In this document: positions 1 through 64,000 of the stretch, piece after piece | Position numbering within the stretch: position 1 is the stretch's first letter | Layout: each line of letters starts with the position of its first letter | Notes under the pieces: generated by a model | What the model saw: the letters and a program-made list of their open reading frames with translations, nothing else | What the model was told of the DNA's origin: nothing | The model's database searches: none | Assembly (NCBI GenBank): GCA_027449905.1 | Contig: DAIDKT010000075.1 | Span: forward strand, 28,263-92,262 | DNA: 64,000 nucleotides | DNA from: Legionellales bacterium | GTDB lineage: Bacteria; Pseudomonadota; Gammaproteobacteria; Legionellales; Legionellaceae | Direction: 5' to 3' | Translations under genes and position numbers: made by a program

Positions 1-36
1 GTTTCTTTCATTTCTGGTATTCATTGGAGCATTGGT

Positions 37-294
37 ATGAAAGACAGTCAACACAGCACGGTTTGGCTTCTGATGACCAGTAATATCATCTCACTGCTGG
101 CCTGGGGTTCTTTGTTAATCCATCAGGTCATGAGTGCGTTAATCATGTTGACATTACTTTTGGTTTTGCTGTTAGTTATCGATAACAAGCTTTATGGAAT
201 GCGGCAGATTGAATTTTGGTTCATCAAACTGCGCAGGCAAGCTACGTTCTTTGTTGTGCTCTGCCTTGTTTCATCGGTAGTGGTGCTTTTATGA
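37..294 (+). CDS. hypothetical small hydrophobic (membrane) protein, 85 aa
   Basis: ORF with GGAG about 7 nt upstream of the ATG. Translation is strongly hydrophobic. No family recognised. Confidence 0.35.
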   Translation: MKDSQHSTVWLLMTSNIISLLAWGSLLIHQVMSALIMLTLLLVLLLVIDNKLYGMRQIEFWFIKLRRQATFFVVLCLVSSVVVLL

Positions 295-333
295 AAGGCC
301 AGGTAACCCGCGCCATGGCTGAATCTAATAACC

Positions 334-1473
334 CTAGACAATTTGCCATAAACTGTCAGTAAAATAGGCGCGTGAGTCAAGATAATGATCAACAATGCGA
401 AAACCTGTTGTTTTTGCTAGATTTTCTATTTGTGGCAGGGCATACTTACATGAGCTTTCCACATGCATGGATTCATTCAGATCAAAATTAAATGACTGGT
501 TCAATGCAGCCAGACTTACCACCTGTTTTTTAAGGCTAACCAGATAACTTTCCATGGTACCCAAGGCTTTATTATAAACAGGGCGGTGGTCAAATTGATT
601 GAGATCAAAGTCACCGCCAAGTTCTCGATTCATTCGTTCGAGCAGATTTAAGTTAAATGCGCGAGTAATGCCGGTTGTGTCATTGTATGCGCGGATCAAT
701 GTTTTTATGTCTTTTCGCAAGTCAAAGCCAATTAACACATAATCCCCCACATGCAAATATACACGTAAATGATGTAGGAATTCTTTTGTCTCTTGGAGGG
801 AGAAGTTACCAATGCTGGAGCCAAAAAACAACACAACGTTGCAACCTTTAGAATGGATGTGTTGGGGACCATTAGGATTCACACTGCCTAAGATTTGTTC
901 GTCTGACCCATGTCGCTGATCTGTTGCGGTGCCATAGTTTGCTTTATTAAAGAAGATCTCTGGTGCTTGCGACCAATTTAACGGAGGCTTAGTTTCAGGG
1001 GATGACAACATTTTTAAACCATGAAAGTAATCACCACAGATTGGATAGATGGAGAGACCAGGTTGATGATCATCCATTTTTTTAACCAGTTCTTTTAAAT
1101 ATCGAGATGAGATGTCAATCGGGACATAGGTTAATTCTATCTTTTGTTTTAAAAAATGATCAATCAGCAATTGTGTCTTGATGCCCTCGCCTGGACCTAA
1201 TTCAATTAAATTAACGGGTTTATTTTTAACATTTTTTGCTATTTTATCTTTATGTTTTTGTAAAATTTCGATTTCACAGGAAGTTAAATAATAATCAACG
1301 TGCTGAGTAATTTGATTGAATAGTTCGCTCCCTTTTTCATCATAAAAATACTTTGGCTTCAGCATTTTAGGTTTGTTTGATAAACCAATGAAAACATCTT
1401 GGATAAATTCATCTATTCCACCTGCTGGTTGGTGTTGCCCTAGTGGTTGAGAAATGTCAATAATTTGAGCCAT
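334..1473 (-). CDS. egtD: L-histidine N-alpha-methyltransferase EgtD (ergothioneine biosynthesis)
   Basis: SAM-methyltransferase motifs (LIELGPGEG, FFGSSIGNF) and EgtD-like overall pattern. Start moved to the ATG at 1473, which is preceded by GAGGAGG; the egtB stop lies within that RBS. The track start at 1617 would overlap egtB. Confidence 0.8.
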   Translation of the reverse strand: MAQIIDISQPLGQHQPAGGIDEFIQDVFIGLSNKPKMLKPKYFYDEKGSELFNQITQHVDYYLTSCEIEILQKHKDKIAKNVKNKPVNLIELGPGEGIKTQLLIDHFLKQKIELTYVPIDISSRYLKELVKKMDDHQPGLSIYPICGDYFHGLKMLSSPETKPPLNWSQAPEIFFNKANYGTATDQRHGSDEQILGSVNPNGPQHIHSKGCNVVLFFGSSIGNFSLQETKEFLHHLRVYLHVGDYVLIGFDLRKDIKTLIRAYNDTTGITRAFNLNLLERMNRELGGDFDLNQFDHRPVYNKALGTMESYLVSLKKQVVSLAALNQSFNFDLNESMHVESSCKYALPQIENLAKTTGFRIVDHYLDSRAYFTDSLWQIV

Positions 1474-1483
1474 ATGTTCCTCC

Positions 1484-2863
1484 TCAAAACTTCGAAGTTG
1501 CCAAGCGGATCCCGCTAAATTGCCAACGTTTTTCGGCTTGAAAAAAATTACGATAACTGGCGCGAATATGCGTTGCAGGGGTGATGCAACTGCCACCGCG
1601 CAAGACAACCTGATCACTCATAAATTTTCCATTGTACTCCGCTAAATTCCCCGCATATGCTTGATATCCTGGATAGGGAACATAGGGACTCATGGTCCAC
1701 TCCCAGGCATCACCAAAAAATTGTTGCGGTATATGGGTATCACGAGAGGCGGGTTGAGGTTGTAAGCATGCGGTTTCTAGCAAATTAGCATGGTGCATGT
1801 TGAGATCATGATCGGTGACAAAGTGCTCCCACTCGGCCTCGGTGGGCAAGCGTTTACCACACCAGCGTGCATAGGCATCTGCTTCATAATAGCTGACGTG
1901 GAGGACTGGTTCATTGAGGTGAAGACGTGATAGACCGTCTAAACTGAACTGATACCATTGATTGTCGACATAATACCAATAAAGGGGGGCGGTGATGTGA
2001 TTTTTTATCACCCAATCCCAGCCATTGGCGAGCCATAATTTGGGGTTTTTATAGCCGTCATTTTCGATGAACTCCATATATTCACCATTGGTTACCAAAC
2101 GATTGGCCACGGCATAATCATGAACAAAGACCTGGTGACGCGGTTGCTCATTATCGTAACAAAATGTGCTGCCATCATGGCCAATTTTTACCAGCCCTGC
2201 AGCGATTGGAATAAATTGTTGCATGGGGATTGGTATCGACGGTGCTATTTTCAGCACGGTTTTGGAATAAACCGGAAAACCAGGATTCAGGGATAAATTA
2301 AATTTTATATCCATTAATAACAATTCTTGATGTTGTTGCTCGTGCATCAGCCCCAAGGTTAAGAGGAATCCCGCCTGTTCAATCGTCTCGGGTTGGGGAT
2401 TTGTCAGTAAATTATCGATTTGTTCATCGACATGACGGCGATATGCATAAATGTCTTGAACCGTCGGTCGGGAGAGCAAACCACGATTTGATCGTGGATA
2501 CGGTTCCCCTACCGTTTGATAATAAGAGTTAAAGAGGGAATGATATGTATGATGAAACACCCGATAATTTTTGAGCAAGGGAACCAAAATCATCGTTTCA
2601 AAAAACCAAGTTGTGTGGGCCAAATGCCATTTCGCTGGGCTTACATCATCCATGCCTTGGATTACATAATCTTCGATTTCTAAAGGTAGGCAAATATCTG
2701 TTGTGACTTGGCGTACCTGGTGGTATCGCTCTAAAATGACTGAACACCATGGAATCAACTCATCAATTTGTTTGTGTTTTTTCACCATGCTACCCTGTGA
2801 ACGATCCTCAAGATCGCTTTTTGGCCTATCCCTTAAGTGTAGTAATGGATCCTTATTTTGCAA
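1484..2863 (-). CDS. egtB: sulfoxide synthase EgtB (DinB-like N-domain plus FGE-sulfatase-like C-domain)
   Basis: EgtB/OvoA-type motifs (HLAHTTWFFE, EQQHQELL, C-terminal GGSCITP...YRNFF). Lies immediately upstream of egtD. The track start is a TTG; an alternative ATG at 2788 (MVKKHKQ) is possible. Confidence 0.8.
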   Translation of the reverse strand: MQNKDPLLHLRDRPKSDLEDRSQGSMVKKHKQIDELIPWCSVILERYHQVRQVTTDICLPLEIEDYVIQGMDDVSPAKWHLAHTTWFFETMILVPLLKNYRVFHHTYHSLFNSYYQTVGEPYPRSNRGLLSRPTVQDIYAYRRHVDEQIDNLLTNPQPETIEQAGFLLTLGLMHEQQHQELLLMDIKFNLSLNPGFPVYSKTVLKIAPSIPIPMQQFIPIAAGLVKIGHDGSTFCYDNEQPRHQVFVHDYAVANRLVTNGEYMEFIENDGYKNPKLWLANGWDWVIKNHITAPLYWYYVDNQWYQFSLDGLSRLHLNEPVLHVSYYEADAYARWCGKRLPTEAEWEHFVTDHDLNMHHANLLETACLQPQPASRDTHIPQQFFGDAWEWTMSPYVPYPGYQAYAGNLAEYNGKFMSDQVVLRGGSCITPATHIRASYRNFFQAEKRWQFSGIRLATSKF

Positions 2864-3041
2864 CTGAACGTTTTTTCTAAAAACCAGGCTCTGTTTATAT
2901 TTCAGATTTCGACGTCTCTATTTATACCAGTTATTATCCTCCTGTAAGTCCAATTAATGGCATAAAACAACAAAAAAAGCACACTGACCGACTTAAATTT
3001 GCTATACTCATAACACAACCAAGTGTATCTTGTGGGGGAAC

Positions 3042-6000
3042 ATGCCAGTTAAATTAAGAGGAAAATCATACTCTGACGCTGATTTTGATGTGTTGGTCGC
3101 GGATTTAAGGTCTGGTTATTCATCTCGTCGTGTAAGTTTAGACTGCTTGGACATGGCTGCTGAGGATATTGAAGGGTTGTATCATGAAATCCAAGGCATT
3201 ACACCGCCTTTATTATGCATGATTCAATTAAAAATGCATGAGACGGTTGTGTGGACAACAGCGCCTGATTATTTTAAGAATAGACGGCAACAATTTCTGC
3301 TAGAGATGAATAAAGAAATTCAAGCGGCGCTGGGTGTAACTCACACTTCACAAACAATATCTGTTCATAAATCAAAAGAAAATTTGTTTCGCGGTAACCA
3401 AAACGCCAAGATTGCTGTTCAACAACAGCAACAGCAACAGCAACAGCAACAACAAGGACAAGAACAGCGATCCACCCAAATAGGACCTCGTGAATATAAA
3501 CCACTACCCAAAAATACACCGCTATATTCTAACCCCAAAGAGCTGACAAGCTTGATCACCAGAGACAATATTGCTTCGAATTCAAAGATAGTAGAAGCAT
3601 ATAGGGAGCGAGTGAAAGACATTCATGCACCCCCTCTCATCGAGATTTTGGATAGATTAATTGGTCATGGCAGTCAATATATTGGTGATAAGCGAAAAAC
3701 GGTTACTGCATTGACCGAAGAAGCGATGTTGGCCGTCATTCGTGATTACCCGGAGTTTGCTTTTGGTCTGGTTGAGGACACCTTACCAATTTATATTAAT
3801 GAAGCTGGTGAAATTACCCATCGTTTTGAATTGGAGGAAACAGGATACGGATTACTGTCTAGCAGTACATTAGATATGGAATCGATAAAATCTAAATTTG
3901 CAGGGCGGGTGGGTTATGTGCTACATGCCGAACAGATTTATTCTTTTGATGGTCAGGAATCACTCAACCCATTGGCCGGGAATAAAGCTCATCAAATAAA
4001 AAAACTGATACAATCATTTAAAAAGCAAGATGAAGTGACAATGGTGTCAGCTCATGACACTGGCGATGAAGTCCAGCGGGTTTTGTCTTTCAAGGAAACA
4101 AACACCCCTAGAGAACTTTATCAAGACAAACCATTTGCCATTTGTTTGTCAAGACACACGCTTAAGCCAGATCATGCGGCATATAAACAGTATGATGCTG
4201 GAGATGATGAATCATCATTGAATCGACATGTTGCAACATTGAATGACACCCAAAAGTCGGTCACTGACGTACAAGCTGCATTTAATTTTTTTCTTGCTAG
4301 TCAAGTGCCTGAGCATCAAGATACCGTTAGTAAGATTCAACTTTTGTTACAAAATTTAATTAAGAAATATTCAAATACCCTCGGGAATAGAAATACACAA
4401 AGCATGCAGTTCGATGCGAATTTTTATCGAGGCCTCACTTATATGTTGGTGGCAGGTGATAGTTCAGGGGTTCTTGTATTTTTATCTTTTTTGGATCAAT
4501 TAAAGGATATTGAGTTAATTCAAGACTTTCTGAAAGATTCAGACAACTATTTACACTGGGTGTCCAAGGAAGGTTATGAGCAATTAACCAGACTGACCCG
4601 GGCAAAGCCGGGTACCCTAGATTTGTCAACTAATGAACAAGCTTGGTGGAAGGCTTTTATCAAACAGCATGCATGTGATGGCAGACGCGTAGATTTTGAT
4701 GATTTATTTAAAGTGTTCACGGCGTTTTTAGAGAAACTAGGCCTCGGCCGTAGTCGCTTAGCCAGTGTTTGCCCTTTTCAACATGGTAACAACCAGATGA
4801 AAACAGCACTGTGTCGTTTGGATGCAATTGTGCAACAAAATCAACCAGATGATCCAAAGCAACCTAATGAGCAGCTATCTTACTTAAACGGGTTAGATCT
4901 CGGACCTTTGGGTGCTCATTTCGCCATCAATCACGAAAACACGAAGCTCGCCACCGATCAAATGCACTTTCAGGTGAGCAATGGATTTTTGTATGATATG
5001 GATTCAAAAAAAATTGTATTTGCTTATGAAATCCGCGATGAACAAACCTTCGCTAAGATCATGCAATTTAACCAATATTACCAAAAAGGTAAAATTAATG
5101 TGTTATCCGAGGCGTCTGATCACATTCCATTTGATTTGGGTGATATGCAGGCTTTCTTTCATCGTTATATCAAACAGCAGTCACAGACTTTTCCAGAAGA
5201 AAGTTATCTTGGGATTGTCCAATATATAGAGAAATTGAATTATCAATTAGAAGATAATGGTGCCCCAATGAGTGCGCAACATCAGGCCTCGCTGCTGTAC
5301 ACGCTGGCCATGGCATCAGCAGGGAAACGGGGGTGTGTGATCGAGTTGCAGGAACCGATGGGTCAACTGCCTGAATTTATAACGGCTTTATCTCACTATG
5401 CGAGCGTTGCTCAAACGCGAACAGAATCGCCTGGAACTGGATTAGAGCGTGCGCTAGAAATTTTCCATCAAGCTGAGTTTAAAATTGACACCAGCCCAAC
5501 CTTAAAAGAATTAACTACGATTCTAACCCTCGCAAGTGATTCGAAAACACCAGGCGAAGCAACAGCAACAGCAACAGCAACGCTCACCGATACGTTAGCA
5601 TTGATAAAGAACTATGGTTCGACAGCTTATACTATCATCAAGAATCATGAGAAACGTGTTGAAATAGTCAAGATTACAGACAGCACAAGGACGATTCAAT
5701 CACTTAATTTTGCGAAATTAGTCAAAGTATTCAATCAAATCGATCTGAAACAGCAGCAAGCCCAATTTCTAAAAAAACCGCCTGAAAATTTAAATTATTT
5801 GCTGACGTTGTTGTCTTTAATCGACGATCAAATTGACGACGAAACCAGTTACTCAGAAAAAATAAAACAGCTCATAGAGCAGTTGGAGCAATTAGCTGAA
5901 AAGGTTCGCAACCAGTTCTTAGCAGAGCTCAATGAAATTGATTTGGAGACTTCGAAAGGGTTGCCAACTTTTGCGTCGCTGAATGAGATGATCACAGACA

Positions 6001-9000
6001 TCTCTCAATTGAACAATGATAATTCATACTCTGAAAATGTCTTAAATGAAAAAATTCAGTCGGGCTTAAGCAAGACCAATACCAATAGTGGAAAAAAGTC
6101 ATTTGCTGCTTCCTCGCTTAATTTAGTGAAACTTCTGCAAAATTTTGTTGTGACATATCAATTAGATCGGGCGGAGACTTTATTAAAAAAGCACGTTGGA
6201 AAGATGCTTAAAAATGAAAAAGCCGGGAATAAAGCTCCAATTGCATGTAAACAATTGATTGACAGTGCGACGAATCTTTACCAAATACTTGTCGATGATA
6301 AGAAGAGTCCAAAAGAGTCTGTTGATATACGTGCCGCTTTAACTGAGTTGGAAAACTTGGATCAGTTTATGAAGGCAATACTGAATAATCCGATTTATAC
6401 AATTTGGATCTATCAACCTTTCGCGTATACATTACCATTTGAATATATACTAAATTATATCAAAGACAAGTTCTACACACAGGTAATGCAAGATCAAGTC
6501 CAACCTTTCTTCGAAAAAAAGACCATCAAAGTGTTTTTGAGTGCCATATGTGATGCTGAATGTAAAAAGCCATTGCAAGCAGCCATTGCTGCATTAAGGG
6601 TAGATGCTAATTTTAAAGCGTTTTTATCGGATCAATTACAATTGAAGACCGATCCAACCATTACCATGAAAGATGCTCTTGAACAGTATGGACGCGATCT
6701 AGCTATCTTGACCCAGTTTGTCAATCAATTGGGTGGATTACAAAATGAATGCGCCAAAGAGAAAAATTTACCGCTATTTTCAAAGTGTGTGGATCTCATA
6801 TATCAATCTGAAAATCGGGGCATGCTCCCTTTTCAGCGATTAACAGAACTCTTAACCGTGGTTGCTAAGCAAAAAAAATGGGGATTGGATGATCAGCTGG
6901 CATGTGTTTTTGAAATACTGCGGGCCGAATTGGGACGAGATCAAGAGCCTTCAGATAAACGATGGCAGAATATCATCGGTTGTTTAGAGATTTTGGTGCA
7001 AAAACAAAATGATTTAAATCCAGAATCAATTAAATTATTTTCTCAAGAAGCCATTCGCCACTGTTTAAAAAATGATAGTCCATTTTCCATTGAGCCGCTC
7101 CTTGCTTTGCAAGAGATGGATGGAGATGGAAAAATATTTAAACAGTTTTTGGCTTTTATCTCGGATGTGACTAGATACGCTCCAAATCAAGTGACAGAGG
7201 TGGTGGCTTTGACAATTGAGGTGCTGAAGGCAAAATCAGAGTCTCATCGGAACAAGTTAACAGCCTTTGTCGCCCAACTATTTTCTCATCTTCAAACCAT
7301 GGCTATTAAACTTGAATTTAATGATGAATTAATAAAGTATCAAGAGATACTCAGATCCATACCGGCTGAAGAAGAGGCCGCCAAACAATGGTTAACCATC
7401 CTGATTGCTTTGAATGAAGCGGGTAAGGATTCACCATCCTTTGCTGAATTGAAGGAGGTAATCAGGCTATTAGAAGATACAAATAAACAAGCAACTGTTT
7501 ATCCTTTATTTACTACCCCACCTTGCCCACCCATCAACGACCTGTTGCAAATTTTAGACAAGGATATCACTGAAATCCAAGAATACAAAAACAAGTTTGA
7601 TTTAAGCCCTTATCCTGAAACGAGTTTTGCACTTGAACAATTCACAAAACAGGAATTTGAGCTTGTTAAAAAATTACTTGCTAATAAGCAAGGGGACTTA
7701 TTGAGTTTAATAAAGGGTGTGAGTAGTGAGAATTATACAAAAACGCCTTTCACTCAAGAACAGGTTGACAATTTAAAAAAAGTGTTAGGTCACAATCAAT
7801 ATCCCGCCCTAGCTGCCAACCTAATAGACACCCAGAAATATGAAATCAATAAAGAATTCGATCTAGATCCCGATTCTATCCGCAGGGTGATTGGAGAACA
7901 TGTTGTTAACGGTAAAGTTGTTAAAGGGATTACTCAATATTTAGATAACCAAGGTTTGAGTGAGTCCGAGCAAACAAATTTGGTGAGGCAACTGGCATAT
8001 GTCAATGCCATGGGTCGAGATCAGCCTCTGATTTATCTAGATCAAAACGGCCACGCAGTTGAGTATTGGTTACAGAAAAGAATCCGGGATGACCTGCAAG
8101 AACTTGCGAAAAAATTGATGGATGCAGGAAAGAATACCAGCGATCCCGATGAAGCCCTGAAATTAGATTTACAATTATTGGCGGTGATGCGGGAGTTATA
8201 TTGTCGGGCAACCCTTCGCAATCCCAATTCCATTCAATTACTCACGCTGATCTTGGCTATCAATCACCCGACCAATTTGTTACTGCAGATTGATACTGGG
8301 GAAGGGAAGAGTGTATCTACGGCTTTATTCGCAGCATGGCGATGTTCCAAAGGACGAACCGTTTTGGTCCCGACTGCAAATCGTGATTTGGTTGCCCAAG
8401 ACTATCATCAGCAGAAAAATAAATATTTTTTTCAATTACTCGGTATGGAATCCGCTGTGGTGGAATCTGGTTCAGAGCGCGGTACCTTGCGGGTGGGGGG
8501 TATTCATTACGGTGCTTTTGGTGATCTATCCATTTATGGATCTGCCGCTAAATTGAGAGGAGAAGATTTAACCAAATTAAATGGAGAATTATATCCAACC
8601 GATGTCATCTATGATGAAGCTGATACGATGTTGGATGACAGGACGGGATATAATTTTTCTATTTTAAAAGAGGGGGGAGGCGATTTATATCACAATCCAA
8701 AAGAATGGATGTACTACGAGATTTTAGAATTTATTGCAAGTTCAGAGGCCTTTCAACGCATCGAAGAGGAGGATGGAGAACAACCGTGGGATCATCAACG
8801 GGACATCCTGGAATTACGCAGGCATCTAGATAATGCTGCCAAAACGCCTGAACAAAAAGATCAAGTGAGTGCTTTGACTTCATCTGATTTAAGCACGTGG
8901 ATTATTGGGGCGTGCGAAGTACTGAATTTAGAAATGGGTCGAGACTATGATATTCCGAAAACCCCCATCACGAGAATCATGAATGGTAGCGAAAAACAAA

Positions 9001-12000
9001 TCTATGTTGCAACCCCCATCAATGCCAGCGGGGTGCCGCAAATTGGCTCTTCCTATTTACATGGTCGACACCAGTTTCTGCATGCATATCTTGCGAAAGG
9101 TGTCCAAAACCCCACCAAAAAATTCGAAGCGATTTTAGCTAAAAGAGCTCAATTTCCGGGGACATTTGTCATTGATGCAGAAACCATGTGTGTTGCCACA
9201 GAATCAGCTCATAGCTTTTTATCAAGCTTTGCAGATGAACATCAAGGTGGCAGGTTTATTGCATTAACCGGAACGCCGGGCACCAAGGATGAGCGACTGG
9301 AATTAAATAAAAAATTGAACCTATTACCATTCAAAATCCCACCCCACCGCGAAAATTTACGTCAGGAGCTAGCCCCGGAGGTTATTAAAAATCGATACAT
9401 TGATTCAGATTATAAGCTGGCGCTGTTGTCTGAAACAACGTCCGGCAAGGAAAAAAAAGGGGTTGTTTATCTGAGCCAAAAAAACAACAAAATTGCCTAT
9501 TCGGTGTTGACCCCAGTCGGTCTGATAGTAGAAAAAGAAACGTCTATTCAGGTACCCGATCCATTTGATCTTAACAAATTAATATCACTCAAAGAAGATA
9601 TCTTGGCATACACCACCAAGCAAGGTCATACGTATCGAACGTCTATTCACGATACCATGATTAACAATGCCATCACGCAGCATGCTGGGAGAGCTGGTGG
9701 TCAAAGACAGCCTATTTTAGTTGTCGCACAGGATATTAACCACGCACGTGCCCATTATTATATTCTTTTAGAAAAATATGGAAAAGATCATGTTCAGTTG
9801 ATTACGGGTATGGAATCACCCGATGAATTAGAAGCAATGAAAAAGCGCGCTGGAGACGCGAATATGGTCACCGTCGGAACACCGTTATTAGGACGCGGTA
9901 CCGATATTAAACCAAAGCATAAGCAAGGTTTATTTGTTATCCAAACTTATCTTGACGCTCCGCGCAATACTCGTCAAATTGTTGGTCGTTCTGCACGAAA
10001 AGGTGCAATCGGTAAATACATGGCAATTTATGCAGAAGATAAATTTAAATTCCCAACCTACAGTATTTTAAATTTTTCTCGAAGCTTGACCCTTGCCGAA
10101 CGTCTGCAACAAATTGAAGCGCTGCAGCTAGAATCAAATGAAAATTCTGCGATTGAGCGACATTATACGCAAGAAGTGGATGACATTCAGCAAGTTTTGT
10201 TGAGGCAATTTGATGCGTGGATGCATGTCTTTTTGGCAGGAGGGCAAAAAGATCGAGAGCAATACAGGCAGGAAATTTTGAAGTTACGCGCGCAGTTAAT
10301 TCAAGATTTAAGTCAAGCATGGAGCGATAAATTAACTGAATCAGATCCTACCAATCAATATCCAAATCCATATGTCCGCCGATCAGCACAAGGCGGCCCC
10401 TTGGATACAAAAACATTAGACGATTTGTTAGATGATTTTGAGACCAGTGCGGAGTCCGGTGCCATTCATATCTGGAATAAAATCCAAGAGTCATTGGGTA
10501 AAATAGAGTTAAAAATTACCCCATCACCGAGAGAGTCCATTTGTTTAGCTTATTTAAAGGAAGATAAACTGGAAGAATCGTTGCATGCTAGAAAATTAAG
10601 ATTACAGCATCAACGCTATGAAACCACGCGGACCCACCGGGTAACGGAAGAACGTTCAAAGAGGCTGACAAATTTAGCATTAAACCAAGCAGGTGCGGTG
10701 TTACATTTTGATAAAGTAGCTTTGAATACACAAACCGAAAAATTATCACAAATAACTGAGCAGTATGCCGCGGATTATTTAAAAGCGATTTATGATCACT
10801 CTCCCAATCTTCGCCCGTCCTCTACAACGGTGCATAACTTAAATGAATGGTCTCCCGAAAAGTTTAAACAATTGGTGGAAACCCTATGCAAAAAAGTAAA
10901 TGTAAAGGCAGATTTGGTTGATTATCATTCGGCTGCAATTGAGTGTATCGATCTGTATGATCATGTGGTTGATGTTCCTGATTTTATACCGGAAGCTGAT
11001 AAGCAGGAGTTAAGTAAAAATATTGCAACATTAAAGGAGCATTGCATCACCGAGGTTTCAAACAATGTAGTGAAAGGGTTGATCGAAGATTTGAAGTGGT
11101 CTCAAAATAGAGAATATGTTTATACGGCGTTCGAAAATCCAAAAGTAACCGCTGCAGCTTCGAGCTTGTATAATATTGCTTTTCAAACGCAGAGTGCTTT
11201 GCAACAGATTGATCAACAAATTAATGCTGTTCAACAAAAGCCAGCCGATAGTTCGTCTTCAACTGGTTCCCTTGAGTTAGCAGAAAAAAAACAAAAGTTA
11301 ATAGAGCTCAAACAACAAAAATTGGCTGTGTTACATCAAGCATTAAATCAATATCATTTAACGTTGAGTAACATCTGGTCTTTCTTCCCCTTTGCAGAAT
11401 ATTTTTTTGGCATCAAAGATACCCGCAAAGTAATTGCTGAAAACTTAAATAAATTTGAATGTTTGGTCAGGATCGGTGTTTGTTCGGATGAAGTCCACTA
11501 TGATTCTTATGAGGCAGGAAAATGTGAAGCTTATTTAGAATCATTTAATGAAGAACTGCAGGCATATGATGATGACAATTCAGTCATCTTAAACTTAAAA
11601 AAAATTCAGGAAAACAATAAAGGATTAGCGGTTGTGGCAGAATTAACCCACTATTTGAAAACATTGCCCCAAGACCATCTCATACCGAAGAAACTTTCAA
11701 GGGTGGGATGGACCATGAACTGGACTTCACAATTTTTTCCTGTCAAGCCACGGACACCTAGCCAACGGCTGATAAATATACTCGATGCTGTTCAGAAAAA
11801 AATAAAAGCGGACGATCCTGAGGTTGATCCCGTGCGCGGCCGCTTGTTTTTATCTAAGAAAGAGGAAACCATTCGTCACTATTTGAACTTAGCTCCTGAA
11901 TACAAACTGCATATTCGACCTGGACATACAGGATTTGGAACCCATTTTGATTTGGTGATTGAGGGTGACAATCTCGAAAAAGTATCAGAACAATTAAAAT

Positions 12001-19102: not shown

Positions 19103-20632
19103 TTAAACCCATAAAATCCGCCCAGTCATTTCTGTGGGGGGTTTAATGTCTAACAAAGCCAATAAGGTGGGCGCGACATCAACCAAGCTGGCAGGCCCGG
19201 GTCTGAATGAACGCTCAATTGGCCCGACATATAACAATGGAACTGGTTCACAGGTGTGAGCGGTATGTGGTTGTTGTGTTTTTTCATCAAACATACATTC
19301 TGCGTTACCATGATCTGCAGTTATCAATAACTGACCATGGGCTTTTTGAATCGCGTGCTTGATCAAAGAGAATGATTTATCTAAAGCTTCAATTGCGTGA
19401 ACTGCGGCGATAAAATTACCGGAATGCCCGACCATATCAGCGTTTGCATAATTACAAATAATCACATCATGCTGACCATTTTCAATGGCTGAAACCAAAC
19501 ACCGCGTTAGCTCGGGGGCGCTCATTTCCGGTTGTAAATCATAAGTTGCAATTTTGGGCGAAGGGATAAGTTGTCGCGCTTCATTTTCAAATAAGCGCTC
19601 AGAACCACCATTCATAAAAAAAGTCACATGGGCATATTTCTCAGTTTCTGCGAGTCGCAACTGCCGCAATCCATGTTTCGCGATGACCTCACCGAGGGTG
19701 TTGTGGAGATTTCGAGGCAAAAATGCGCATGTAGTTGGTAATCGTTTGTCGTACTCCGTCATGCTAACAAAGTAGCTCAAATTCAATTGATTAGGACGAT
19801 GAAAACCTTCGAACTCATGATTTAGAAAAGCCTCGGTTAACTGCCTGGCTCTATCCGATCTAAAATTGAAAAAAAGGACGGTGTCTCCGTTTTGAATCGA
19901 TGGTGATTTGCCGATCTGCGTTGGCGGAATAAACTCATCATGAATACCTTGTTGATAAAAAGATGCGATAGCTGAATCGACGGTAGGGAAGTGAGCATCG
20001 CTTTTTCCATCCACCAGTAATTGATATACTTTTTCTGTACGTGACCAGCGTTTATCTCGATCCATGGCATAATAACGGCCAGATAAGGTGCTAATTTGGG
20101 CGACTGGATATTGTGTGAGAACGGTTTGTAATGCCTGAATGGCTTGGGTAGCGCTTTGGGGTGGCGTATCTCGACCATCGAGAAACAGATGGAGATAAAC
20201 ACGAGAAAATTGATGTTGATGACAAAGAGCAAGAAAAGCAAATAAGTGATTCTGGTGGCTATGGACGCCTCCTTCAGAAAGTAATCCCATGACGTGGATG
20301 ACGCGATTTTGTTTTTTCATCGCTTGAATGGCGTTGATAAACGTTGGGTTCAGAGCAAAATCGCCCGTTGCAATGGCTTGATTAATGAAGGTTAAATCTT
20401 GCGGGATCAGGCGGCCAGCACCAATATGCATATGCCCTACCTCTGAATTCCCCATCTGTCCAGGTGGCAAGCCAACAGCAGGCCCGGATGCTTCTAATAA
20501 TTTGTGTGGACAGGTTTGCCACCATGTATTCCATTGCGGGGTATGCGCATTGGCAATGGCATTATATTCGGTCTGATGACGATATCCCCACCCATCAAGT
20601 ATGAGTAATACGACAGGACCTTTGTTATGCAT
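19103..20632 (-). CDS. gpmI: 2,3-bisphosphoglycerate-independent phosphoglycerate mutase
   Basis: Full-length iPGM pattern (LLILDGWG, GNSEVGH, DGRD, ADHGN). ATG at 20632 with AGGGG RBS. Confidence 0.9.
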   Translation of the reverse strand: MHNKGPVVLLILDGWGYRHQTEYNAIANAHTPQWNTWWQTCPHKLLEASGPAVGLPPGQMGNSEVGHMHIGAGRLIPQDLTFINQAIATGDFALNPTFINAIQAMKKQNRVIHVMGLLSEGGVHSHQNHLFAFLALCHQHQFSRVYLHLFLDGRDTPPQSATQAIQALQTVLTQYPVAQISTLSGRYYAMDRDKRWSRTEKVYQLLVDGKSDAHFPTVDSAIASFYQQGIHDEFIPPTQIGKSPSIQNGDTVLFFNFRSDRARQLTEAFLNHEFEGFHRPNQLNLSYFVSMTEYDKRLPTTCAFLPRNLHNTLGEVIAKHGLRQLRLAETEKYAHVTFFMNGGSERLFENEARQLIPSPKIATYDLQPEMSAPELTRCLVSAIENGQHDVIICNYANADMVGHSGNFIAAVHAIEALDKSFSLIKHAIQKAHGQLLITADHGNAECMFDEKTQQPHTAHTCEPVPLLYVGPIERSFRPGPASLVDVAPTLLALLDIKPPTEMTGRILWV

Positions 20633-20968
20633 GCAAACCCCTTTACCCAAAATGTTTCAAGAAGCGATAGTTTAGACGACATGATTTTTATGCTCAAGCT
20701 TTGAGTCGACTTGATGACATTTCTAACTTTACCTAAAAATGGTAATTTCAACTTCTCTTCGATCTAAAATAGAATGAATTATCGACGAAAGTCGGTATCC
20801 ATAGTGAGCAATGTGTGGATCCTGTGTGCAGGCCACGGTAATTCGTAAAAATTTCATCAAGTCGAGTAAAAGTTGCAGCTTGGAATATGTTGGATATAAA
20901 ACTTTTGCTTAAACTTTTCTTGCGTCTAGGGTAGACTATAGAACATTTTTGTCAATGGAAGAAGTGGT

Positions 20969-21703
20969 TTGAATCAGAAAATCCCTCAACACGTCGCAAT
21001 TATTATGGATGGCAATGGGCGTTGGGCTGCAAATAAAGGTTTGTCGCGCAGTGAAGGCCATCGTGCAGGTGTCGACGTCGTTAAGACGATTGTAAAGGCT
21101 TCCTTAGAAAATAAAATTAAATTTTTAAGCATTTGGGCTTTTGGGCAAGATAATTGGTCGCGTCCGATCGCGGAAGTTGATTTTTTAATGCAACTTTTTA
21201 TTCAGTCGTTGGAGCAAGAAATTGATGAATTAAATCAAAACGGCGTTAAGCTGCGTTTTACGGGCGATAGAAATCGTTTATCGCAACCATTGCAAGCGGG
21301 CATGCAGTTGGCAGAATCAATGACCATGCACAATCGTGTCCTAACCTTGAATGTGGTCATTAACTACGGCGGCAAATGGGATATTGTGCAAGCAACCAAA
21401 CAAATAGCCGCCCAGGTTGCAACGGGTAAGCTAACTATAGAAGACATTGATGAAAACTTGTTTTCTGTTTTTTTACAAACACATGATTTACCGGACCCTG
21501 ATCTGTTTATTCGGACCAGTGGCGAGCAACGGATCAGCAATTTCTTGCTATGGCAACTGGCTTATACAGAGATGTATTTTTCAGCAGTGTGTTGGCCAGA
21601 TTTTACGATCGATGAGTTTAATAAAGCGCTAGATAACTTTGCCAACCGCGAACGGCGTTTTGGAAGAACATCAGAACAAGTAAAAGAGGGTTGTCATGTT
21701 TAA
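20969..21703 (+). CDS. uppS: undecaprenyl (ditrans,polycis) diphosphate synthase
   Basis: HVAIIMDGNGRWA, RTSGEQRISNFLLWQLAY, ERRFG motifs. TTG start. Confidence 0.9.
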   Translation: MNQKIPQHVAIIMDGNGRWAANKGLSRSEGHRAGVDVVKTIVKASLENKIKFLSIWAFGQDNWSRPIAEVDFLMQLFIQSLEQEIDELNQNGVKLRFTGDRNRLSQPLQAGMQLAESMTMHNRVLTLNVVINYGGKWDIVQATKQIAAQVATGKLTIEDIDENLFSVFLQTHDLPDPDLFIRTSGEQRISNFLLWQLAYTEMYFSAVCWPDFTIDEFNKALDNFANRERRFGRTSEQVKEGCHV

Positions 21704-22502
21704 ACAGCGTTTGTTGACCACGCTTATCTTGGCGCCGTTGGTCTTGTTGGGGATCATCTATGGCAATATATGGATGTTGAGTGCTGTTGTGTTACTACTC
21801 ATGTTGCTTATGGGTTGGGAATGGCTGTCTTTAATCCCCGTGAAAGATATACTGCATCAGTGTTTGTTTATGTTGGGGTTATTGATTTGCTTGATTCCGA
21901 GTCTCTATTGGTTGGATTGGTATTTATGGTTTGGTTGGTTGGTTTGGATATGCATTTTTATTGCCATCGTTACATATCCAAAGTCACAACGCTATTGGGG
22001 ACATCCTGGCGTGGTTGGTGGTTTATGTATCGTGGTGTTAACGACTTTTTTGAGTAGTTTGTATGCGTTGATTCAAGTCGAGCATGGTCGTGAGCGTTTA
22101 ATTTATTTACTTTTTTTAGTTTGGGCTGCTGATATTGGCGCATATTTATTTGGAAAACGATGGGGGCGTCATCGATTAATTCCAGCAGTTAGCCCCGGAA
22201 AAACACTAGAAGGCCTTGCTGGTGGCTTCGTTTTGGTGTTATTGGTCGCTTGCGGCGGGTATTTGTATTTTGATGTTCAACAGCCATTGGTTTGGTTTAT
22301 TGCTGCTGTTTTTATTCTTTTCATTTCAATTATCGGCGATTTGTTTATTAGCCTTTTAAAGCGTCGCTGTCATTTAAAAGATACGGGCCACTTATTACCC
22401 GGTCATGGAGGAATCCTCGATCGTTTGGATAGTTTAATCGCGGCGTTGCCTTTTTTTTACTTATTTAGCGCTTGTTCGGGATTTTTAAGCCAGGGATTTT
22501 AA
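21696..22502 (+). CDS. cdsA: phosphatidate cytidylyltransferase
   Basis: Polytopic membrane protein with SPGKTxEG and GHGGxLDRxDS motifs. 8-nt overlap with uppS. Confidence 0.85.
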   Translation: MFKQRLLTTLILAPLVLLGIIYGNIWMLSAVVLLLMLLMGWEWLSLIPVKDILHQCLFMLGLLICLIPSLYWLDWYLWFGWLVWICIFIAIVTYPKSQRYWGHPGVVGGLCIVVLTTFLSSLYALIQVEHGRERLIYLLFLVWAADIGAYLFGKRWGRHRLIPAVSPGKTLEGLAGGFVLVLLVACGGYLYFDVQQPLVWFIAAVFILFISIIGDLFISLLKRRCHLKDTGHLLPGHGGILDRLDSLIAALPFFYLFSACSGFLSQGF

Positions 22503-22504
22503 CC

Positions 22505-23851
22505 ATGTTATATACAAGTTTTTACTTTATCCTGGCCTTATTGTTATTGATCATTGTTCATGAATCCGGACATTTTTTGGTGGCGCGCTGGTGTGGTGTC
22601 AAGGTCATTCGGTTTTCATTTGGTTTTGGCAAAATACTGGCATCTTGGTATGATAAAACCGGGACTGAGTATGCATGGTCGCTGTTACCATTCGGTGGCT
22701 ATGTCAAAATGCTGGACGAAGAGGAGGGTGACGTTCCATTCGACCAGCGCCACATGGCCTTTAATAATCAATCCTTACTCAAGCGCACAGCCATCGTGTT
22801 GGCTGGCCCTGTATTTAATTTTTTATTGGCCTTTGTCTTATTGTGGTTTGTTTGGGTGATTGGTGTAAAATCCCTGGTCCCTATCATCGATGAGGTTTAT
22901 CCAGATAGTTTGGCTGCGAGAGCTGGTCTGGTTGCAAAGCAGGAAATTTTGTTTTTTGATGAAAAACCAATGACAAGTTGGCGAGACTTTCAATATGCCT
23001 TGATGCCGTTGATAGGGTCACAAAAAAAAGTCGCGATGACGGTTAGGTCATTGGATGACAATAAACGAACGACGATTTATTTGCCATTGCATCAATGGCA
23101 AATAAATCCACGGGGACCTGATGTTTTAAAAAGTTTAGGCATTAAACCTTTTTTTCCTGTTATTCCGGCGATCGTTGGTGGTTTAATTTCAGGTTCGCCT
23201 GCGGAAAAAGCAGGTTTGCAAATTGATGATGTGATCATGGCGATTGATGGTGAAAAAGTTGATGATTGGTTATCATTGGTTCAATTTGTAAGAAGTCATC
23301 CACATCAATCCATGACGCTCTTGGTTAAGCGACATGGACATGATGTGAAACTGCCGATGGTGATAGGACAGCTCGAAGAATCCAAAAAAATGGAAGGATT
23401 TTTAGGTGTGAGTTCCAGGCCGATAGATTTTAATCCCGATTGGTTGCGGGTGAAACGAACAGGACCTATCCAAGCGATAGCCGAATCTTGTAAACAGACA
23501 GTAGAATTGACCAAAGATACTTTTATACTCATAGGACGGATTATCAGTGGCCACGTATCCCTTGAAAATATCAGTGGACCAGTAGGAATTGCGCAGAGTG
23601 CCGGCGAGTCAGCAAGAAATGGGTTTGTTTATTATCTATCTTTTATTGCACTCTTGAGTATCAGTTTAGGGGTTTTAAATATATTGCCTATCCCGCTTTT
23701 GGATGGTGGTCATTTATTTTTTTATTTTATTGAAGCTTGCATGGGACGACCACTTTCAAGTGCGATCAAAGCAAAATGTGCTTATTTGGGTTTGGCCCTG
23801 TTATTCTCTCTGACGGTGATTGCGTTGACAAATGATTTATCTAGGATGTAA
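22505..23851 (+). CDS. rseP: RIP zinc metalloprotease RseP
   Basis: HESGHF motif, two PDZ-like regions and C-terminal LDGGH. ATG at 22505 lies directly after the cdsA stop. Confidence 0.9.
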   Translation: MLYTSFYFILALLLLIIVHESGHFLVARWCGVKVIRFSFGFGKILASWYDKTGTEYAWSLLPFGGYVKMLDEEEGDVPFDQRHMAFNNQSLLKRTAIVLAGPVFNFLLAFVLLWFVWVIGVKSLVPIIDEVYPDSLAARAGLVAKQEILFFDEKPMTSWRDFQYALMPLIGSQKKVAMTVRSLDDNKRTTIYLPLHQWQINPRGPDVLKSLGIKPFFPVIPAIVGGLISGSPAEKAGLQIDDVIMAIDGEKVDDWLSLVQFVRSHPHQSMTLLVKRHGHDVKLPMVIGQLEESKKMEGFLGVSSRPIDFNPDWLRVKRTGPIQAIAESCKQTVELTKDTFILIGRIISGHVSLENISGPVGIAQSAGESARNGFVYYLSFIALLSISLGVLNILPIPLLDGGHLFFYFIEACMGRPLSSAIKAKCAYLGLALLFSLTVIALTNDLSRM

Positions 23852-23859
23852 AAATAATA

Positions 23860-26172
23860 ATGAAACATATCAGTAAACGGTTTTTATCAGTGGTTTGTGG
23901 TTCTTCGCTCTTCATGTTGGCAGCTCAGGTCAGCGCTGCCAACGGTTTTATTGTACGTGATATAAAAGTTACGGGATTACAGCGGGTTAGCCCAGGAACC
24001 GTGTTGAATTACTTGCCTGTCCAAATTGGTGAGGAAATTGGCCCCGAATCGACACCACAAATTATTCGAGCGTTGTACGAAACGGGGTTTTTTCAATCGG
24101 TGGTTTTAGAGCGCCAAGGAAGCACATTAATTGTTCAAGTTGTGGAGCGGGCAACGATCGGCTCGATCACGGTTGATGGCAACAGTGAAATTCCCGGCGA
24201 CAAAATGAAAGAAATTTTGAAAGAATTGGGCTTGGTTAAAGGATTGGTTTTCCAACGGGCTGCGTTGGAACGGCTCGAAAAAGAATTAAAACAGGCATAC
24301 AACGCCCGTGGCAAATACAATGCACGTATTAACGGAAAAGTTTCCCCCTTAACCGAAAATCGAGTTGCCATTCATGTCACGATTTCTGAGGGCAGGGTTT
24401 CACGAATTAAAGCGATTAAAATCATTGGTAATCATGATTTTTCCTCATCTGACTTATTACCAGCATTGAGTTTATCTTCCAGTAATATTTTTACCTATTT
24501 TACAAAAAAAGACCAATACTCAAAAGCAAGCATGGATGCCTCGTTAGAGGCGCTGCGTTCTTTTTATTTAGATCGAGGCTATTTGAAATTTAAAATTATT
24601 TCTTCTCAGGTTTTATTAGCCCCTGATAGAAAAGATGTTTTTATCAATATTCATATTGAAGAAGGACCACAATATCGTTTTTCAGGCTTTGATTTGGTTG
24701 GAAAAACAGTGATTGCTAAAGACAAATTGTCTCAATTAATTGACATCCAACGCGGAGAAGTCTTTTCACGAAAAAGAGTGACTGAAAGTGTCTCTGCGAT
24801 TAGTTTGGCGTTAGGAGATATAGGTTACGGTTTTCCCGCTGTGAATGCGGAACCGCAGGTGAATGAGCAAGATAAAACCGTGTTTATTCATTTTGTGATT
24901 GACCCAGGCCGACATGTTTATGTTCGCCGTATTAATTTTCATGGTAACACCAAAACCGCTGATTATGTTTTACGCAATGTTATTCGTCAAAATGAAGGAG
25001 CCTTGCTGTCGTTGCACAATATCAAAGAATCAGAAAGACAACTGCGCTTACTAAACTATTTGAAAGACATTAATGTTAAAACCACGCCTATTCCTGGCGC
25101 GAATAATCAAGTTGATTTAGATGTTGATATTGAAGAGGCGCCATCGGCTGAAGCGAGCGCGTCATTAGGTTACGGCACCACCGGGCCGCAATTTAACGCG
25201 GCATTTAATCAATATAATTTTATGGGAACCGGTCGAACCATTGGATTCGGGTTTAATGCGAGTTATTGGGGGCAAGATTATTCATTTAATTACTACAATC
25301 CGTTTTATACAAAAACAGGGATTGGTCGAGGAGTCGATGCTTACTTTCAAAAAGTAGATCCTAGACATTTAGATGTCAGTGCGTATAGCTCTGATCGTTA
25401 TGGTGGTGACGTGACTTATAATATCCGTTTGGGTGAGGCCAGTAGTTTGCAGGTGGGTTATGGTTATCAAGGCATCAATATTTTGTCAGTCGGTCGTGTA
25501 CAACAAATTCAGAATTTTGTAAATCAGCATGGCCGTGATTTTAATCAGGTGAGGTTAAGTTCAGGATGGAGTCGAAATAGCTACGATCGCATGCCATATC
25601 CAACCAAAGGGGTTAATCAACAAGGCGCGATATTGCTTTCATTGCCGGCTGCAACGCGTTCGTTAAATTATTATAAAGTATCATATCAGGCCCACATGTA
25701 CGCACCTATCTACCGTGGTTTTGTTTTTAGTGCGTTGGGTAATATTGGTTATGGTAATACCTACACTCGACAAGGCTTGCCTTTTTATGAAAACTTTTTT
25801 GCGGGAGGTATCGCACAACCAGGGCAAGTCCGCGGATATGAAAGCTATGGTTTGGGACCGCAGGATAATACCGGTGCGGCTATCGGTGCGAACTTACTCG
25901 TGAATGGAAGTGCGGGTATTATTTTACCATACCCGTTTAGTCGAGAAACCTTTCGTTCTACTTTGTTTATTGATGCTGGTAACGTCTTTGCTGAGGGAAT
26001 TCCTGCTGCCTTGACTGGAACACCTTCTGGACCCATGCGATTTTCAGGCGGCCTATCGCTTGAGTGGCGCTCACCATTTGGCCCATTGGCTTTTAGTGTT
26101 GCTTCACCGATTAACAAACAGCCAACCGATCAAACCCAGATCTTCCAGTTTTCTGTATCTTCTGGTTTTTAG
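23860..26172 (+). CDS. bamA: outer membrane protein assembly factor BamA
   Basis: Signal peptide, POTRA repeats and C-terminal beta-barrel ending in F. Conserved position after rseP. Confidence 0.9.
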   Translation: MKHISKRFLSVVCGSSLFMLAAQVSAANGFIVRDIKVTGLQRVSPGTVLNYLPVQIGEEIGPESTPQIIRALYETGFFQSVVLERQGSTLIVQVVERATIGSITVDGNSEIPGDKMKEILKELGLVKGLVFQRAALERLEKELKQAYNARGKYNARINGKVSPLTENRVAIHVTISEGRVSRIKAIKIIGNHDFSSSDLLPALSLSSSNIFTYFTKKDQYSKASMDASLEALRSFYLDRGYLKFKIISSQVLLAPDRKDVFINIHIEEGPQYRFSGFDLVGKTVIAKDKLSQLIDIQRGEVFSRKRVTESVSAISLALGDIGYGFPAVNAEPQVNEQDKTVFIHFVIDPGRHVYVRRINFHGNTKTADYVLRNVIRQNEGALLSLHNIKESERQLRLLNYLKDINVKTTPIPGANNQVDLDVDIEEAPSAEASASLGYGTTGPQFNAAFNQYNFMGTGRTIGFGFNASYWGQDYSFNYYNPFYTKTGIGRGVDAYFQKVDPRHLDVSAYSSDRYGGDVTYNIRLGEASSLQVGYGYQGINILSVGRVQQIQNFVNQHGRDFNQVRLSSGWSRNSYDRMPYPTKGVNQQGAILLSLPAATRSLNYYKVSYQAHMYAPIYRGFVFSALGNIGYGNTYTRQGLPFYENFFAGGIAQPGQVRGYESYGLGPQDNTGAAIGANLLVNGSAGIILPYPFSRETFRSTLFIDAGNVFAEGIPAALTGTPSGPMRFSGGLSLEWRSPFGPLAFSVASPINKQPTDQTQIFQFSVSSGF

Positions 26173-26311
26173 GGCTGTTTTGAGATGATGATATCGCAAC
26201 CGGGTATGATTTGTGTTAGTATCTTTTTCTTTAAAACTGAATTGTAAAAGAGATGAAGATCCTGTTTAATTTAGTTGAATTTATTGTTTTTTTCTATCGG
26301 GAGTGGTGATA

Positions 26312-26812
26312 ATGAAAAATCTAGGTGGCTTATTCATAGCGTGCATGTTTGCCTTGATTAGTGCGAACGTTTTTGCTGATGGCACAAAGATAGGTGTGGT
26401 GGATTTACAAAAGATTATGCAAACTTCTTCCCAAATGAAAGTCATTCAGGAAAAATTGGAAAAAGAGTTTAAGCCTCGTCGCGATAAGTTGGTTGCCATG
26501 GAAGAAGGGCTGAAAAAAGATATGGAATCATTTAAGCGTGATACATCGATCATGAATCAAACTCAACGTAAAGATTTGGAAAAGAAAATTGTTGGCGAAC
26601 AGCAACAATTTGAGCGCGACGGACAACAGTATCAACAAGAACTCAGCACAGCGCACAATGAAGCCATGGAAGATTTCTACAACAAAATTAGAGCAGCAAT
26701 AGCTAAAGTAGCGCAAAGCGAAAAATATGACGTTGTTTTTCAAAAAGATGCAGCGCCATTCAGTGTTGAAAAACTAGATGTGACAGCAAAAGTAATGCAG
26801 GAAATCAAGTAG
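26312..26812 (+). CDS. skp: periplasmic chaperone Skp (OmpH)
   Basis: Signal peptide, K/E/Q-rich helical protein and position after bamA. ATG at 26312 with GGGAG upstream. Confidence 0.8.
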   Translation: MKNLGGLFIACMFALISANVFADGTKIGVVDLQKIMQTSSQMKVIQEKLEKEFKPRRDKLVAMEEGLKKDMESFKRDTSIMNQTQRKDLEKKIVGEQQQFERDGQQYQQELSTAHNEAMEDFYNKIRAAIAKVAQSEKYDVVFQKDAAPFSVEKLDVTAKVMQEIK

Positions 26813-26910
26813 CGACGCTATGATCGTTTGTAGATGTTTCTGTTTGAAAACAGACTGAATTTTATGTGTTTTTAAAATAAAACCAACCTATTTCGGCTGA
26901 ATCAAACATA

Positions 26911-26925
26911 TTGTCAACAGACCCT
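26911..26925. repeat. isolated right-arm copy of the family-2 repeat (TTGTCAACAGACCCT)
   Basis: Identical 15-mer to 33309-33323. No convincing left arm. Confidence 0.35.
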
Positions 26926-27081
26926 CTGCCTCCTCTTTTAACTTGCGCTTTATTGTCCTCAACTCGAAGGTAGAGAGCGATCGTTGCTTTCGAACTGAAG
27001 ACAACCCTTAAGTCATCACATGAACAAAACGAGGCCCGAGTCAGGTGACCATCCAGGCAATTTTTAGTGAGATGTTTAGTT

Positions 27082-27552
27082 ATGAGCAAAGCAATTGAGA
27101 TTAATAAAATTCTCGAGTTATTGCCACATCGTTACCCGTTTCTTTTAATAGACCGGGTTCTTGATTATGTTGAGTTTGATTACTTAATAGCAATTAAGAA
27201 TGTAACGATGAATGAGCCATTCTTCAAGGGTCATTTTCCTGGTAACCCAATTATGCCCGGTGTGTTGATGCTGGAGGCGCTGGCACAAGCCAGTGCTATC
27301 TTGTCAAATTTATCGCGGACGGCAAAAGAAGGCCATGAATTTTTGTACTTTTTTGCTGGGATTGATAATGTGAAGTTCAAGCAAGTGGTCACACCAGGAG
27401 ATCAACTACGGCTGGATGTTAGGTTGTCAGGACGAAAACGCGATTTTTGGCGGATGCATTGTGAGGCTTATGTGGCGGATGCATTGGTTTGTTCTGCGGA
27501 TTTGATGAGCGCGGCCAAAGAGATACCAAAGGAAGATAAACGTGATAAGTGA
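27082..27552 (+). CDS. fabZ: 3-hydroxyacyl-ACP dehydratase FabZ
   Basis: ILELLPHRYPFLLIDRV, FFKGHFPGNPIMPGVL motifs. ATG at 27082. Confidence 0.9.
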   Translation: MSKAIEINKILELLPHRYPFLLIDRVLDYVEFDYLIAIKNVTMNEPFFKGHFPGNPIMPGVLMLEALAQASAILSNLSRTAKEGHEFLYFFAGIDNVKFKQVVTPGDQLRLDVRLSGRKRDFWRMHCEAYVADALVCSADLMSAAKEIPKEDKRDK

Positions 27553-28312
27553 ACATGCAATTGTCCATCCATCCGCAAAAATAGCAGAGGGTGTTGAGGT
27601 AGGACCTGGTACTATCATCGGAGCGGATGTAGAAATTGGCGAAGGTACTTGGGTTGGTCCTCATGTGGTTATTCAAGGCCCCGCTTTGATTGGTAAAAAT
27701 AATAAGATTTTTCAATTTGCATCAGTTGGTGATGCGCCACAGGATAAGACCTATCAAGGCGAACCAACACGGCTTGAAATTGGCGACAATAACATTATAC
27801 GTGAGTTTAGTATGATTAGTCGCGGCTCGATCAAAGGTGGTGGTTTAACACGTATTGGCCATAACAATTTTTTTATGGCTTATACACATGTCGGCCATGA
27901 TTGTGTGGTGGGTAACGAAGTGGTCATGGTTAACTATTCCGCTTTGTCGGGGCATGTGGTGGTTAATGATTACGTGAATATTGGCGCCTACGCTGGTGTT
28001 CATCAATTCTGTCATATCGGTGCCTATGCCTTTATCGCCAGGGCTACCTATGTAAATAAGGATGTTTTGCCCTATGTGATGATTGCTGGGCATATGACTA
28101 ATGCTTGCGGAATTAATCGAGTCGGTTTGCGACGCGGTGGATTTTCATCAACCGCGATTGATCAGTTACGTAGAGCCTATAAAATTATTTTTCGTAAAGG
28201 CTTAACGGTACAGCAAGCTGTGGCTGAATTAGAAATGATGCAGCAAGATTGTCCGGAAGTCATTCTGTTGATTGATTCTTTAAATCACTCAACCAGAGGG
28301 ATTGTTCGTTAA
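27542..28312 (+). CDS. lpxA: acyl-ACP--UDP-N-acetylglucosamine O-acyltransferase LpxA
   Basis: Hexapeptide-repeat protein collinear with E. coli LpxA (FASVGDAPQDKTYQGEPTRLEIGD, GINRVGLRRGGFS). GTG start overlaps the fabZ end. Confidence 0.9.
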   Translation: MISEHAIVHPSAKIAEGVEVGPGTIIGADVEIGEGTWVGPHVVIQGPALIGKNNKIFQFASVGDAPQDKTYQGEPTRLEIGDNNIIREFSMISRGSIKGGGLTRIGHNNFFMAYTHVGHDCVVGNEVVMVNYSALSGHVVVNDYVNIGAYAGVHQFCHIGAYAFIARATYVNKDVLPYVMIAGHMTNACGINRVGLRRGGFSSTAIDQLRRAYKIIFRKGLTVQQAVAELEMMQQDCPEVILLIDSLNHSTRGIVR

Positions 28313-28320
28313 TCGTAATT

Positions 28321-28504
28321 TCACACTCCGTAGATATGATTGTTCATATTTGCTCATCATGAACGAAAATAATTGTTGAAAATTCCCACACAGCGATGTA
28401 TGTAGCACTATTTCATAGTGGTTTTCGTTCAATCAGTACTTAAATATGACCATTTTCTGAGCGGCAGTATTATCCCTCCGAGCAGTTACGGTTATTAAAC
28501 TCAC
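28321..28504. repeat. family-3 repeat, long variant (reverse orientation, ~90-bp internal extra segment)
   Basis: Its reverse complement shares GTAACTGCTCGGAGGG..., ...AATGGTCATATTT and ...TATCTACGGAGTGTGA with 44311-44385 and 45973-46045. Confidence 0.6.
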
Positions 28505-28511
28505 AAAACGC

Positions 28512-28658
28512 ATAAGACCTCTTGCATAACATGCGCCTTTTGCATGATTGCGGCGTTATAACATTTCTTCGGTGCTCATTTACTTATGTAAACTCCGCTC
28601 CTCGAAATGTTTATTCCTTGCACTCAAACAAAATTCGCAGGTTATGCAAGAGGTCTAT
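28512..28658. mobile_element. family-6 MITE-like element, 147 bp, with ~23-bp terminal inverted repeats (ATAAGACCTCTTGCATAACATGCG / CGCAGGTTATGCAAGAGGTCTAT)
   Basis: Terminal inverted repeats read directly. There is an internal second inverted repeat (AACATTTC..GAAATGTT). Single copy in this window. Confidence 0.65.
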
Positions 28659-28720
28659 TGTAATCGACTACGAGTGACCACTGCACTGTTTTGACAATTC
28701 ATCTTCTGAAATCTGACTTG

Positions 28721-30034
28721 TCAACTGCCCTTGATTTCACCAAACAAATCATACTCGTTGCTGTCAGTAATCAGCGCTGTCATGCGCATGCCTACTTTCG
28801 CTGAAGGATGCGGATCTAGATAGACTAAACCATCAATTTCAGGCGCATCCCCCATGCTGCGAGCGATAACGTTTTCATCGTTGATTGCATCGATCAGAAC
28901 CAATTGTTCCGAACCAACCTTGCTAGATAGTTTTTGCTCACTTATTTTAGCTTGAAGTTGCATAAAACGGTGATATCGTTGTTCTTTGATTGCTTCTGAA
29001 ACGGGATCTGCAAGATTATTTGCCTTTGCGCCGGCAACTGGTGAGTACTGAAAACAGCCAACTCGGTCCAGTTGGGCGCGTTCTAAGAAAGCCAATAACT
29101 CTTCAAATTCCGCCTCAGTTTCGCCTGGAAAGCCAACAATAAAGGTCGAGCGTAGGGTGATATCAGGACAGATCTGTCGCCATTGTTGAATGCGCTCCAA
29201 AGTATTTTCGCTACTGGCTGGCCTTTTCATTGCTTTTAAAACACGATGACTGGCATGTTGGAGTGGGATATCTAAATAAGGCAGGATCTGTTTGTCTCGC
29301 ATCAGCGGAATCACCGCATCAACATGTGGATAGGGATAAACATAATGAAGACGGATCCATAGCCCCAACTCGCCTAATTCCTGGCATAAATCATAAAAAC
29401 GAGTTTTAATGGTCTTATCTTGCCATGTCACTGATTGATAGTGCGTATCGATTCCATAGGCGCTTGTGTCTTGAGAAATAACTAAAATTTCTTGCACGCC
29501 AGCTTCTTGAAGACGCTTGGCCTCAGTCAAAACTTGGCTAATCGGATAACTTTGTAATTTACCTCGCATGCTTGGAATAATACAAAAAGTACATTTTTGA
29601 TTACAGCCCTCTGATATTTTGAGGTAGGCATAATGTCGAGGTGTTAGTTTTATTCCCTGAGGAGGAATTAATTGAGTAAAAGGATCCGTTGGCGGCGGTA
29701 AATGTCGATGGACGGCGCGCACCACGTCTTCATAAGCATGTGCACCGCTGATATGCAATACGTCAGGGCACGCTTCGCGGATAATATCGGCTTTAGCACC
29801 CAAACAGCCGGTAACAATGACTCGGCCATTTTCAACCATCGCTTCGCGGATGGTGTCCAAAGATTCTTTGACAGCTGCATCGATAAATCCACAGGTGTTG
29901 ATGATCACAACGCCGGCATTCTGATAACTTGAAACCAGTTCGTAACCTTGAGCCCGTAACTGTGTGATGATACGTTCTGAGTCAACCAAGGCTTTGGGAC
30001 AACCCAAGCTGACAAATCCAACTTTATTGTTCAT
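28721..30034 (-). CDS. rimO: ribosomal protein S12 methylthiotransferase RimO
   Basis: MTTase N-domain ([15 protein letters not shown]), radical-SAM CNQKCTFC and a C-terminal TRAM domain. Confidence 0.9.
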
Positions 30035-30101
30035 ATGAATGATGTTATATATCCTTGTTAGCTAAATTTTGCACAAATATGGATTGATGTAACGAGCCAA
30101 G

Positions 30102-30154
30102 TACGTCATTTTTGTCCCACTCAGCATATCTTTCACTGTGTTCAGGATGACGTA
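30102..30154. repeat. family-4 palindromic element, degenerate left arm (TACGTCAT... / GTTCAGGATGACGTA)
   Basis: Right arm matches 48710-48722 and the reverse complement of 12661-12674. Outer 8 bp form a perfect inverted repeat. Confidence 0.5.
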
Positions 30155-30192
30155 GGTTGAAATTAATTTTGCGCATTATATCATATTTGTAC

Positions 30193-30768
30193 TTAAAGCA
30201 AATAAAAGGGTAAAGAGGCGCTGATAAATAAAGAAATCACTTTGATTACAATCAAAACGACAACGGGTGACAGGTCAAGACCTGTTACTTGTGGAATGTA
30301 GCGGCGTGCATGACGCAAGACTGGCTCAGTGATAACAATTAATAATTCATGAATTGGATTTTGCCACAAGGGATTAACCCAACTCATAATGACCCTAAAC
30401 AATATCGCATAAAATAAAAAATTCAGGGGTTGGATGATAAGATCTGCCAGTGGGTATAATATCAACCATTTAATTGAAAACATGTTTTTGAAAAACAGAA
30501 AATTAATCAATAAAAATTTAATAATCTCGATCATCACAAGCACGGCAACACATGGCCAATCATAGCGCTTGGTTCGAATATTTGAAACATGCAGAATACG
30601 CGATACAGGGGAAATCAGGGGCTCGGTGAAGCGATAAATCAGCTGACTAATGGAATGCAACGCGCTCACATGAAAATAACGCAGCGCGATCCTAACCCAC
30701 AAAACAAAAGATAAGGTGCTAAAAACCAAAGAAAATAAAAAAAATCCAGCTGCAATAAGGCCATTCAT
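30193..30768 (-). CDS. yggT: YggT-family integral membrane protein
   Basis: Two YGGT-like hydrophobic repeats. Conserved position downstream of proC. Confidence 0.7.
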   Translation of the reverse strand: MNGLIAAGFFLFSLVFSTLSFVLWVRIALRYFHVSALHSISQLIYRFTEPLISPVSRILHVSNIRTKRYDWPCVAVLVMIEIIKFLLINFLFFKNMFSIKWLILYPLADLIIQPLNFLFYAILFRVIMSWVNPLWQNPIHELLIVITEPVLRHARRYIPQVTGLDLSPVVVLIVIKVISLFISASLPFYLL

Positions 30769-30880
30769 AGAAATTGTCTGGTATTAATTAAGTTGACGGT
30801 AGCATCCCATTTATTAAGGATTTTGTCTAGCACAACGTTGTAAGCAGAGTTCAGTACAATGTGTGTGATTGAAACTGCGG

Positions 30881-31678
30881 TCAACTTGTTTGTTCTGCCC
30901 CCATTTTTTTCGATCTATCATCGGCTGCTGTCATTGCCCTCAAAACCATTCCTTCCAAATCCATTGCTTGAAAAACTTCCAGGGCAGCAGCGGTTGTCCC
31001 ACCAGTTGAGGTAACTGCGTGTTGGAGATCCATCAGACTTTTATTTTCAGTTGCCGCCAAAGTGGCTGCTCCTTTGACTGTTTGGATAGCAAATTCAGTC
31101 GCTGTTGCTTCGGGCAACCCGAGCCTGATAGCTGCTTTCGCCATGGCGTTCATCCATAAAAATAAATAAGCTGGACCACTGCCCGAGAGAGCAGTATAAG
31201 CATCCAGTTCATTTTCTTGTTCTACCCAAGTGATGATACCGCTTGATAGAAAAATTTGTTCCGCCGCATGACGTTGACTGGCTGTGACAAAAGAGTTGGC
31301 CAGTAACGGGGTAGCTGATTGTCCAATTTTTGCAGCCAAGTTTGGGATGGCGCGGATCACTGGCATGCTGTTAGGCAAATGCTGATTGTACCAACTCAAC
31401 CTTAATCCAGCCGCAATGGTGATGATGAGTTGGGCGGGCGATAGATATGGTTGTATTTCAGCTAAAACTGTTTTCATCTGCGCGGGTTTTACCGCTAAAA
31501 TGATCACCTCTGCAAGTGGGACAATCACCGTGTTATCATGATGTGTATGTATGCCATGCTCGGTGGTGGCAATGGATAAAGACGGCGAAGCTGCTTGTAT
31601 TTGACAATCTTTCAGGGTTAATAGACCATGTGACAGATATTTAGACATATTGCCAAAGCCGATGATACTGATCCTCAT
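30881..31678 (-). CDS. proC: pyrroline-5-carboxylate reductase
   Basis: N-terminal Rossmann IGFGNM and C-terminal P5CR signature ([10 protein letters not shown]-like: [12 protein letters not shown]). ATGA overlap with the rph stop. Confidence 0.85.
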
Positions 31679-32388
31679 AAAGTTGAGTCACGTTGAATCT
31701 GAATTAATTGCCCAATGCCTAATTCAGCCAATTCCAACATCGATTGCAGCTGCGTTCGATTAAAACTACCGTCTTCGGCGGTCCCCTGTATTTCTATAAA
31801 TTCATTTTTTTCATTCATGACGACATTCATATCTGTCTCTGCTAAGACATCCTCGGCATAATCCATGTCCAATACAGCTTGACCCCGGTAAATACCAACT
31901 GAAACTGCTGCGAGATAATGAAAGTTTACTTTTTTACGTATCTTTTCGCGGCTAACCATCCAATCCACCGCGTCTTTTAAGGCAATACATGCCCCCGTAA
32001 TTGAGGCTGTGCGAGTGCCACCATCTGCTTGAATCACGTCACAGTCTATGTGTATGGTTGTTTCCCCTAAGGCTTTTAAATCAATACAACCTCGGAGTGC
32101 ACGTCCAATTAAGCGTTGAATTTCCAAGGTTCGCCCACCTTGCTTGCCTTTGCTGGCTTCACGCTCTGTTCGACTATGGGTTGCTCGAGGTAACATGCCA
32201 TATTCCGCTGTGATCCAACCCTGATTTTTTCCTTTCAGAAATCGTGGCACACCATCAATGACGGAAGCATTGCATAAAACACGGGTTTGACCAAACTCAA
32301 CGAGAACAGAGCCTTCTGCGTGTTGGGTGAAGTTGCGTGTGATTTTAATCGGACGTAATTGATCGGCTTCGCGTTTACTTGGTCGCAT
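31675..32388 (-). CDS. rph: ribonuclease PH
   Basis: [14 protein letters not shown]..., [36 protein letters not shown] at 32388 with AGGAG upstream. Confidence 0.9.
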
Positions 32389-32534
32389 GATATGCTCCTT
32401 TAACAAAAATAGCGGTTAATAATATAACACTAGAAAATGCAGATTGACCGCTTACTCGGCTTCAACGGTTTTTTTGTGGATTATAGCGGTTGTGCTGTAG
32501 AAAAGCTCTCATTTAATATATACTTTGCAACTTT

Positions 32535-32575
32535 ACCTATTCTACCTGAAGATAGTTTCTTCAGGTAGAATAGGT
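32535..32575. repeat. perfect 18-bp-stem hairpin (ACCTATTCTACCTGAAGA-TAGTT-TCTTCAGGTAGAATAGGT) in the rph/gmk divergent spacer
   Basis: Read directly. Ends 26 nt upstream of the gmk ATG. No T-tract follows. Confidence 0.85.
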
Positions 32576-32601
32576 GTACAACATTGATTGGTTAAATACA
32601 G

Positions 32602-33252
32602 ATGGGATCTCAACAAACAAAGGTGTTAGAAAAAGATATTGGATGCTTATTTATTGTTGCTGCACCATCCGGCGGTGGGAAGACCAGTCTAGTGCATCAG
32701 CTGGTCCAGGACGTTGATAAAATTCAGATTTCTATATCACACACCACACGGCAGAAACGACCGGGTGAAGAAGATGGCGTCCATTATTTTTTTGTTGAGG
32801 ATACTGACTTTGAACAGATGATTAAAAATCACGAATTCATTGAATATGCACGGGTTTTTGATCATTTATATGGTACGTCAGTTAAACAAATTAATCAGCG
32901 ATTACAGCAGGGTATTGATATCGTGTTAGATATCGATTGGCAGGGAGCGCAGCAAATAAAGCACTTGTACCCAGATGCGGTGAGTATTTTCGTGCTTCCG
33001 CCATCACTTGAAGTATTGCATGAGCGTCTAAAAAATAGACAGCAAGACACTGATCATGTTATTCTGAACCGGATGCTGCGGGCTCAAGATGAAATGAACC
33101 ATTACCATGAGTTTGATTATTTAATTATTAATGATGACTTTGCGAAGGCAGCATTTGAATTGACGGTAATTGTCAGGGCCGAGCGCTTAAAAATGCTCCG
33201 TCAACAGGTTCGTCAGCGACACTTGCTGACATGTTTGATGACATCATACTAG
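32602..33252 (+). CDS. gmk: guanylate kinase
   Basis: P-loop [26 protein letters not shown]. The start has no good RBS, so the N-terminus is uncertain. Confidence 0.88.
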
Positions 33253-33322
33253 GGCGTGTTGATAATTCAGATCTCGACGTCCCGCGACGTCTGGATTCAT
33301 AAGATGAATTGTCAACAGACCC
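33250..33322. repeat. family-2 palindromic element (~71 bp): (TA)GGGCGTGTTGATAATTCAGATCTCGACGTCCCGCGACGTCTGGATTCATAAGATGAATTGTCAACAGACCC
   Basis: Terminal inverted arms (GGGYSTGTTGAYAA / TTGTCAACAGACCC) and a central GACGTC-CCGC-GACGTC hairpin. Near-identical architecture at 54441-54511. Overlaps the gmk TAG. Confidence 0.75.
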
Positions 33323-33431
33323 TAAGCAACATCCGCCGACTTATTTGCGTTTCACCGGGGTCAAGATTTGTGGTAAATAGATACAGGTACTGAATCATTA
33401 CAGCGAACATTTTAATTTTTGGAGATTGATT

Positions 33432-33635
33432 ATGGCTCGGGTTACAGTTGAAGATTGTTTGGAAAATGTGGAAAATAGATTTGAGTTGGTCATGGTGGCA
33501 TCTAAGAGAGCAAGGCAGATTGCTGTTCATGGTGCTGAACCGCATGTGGCATGGGAAAATGATAAACCCACGGTTGTTGCGTTGCGCGAAATCGCGGATG
33601 GGTATATCAAAGCGGATATACTCGCTGAAGACTGA
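33432..33635 (+). CDS. rpoZ: DNA-directed RNA polymerase subunit omega
   Basis: [10 protein letters not shown]...[21 protein letters not shown] upstream of the ATG at 33432. Confidence 0.9.
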
Positions 33636-33645
33636 GGTAGACTGA

Positions 33646-35769
33646 GTGAGCTACTTTGATGAACTACAGCAGGCATTAAGCCTTTATTTAGATCTTGAAG
33701 AGGTCGATAAATGTCATCAGGCTTTTTTGTTTGCTGAAACAGCTCATCAAGGACAAATGCGGCGGTCAGGCGAACCTTATATTTCGCATCCGGTTGCCGC
33801 AGCGCTGATTCTTGCCGATATGCGACTAGATTATCAAACCATCATGGCTACTTTGCTGCATGATGTGGTCGAAGACACGCGTGTCAAAAAAGAAGAATTG
33901 ATCAAACTATTTGGTGAAGATGTCACTGCATTGGTTGATGGGGTGACCAAGTTAACCAAGATTAAATTTGAATCACGTGCTGAAGCACAAGCAGAAAATT
34001 TTCGAAAGATGGTGTTGGCGATGGTGAAAGATATCCGGGTCATCATCGTCAAATTAGCCGATCGTTTGCATAATATGAAAACACTGGGGGTCATGCCTTC
34101 AGCAACACGTCAGCGCATCGCCATTGAAACACTCGAAATTTATGCCCCGATCGCCAATCGGCTGGGGATGCATCATGTTTATACTGGTCTGGAAGATCTC
34201 GGTTTTAAAGCATTATATCCCATGCGCTATCGCGCAATTAAATCAGCGATTGAAAAATCACGTGGCAATCGTCGCGAATTGACACAAAAAATTGAGCGTG
34301 ATCTCCAAGAAGCCTTAGAAGACCTAAATATTCCCTATGAACATGTTTTTGGAAGAAAAAAGCACTTGTATAGTATTTATCGCAAAATGCGTCAAAAAAA
34401 AGCCTCTTTTGCTGAGATATCCGATGTCTTTGCTTTTAGAGTGATAACCGAGGACATTGATTCATGTTATCGCGTCATGGGCGCGCTTCATCAGACTTAT
34501 AAACCGGTTCCCCAGCGGTTTAAAGATTATATCGGTATTCCCAAAGTGAATGGTTACCAGTCACTGCATACCATGCTATTTGGTCCCTTTGGGGTTCCAT
34601 TAGAGGTGCAAATTCGCACGCGAGAAATGGATCGCGTTGCCGAAAATGGGGTTGCTGCGCATTGGATTTATAAGTCAGCTGGGTTAGAAGTGAATGAAGC
34701 TCAATTGCGTGCCAGGGAGTGGGTACAACGCTTATTAGAAATGCAGCGCAGTACCGGTAACTCGCTCGAATTTATTGAAAATGTCAAAATAGACTTATTC
34801 CCAGATGAGGTCTATGTCTTTACTCCCAAAGGTCACATCATGGAGCTTCCCAAAGGGGCAACACCGGTTGATTTTGCTTATATCGTGCATTCGGATATTG
34901 GGAATAGTTGTGTTGCAGCCAAAGTGAATCGTCGTTTGGTGCCTTTAAGTATCCCCTTAACCAATGGTCAAACAGTTGAAATCATCACAGCACCCTGTGC
35001 TCATCCCAGCCCAACTTGGTTGAATTTTGTGGTCACTGGCAAAGCTCGTAGTAATATTCGAAATTTTTTGAAAGGGCAACAGCACGTCGAATCGACCAAA
35101 TTGGGGCATCGCTTGCTGGAACAGGCACTGGCCGAATTAGCCAGTGATTATGATAAAGTGCCACCTGAATCGCTCCAAGCGTTGTTACTTGATTTAGATT
35201 ACAAAACTGTGGATGATTTATTGTATGCAATTGGAATTGGCAATGAAATGCCAATGGTGATAGCAAGACGCCTTGTTATCGCCCATGAAAATAGTGAGTT
35301 AGAAAAAACAATGCGAGCAAAACCGCTTGTTATTAAAGGCACTGAAGGAATGGTGGTTCATTTTGCCGATTGTTGTCAGCCGATTCCGGGAGATAAAATT
35401 GTTGGGCGTTTTCAACAAGGTCGCGGCATCTTGGTTCATGCCAGTGATTGTCCGGTGATTAAAAAATCGAGAATTAATCCAGATCAATATATTTCTTTGC
35501 GTTGGGATGAGCATGTCAAAGGTGAGTTCTGGGTCGACATCACGGTTGATGTAGCCAATAAGCGTGGAGTTTTGGCTGCTTTGGCGACAGCCATTGCTGA
35601 AGCCGATTCTAATATTGGCAATATCAATGTCGATCCTCGAGATGGCCGTCATAACGCCGTGACATTCTCTATCAGTGTCACCGATCGCACTCATTTAGCG
35701 CTGGTCATGCGTCGTTTACGTGGCCAGAACGTGGTTATGCGACTTTATAGAAAAAAACAGGGAGAATAA
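33646..35769 (+). CDS. spoT: bifunctional (p)ppGpp synthetase/hydrolase SpoT
   Basis: HD domain (HDVVEDT), RelA/SpoT synthetase domain (GYQSLHT), TGS and ACT regions. gmk-rpoZ-spoT synteny. GTG start. Confidence 0.9.
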   Translation: MSYFDELQQALSLYLDLEEVDKCHQAFLFAETAHQGQMRRSGEPYISHPVAAALILADMRLDYQTIMATLLHDVVEDTRVKKEELIKLFGEDVTALVDGVTKLTKIKFESRAEAQAENFRKMVLAMVKDIRVIIVKLADRLHNMKTLGVMPSATRQRIAIETLEIYAPIANRLGMHHVYTGLEDLGFKALYPMRYRAIKSAIEKSRGNRRELTQKIERDLQEALEDLNIPYEHVFGRKKHLYSIYRKMRQKKASFAEISDVFAFRVITEDIDSCYRVMGALHQTYKPVPQRFKDYIGIPKVNGYQSLHTMLFGPFGVPLEVQIRTREMDRVAENGVAAHWIYKSAGLEVNEAQLRAREWVQRLLEMQRSTGNSLEFIENVKIDLFPDEVYVFTPKGHIMELPKGATPVDFAYIVHSDIGNSCVAAKVNRRLVPLSIPLTNGQTVEIITAPCAHPSPTWLNFVVTGKARSNIRNFLKGQQHVESTKLGHRLLEQALAELASDYDKVPPESLQALLLDLDYKTVDDLLYAIGIGNEMPMVIARRLVIAHENSELEKTMRAKPLVIKGTEGMVVHFADCCQPIPGDKIVGRFQQGRGILVHASDCPVIKKSRINPDQYISLRWDEHVKGEFWVDITVDVANKRGVLAALATAIAEADSNIGNINVDPRDGRHNAVTFSISVTDRTHLALVMRRLRGQNVVMRLYRKKQGE

Positions 35770-36144
35770 ATGCAAGCGATTCATACTAAGCAGGCTCCTG
35801 CAGCGATTGGCACCTATAGTCAGGCAATTCAAGTCGGTAATACTACTTATTTATCTGGTCAAATTCCCCTTGATCCAGAAACCATGGTTTTATGCAGTGA
35901 CGATATCAGTTTGCAAATTACCCAGGTGTTTGAAAATTTGCGGGCAGTGTGTATCGCTGCTGGTGGCGATCTCGCGCATCTAGTTAAACTGACTATTTAT
36001 TTAACGGACTTAAATCACTTTCCAATGGTTAATGAAATCATGGCCAATTATTTTACCAATCCTTATCCAGCTCGAGCCGTGATTCAAGTTGCCGGCTTAC
36101 CACGTGGTGCGCAAGTTGAAATGGATGCGGTGATGGTTGTATGA
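35770..36144 (+). CDS. ridA: RidA/YjgF-family reactive-intermediate deaminase
   Basis: [12 protein letters not shown]..., [21 protein letters not shown]. Directly follows spoT. Confidence 0.85.
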
Positions 36145-38003
36145 GTATGCTTTCTTTACATCAAGTGAGCTTATCTGTAGCCAATCAGTGCATTTTAGAT
36201 CAGGTTACCTGTCAAATTGAATCTCGTGAATGCATTGCTTTAGTGGGTAGAAATGGCGCGGGTAAATCAACCCTTTTGAAACTTCTTCAAGGTTTGATTG
36301 TTCAGGATAAAGGCCAGTTACAATATCGACAGGGCTTACGCATAGCTGGTTTAGCTCAAGATGTGCCGATTGATGAAGCGGAAACCGTTTATCATTTTTT
36401 AGTGAAAAGTTTGGGGACGGTTGGCCAGGTTTTGAGTCGCTATCGAACACTCCTTGCGGGTGATGATTACGAAGCACTGGCTGCCTGTCAACAACAATTA
36501 GATGATCTACAAGCTTGGGCAGTTTTGCCGCAAGTAGAAACCATGGCGACTCGTTTGGGTGTTGATTTAGATGCAACCATGATGCATTTGTCTGGTGGAA
36601 TGAAACGTCGTGTTTTATTAGCGGCTGCATTGATCGCGGCGCCTGATCTGTTGTTATTAGACGAACCGACTAATCACCTAGATATTCATGCAATTGAATG
36701 GTTAGAGTCCTATTTAAAAAATTATTCCGGTAGCATCTTGGTTGTGACCCATGATCGCGCATTTTTAAAAGCCATTGCGACCCGTATTATAGAAATTGAT
36801 CGTGGTCAATTAAACACTTATCGGTGTTCCTATGAAACCTATTTAGACAGATTAGAAGCGAAACGGATGAGCGAACAAAAGCAACAAGCTTTGTTTGATA
36901 AACGACTCAGTGACGAAGAAGCGTGGCTTAGGACTGGAGTTAAAGCAAGACGAACTCGCAACGAAGGACGGGTGCGCGCATTAAAAGCCATGCGTGAAGA
37001 ATTCCGCCAACGGAGATTACAATTAGGAAAAATTTCGCAAATTAAATTGGATGTTGCACGCTCTGGGCAAATGGTGTTTGAAGCACAGCACGTGAATTAT
37101 TCAATTGCTGGTAAACCAGTGATCCAGGATTTTTCTTATTTATTGACCAAAGGTGAAAAAGTTGGCGTGATTGGTCCGAATGGCTGTGGAAAAACAACCT
37201 TGATCCGTATCCTGTTGAATGAGCTGATGCCAGATTCGGGAGAAATTAGGAGAGGCACGTCATTGGATGTTGCTTATTTTGATCAGCTCCGTCGTCAATT
37301 GGACCCTAATAAAACAGTGATGGCTAATGTTGCTGACGGCGCTGATCATGTCATTATTCAAGGAAAACAGAAGCATGTTGCCTCTTACTTGCAAGATTTT
37401 TTATTTGCCCCAGAATGCTTCAATCAACCGGTGTCTTCTTTATCTGGGGGCGAATGTAACCGTTTACTCTTAGCAAAATTGTTCGCTAAACCAGCCAATT
37501 TATTGGTCATGGACGAACCCACCAACGATCTAGACATTGAGTCACTCGAGTTGCTGGAAACCATGCTCGTTGATTATCCAGGAACCTTGATCTTGATAAG
37601 CCATGACAGAGCATTTATAAACCAAGTTGTGACGAGTATTATTATTCATGAAGAAGATGGACGGTTTCATGATTATGTTGGGGGGTATGATGATTATGCA
37701 CAAGAGCAAAAACGGCAACCAATCCGCCAGGCATCAGCCATAAAATCGAAATCACCTCGATTAATCACGCAACTAAATTTTAATGAACAGCGTGAATTGA
37801 CAACCTTACCTCAGCAGATAGAAAAGACAGAGGCCATGATTGCAACTTTACATGCGAATATGGTTGCACCTGATTTTTATCAGCAAGAAGCTGAAAAAAT
37901 TACCCATCATAATCAAGTTTTGGCTGAAAATGAAAAAAAATTAAGCGAATTGTATTGTAGATGGGAAGAATTGGAAGCTAAAAAAGGGGTCGGCACGTGT
38001 TAG
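36141..38003 (+). CDS. uup: ABC-F family ATPase Uup
   Basis: Two ABC cassettes ([18 protein letters not shown]; LSGG signatures), inter-domain linker [20 protein letters not shown] and a C-terminal coiled coil, collinear with E. coli Uup. Confidence 0.85.
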
Positions 38004-38008
38004 AGACC

Positions 38009-38419
38009 ATGGCTATCGTTGTGTTTATTTCATCGATTCTTGTGTTTTTTTCTCAGGAACTCAAATCTGTTTATGTGAAAATGCTAAAGAATCGGGCTTT
38101 GCAGCTGGTTGTTCCTCTGTTTATTTGTTCTTATCTCCTGGTCAAGTTTCAGTGGAATATGATGTTACTTATTCTAAATTGTCGCATCGGCCTCTTTTAT
38201 GCGGTTTATTTTTTTTCAAAATTGAACCCATTCAGCAACAGTACTTTACAACTTGAACGGATTTTTACGCTTATCACCTTGGCTTTTGCACCATTGGTTA
38301 TCGCGTCTTTGATCGAAAAATTTTATAAACCTGCCGCGGGAAAACTGTTTCAGATAGCGTTACGTGTTAGTCTATTTCTATGGATTTTTTCTTTATTTCT
38401 ATTAGAGCCAGTTAGTTAG
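38009..38419 (+). CDS. hypothetical integral membrane protein (~136 aa)
   Basis: Four hydrophobic segments. ATG lies 6 nt after the uup stop (the track start at 37997 is a GTG). No family recognised. Confidence 0.5.
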   Translation: MAIVVFISSILVFFSQELKSVYVKMLKNRALQLVVPLFICSYLLVKFQWNMMLLILNCRIGLFYAVYFFSKLNPFSNSTLQLERIFTLITLAFAPLVIASLIEKFYKPAAGKLFQIALRVSLFLWIFSLFLLEPVS

Positions 38420-38523
38420 AAGAGATCCCCGCATGAAATCCTAAAACTAATCCGAGGAAGGTATACACTGCGGGCGTAGTATAACTTCACGGACGTTGGC
38501 CAAATACCAAGGATGAGGTAGAT

Positions 38524-40515
38524 GTGAACCATGACAAAAAAAATCTAGTGCGGTGGTGCGGAAGTTTTTTAATTGGTAATGTTATTTTGTTTTGGTTATT
38601 GGGGATGAGCTATTTAGATGCAGCTCCTTGGATTGCCTCAAAATATCTCGGTGGTAACGTTAAAATAACCTTGACCGCCTTTCTCCTGATGAGCTACTTG
38701 GCGCAATTAGCAATACTCGCTATGCTGCCAGGTTTATTGATTTTTTTGATTATTTTTGTTTATCCGCGCCGGTTATTTGTCTTCATGATGGCCATTGGGA
38801 TCATGACCCTGGGTGCCAGTTTGTTACTGGCTGATGCAGTAACTTATAAATTATTTCATTTTCATCTGCAAGGAATTGTACTCAATTTTATATTTGATGC
38901 CCGAGGTCACCAGATATTGGGTTTGTCAAAATATGAATATATCAGTTGTTTTTTGTTAGTGACCGGTATTTTGTTATATGAAGTCGTTTTGGCATATTAT
39001 TCATCATCTGGCATTTGGCGGGCTGGAAAATGGATCGTGATATCGATTGGTTTACTGATGTATGTGTCATATCTAATAATATTTTTTAGTATGAAAGAAA
39101 ATAAGGGTCGCGTTTTTTTAGAGACAGCCAGGGCGATTCCACTTTATGCTGATTTTTTATTCTCAGTGTTGCCAATTACAACAACGAGTCGCTTTAGTTT
39201 AGATCGCGCATATGAAATATATTTAATTCAACCAGACCAGCCAAATAAAGTGTTGCGCTACCCCTTACATCCCCTTCAATTTACACCACCCAAGCAGCAA
39301 TTAAATGTTGTCATGATTGTCATAGATGCTTGGCGTTTTGATATGTTGAATAAAAATGTTGTGCCACATATTGCCGAATTTGCGAAGTCTTCTTCTGTTT
39401 TCAAACAACACTTTAGTGGGGGGAATGCCACAGGGCCTGGCATTTTTTCATTGCTTTATGGGCTCCCATCGAACTATTGGACATCAATGGCAGCCCAACA
39501 ACGAGGCCCAATTTTAATTGATGAATTATTAAGACGAAATTATGATATAAAGATTTTAGCGAGCGCTGGTTTATATATGCCAGCATTCGATCATACCGTT
39601 TTTTCTGCAATTCACCATTTACAAAAAACGTTTCCTGGGAAAAGTCCGTATGATCGAGATGTTATGATTACTCAAGCCTTTAAACAATATATCAATCAAA
39701 TAACGGCATTGACCGCCGTTTCGACCAAAAATGCCGGGCCAAGTAACAGCCTACGTGCTCTGAGTAGGTTGGGCCTTGGCCCAACAATGAGCTTGGTTAC
39801 AACGGCGGCCAATGCCGAAATATCTCAGCATCAAGAACCCTTTTTTAGCTTCTTATTTTACGACGCTGCTCACGGTTATTGCGCTGTTGAACAGGCACGA
39901 ACACCATGGCAACCGGTGGTGAAAAACTGCGATCGAATCTATTTGACCGACCACACGGATCCGCTTCCTTACCTGAATCGTTACAAGAATGCTTTGCGTT
40001 TGGTTGATCAACAAGTGGGTTTGGTTATCGATGAACTAAAAGCACATCAGATGCTGGATAGAACGGTCGTTATTATCACCGGAGATCATGGTGAGGAATT
40101 TAATGACAATCATTTAAATGATTGGGGACATGCAAGCAATTTTACTCACTTTCAAGTGCAGACACCCTTAATTGTTTATTGGCCAAACAGATCAGCAAAA
40201 AAGGTCGAGTATGTAACAACCCATTTTGACATGGTTCCCACCCTCATGGAAAATTTACTGGGGTGTCAATCGCCGGCTGAAAACTACAGTCAGGGTCAAA
40301 CATTGTGGGCCCCAAAAAACTATCCATATCGAATTGTTGAAAGTTATGTTGGCATTGGTGTGATTGAAAACAATCAAATTACGACGATTTATCCAACGGG
40401 TACTTTTCAATTGACTGGTTTAGATAATCAACCGTTGGATCAAGCCCAATTAAATATGCCTATCATTCATTCGTTATTTCGGGATTTTCATCGATTTTAT
40501 GCGGCGGAGCAATAA
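38524..40515 (+). CDS. YejM/PbgA-like inner-membrane protein with periplasmic sulfatase-like domain, carrying a 40-codon repeat-derived insertion
   Basis: N-terminal polytopic domain plus alkaline-phosphatase-superfamily domain (VVMIVIDAWRFD, GGNATGPGIFSLLYG, ITGDHGEEF). GTG start. Insertion at 39705-39816, see findings. Confidence 0.75.
   Translation: MNHDKKNLVRWCGSFLIGNVILFWLLGMSYLDAAPWIASKYLGGNVKITLTAFLLMSYLAQLAILAMLPGLLIFLIIFVYPRRLFVFMMAIGIMTLGASLLLADAVTYKLFHFHLQGIVLNFIFDARGHQILGLSKYEYISCFLLVTGILLYEVVLAYYSSSGIWRAGKWIVISIGLLMYVSYLIIFFSMKENKGRVFLETARAIPLYADFLFSVLPITTTSRFSLDRAYEIYLIQPDQPNKVLRYPLHPLQFTPPKQQLNVVMIVIDAWRFDMLNKNVVPHIAEFAKSSSVFKQHFSGGNATGPGIFSLLYGLPSNYWTSMAAQQRGPILIDELLRRNYDIKILASAGLYMPAFDHTVFSAIHHLQKTFPGKSPYDRDVMITQAFKQYINQITALTAVSTKNAGPSNSLRALSRLGLGPTMSLVTTAANAEISQHQEPFFSFLFYDAAHGYCAVEQARTPWQPVVKNCDRIYLTDHTDPLPYLNRYKNALRLVDQQVGLVIDELKAHQMLDRTVVIITGDHGEEFNDNHLNDWGHASNFTHFQVQTPLIVYWPNRSAKKVEYVTTHFDMVPTLMENLLGCQSPAENYSQGQTLWAPKNYPYRIVESYVGIGVIENNQITTIYPTGTFQLTGLDNQPLDQAQLNMPIIHSLFRDFHRFYAAEQ
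39705..39816. mobile_element. family-1 MITE-like 112-bp palindromic element, copy inside the yejM-like CDS and read through in frame
   Basis: Same length and termini (GGCATTGACCGCC...GGCGGCCAATGCC) as 56187-56298. The interior matches when reverse-complemented. Flanks are CAAATAAC / GAAATATC (6 of 8 identical). Confidence 0.8.
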
Positions 40516-41719
40516 CCTTTTTTAGAGCAGACAAATAACGCGCTTCCAACTCAACGTCGATATAACGATCGGTTGTTGCGCTTGAACTATGTCCAGCGTC
40601 ATCACGCACATGTTCTCGTGGTCGAATTTTAACGTCCTCAGAGATTCCGGTGTGTCGTAACCAATGAACAGTGGCAAATCCCAAATTATCCGCTTCTTCG
40701 ATCTGATTTTGCTGACGTAAATCAGTGGCTGCCAAGTCAAAGCACAATTGAATGAGGCGCCTAATAGGGGCTGTGTCACTCATGGGGCCAGTGCCACGAA
40801 GTCTTGGAATCAACGGTGAGTTATCTGAGGGAGACGGGAGTGGAGTCAAACCTAAATATTGGCGCCAACGAACCAAGCTGGCTAACATGGCTGAACTAAC
40901 CGCAATTTTTCGCTCCTTATTACCCTTCCCAACCGTGGTAAACCACCAATATCCATGACTGTCCTTCGCAAAATGGTTCATCGACGGGACCCAACGAGGA
41001 CTGGCTGTCACTTCAGAAATACGCAAATACATTCCATATAACAGATTCAAAAGAAAACGGGTGCGTTCATGTTTTTCCGGATAAGTGTTAGCCAATCGAT
41101 CAGCTGCTTGTAAAACCGCATCCCATTGCGTGAGACTGAGCCGGCGAATAGGGGCTGTGTGCTGTTGTTTTCTGATAAATTTACTTTTTTGCCGAATTAA
41201 AGCAACTGGATTAGAGGCAATGTATTCCTCAGCAACTAAAAAGTTAAAAAATGTACTTAAAATTGCAAAAATTTCTTGGATAGCACCCTGCGATAAGCAA
41301 AAGTCAGTGATCGATGGTTGATGTCCTTGTTGTCGAGAAACTTTGCTGATGGTCGATACAAACGGACGCCAAGCTGGATTGGGTTTGCGTAGGCCCCCTT
41401 CAACAACAAAGCGAGGACATTTCTTTAAACTAATCCAGGAATGGGGGGGATTTTGGCAAAATCGTATAAACGATTCAATTTGTTCTCTTGTTAATGCTGT
41501 AATCGATAATTCTTTGATGCGCCAACTCCATTGTAAAAGCCGTTCAACTTCTCGTCGGTAACTATTAAAAGTCCCAACACTCCCCACGTAATTTTTGAGA
41601 AAGTCTAGAGCATAATTAAAATCTAATTGAAAGCGATTATTTGGAAGGATGGCGTTAGCAGCATTTTTGTTGACATATTCTAGGCTATCGAAAAAAGGAA
41701 GTAATTCAGTATTCATCAT
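40463..41719 (-). CDS. tyrosine recombinase / phage-type integrase
   Basis: C-terminal catalytic motifs (HWLRHTG, GHSSSATTDRY). ATG at 41719 (MMNTELL) is preceded by AGGAGA; the track start at 41785 has no RBS. Its 3' end overlaps the yejM-like 3' end by 53 nt (convergent). Confidence 0.8.
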   Translation of the reverse strand: MMNTELLPFFDSLEYVNKNAANAILPNNRFQLDFNYALDFLKNYVGSVGTFNSYRREVERLLQWSWRIKELSITALTREQIESFIRFCQNPPHSWISLKKCPRFVVEGGLRKPNPAWRPFVSTISKVSRQQGHQPSITDFCLSQGAIQEIFAILSTFFNFLVAEEYIASNPVALIRQKSKFIRKQQHTAPIRRLSLTQWDAVLQAADRLANTYPEKHERTRFLLNLLYGMYLRISEVTASPRWVPSMNHFAKDSHGYWWFTTVGKGNKERKIAVSSAMLASLVRWRQYLGLTPLPSPSDNSPLIPRLRGTGPMSDTAPIRRLIQLCFDLAATDLRQQNQIEEADNLGFATVHWLRHTGISEDVKIRPREHVRDDAGHSSSATTDRYIDVELEARYLSALKKVIAPPHKIDENPEITNE

Positions 41720-41845
41720 ATTTCTCCTGTTTGTTGGGCATGGGTCTCGCGGTGTTCCATCAAAATTAATTACAAATGATAACATTATATATTGACCTAG
41801 AAATCGACTCCAGGTATTATTTGCGCTCGGCCGTTAAGACGGTTT

Positions 41846-41922
41846 CGGGGTGTAGCGCAGTCTGGTAGCGCGCCTGCTTTGGGAGCAGGATGTCGGGAGT
41901 TCGAATCTCTCCACCCCGACCA
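41846..41922 (+). tRNA. tRNA-Pro (anticodon TGG)
   Basis: Manual cloverleaf: 7-bp acceptor CGGGGTG/CACCCCG, anticodon loop TTTGGGA, T-loop TTCGAAT, encoded CCA. Confidence 0.9.
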
Positions 41923-41931
41923 ATTATACAT

Positions 41932-42008
41932 GCGCCCGTAGCTCATTTGGATAGAGCATCGGCCTTCTAAGCCGAGGGTAGCAGGTTCGAATCCTGCCGG
42001 GCGTACCA
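41932..42008 (+). tRNA. tRNA-Arg (anticodon TCT)
   Basis: Manual cloverleaf: anticodon stem TCGGC/GCCGA, loop CTTCTAA, T-loop TTCGAAT, encoded CCA. Confidence 0.9.
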
Positions 42009-42076
42009 GACGTCAAGCAGTGACTAGCACCAAGGTTTTTTACGGAATGAGTTGTTGTTATTGATCTTAATTTATG

Positions 42077-42152
42077 GTGGACGTAGCTCAGTTGGTAGAG
42101 CCCCGGGTTGTGATCCCGGTTGTCGTGGGTTCGAGCCCCATCGTTCACCCCA
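42077..42152 (+). tRNA. tRNA-His (anticodon GTG, with G-1)
   Basis: Manual cloverleaf: extra 5' G, anticodon stem CCGGG/CCCGG, loop TTGTGAT, T-loop TTCGAGC, encoded CCA. Confidence 0.9.
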
Positions 42153-42174
42153 GTTATTGTAAATCCCATGTTTA

Positions 42175-42259
42175 GCGAAAGTGGCGGAATTGGTAGACGC
42201 ACTGGATTTAGGTTCCAGCGGGGTAACCTGTGAGAGTTCGAGTCTCTCCTTTCGCACCA
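42175..42259 (+). tRNA. tRNA-Leu (anticodon TAG), long variable arm
   Basis: Manual cloverleaf: acceptor GCGAAAG/CTTTCGC, anticodon loop TTTAGGT, 85 nt, encoded CCA. Confidence 0.9.
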
Positions 42260-42287
42260 TACACATATATGTCAATGAGGTGACCAG

Positions 42288-43607
42288 ATGGCAGTTTCAG
42301 TTGAAACTTTGAGTGGTTTAGAACGTAAAATTACCGTGTCAGTTCCAACCACTCAGTTTGAGAATGAAGTTGGGACACGTATCCAGCGTCTTGCAAGCAA
42401 AGTGAAAATTGATGGTTTTCGTCCTGGAAAGGTACCGATGAGTGTTGTCCAAAAGCGGTATTCAGAAAACGTCCGTTATGAAGTTGCAAAAGATTTAATT
42501 CAATCAACTTTGTACGATGCATTGAAAGAGCGAAATATCGTACCTGCCGGTGTGCCAGAGGTTCAGCCGCACGAAATAGTCCCAGGACAGGACCTTGTAT
42601 ACAGTGCAGTATTTGAAGTGTTTCCAGAGTTTCAAATTGTCGAAATAGATGGTGATGAAATTAAAATTACCACATCAGAGGTTAAAGACACGGATGTGGA
42701 TAATATGATAGAAAACTTGCGTGAGCAGCATAAAACCTGGCATGAAGTGCAGCGTCCTGCGGCATCGCAAGACAAAGTCATCATTGATTTTGATGGATAT
42801 GTAGACAATGAGCCTTTTGAAGGTGGAAAAGCCGAAAAATACGAAGTGATTTTGGGCGCTGGTGCGATGATTCCTGGGTTTGAAGACGGTTTGATAGGCA
42901 CGACTGCGGCACAACAGATTGAAATACCTGTCACATTCCCCGCTGATTATGGTCATAAAGATTTAGCCGGTAAAGAAGCACTGTTTAAAATCACCGTTCA
43001 CCAGGTGATGGAAGGGACACTTCCAGAACTCAATGATGAATTTGCTGCGAAATTTAATATTGCGGAAGGTGGAATAAGCGCTTTAAAACTTGATATCAAA
43101 GAAAATATGATGAGAGAGCTTGATCGACGGATTAGCTCGATGAACCGAGAAACCATATTCGATTCATTGCTCCAAAAAAACACATTCGACCTTCCTAAAG
43201 CACTGGTTGATCAAGAGATTGAGCATTTAAAACATGACATGTATCATCGAATCTTTGGGAAAGAACATCATGAGCATGAAAAAATCCCTGATTTTCCTAG
43301 AGAGCTCTTTGAAAATCAGGCAAAGCGACGAGTTCAATTAGGCTTATTGTTTTCAGAATATGTTAAAAAACATGAAATGACTGTTGATACTGCCAGGGTA
43401 GGTGCTATGATTGAAAAGTTTGCGGTTGCTTATGAGCATCCAGACGAAGTTCGTACCTGGTATAAAACGAATAAGGAACGGTTAGCTGAGGTAGAAGCAC
43501 TGGTCATGGAAGAATTAGTCGCCGATCAGATTATTGCAAATGCCAAAGTGGTGCCAAACGTATTAAATTATCAAGATGTCATGAATTCTAAAAAGGAACA
43601 TGAGTAG
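42288..43607 (+). CDS. tig: trigger factor
   Basis: Full-length Tig pattern ([12 protein letters not shown]-type PPIase middle domain). tig-clpP-clpX-lon synteny. Confidence 0.9.
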
Positions 43608-43621
43608 AAAGGGGTTTAACC

Positions 43622-44254
43622 ATGTTGGGTAATGATGAAAATAGAGTAAAAAATGTAAGTGGTCTCGTGCCCATGGTTATTGAGCAAACCTCAAGAGGTG
43701 AGCGCTCATATGATATTTATTCTAGACTGCTGAAAGAACGGATTATTTTTCTGCTTGGCGAAGTCGAAGACCATATGGCAAACCTGGTTGTTGCCCAGCT
43801 TTTATTTCTTGAGTCTGAAAATCCAGAGAAAGATATATTTATTTACATCAACTCTCCTGGTGGCGTTGTAACAGCAGGTTTGGCAATATACGATACCATC
43901 CAGTTTATTAAACCAGATGTGAGCACGTTATGCATTGGCCAAGCAGCCAGTGCCGCTGCTTTATTGCTTTGTGCTGGTGCTGAAGGAAAACGATTTTGTT
44001 TGCCTAATGCACGCGTGATGATTCATCAGCCATTGGGTGGCTATCGTGGTCAAGCAACTGATATTGAAATTCATGCCCGTGAAACCTTAACCGTTCGAGA
44101 AAAACTGAATACAATTATGGCTAAACACACGAAAAAAACACCTGATCAAATTATGCGTGATACCGAACGTGATAATTTCATGAGCGCATCACAAGCATTA
44201 GAATACGGATTGATAGATAAAATATTATACGGACGAGATGCAATCGAGTCTTAA
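43622..44254 (+). CDS. clpP: ATP-dependent Clp protease proteolytic subunit
   Basis: [21 protein letters not shown]; catalytic Ser in [10 protein letters not shown]; IHQP. Confidence 0.92.
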
Positions 44255-44291
44255 TTTATTCTTTTGTATCCATTCACCTCTTTTCTCTGGT

Positions 44292-44397
44292 GTGAATAGT
44301 TACCTTGTATTGTAAGTGCTCGGAGGGTGATTCTGACCCTCCGAGAACGGCTAAATATAGCTGTTCCTATCTACGGCGTGAGTACTTACCTTGTAAT
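44292..44397. repeat. family-3 repeat in the clpP-clpX spacer: ~67-bp core with a 9-bp-stem hairpin (CTCGGAGGG-TGATTCTGA-CCCTCCGAG), flanked by ~20-bp direct repeats (GTGAATAGTTACCTTGTATT / GTGAGTACTTACCTTGTAAT)
   Basis: Collinear with 45952-46058 and, reverse-complemented, with 28321-28504. Confidence 0.75.
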
Positions 44398-44472
44398 TTT
44401 AAATTTTGGCCACATATAGACATTATTGACGAATCGCAATGATTCTCTCTCCAGTCGACAAGGGGTTTATTA

Positions 44473-45747
44473 ATGGGTAAAGCGGGAAATGGTGGTACTA
44501 CAAAGATTTTGTATTGTTCTTTTTGTGGAAAAAGTCAGAATGAAGTTAAAAAACTAATTGCAGGCCCGTCGGTATTTGTTTGTGATGAATGTATTGATTT
44601 ATGTAATGATATCATTCGTGAAGAAACTACAACGACCTCTCCAACTGCCGAAATTCATTTACCAAAACCCAAAGAAATTGCAGCATTCTTGGATGAGTAT
44701 GTCATCGGACAAGTTCATGCAAAGAAAGTCTTGTCAGTAGCGGTATACAATCATTACAAACGCATGCATCGAAAAACCGAAGATAATATCGAGCTTGGCA
44801 AAAGTAATATTTTACTTATAGGCCCCACTGGAAGTGGTAAGACGCTACTTGCACAAACTCTGGCACGCTTATTGAATGTGCCATTTGCGATTGCAGATGC
44901 AACCACATTGACTGAAGCGGGTTATGTGGGTGAAGATGTTGAAAATATCATTCAAAAATTATTGCAAAAATGTGATTATGATATCGCTAAAGCGCAACAA
45001 GGTATTGTCTATATAGATGAAATTGATAAAATTTCGCGTAAGTCTGACAATCCATCGATCACACGCGATGTATCTGGGGAAGGTGTGCAGCAGGCATTGC
45101 TGAAACTCATTGAAGGGACCGTTGCTTCTGTGCCCCCACAGGGAGGCAGAAAGCATCCACAACAAGAGTTCCTACAAGTAGATACATCAAATATTCTGTT
45201 TATCTGTGGCGGCGCGTTTGCTGGGTTAGATAAAATAGTGCAACAACGCAGTGACAAATCTGGGATTGGCTTTTCCGCTGATTTAAATAAAAAAGATCCC
45301 AAAGATTTAGAAAAGGTGTTGGAGCAACTAGAACCAGATGATTTAGTGAAATTTGGTTTAATTCCCGAGTTTGTTGGCAGGTTACCCGTTGTAGCAACCC
45401 TAAAAGAACTGGATGAAGCAGCCTTAATAGATATCCTGACCAGACCAAAAAATGCATTGGTTAAGCAGTTCCATGCCTTATTTAAGATGGAAGATGTCGA
45501 GCTCGAGTTCCATGAAGAAGCCTTGCAGCTGATAGCTAAAAAAGCGTTGACTAGAAAAATTGGCGCCAGGGGATTACGATCCATCATTGAAAATATTTTG
45601 CTTGATACGATGTATGAGTTGCCATCCAAAGAACATGTAAAACAAGTGATTGTCGATGAAAAAGTAGTTAAAAACATGAGTCAACCGATTCTAATTTATT
45701 CGAATCAGGAAGATGAGTCAGTAATTGCTGGTGGAGAAGCGGGTTAA
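44473..45747 (+). CDS. clpX: ATP-dependent Clp protease ATP-binding subunit ClpX
   Basis: N-terminal zinc-binding CSFCGK...CDEC, Walker A GPTGSGKT, Walker B YIDEIDK. Confidence 0.92.
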
Positions 45748-45798
45748 TGACTGTAAATGGTCCTCATTTAGGTCTATTGACAGTGCAGATATCGACTT

Positions 45799-45825
45799 CC
45801 TGAAATTTGTTCACGTGATCCATTT
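45799..45825 (+). promoter_or_regulatory. possible sigma-32 (heat-shock) promoter for lon: CCTGAAA-N13-TCCATTT
   Basis: Resembles the CTTGAAA-N13-17-CCCCATNT consensus. Lies about 250 nt upstream of the lon ATG. By-eye match only. Confidence 0.3.
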
Positions 45826-45951
45826 CGATCAGTTTCTAAGTGGCACTTTTGTGTACTAAACACGATCTATGGATACCGTTAACAAGTCGGGGAGTTACGG
45901 TTTCGACAGATCAATTGCCAGTAAGCCCTGTCTATATGACGAATGAGGTGG

Positions 45952-46058
45952 GTGATTAACTCCTGTTTTAGCGTAACTCCTCGGAAGGAGATACTGACGC
46001 TCGGAGAACGGTCAAATATGCCCGTTTCTATCTACGGAGTGAGTAGCTACGTTTTAGC
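45952..46058. repeat. family-3 repeat in the clpX-lon spacer, flanked by ~20-bp direct repeats (GTGATTAACTCCTGTTTTAGC / GTGAGTAGCTACGTTTTAGC)
   Basis: Core GTAACTCCTCGGAAGGAGATACTGACGCTCGGAGAACGGTCAAATATGCCCGTTTCTATCTACGGAGTGAGTA is collinear with 44311-44385. Ends 17 nt before the lon ATG. Confidence 0.75.
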
Positions 46059-46075
46059 TTAAATTGGAGCGTATT

Positions 46076-48505
46076 ATGTCAGGTGAAATTGAATTAGCAC
46101 CGAAAGAGCCGGCAGATTTATCGAATTTACCGGTACTTCCCCTAAGAGATGTTGTTGTTTATCCACACATGGTTATTCCACTCTTTGTTGGCAGACAAAA
46201 ATCGATTAAAGCGCTTGAAGCAGCCATGCTTGAGAACAAACAAATTGTTCTGATTGCTCAGAAGCGTTCAGCTGATGACGATCCAACTCCTGATGATTTG
46301 TTTATGGTCGGTACTGTTTCCAGCCTGCTCCAGTTATTAAAGCTGCCCGATGGGACAGTCAAGGTTCTGGTAGAGGGCGAACAACGCGTAAAAGTATCTA
46401 ATTTTTCTGAACCAGATGACGGGAGTTACATTGCTGCTTCGTTAGAAACAGTCGATGAGGTAAACACAGCTTTCAAAAAAGAAGAAGTGCAGATCATGAT
46501 GCGCTCTCTGATGTCTCAATTTGAACAATACATTAAGTTAAACAAAAAAATTCCACCAGAGGTGCTTGGTTCACTGGCAGCGATTGAAGAACCAGGCAGA
46601 CTAACAGATACGATTGCGGCACATTTATCTCTTAAAGTAGAAGACAAGCAAGACCTATTAGAAGCGTTGGATGTTGGTGTTCGTCTTGAGCGTTTAATGG
46701 GTGCTATAGAAAACGAAATTGATTTACTACAGGTTGAAAAACGCGTTCGGGGTCGGGTTAAACGCCAAATGGAAAAAAGCCAGCGAGAATATTACCTGAA
46801 TGAGCAAATGAAAGCCATACAGAAGGAATTAGGGGAGATAAGCGAAGAAGGCAACGAAATAGCGCAGTTAGAGAGAGCGATATCAAAAGCAGGTATGCCG
46901 AAAGAGGCACATGAGAAGGCGACCGCAGAACTCAAAAAATTAAAACTCATGCCGCCCATGTCAGCTGAGGCAACGGTGATTCGCGGCTATCTAGATTGGA
47001 TGCTTAGCGTTCCTTGGAAGAAAAGGAATCGCATTCAGTTTGACCTAGATAAAGCAGAAAGGTTACTTGATAAAGATCATTATGGCTTGGAAAAAGTCAA
47101 AGAACGAATCATTGAATACTTGGCCGTGCAACAACGAGTGAAGCGTTTAAAAGGCCCTATCATTTGTTTGGTTGGCCCCCCAGGCGTTGGAAAAACATCA
47201 TTAGGACAATCAATTGCCAATGCGACAGGGCGAACCTTCATTCGAATTGCACTTGGTGGTGTTCGTGATGAAGCTGAGATTCGCGGGCATCGTCGAACTT
47301 ACATTGGCTCAATGCCAGGAAAAATTATTCAGAAGCTTTGTAAAGCAGGGGTAAAAAACCCGCTTATTATGCTAGATGAGGTTGATAAGATGGCCATGGA
47401 TTTCCGTGGCGATCCAGCCTCAGCCTTACTAGAAGTGTTAGATCCAGAGCAAAATCACACATTCAATGATCATTACTTAGAAGTTAATTATGATTTAAGT
47501 GATGTCATGTTTATTGCCACGGCCAATTCACTAGAAATTCCTGCGCCATTGCTTGATCGAATGGAGGTTATTCGTTTGGCTGGATATACAGAAGATGAAA
47601 AGGTGAATATCGCTAAAAATTATTTGATTCCAAAGCAGACGGTTCTTAATGGCATTCGACTCAAAGAGGTTGACTTTACTGATGCTGCTGTTCATGAAAT
47701 TGTTCGTTACTACACTCGGGAAGCCGGTGTACGAAATCTAGAGCGAGAATTAGCGCACATTTGTCGAAAAGTGGTCAAAGACATTTTAACGAGCAAGCGA
47801 GTTAAACAGGTCCATGTCACCCCTAAAAATATTGAGAAATTCTTAGGGGTGCGTAAATTCAGATATGGGTTAGCAGAAACCGTGGATGAAGTTGGACAAG
47901 TAACTGGTTTGGCCTGGACCAGCGTTGGTGGTGAGTTGCTAACCATTGAAGCGTCCATGATGCCGGGTAAAGGTAAAACACTTCATACTGGTCAATTGGG
48001 AGAGGTGATGCAAGAGTCGATTCATGCAGCCATGACCGTTGTTAGAGGGCGAATGAAGCAATTTGGTATTCCGGAAGATTTTTACGAAAAAAATGATTTT
48101 CACATTCATGTGCCGGAAGGGGCCACGCCAAAGGATGGTCCTAGTGCGGGTATTGGTATGTGCACCGCGTTGGTTTCTGTGATTACTCATATTCCTGTTA
48201 GAGCGGATGTCGCGATGACAGGAGAAATTACCCTGCGCGGTCTGGTGTTGCCTATTGGTGGTTTAAAAGAAAAATTACTGGCAGCTCACCGTGGTGGTAT
48301 CAAACATGTCATTATTCCAGAGGAAAATCAAAAAGATTTGACCGAGATACCGGCCAATATATTAAAAAAATTAGTTGTGCATCCGGTAAAAAATATTGAA
48401 GAAGTATTGGAGTTAGCTTTGCAACGCAGCCCAATCGTTAAGGAAAAGGTCACGAAGCCAAAGAGCCAATCAAGAAAAAAGGTAACTACCCAGCATGATG
48501 ACTGA
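46076..48505 (+). CDS. lon: ATP-dependent Lon protease
   Basis: LON N-domain, Walker A GPPGVGKTS and the catalytic serine motif PKDGPSAG. ATG at 46076 with GGAG RBS. Confidence 0.92.
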   Translation: MSGEIELAPKEPADLSNLPVLPLRDVVVYPHMVIPLFVGRQKSIKALEAAMLENKQIVLIAQKRSADDDPTPDDLFMVGTVSSLLQLLKLPDGTVKVLVEGEQRVKVSNFSEPDDGSYIAASLETVDEVNTAFKKEEVQIMMRSLMSQFEQYIKLNKKIPPEVLGSLAAIEEPGRLTDTIAAHLSLKVEDKQDLLEALDVGVRLERLMGAIENEIDLLQVEKRVRGRVKRQMEKSQREYYLNEQMKAIQKELGEISEEGNEIAQLERAISKAGMPKEAHEKATAELKKLKLMPPMSAEATVIRGYLDWMLSVPWKKRNRIQFDLDKAERLLDKDHYGLEKVKERIIEYLAVQQRVKRLKGPIICLVGPPGVGKTSLGQSIANATGRTFIRIALGGVRDEAEIRGHRRTYIGSMPGKIIQKLCKAGVKNPLIMLDEVDKMAMDFRGDPASALLEVLDPEQNHTFNDHYLEVNYDLSDVMFIATANSLEIPAPLLDRMEVIRLAGYTEDEKVNIAKNYLIPKQTVLNGIRLKEVDFTDAAVHEIVRYYTREAGVRNLERELAHICRKVVKDILTSKRVKQVHVTPKNIEKFLGVRKFRYGLAETVDEVGQVTGLAWTSVGGELLTIEASMMPGKGKTLHTGQLGEVMQESIHAAMTVVRGRMKQFGIPEDFYEKNDFHIHVPEGATPKDGPSAGIGMCTALVSVITHIPVRADVAMTGEITLRGLVLPIGGLKEKLLAAHRGGIKHVIIPEENQKDLTEIPANILKKLVVHPVKNIEEVLELALQRSPIVKEKVTKPKSQSRKKVTTQHDD

Positions 48506-48510
48506 ACATT

Positions 48511-48586
48511 ATTCTGAACGAAGTGAAAGATCTCCTGAATTAGCCCCAAATTAAATCAGTTTGAGTTCCTTCACTTCGTTCAGAAT
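48511..48586. repeat. family-4 palindromic element with perfect 17-bp arms (ATTCTGAACGAAGTGAA / TTCACTTCGTTCAGAAT)
   Basis: Read directly. Begins 6 nt after the lon stop. Confidence 0.75.
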
Positions 48587-48647
48587 GCGCCGTAATACCT
48601 CAGGTTGTGGATAATTTTAATTTTAATTCAATCAAATTGATTCCGCG

Positions 48648-48722
48648 ATCCTGAACGCAGAGATCTGCAAAATTTGGTTCAAACCAAGTTCAGTTGAGAT
48701 GGTTCACTTCGTTCAGGATGAC
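48648..48722. repeat. family-4 palindromic element (ATCCTGAACG ... TTCACTTCGTTCAGGATGAC), second tandem copy
   Basis: 10-bp perfect arms. Right arm nearly identical to that of 48511-48586 and to 30142-30153. Confidence 0.7.
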
Positions 48723-48749
48723 ACCTGGAGACTATCGATGCGCCAAATA

Positions 48750-48788
48750 GGGCGTTTCCTTGAAAGACGCTGAATAGTTAACAGACTC
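48750..48788. repeat. family-2 repeat, internally deleted copy (GGGCGTTTCC...GCTGAATAGTTAACAGACTC)
   Basis: Left end TAGGGCGT and right end GAAT.GT.AACAGAC.C match 33250-33322. Confidence 0.45.
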
Positions 48789-49085
48789 TAATCCCAGCAG
48801 AGAGTATTTAATATGAACGGGTTTTGCTGGCAATCGGACTTTTTTCTGCCAGAGCTGTATTTGTTGTCAGCAGAAAATGGGACAGAATAAAATAAATCGA
48901 GTTGTACTGATAAAAATAGTTTACATGTAGATAAATAAAGCGTATATTCCGTCCGTGCTTGCAGCCGAGCCAGTTTATCTGCCAAGATAGTTTGACGACA
49001 CCAGAGAGATCTGGTTTAATCAATTCAGGTTGAGCTAATATTATAAGCTTGCGAATAATGGATTACTAACTACAAAGGGGAAAAG

Positions 49086-49361
49086 ATGAATAAGAGTGAA
49101 TTGATTGATGCGTTAGCCGAAGGAGCAGGTATCACCAAGGTGGCAGCAAGTAAAGTACTGGAAGTGTTTACGGATACAGTAACTCATGTTCTAAAACAAG
49201 GTGATCAAGTTGTTTTACCTGGTTTTGGGTCATTTTGTACTTCTTTGCGATCTGCCCGAACAGGACGTAATCCACAAACAGGACAAGTTATTAATATCAA
49301 AGCAGCGCGGGTTGCTAAATTTAAAGCAGGAAAATCCTTAAAAGAAGCTGTTCAGCAATAA
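49086..49361 (+). CDS. hupB: DNA-binding protein HU-beta
   Basis: MNKSELIDA..., GFGSF..R.ARTGRNPQTG. Position after lon. Confidence 0.9.
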   Translation: MNKSELIDALAEGAGITKVAASKVLEVFTDTVTHVLKQGDQVVLPGFGSFCTSLRSARTGRNPQTGQVINIKAARVAKFKAGKSLKEAVQQ

Positions 49362-49373
49362 AAAAGATTTATC

Positions 49374-49449
49374 GGGTGCTTAGCTCAGCTGGGAGAGCAT
49401 CGCCCTTACAAGGCGAGGGTCGCAGGTTCGATCCCTGCAGCACCCACCA
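49374..49449 (+). tRNA. tRNA-Val (anticodon TAC)
   Basis: Manual cloverleaf: acceptor GGGTGCT/AGCACCC, anticodon loop CTTACAA, T-loop TTCGATC, encoded CCA. Confidence 0.9.
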
Positions 49450-49496
49450 TGAATAAATTGGCTTACTAGCTAATAAAGTAAGCCTAAATGCGAATT

Positions 49497-49573
49497 GGAG
49501 TGGTAGTTCAGTTGGTTAGAATACCGGCCTGTCACGCCGGGGGTCGCGGGTTCGAGCCCCGTCCACTCCGCCA
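49497..49573 (+). tRNA. tRNA-Asp (anticodon GTC)
   Basis: Manual cloverleaf: acceptor GGAGTGG/CCACTCC, anticodon loop CTGTCAC, T-loop TTCGAGC, encoded CCA. Confidence 0.9.
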
Positions 49574-49578
49574 TAATA

Positions 49579-49603
49579 ATGCGCCTTTCGGCGCATTTTT
49601 TTT
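49579..49603 (+). terminator. rho-independent terminator after tRNA-Asp (AATGCGCC-TTTC-GGCGCATT plus T8)
   Basis: GC-rich 8-bp stem followed by a T-run, read directly. Confidence 0.8.
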
Positions 49604-49748
49604 AACTTTGTACACGACAAAAAATAAAAGGCTAGAAATTTGTCCCCGCGAAGGCGGGGATCTATGCTGGTAGCTGCATTATGCCACACAAAAAATAGAT
49701 TCCCGCCTTCCTGGGAAAGACAGTATCATTTTTGTCGTGTACAAAGTT
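49604..49748. mobile_element. family-5 MITE-like element, 145 bp, with perfect 20-bp terminal inverted repeats (AACTTTGTACACGACAAAAA), flanked on both sides by T-runs
   Basis: Terminal inverted repeats at 49604-49623 and 49729-49748. Internal hairpin TCCCCGC-GAAG-GCGGGGA. Sits in the T-tract of the tRNA-Asp terminator. Confidence 0.75.
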
Positions 49749-49822
49749 TTTTTTAATATCACTATATTCCTGAGTATGGAATATGTGATATTTTATTGTG
49801 TCTTGTTTTATGGAATGGTCAC

Positions 49823-51700
49823 ATGCTGCAAAAGCTAAATGAGCGTATTCAGGGTGTTTTTGCCTGGATTATTATTGTCTTGGTTTCGGTTACATTTGTT
49901 CTCTTTGGAATCGATTATTATCTTCAATCGCGGCATGAGTCAGCTGTTCAAGCTGAAGTAAACGGGCAGCCGATTACCAAGGAAGCGTTTGAGCTTAGTT
50001 ATAAGCGTATTCGTCAATTACGTGATCCAGCCCAACTGAATGTTGCGAGAGAGAATCAACTCAAGCAGCAAGTTTTGAATGACATGATTATGAATAGTCT
50101 CAGTTTACAATCTGCTCGGGCGAGTGGATTTGACGTCAATTCTGGTCAAGCAAATGCTGCCATTGTCAATATTCCTCAATTCCAAGAAGGCGGTCACTTT
50201 TCTACAAATCGTTACGCTCAAGCCCTGAGTGGTGCATTTTTTACACCAGAATCATTTCAACAAGAAGTGCGACAAGGTATGTTACTGAATCAACAACGAT
50301 TCGCATTGATTGGCACGGCATTTTCTTTACCAAATGAGTTGAAGCAGTTTGTGAAGTTATATATGCAAACCCGTGATTATACTTATCTAAAAATTCCAGC
50401 ACTCCAATTTATAAAACAAGCGAACATATCTGACGATGAAATTCAGTCATATTATCAGCATCATAAACAAGTATTTTTATCTCCTGAAAAAGTGAGCATT
50501 GATTATGTGCGCTTGTCGATGCGTGACATCAAGCATAAAATCAATATCTCCCCTGAGCAGCTGCACCATTATTATGAAGAGAATCAGAATAATTATTTGA
50601 CTCCTGCCCAATGGCATGTTGCACATATTGTGCTGAGGGAGCCTGATCATGTTTCTGAAGGCGTTGATTCAACTAAAATCAAAAAGCAAGCTGAAGATCT
50701 ACATCAATCCTTGATGTCTGATCCCAGTCAATTTGATCGACAGGTTGAATTATTATCAGATGATAAAAAAAATCCTCATGGTGTTTTGCCGTGGATTGTA
50801 GCCGGACAATCTATTTATGATAAAGTTTTGGTGAATTTGAAACATCCTGGTCAAATATCCCTGCCTATTAAAACGGATCGTGGTTACGAAATTTTTAAAC
50901 TCATAGAGTATAAGCCGGCTGCAGTAAAACCATTTGACGATGTTCGCCCAATGATTCAAGAACAACTGCTAACTGAATTAACCCAAACACAATACACTCA
51001 AGCATTGGAACAATTGGCTGATTTAAGTTATCAGACGCCTGACTCCCTTGTGCTCGCAGGAAGAGTATTAAAATTGAACGTTGAGCACAGTGAGTTTTTT
51101 TCACGCCAAGGTGGGGACAGTGACGTTACCAAAAATAAGCAAGTGATTAAAACTGCATTTAGCCAAGATGTGCTTAAGTTTGGGAATAACAGTGATCCAA
51201 TTCAGTTGGATAATGATAGTGTCGTCGTTTTACGAGTCAATCAACATATACACGCAGCTGAAAAGGCACTGGTAGATGTTAAGTTGTTGATAGCTAAAAA
51301 GCTCGCTCAAAAGAAAGCACAAGCTGAAGCGAAACAATTGGGTCAACTTATTCTTAAAGCAAGCAAAACTGGACGACAAGCAAGTCTTACAGGGGTTGAT
51401 TTGCGCGCATTGCAATGGCATGACGTCAATAAGGCAAGTCGTGATATTGATACTATTCCCCCAGCCATCAATGAATTGGCTTTCAACCTATCGACGGCCG
51501 GTGATAAGTCAGGCTGTTCTTTGGTCGATGGTGATTACGCGGTGGTGCATTTGAAGCAAATCAATGATGGCCAGATGGAATCAGTGGACAAAGAACAAAT
51601 TGCGAGCATCACCCAGCAGATTGAAGCGAGCTATGGTTTAATGGATTATAATTTGTATATGAATAGCTTGATGAACCAGGCTAAGATTATCAAGCACTAA
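49823..51700 (+). CDS. ppiD: periplasmic chaperone / peptidyl-prolyl isomerase PpiD
   Basis: N-terminal TM anchor, SurA-like and parvulin-like regions. Position after hupB and the tRNAs. ATG at 49823. Confidence 0.8.
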   Translation: MLQKLNERIQGVFAWIIIVLVSVTFVLFGIDYYLQSRHESAVQAEVNGQPITKEAFELSYKRIRQLRDPAQLNVARENQLKQQVLNDMIMNSLSLQSARASGFDVNSGQANAAIVNIPQFQEGGHFSTNRYAQALSGAFFTPESFQQEVRQGMLLNQQRFALIGTAFSLPNELKQFVKLYMQTRDYTYLKIPALQFIKQANISDDEIQSYYQHHKQVFLSPEKVSIDYVRLSMRDIKHKINISPEQLHHYYEENQNNYLTPAQWHVAHIVLREPDHVSEGVDSTKIKKQAEDLHQSLMSDPSQFDRQVELLSDDKKNPHGVLPWIVAGQSIYDKVLVNLKHPGQISLPIKTDRGYEIFKLIEYKPAAVKPFDDVRPMIQEQLLTELTQTQYTQALEQLADLSYQTPDSLVLAGRVLKLNVEHSEFFSRQGGDSDVTKNKQVIKTAFSQDVLKFGNNSDPIQLDNDSVVVLRVNQHIHAAEKALVDVKLLIAKKLAQKKAQAEAKQLGQLILKASKTGRQASLTGVDLRALQWHDVNKASRDIDTIPPAINELAFNLSTAGDKSGCSLVDGDYAVVHLKQINDGQMESVDKEQIASITQQIEASYGLMDYNLYMNSLMNQAKIIKH

Positions 51701-51833
51701 ATCACACATTAGGGCATTTGTGAAACATCAGGATAAAAAACTCAGGCGACTTAAAACAAAATTGCTTCGACACTTACGAGATGGAACACTCAGTGCACAT
51801 AAAGCAACGGTTACAGAATCTGAATTTTCATCA

Positions 51834-53558
51834 TCAGATCCTGAAAACTGGTTGCCCTTCATCGGGCCCGCCACCTCCGGCAGCAGGGGTCGTGGCGGTT
51901 GTAGCTGCATTTCTTAATTCTTGTACCTTTTCCTTGGTGTCCCCAGGACTAACCCCGCTCATTAATCTATTTGCCTCTGCTTTTTGTTGATCTCTTTCTC
52001 GGAGCGTGGTTGACTGGAGTTGCTCCTCTAACTGCCCTAGTCCGGCTAATTGTAAGACTTCATTCGAGCTGGTTTTACCATTATATTTGGTTGCTTCATT
52101 ATTATCTTCATCATTGCCGGTGATTTTGAATGTGATCTGGCTTGGTTCAAATCCCTTTTCTCTTGCCGCCTTATAAGCATTAAGAATCATCTCCTGTTTT
52201 AATTCTTTATTATCAGAATGTAGGACAAACTCAATTGATGGTGTTTCCTTATCTTGCGCAATGACCCGATCGACCATGTCATTGAAATCCGTTTCCATCT
52301 TGGACTTGTCCCAGTTAAACCACGGGGCACTGATAGGCATTGAAACTTTCACGTTACCATTAGCTTCTGTGGTAATTTCTAATTTGGTTCCAGTTTTCGT
52401 TTTTTCTTCTATTGTTTTTGCACCGAACATGCCTTGGAATTGATACTCTGCGAGATCTTTGCTCGTGACTCCCTTTAATCTATTTTTTGGTGTAGTAGTC
52501 GGTCCACGGTGTGCGCTAAATGGTGTTGATCCCAGATTGACTTTGCCCGTCTGTTCTAAGAGTTCTAATCTGTCAGCTCGTAGGAGCAGATCAGCCTCAG
52601 ATTTTTCTTTTTGATTGCTTACTTTTTGGTTTAAGCCCTGTACAGCTGGAACATCTTTATTATCTTTGTCTTTACTTGCTGGTTTGCCTTCAAAAGACTC
52701 TTTCAAGCTCGTTTCGGCTTTGGTATATGACTCTTCAATGGCGGCAACCATGTTTGCCATTTCCTGCTCTAATCTTTTGTTCTGAGCGTCTGGACTTAAT
52801 CCACCAATGCCCAATGTTTCAACCAGATTTCCTTTAAATTGAGGGTCTGATGGAAGCAACGCTTTGACTGCACGAGTCGCTTCTTCTTTATTTTTCTTTA
52901 AATTATTCTTGGCATCTTCATACAATTGTTTGTGTACATTGATAATTTGTTGTGGTTGACGATAATCGGGGCTCCTATCAGCTGCAATTTCTTTGGCAAG
53001 TTGCAAGAACGCCCGTTGCTCCCCATTTGCTGACATCAATTCATTGAGGGGTATTCTGTTGCCAATGGTCGTATTTAAGCGTTGAACCATGTCATTGTGA
53101 GCTGCTAGCGCGCCAGGATTGTTTTTGATTGATTCAGCCTGGGTTTTGATGGATTGTCCAAACTCTCCAAGTTTCAATATATCTACCGAACGGTTCCCAA
53201 CTGTATCGGGCGTCTGGGCCAGTAAAGACGACGCACTGTTTTTGATACTGTCAGCCGCATCTTGTGCATATTTTTCATATGATTTTAAATCATAACTTTC
53301 GGAATATTTAATCAGTTTTTTGGCTTGCTCGATGGGGCTATGGGCAACGAGTCCGGATTGATCAGTGGTTTCTAGCAAATTGGCTAGGGTCCCGGTGACG
53401 TCTAATAAGGGAACAATACCGGGTAAGGATTCCCCTTGTCTTATTGCAGCGGCAGCTGTATTTCTGATAAACTTTTGAGTGCCGTATGCTGCGTTTAGTA
53501 TAGCTGTACCGACGCGTTGTGATGTCGGGAGCAGCTCTCCTGGTCTTTCGGCGCCCAT
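51834..53558 (-). CDS. hypothetical 574-aa hydrophilic protein, no recognisable family; candidate secreted effector
   Basis: Long ORF with no signal peptide or TM segment. K/E/Q/N-rich with a T/A/G-rich tail (...NAATTATTPAAGGGGPDEGQPVFRI). Interrupts the ppiD / metNIQ context. Confidence 0.65.
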   Translation of the reverse strand: MGAERPGELLPTSQRVGTAILNAAYGTQKFIRNTAAAAIRQGESLPGIVPLLDVTGTLANLLETTDQSGLVAHSPIEQAKKLIKYSESYDLKSYEKYAQDAADSIKNSASSLLAQTPDTVGNRSVDILKLGEFGQSIKTQAESIKNNPGALAAHNDMVQRLNTTIGNRIPLNELMSANGEQRAFLQLAKEIAADRSPDYRQPQQIINVHKQLYEDAKNNLKKNKEEATRAVKALLPSDPQFKGNLVETLGIGGLSPDAQNKRLEQEMANMVAAIEESYTKAETSLKESFEGKPASKDKDNKDVPAVQGLNQKVSNQKEKSEADLLLRADRLELLEQTGKVNLGSTPFSAHRGPTTTPKNRLKGVTSKDLAEYQFQGMFGAKTIEEKTKTGTKLEITTEANGNVKVSMPISAPWFNWDKSKMETDFNDMVDRVIAQDKETPSIEFVLHSDNKELKQEMILNAYKAAREKGFEPSQITFKITGNDEDNNEATKYNGKTSSNEVLQLAGLGQLEEQLQSTTLRERDQQKAEANRLMSGVSPGDTKEKVQELRNAATTATTPAAGGGGPDEGQPVFRI

Positions 53559-53614
53559 AATATATCTCCTTCTGCGATCATACCTTTCATTTTAGCACAA
53601 ATATTATTCATAAT

Positions 53615-54421
53615 CTACCAAGCTGGGATGGCCGCATCACCGAATAATTCCTTGGCTTTTTCTTTCACCTCGTTGGAGTTCATCGCTTTAATGAATAACT
53701 TTATCTGTTCTATTTTAGGACTGTTTTTGCGAACGACAATCAAGTTAGCATAGGGTGAATCTTTGTTTTCAATAAATAGGGCGTCTTTGGTCGGTCGAAG
53801 CCCTGCGGGTATTGCAAACGTAGTATTGATGACCGCTGCATCGACATCTGCGAGAACCCGCGGAAGTTGGGCCGCATCAAGCTCTTGAAAACGTAAATTT
53901 TTGGGATTGGCACTGATAGCCGCCAGGGTGGTTCCGTGGTTATTTTTAAGCCGAATTAATCCTGATTTTTGCAAAAGTAATAACGCCCGTGCTTCATTGC
54001 TCGGATCGTTGGGAATGGCAATTAGTCCATGAACCGGTATATTATTTAGTGTTTTATGTTTGAATGAGTAGATACCCGATGGGTAAATGAAGGTTTTACC
54101 AAGGGCATCTAGTTCATAGTTGTGCGCTTTGATGGCAGCCTTGAGGTAGGGGAGGTGTTGGTATACATTTGCGTCCAGGGTGCCGTCTTCGAGTGCTTCA
54201 TTGGGTAGGTTATAATCACTAAACTCGACAATTTTAACGTTCAATCCATACCGTTCTTGAGCAATTTGCTGCGCAATTTCAACTAAATCGGTTTCTGGAC
54301 CGGCGATGGTGCCAATAACCAAGGTATTAGCGGACGGTTTGCTACCCCCACATCCAGCCAAAATAGATGCAATGATTGTCACACAAACGAGTCGTGTCAT
54401 ACGAGAGAGAAAATTTAACAC
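53615..54421 (-). CDS. metQ: methionine ABC transporter substrate-binding lipoprotein MetQ
   Basis: Lipobox LAGC, NlpA/MetQ-family pattern. GTG start with GGAGA 7 nt upstream. Confidence 0.85.
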   Translation of the reverse strand: MLNFLSRMTRLVCVTIIASILAGCGGSKPSANTLVIGTIAGPETDLVEIAQQIAQERYGLNVKIVEFSDYNLPNEALEDGTLDANVYQHLPYLKAAIKAHNYELDALGKTFIYPSGIYSFKHKTLNNIPVHGLIAIPNDPSNEARALLLLQKSGLIRLKNNHGTTLAAISANPKNLRFQELDAAQLPRVLADVDAAVINTTFAIPAGLRPTKDALFIENKDSPYANLIVVRKNSPKIEQIKLFIKAMNSNEVKEKAKELFGDAAIPAW

Positions 54422-54440
54422 AGATGTCTCCTATCAGTTC

Positions 54441-54511
54441 TTGTCTGTTGACCATTCAGATCTAGACGTCGCGGGGCGTTGGGTTTCTGCAGATAAATTG
54501 TCTTCAGACCC
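54441..54511. repeat. family-2 palindromic element (71 bp) in the metI-metQ spacer, overlapping the last codons and stop of metI
   Basis: TTGTCTGTTGACCATTCAGATCTAGACGTCGCGGGGCGT...AATTGTCTTCAGACCC is collinear with 33252-33322. The metI stop (54504-54506) lies in the right arm. Confidence 0.75.
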
Positions 54512-55151
54512 GAGTATACCGTTTTGCTAATTGATCTCCGGACATTTGCAACGCCTGCACAATAGCTATCAACAGCGCGACGGTTATTAACATCACCACC
54601 ACATTAAATCGCTGATAACCGTAGCGAATAGCCAAATCACCTAGTCCACCGCCACCAACGGTCCCGGCCATTGCCGAGTAATTAACGAGCGTAATCGCGG
54701 TTACCGTAATCGCGTGAATTAAAGCAGGCCGTGCCTCGGGTAACAAGATAAATTGGATCATTTGCCAAGTTGACGCGCCCATGGCAAATCCGGCCTCGAT
54801 CAAACCATGCGGTAAACTTTGAAAAACATTGTCGACCAACCGGGCAAAAAAAGGAGCTGCGCCTAAAGTCAGTGGGACAATGGCGGCCTGAATGCCAATG
54901 GATGTACCGACAATTAAACGGGTCACAGGAATCAAGGCTACCAATAAAATAATAAAGGGAATAGACCGGCATATATTAATTATTCCAGCTAACAATCGAT
55001 TCATGGTGGGATTCGGTTTAAGCTGTCTGCTGATAAACAATGCGATTCCAAGTGGCAAGCCCAATATTATTGCAAATAAAGTACTGGCGGTCACCATATA
55101 GATGGTTTCAATCGTGGCTCGTCCAATATCATAAAGTGGCATGACTGACAT
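54504..55151 (-). CDS. metI: methionine ABC transporter permease MetI
   Basis: Five TM segments and the EAA-type loop (EAGFAMGAS...LPEARPAL). Overlaps the metN end. An alternative ATG at 55142 is possible. Confidence 0.85.

Positions 55152-64000: not shown

Follow-up and report, generated by a model that had tools for sequence, protein, structure and literature searches.

An in-frame, MITE-like insertion in a yejM/pbgA-like gene of a Legionellaceae-like genome

The locus

The window, i.e., the whole 64-kb stretch of DNA analysed here, contains a YejM/PbgA/LapC-like gene that harbours a 112-bp palindromic element (copy A), and a second copy of the same element (copy B) that lies between an acetoacetyl-CoA-synthetase-like and a metN-like gene (Table 1). 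Without gaps, copy A matches the reverse complement of copy B at 93 of 112 positions (83%), whereas only 48/112 agree in the same orientation, and blastn within the window scores the pair at E = 1.3e-26. This bears out the initial annotation, which had described two copies of equal length and shared termini in opposite orientation; a third copy is absent from the 64-kb window by the same search. Terminal inverted repeats (TIRs) of 13 bp, GGCATTGRCCGCC, delimit all four ends of the two copies, and the window has no occurrence of the termini GGCATTGACCGCC...GGCGGCCAATGCC other than these four. Beyond the TIRs, the inverted symmetry is imperfect and extends to about 23 nt. The element has a GC content of 57-59% compared to 41.7% for the window, and each of its strands is predicted to fold into a long hairpin of -55 to -65 kcal/mol (z = -6.8 to -8.3). 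ClpX of this genome is 89% identical to that of a 'Legionellaceae bacterium' MAG and 82-83% identical to its counterparts in Legionella species, in agreement with the earlier assignment to a Legionellales-type genome. The best ClpX match (P0130, 537 aa) was rejected as a close relative; it lies on a 56%-GC contig and contains an internal duplication.

Table 1 Coordinates of the host gene, the two element copies and their flanking repeats in the window (TSD, flanking 8-bp target duplication)
Feature	Position	Strand	Remarks
Host gene, YejM/PbgA/LapC-like	38524..40515	+	663 aa; 623 aa without insert
MITE copy A, 112 bp	39705..39816	+	inside yejM-like ORF; element frame 2 translated, residues ~395-431
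Left TIR of copy A	39705..39717	+	GGCATTGACCGCC
Right TIR of copy A	39804..39816	-	GGCATTGGCCGCC on minus strand
Central GC-rich hairpin module of copy A	39736..39782		GGGCC..CCTAC-N9-GTAGG..GGCCC
Left TSD of copy A	39697..39704		CAAATAAC; encodes Q-I-T; matches orthologue-like 'DQxx' position
Right TSD of copy A	39817..39824		GAAATATC; encodes E-I-S; two substitutions versus left copy
MITE copy B, 112 bp	56187..56298	-	intergenic; orientation opposite to copy A
Left TSD of copy B	56179..56186		GTGATCCA
Right TSD of copy B	56299..56306		GTGATCCA; perfect
Acetoacetyl-CoA-synthetase-like gene	stop 56328	-	neighbour of copy B
metN-like gene	start 56163	-	neighbour of copy B

Both copies are flanked by short direct repeats. 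Those of copy A agree at 6/8 positions (chance about 0.004) and had been interpreted as a decayed 8-bp duplication. This interpretation is now backed by the flanks of copy B, which had gone unmentioned and are identical at 8/8 positions (chance about 1.5e-5), and by a 7/8 repeat (7029-7036 / 7147-7154) around a relative in the JGI metagenome contig L035. Three independent insertions with these termini thus carry three different 8-bp flanks, GTGATCCA, CAAATAAC and TAAAAACG, which indicates duplication at a staggered cut and not a fixed target.

The host gene and the insert

The host protein combines an N-terminal DUF3413 membrane domain (PF11893) with a periplasmic sulfatase-like domain (PF00884), and its top Foldseek matches are 6xlp_A and 6v8q_A, with a TMt of 0.87 for the periplasmic domain. 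It scores 194.7 bits against the NCBIfam model LapC_YejM_PbgA (NF038282), below the curated cut-off of 825, and is about 21% identical to the enterobacterial protein. It is thus a distant family member of presumed functional equivalence. Element and duplication together comprise 120 bp (112 + 8), which insert 40 stop-free codons between codons 394 and 395, and the reading frame of the gene is open throughout copy A, as the initial annotation had proposed. The added residues consist of the duplicated Q-I-T and a 37-residue peptide rich in Ala, Leu, Ser, Thr, Gly and Pro; peptide stretches of the insert region are NQITALTAVSTK and TTAANAEISQHQEPFFSF. Two of the six phase and orientation combinations of the element are stop-free, one per strand, and both encode 37-residue low-complexity peptides. 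By our own estimate, a frame of 37 codons of this composition is stop-free with a chance of about 0.27, so that these frames are not beyond chance. The insertion happened to hit the phase that corresponds to the single stop-free frame of its strand, which left the ORF intact.

Comparison with other family members supports a lineage-specific insertion. The 40-residue segment is absent from all 34 aligned YejM orthologues (≤53% identity), and its excision restores their exact spacing of 8 residues between 'FI' and 'PFFSF'. The nearest YejM sequences reach 49-53% identity, and both the host protein (P0001) and its neighbour are alone in their 90% clusters. Across 25 sequences including P0001, 74 columns are invariant, of which many follow the insert (e.g., GDHGEEFND), and all family-invariant residues are kept on both sides of it. 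Profile alignment to the PDB YejM chains places the insertion site at a helix-to-strand turn of E. coli YejM, WLGRYA|QEDNRWFSW, the position named in the initial annotation; specifically, it is the turn that leads from a long helix into the next beta-strand of the periplasmic sulfatase-like domain. The loop at this site varies in length, with 3-10 extra residues in three family members (P0043, P0060, P0038). In the AF2 model, insert residues ~403-436 reach a pLDDT of 40-60, compared to above 90 for the flanks, and the segment lies between helix 375-402 and strand 440-446. According to this model, the insert probably forms a floppy surface loop. The initial annotation had emphasized that the E. 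coli counterpart is essential. This point loses weight, since the site of insertion belongs to the periplasmic domain, a part of Salmonella PbgA that is dispensable for viability (PMC6921655).

Copies and relatives elsewhere

The similarity extends beyond the two copies in the window, as two more copies were found in unrelated contexts on unrelated ENA metagenome contigs. The copy in L038 (806-917) is exactly 112 bp long and 95/112 identical to copy A, though its flanks show no clear 8-bp duplication, and the one in L039 (~1705-1816) has decayed ends and 78-82/112 identities. From these four copies, a 112-bp consensus, GGCATTGACCGCCGTTCCGACCAAAAATGCTGGGCCAAGGCCCAGCCTACGTGCTCTGAGTAGGTTGGGCCTTGGCCCAACAAAGAGCTTGGTCGCAACGGCGGTCAATGCC, was derived, from which copy A differs at 9 positions. 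Each of the three best-preserved copies diverges from the consensus by 8-9% through private changes only, a star-like pattern that would mean an old burst. The L035 relative measures 110 bp and has the same termini but a different core. In turn, the core hairpin recurs with other termini in L040, where the flanking repeat has 16 bp and not 8 bp, and in tandem arrays in L042. Compensatory change affects only 2/41 stem pairs in a covariation analysis, and selection on structure beyond shared descent is therefore unsupported.

An exhaustive HMMER search of 1.84 billion protein representatives recovered the whole element peptide in only two called ORFs, of which only one can be recognised as a housekeeping gene; the element peptides returned nothing in a word-indexed protein search. 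A TIR-pair scan of 185,579 GTDB representative genomes, among which the source genome is evidently missing, yielded no true match; its hit in Szabonella alba was dismissed as chance, lying inside a GC-rich coding region. Scanning JGI metagenomes with a one-end pattern returned 36 loci, L035 being the only real relative. The other 35/36 are chance matches, mostly in GC-rich coding DNA, such as L009 within a molybdopterin oxidoreductase (encoding ...MDETAANA). The element also had no match by blastn to plasmids (a collection that should include those of Coxiella) or in two viral-contig scans, and a literature search for its sequence strings returned primer coincidences only. At the gathering threshold, an Rfam search of the window reported tRNAs only, and a permissive Rfam search of L038, L039 and L042 overlaid the element copies with nothing but miRNA-hairpin noise below threshold. 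No autonomous insertion sequence (IS) with matching termini was found in the window, in the fetched loci or by the pattern scans, and the transposase genes adjoining the L039 copy are without these termini within the contig.

Interpretation and alternatives

Taken together, the element is very probably a non-autonomous DNA transposon of the MITE type, a hairpin-forming imperfect palindrome over almost its whole length, which is tolerated in frame in a yejM/pbgA-like gene. As is characteristic of MITEs, it is small and has TIRs and a target duplication whose length is constant while its sequence varies, and its 112 bp hold no transposase gene, nor do its peptides match any known family. As to copy number, there are two copies in 64 kb in addition to those in two other metagenome contigs. 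In such a scenario, the element would have been mobilised in trans by the DDE transposase of an IS whose insertions leave 8-bp duplications. The yejM-like gene would now encode 40 extra residues as a flexible surface loop, which may be translated and selectively near-neutral, and the insertion would be tolerated because this loop is permissive and belongs to a domain that is unneeded for viability in enterobacterial PbgA. The mRNA hairpin of roughly -60 kcal/mol may, furthermore, modulate the stability or translation of the yejM mRNA. An intein or intron was rejected given the length of 112 bp, the lack of conserved splicing blocks, and the presence of TIRs and a duplication.

Could the 40 residues have been coding sequence all along, with the intergenic copy derived from a duplicated piece of the gene or produced by gene conversion? 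Nothing but the resemblance between the two loci speaks for this reading, to which we assign next to no probability and which the data have effectively refuted already: none of the 34 aligned orthologues contains the segment, both loci show TIRs together with flanking duplications, further copies sit in unrelated contexts of other metagenomes, and the GC content of the element departs from that of the window. It is also highly improbable that the frame stayed open by luck in a yejM-like gene that either became a pseudogene recently or has a paralogue to stand in for it. With two of six combinations stop-free, read-through has a prior of about 1/3, and the periplasmic domain is non-essential in Salmonella (PMC6921655); however, the 663-codon ORF is intact and keeps every family-invariant residue, while element and duplication have changed by about 8-12%, and stops or indels would be expected after that much neutral decay across 2 kb.

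Functional exaptation of the insert merits consideration as well, either as a loop that serves YejM, for instance as a periplasmic interaction surface, or through selection of the mRNA hairpin as a regulator. The ORF has remained intact despite about 8% divergence of the element and 2/8 changes in the duplication, copy A has a triple substitution at element positions 40-42 that makes the inner stem less stable, and similar proposals were made for the palindromic elements of Rickettsia (RPEs) by Ogata and colleagues (PMC10969869). Still, we deem it quite unlikely, as the insert is disordered and of low confidence in the model, occurs in none of the aligned orthologues, and encodes a peptide that is no better conserved in the coding copy than in the intergenic one, and so few stem pairs show compensatory change. 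An origin in the REP/RAYT world, or a site-specific placement like that of IS110/IS1111 elements with the flanking repeats as target motifs, appears very unlikely. The GC-rich core bounded by CTAC...GTAG does resemble the REP cores of Coxiella QMITE2 (PMC5896051), and the core's reuse in L040 and L042 and the 16-bp repeat of the former would fit such an origin. The well-defined TIRs and the variable flanks of the three insertions nevertheless argue against it. To our knowledge, moreover, REPs generate no duplications.

Relation to known elements

The closest parallel, which the initial annotation had drawn, is with RPEs, short palindromic repeats of ~100-150 bp with a stop-free frame (Ogata et al. 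2000, as recounted in PMC10969869). The parallel holds in that copy A, too, lies in frame in a housekeeping gene and contributes a peptide at a structurally permissive site without disrupting the host protein. Both lineages are host-associated, Rickettsia on the one hand and a Legionellaceae-like gammaproteobacterium on the other. Unlike RPEs, the element is clearly delimited by 13-bp TIRs and flanked by an 8-bp target duplication, and its peptides match nothing in NCBIfam or Pfam at E ≤ 10, hence no RPE similarity, provided that the NCBIfam release contains RPE models, as we assume. RPEs are also frequently intragenic, whereas only two called ORFs contain the whole peptide of this element. 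It is unlikely, though conceivable, that we are dealing with an 'ORF-compatible' MITE family that recurrently seeds surface loops in Legionellales proteins, as an independent, convergent counterpart of RPEs in another lineage of intracellular bacteria, its termini and core hairpin being interchangeable modules shared with other palindromic elements. In this reading, the element and its duplication measure exactly 120 bp together, and the one stop-free frame per strand encodes a flexible Ala/Leu/Gly/Pro-rich peptide.

QMITE2 of Coxiella burnetii, likewise of the order Legionellales, shares TIRs, a very stable hairpin and a mostly intergenic or 3'-UTR location, as for copy B (PMC5896051). Its unique direct repeats of 7-11 nt resemble the 8-bp repeats here, a resemblance only; its GTAG/CTAC-bounded core palindrome is comparable by description only to the CTAC-N9-GTAG hairpin, as is its modularity, with full-length and core-only forms, to the reuse of the present core (PMC5896051). 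It differs in its length of 150-190 bp, as against 112 bp, and in overlapping ORF ends by only 1-10 bp, whereas copy A lies in frame within a gene (PMC5896051). QMITE1 of Coxiella, intragenic ERIC elements, and Correia and other MITEs also overlap or fuse with ORFs and encode short peptides (PMC10969869). QMITE1 (300-400 bp, 2-3 nt repeats), ERIC and Correia differ from this element in size, termini and duplication length, and no sequence relationship to any of these MITEs was detected. REP/BIME sequences are similarly GC-rich imperfect palindromes with GTAG/CTAC at the stem base and a core reused in several element types, but they span 20-40 bp, as opposed to 112 bp with TIRs and an 8-bp duplication.

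These findings thus describe a clean and well-delimited MITE in frame in a conserved envelope-biogenesis gene, as evident from the TIRs, the target duplication and the exact orthologue spacing upon excision. We know of no in-frame MITE of this kind described so far in Legionellaceae relatives, and regard the family as real and previously undescribed, in a Legionellaceae-like genome, although the phenomenon itself has precedents in other bacteria. Intragenic copies reportedly make up about 10% of bacterial MITEs, MITEs are reported from 99.6% of Legionella genomes (PMC10969869, PMC11602168), and a 2024 review calls in-frame MITE insertions 'not unusual' (PMC10969869). As such fusions are already documented (PMC10969869), the understanding of MITEs or of YejM remains unchanged. 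The loop of YejM/PbgA is presumably permissive for 40 extra residues and could serve tagging or engineering. In addition, searches in protein space with MITE-encoded peptides recover copies that exact DNA patterns miss.

The MITE-like in-frame insertion proposed in the initial annotation is supported, and the observation itself is confirmed: a 112-bp element, together with an 8-bp target duplication, adds 40 codons to a yejM/pbgA-like gene. Specifically, copy A, inside the gene, and the intergenic copy B lie in opposite orientation, as claimed, with 93 of 112 ungapped identities between copy A and the reverse complement of copy B, compared with 48 of 112 in the same orientation (blastn inside the window, E = 1.3e-26). 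They share their termini, since the 13-mer GGCATTGRCCGCC occurs without mismatch exactly four times in the window, once at each end of either copy. No third copy was found in the 64-kb window by blastn (word size 7) or nhmmer. The elements have a G+C content of 57-59% versus 41.7% for the window, and on folding each strand forms a single long hairpin with imperfect pairing (folding energy -55 to -65 kcal/mol, z-score -6.8 to -8.3). On both sides of copy B stands the same 8-bp sequence, a perfect direct repeat (GTGATCCA / element / GTGATCCA; chance ~1.5e-5) that the initial annotation had not noted, and the flanks of copy A, CAAATAAC / GAAATATC, show the 6/8 match described earlier (chance ~0.004). 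These data establish the small palindromic element as a non-autonomous DNA transposon (MITE) with terminal inverted repeats (TIRs) and an 8-bp duplication. Copy B occupies a typical intergenic MITE location, 29 bp downstream of the stop codon of an acetoacetyl-CoA-synthetase-like gene and, on the same strand, 23 bp upstream of the TTG (56163) that mechanical ORF calling takes as the start of a metN-like gene, whose true start may rather be a downstream ATG.

Features of the element family, its host gene and other repeats
Feature	Contig	Position	Description
YejM/PbgA-like host ORF	window	38524-40515	663 aa; Pfam DUF3413 + Sulfatase
MITE copy A	window	39705-39816	112 bp
MITE copy B	window	56187-56298	112 bp
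Element copy	L038 (ENA)	806-917	exactly 112 bp; 95/112 identical to A, 93/112 to B
Element copy	L039 (ENA)	~1705-1816	78-82/112 identical; termini decayed; between two DDE transposase genes
Relative	L035 (JGI)	7037-7146	110-bp palindrome; window element's 23-nt left end, decayed right end
Core-sharing element	L040 (identical in L041)	10112-10224	113-bp palindrome; perfect 15-bp TIRs CCGGAATTGCCGTGG, unlike window TIRs; window-element core hairpin
Core-sharing units	L042	128-331	two tandem core-hairpin units without window-type termini; 541-bp contig, different project (YUYA23-1)
Imperfect palindrome	window	28515-28656	142 bp, intergenic; 53-nt arms, 75% complementary, 36-nt spacer
Two hairpin repeats	window	48511-48586, 48648-48719	~75 bp each; termini ATYCTGAACG...CGTTCAGRAT; 133 bp apart

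The insertion is lineage-specific, as had been claimed: the 40 residues are absent from all 34 aligned orthologues (39-53% identity in these alignments), and removing the 120 bp gives ...YINQIT QHQEPFFSF, with eight residues between 'FI/YI' and 'PFFSF', the exact orthologue spacing (e.g. FIDQVQVNQQPFFSF). Copy A is read through in frame and stop-free; its first base completes codon T394, and the duplicated target encoded Q-I-T on both sides at first, the right copy now reading E-I-S through two substitutions. The host ORF has stayed intact despite ~8% decay of the element and decay of two of the eight duplicated positions. Profile alignment to PDB YejM bears out the E. coli position given in the initial annotation (WLGRY..RWFSW), placing the site between ...WLGRYA and QEDNRWFSWV, at about residues 387/388. 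The structure prediction suggested there (AlphaFold) models the insert as a low-confidence, permissive loop (pLDDT 40-60, both flanks >90) after helix 375-402 and before strand 440-446. Three orthologues (P0043, P0060, P0038) have 3-10 additional residues at this turn, showing that loop length varies naturally.

The host protein matches solved YejM/PbgA chains by sequence. Foldseek ranks 6xlp_A and 6v8q_A highest for its AlphaFold model, in which the periplasmic domain can be superposed on YejM of Salmonella and E. coli at a TMt of ~0.87. It is ~21% identical to enterobacterial YejM proteins and a distant member of the family, because its NCBIfam LapC_YejM_PbgA score (194.7 bits) lies far under that model's narrow cut-off. 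All 74 columns invariant in a 25-sequence alignment are, by definition, kept, including the GDHGEEFND region 3' of the insert. The 90% clusters of this protein and of its neighbour are singletons, and the window's ClpX shares 89% identity with a protein from a 'Legionellaceae bacterium' MAG and 82-83% with those of many Legionella species. A 537-aa ClpX on L043 (3071-4684), a 56% G+C metagenome contig, has a ~113-residue internal duplication that is unrelated to the insertion and probably an assembly artefact. A tyrosine-recombinase-like ORF (40463-41785, minus strand; Phage_integrase 27.8 bits, just over cut-off) overlaps the last 53 bp of the yejM-like gene and adjoins a tRNA-Pro/Arg/His/Leu cluster (41846-42259) followed by tig-clpP-clpX-lon; recombinase and tRNA cluster may mark a genomic-island boundary.

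Similarity to the element is not confined to the two window loci. A profile of four element-encoded peptides, used in an exhaustive HMMER search of 1.84 billion protein representatives, recovered the host protein (P0001) as well as two small ORFs, each covering the peptide largely or completely; the contigs of both, L038 and L039, carry real element copies. Copies A, B and L038 each differ privately from the four-copy consensus at 9-10 positions, a star-like pattern, as is usual after an old burst of transposition. The consensus hairpin is conserved, with compensatory change in only 2 of 41 pairs. Exact pattern scans gave one chance match only in GTDB-representative genomes, which do not include the source contig (162 kb, NCBI), and 36 loci in JGI metagenomes, 35 of them coincidences in mostly GC-rich coding DNA. 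The L035 relative, on a 39% G+C contig, has a core hairpin differing from that of the window element and is flanked by an 8-bp repeat, TAAAAACG/TAAAAATG (7/8). The element has no match in Rfam, PLSDB plasmids, viral contigs or the searchable literature, and its peptides none in Pfam or NCBIfam.

Weaker matches of the peptide search led to elements sharing only the core hairpin (GCTGGGCCAAGGCCCAGCCTAC-N9-GTAGGTTGGGCCTTGGCCCAACAA), on L040/L041 and L042, so termini and core act like separable modules. The L040 element, on a 42% G+C contig encoding a RhoGEF-domain protein, has a perfect direct repeat of 16 bp on its flanks, AAAATATTCGCTGTTC; such a duplication is unusually long. L035 also bears two 175-bp palindromes (1388-1562 and 9162-9336) with termini TAGGTTCTGTTGACAATTC, which we take to be IS6-like; they share an inner CTACG...CGTAG hairpin with the 110-bp element, which has window-type termini, evidence for module shuffling between MITE families. 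Separable termini and core resemble the 'full-length versus REP-core' layout of Coxiella QMITE2 (PMC5896051).

Is the open reading frame an adaptation? In both window copies, as in the consensus, each strand has a single stop-free frame, frame 2, so that a third of random insertions would keep an ORF open; we estimate that ~27% of 37-codon frames with this composition lack a stop by chance. Neither the length of 120 bp nor the open frames thus call for an adaptive explanation. A second in-frame insertion may exist in P0122, a small HTH-domain ORF (L038, 546-944, plus strand) whose 1-kb contig has an uncertain gene content; this ORF crosses the 112-bp copy in the other of the two stop-free frames, kept to the ORF's stop codon, and beside it lies a group II intron D1-D4 fragment (270-438, minus strand; RF02001, 35.6 bits, over the gathering score). 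The whole peptide occurs in only two called ORFs among the 1.84 billion representatives, in a search biased toward intragenic copies, and an RPE-like, ORF-compatible family recurrently shaping Legionellales proteins seems unlikely.

The element would be mobilised in trans by a DDE transposase making 8-bp duplications, and the insert would be translated as a flexible periplasmic surface loop. It may be near-neutral, helped by the dispensability of the PbgA periplasmic domain (residues 191-586) for viability in Salmonella (PMC6921655); the hairpin of ~-60 kcal/mol may possibly affect yejM mRNA. The Rickettsia palindromic element (RPE) is the closest functional analogue, but the lineage differs and no peptide similarity was found against Pfam or NCBIfam; Coxiella QMITEs are the closest phylogenetic neighbours, but QMITE2, compared by description rather than sequence, differs in size. 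A 2024 review (PMC10969869) calls it 'not unusual' for intragenic MITEs to create in-frame fusions, and a 2024 survey (PMC11602168) reports that 99.6% of Legionella genomes contain MITEs and that ~10% of bacterial MITEs are intragenic. The window element thus represents a MITE family not described before and gives a clean further example of a known phenomenon.

The window holds other repeats. The 142-bp palindrome, with termini AGACCTCTTGCATAAC...GTTATGCAAGAGGTCT, may represent another MITE-like family, and the ~75-bp hairpin pair, directly downstream of a lon-like ORF (46064-48505), appears to be a third family of small palindromic repeats. A 3213-aa ORF (3030-12671, plus strand) contains CAG/CAA (poly-Gln) runs, with repeats at 3409-3467 and 5546-5592.
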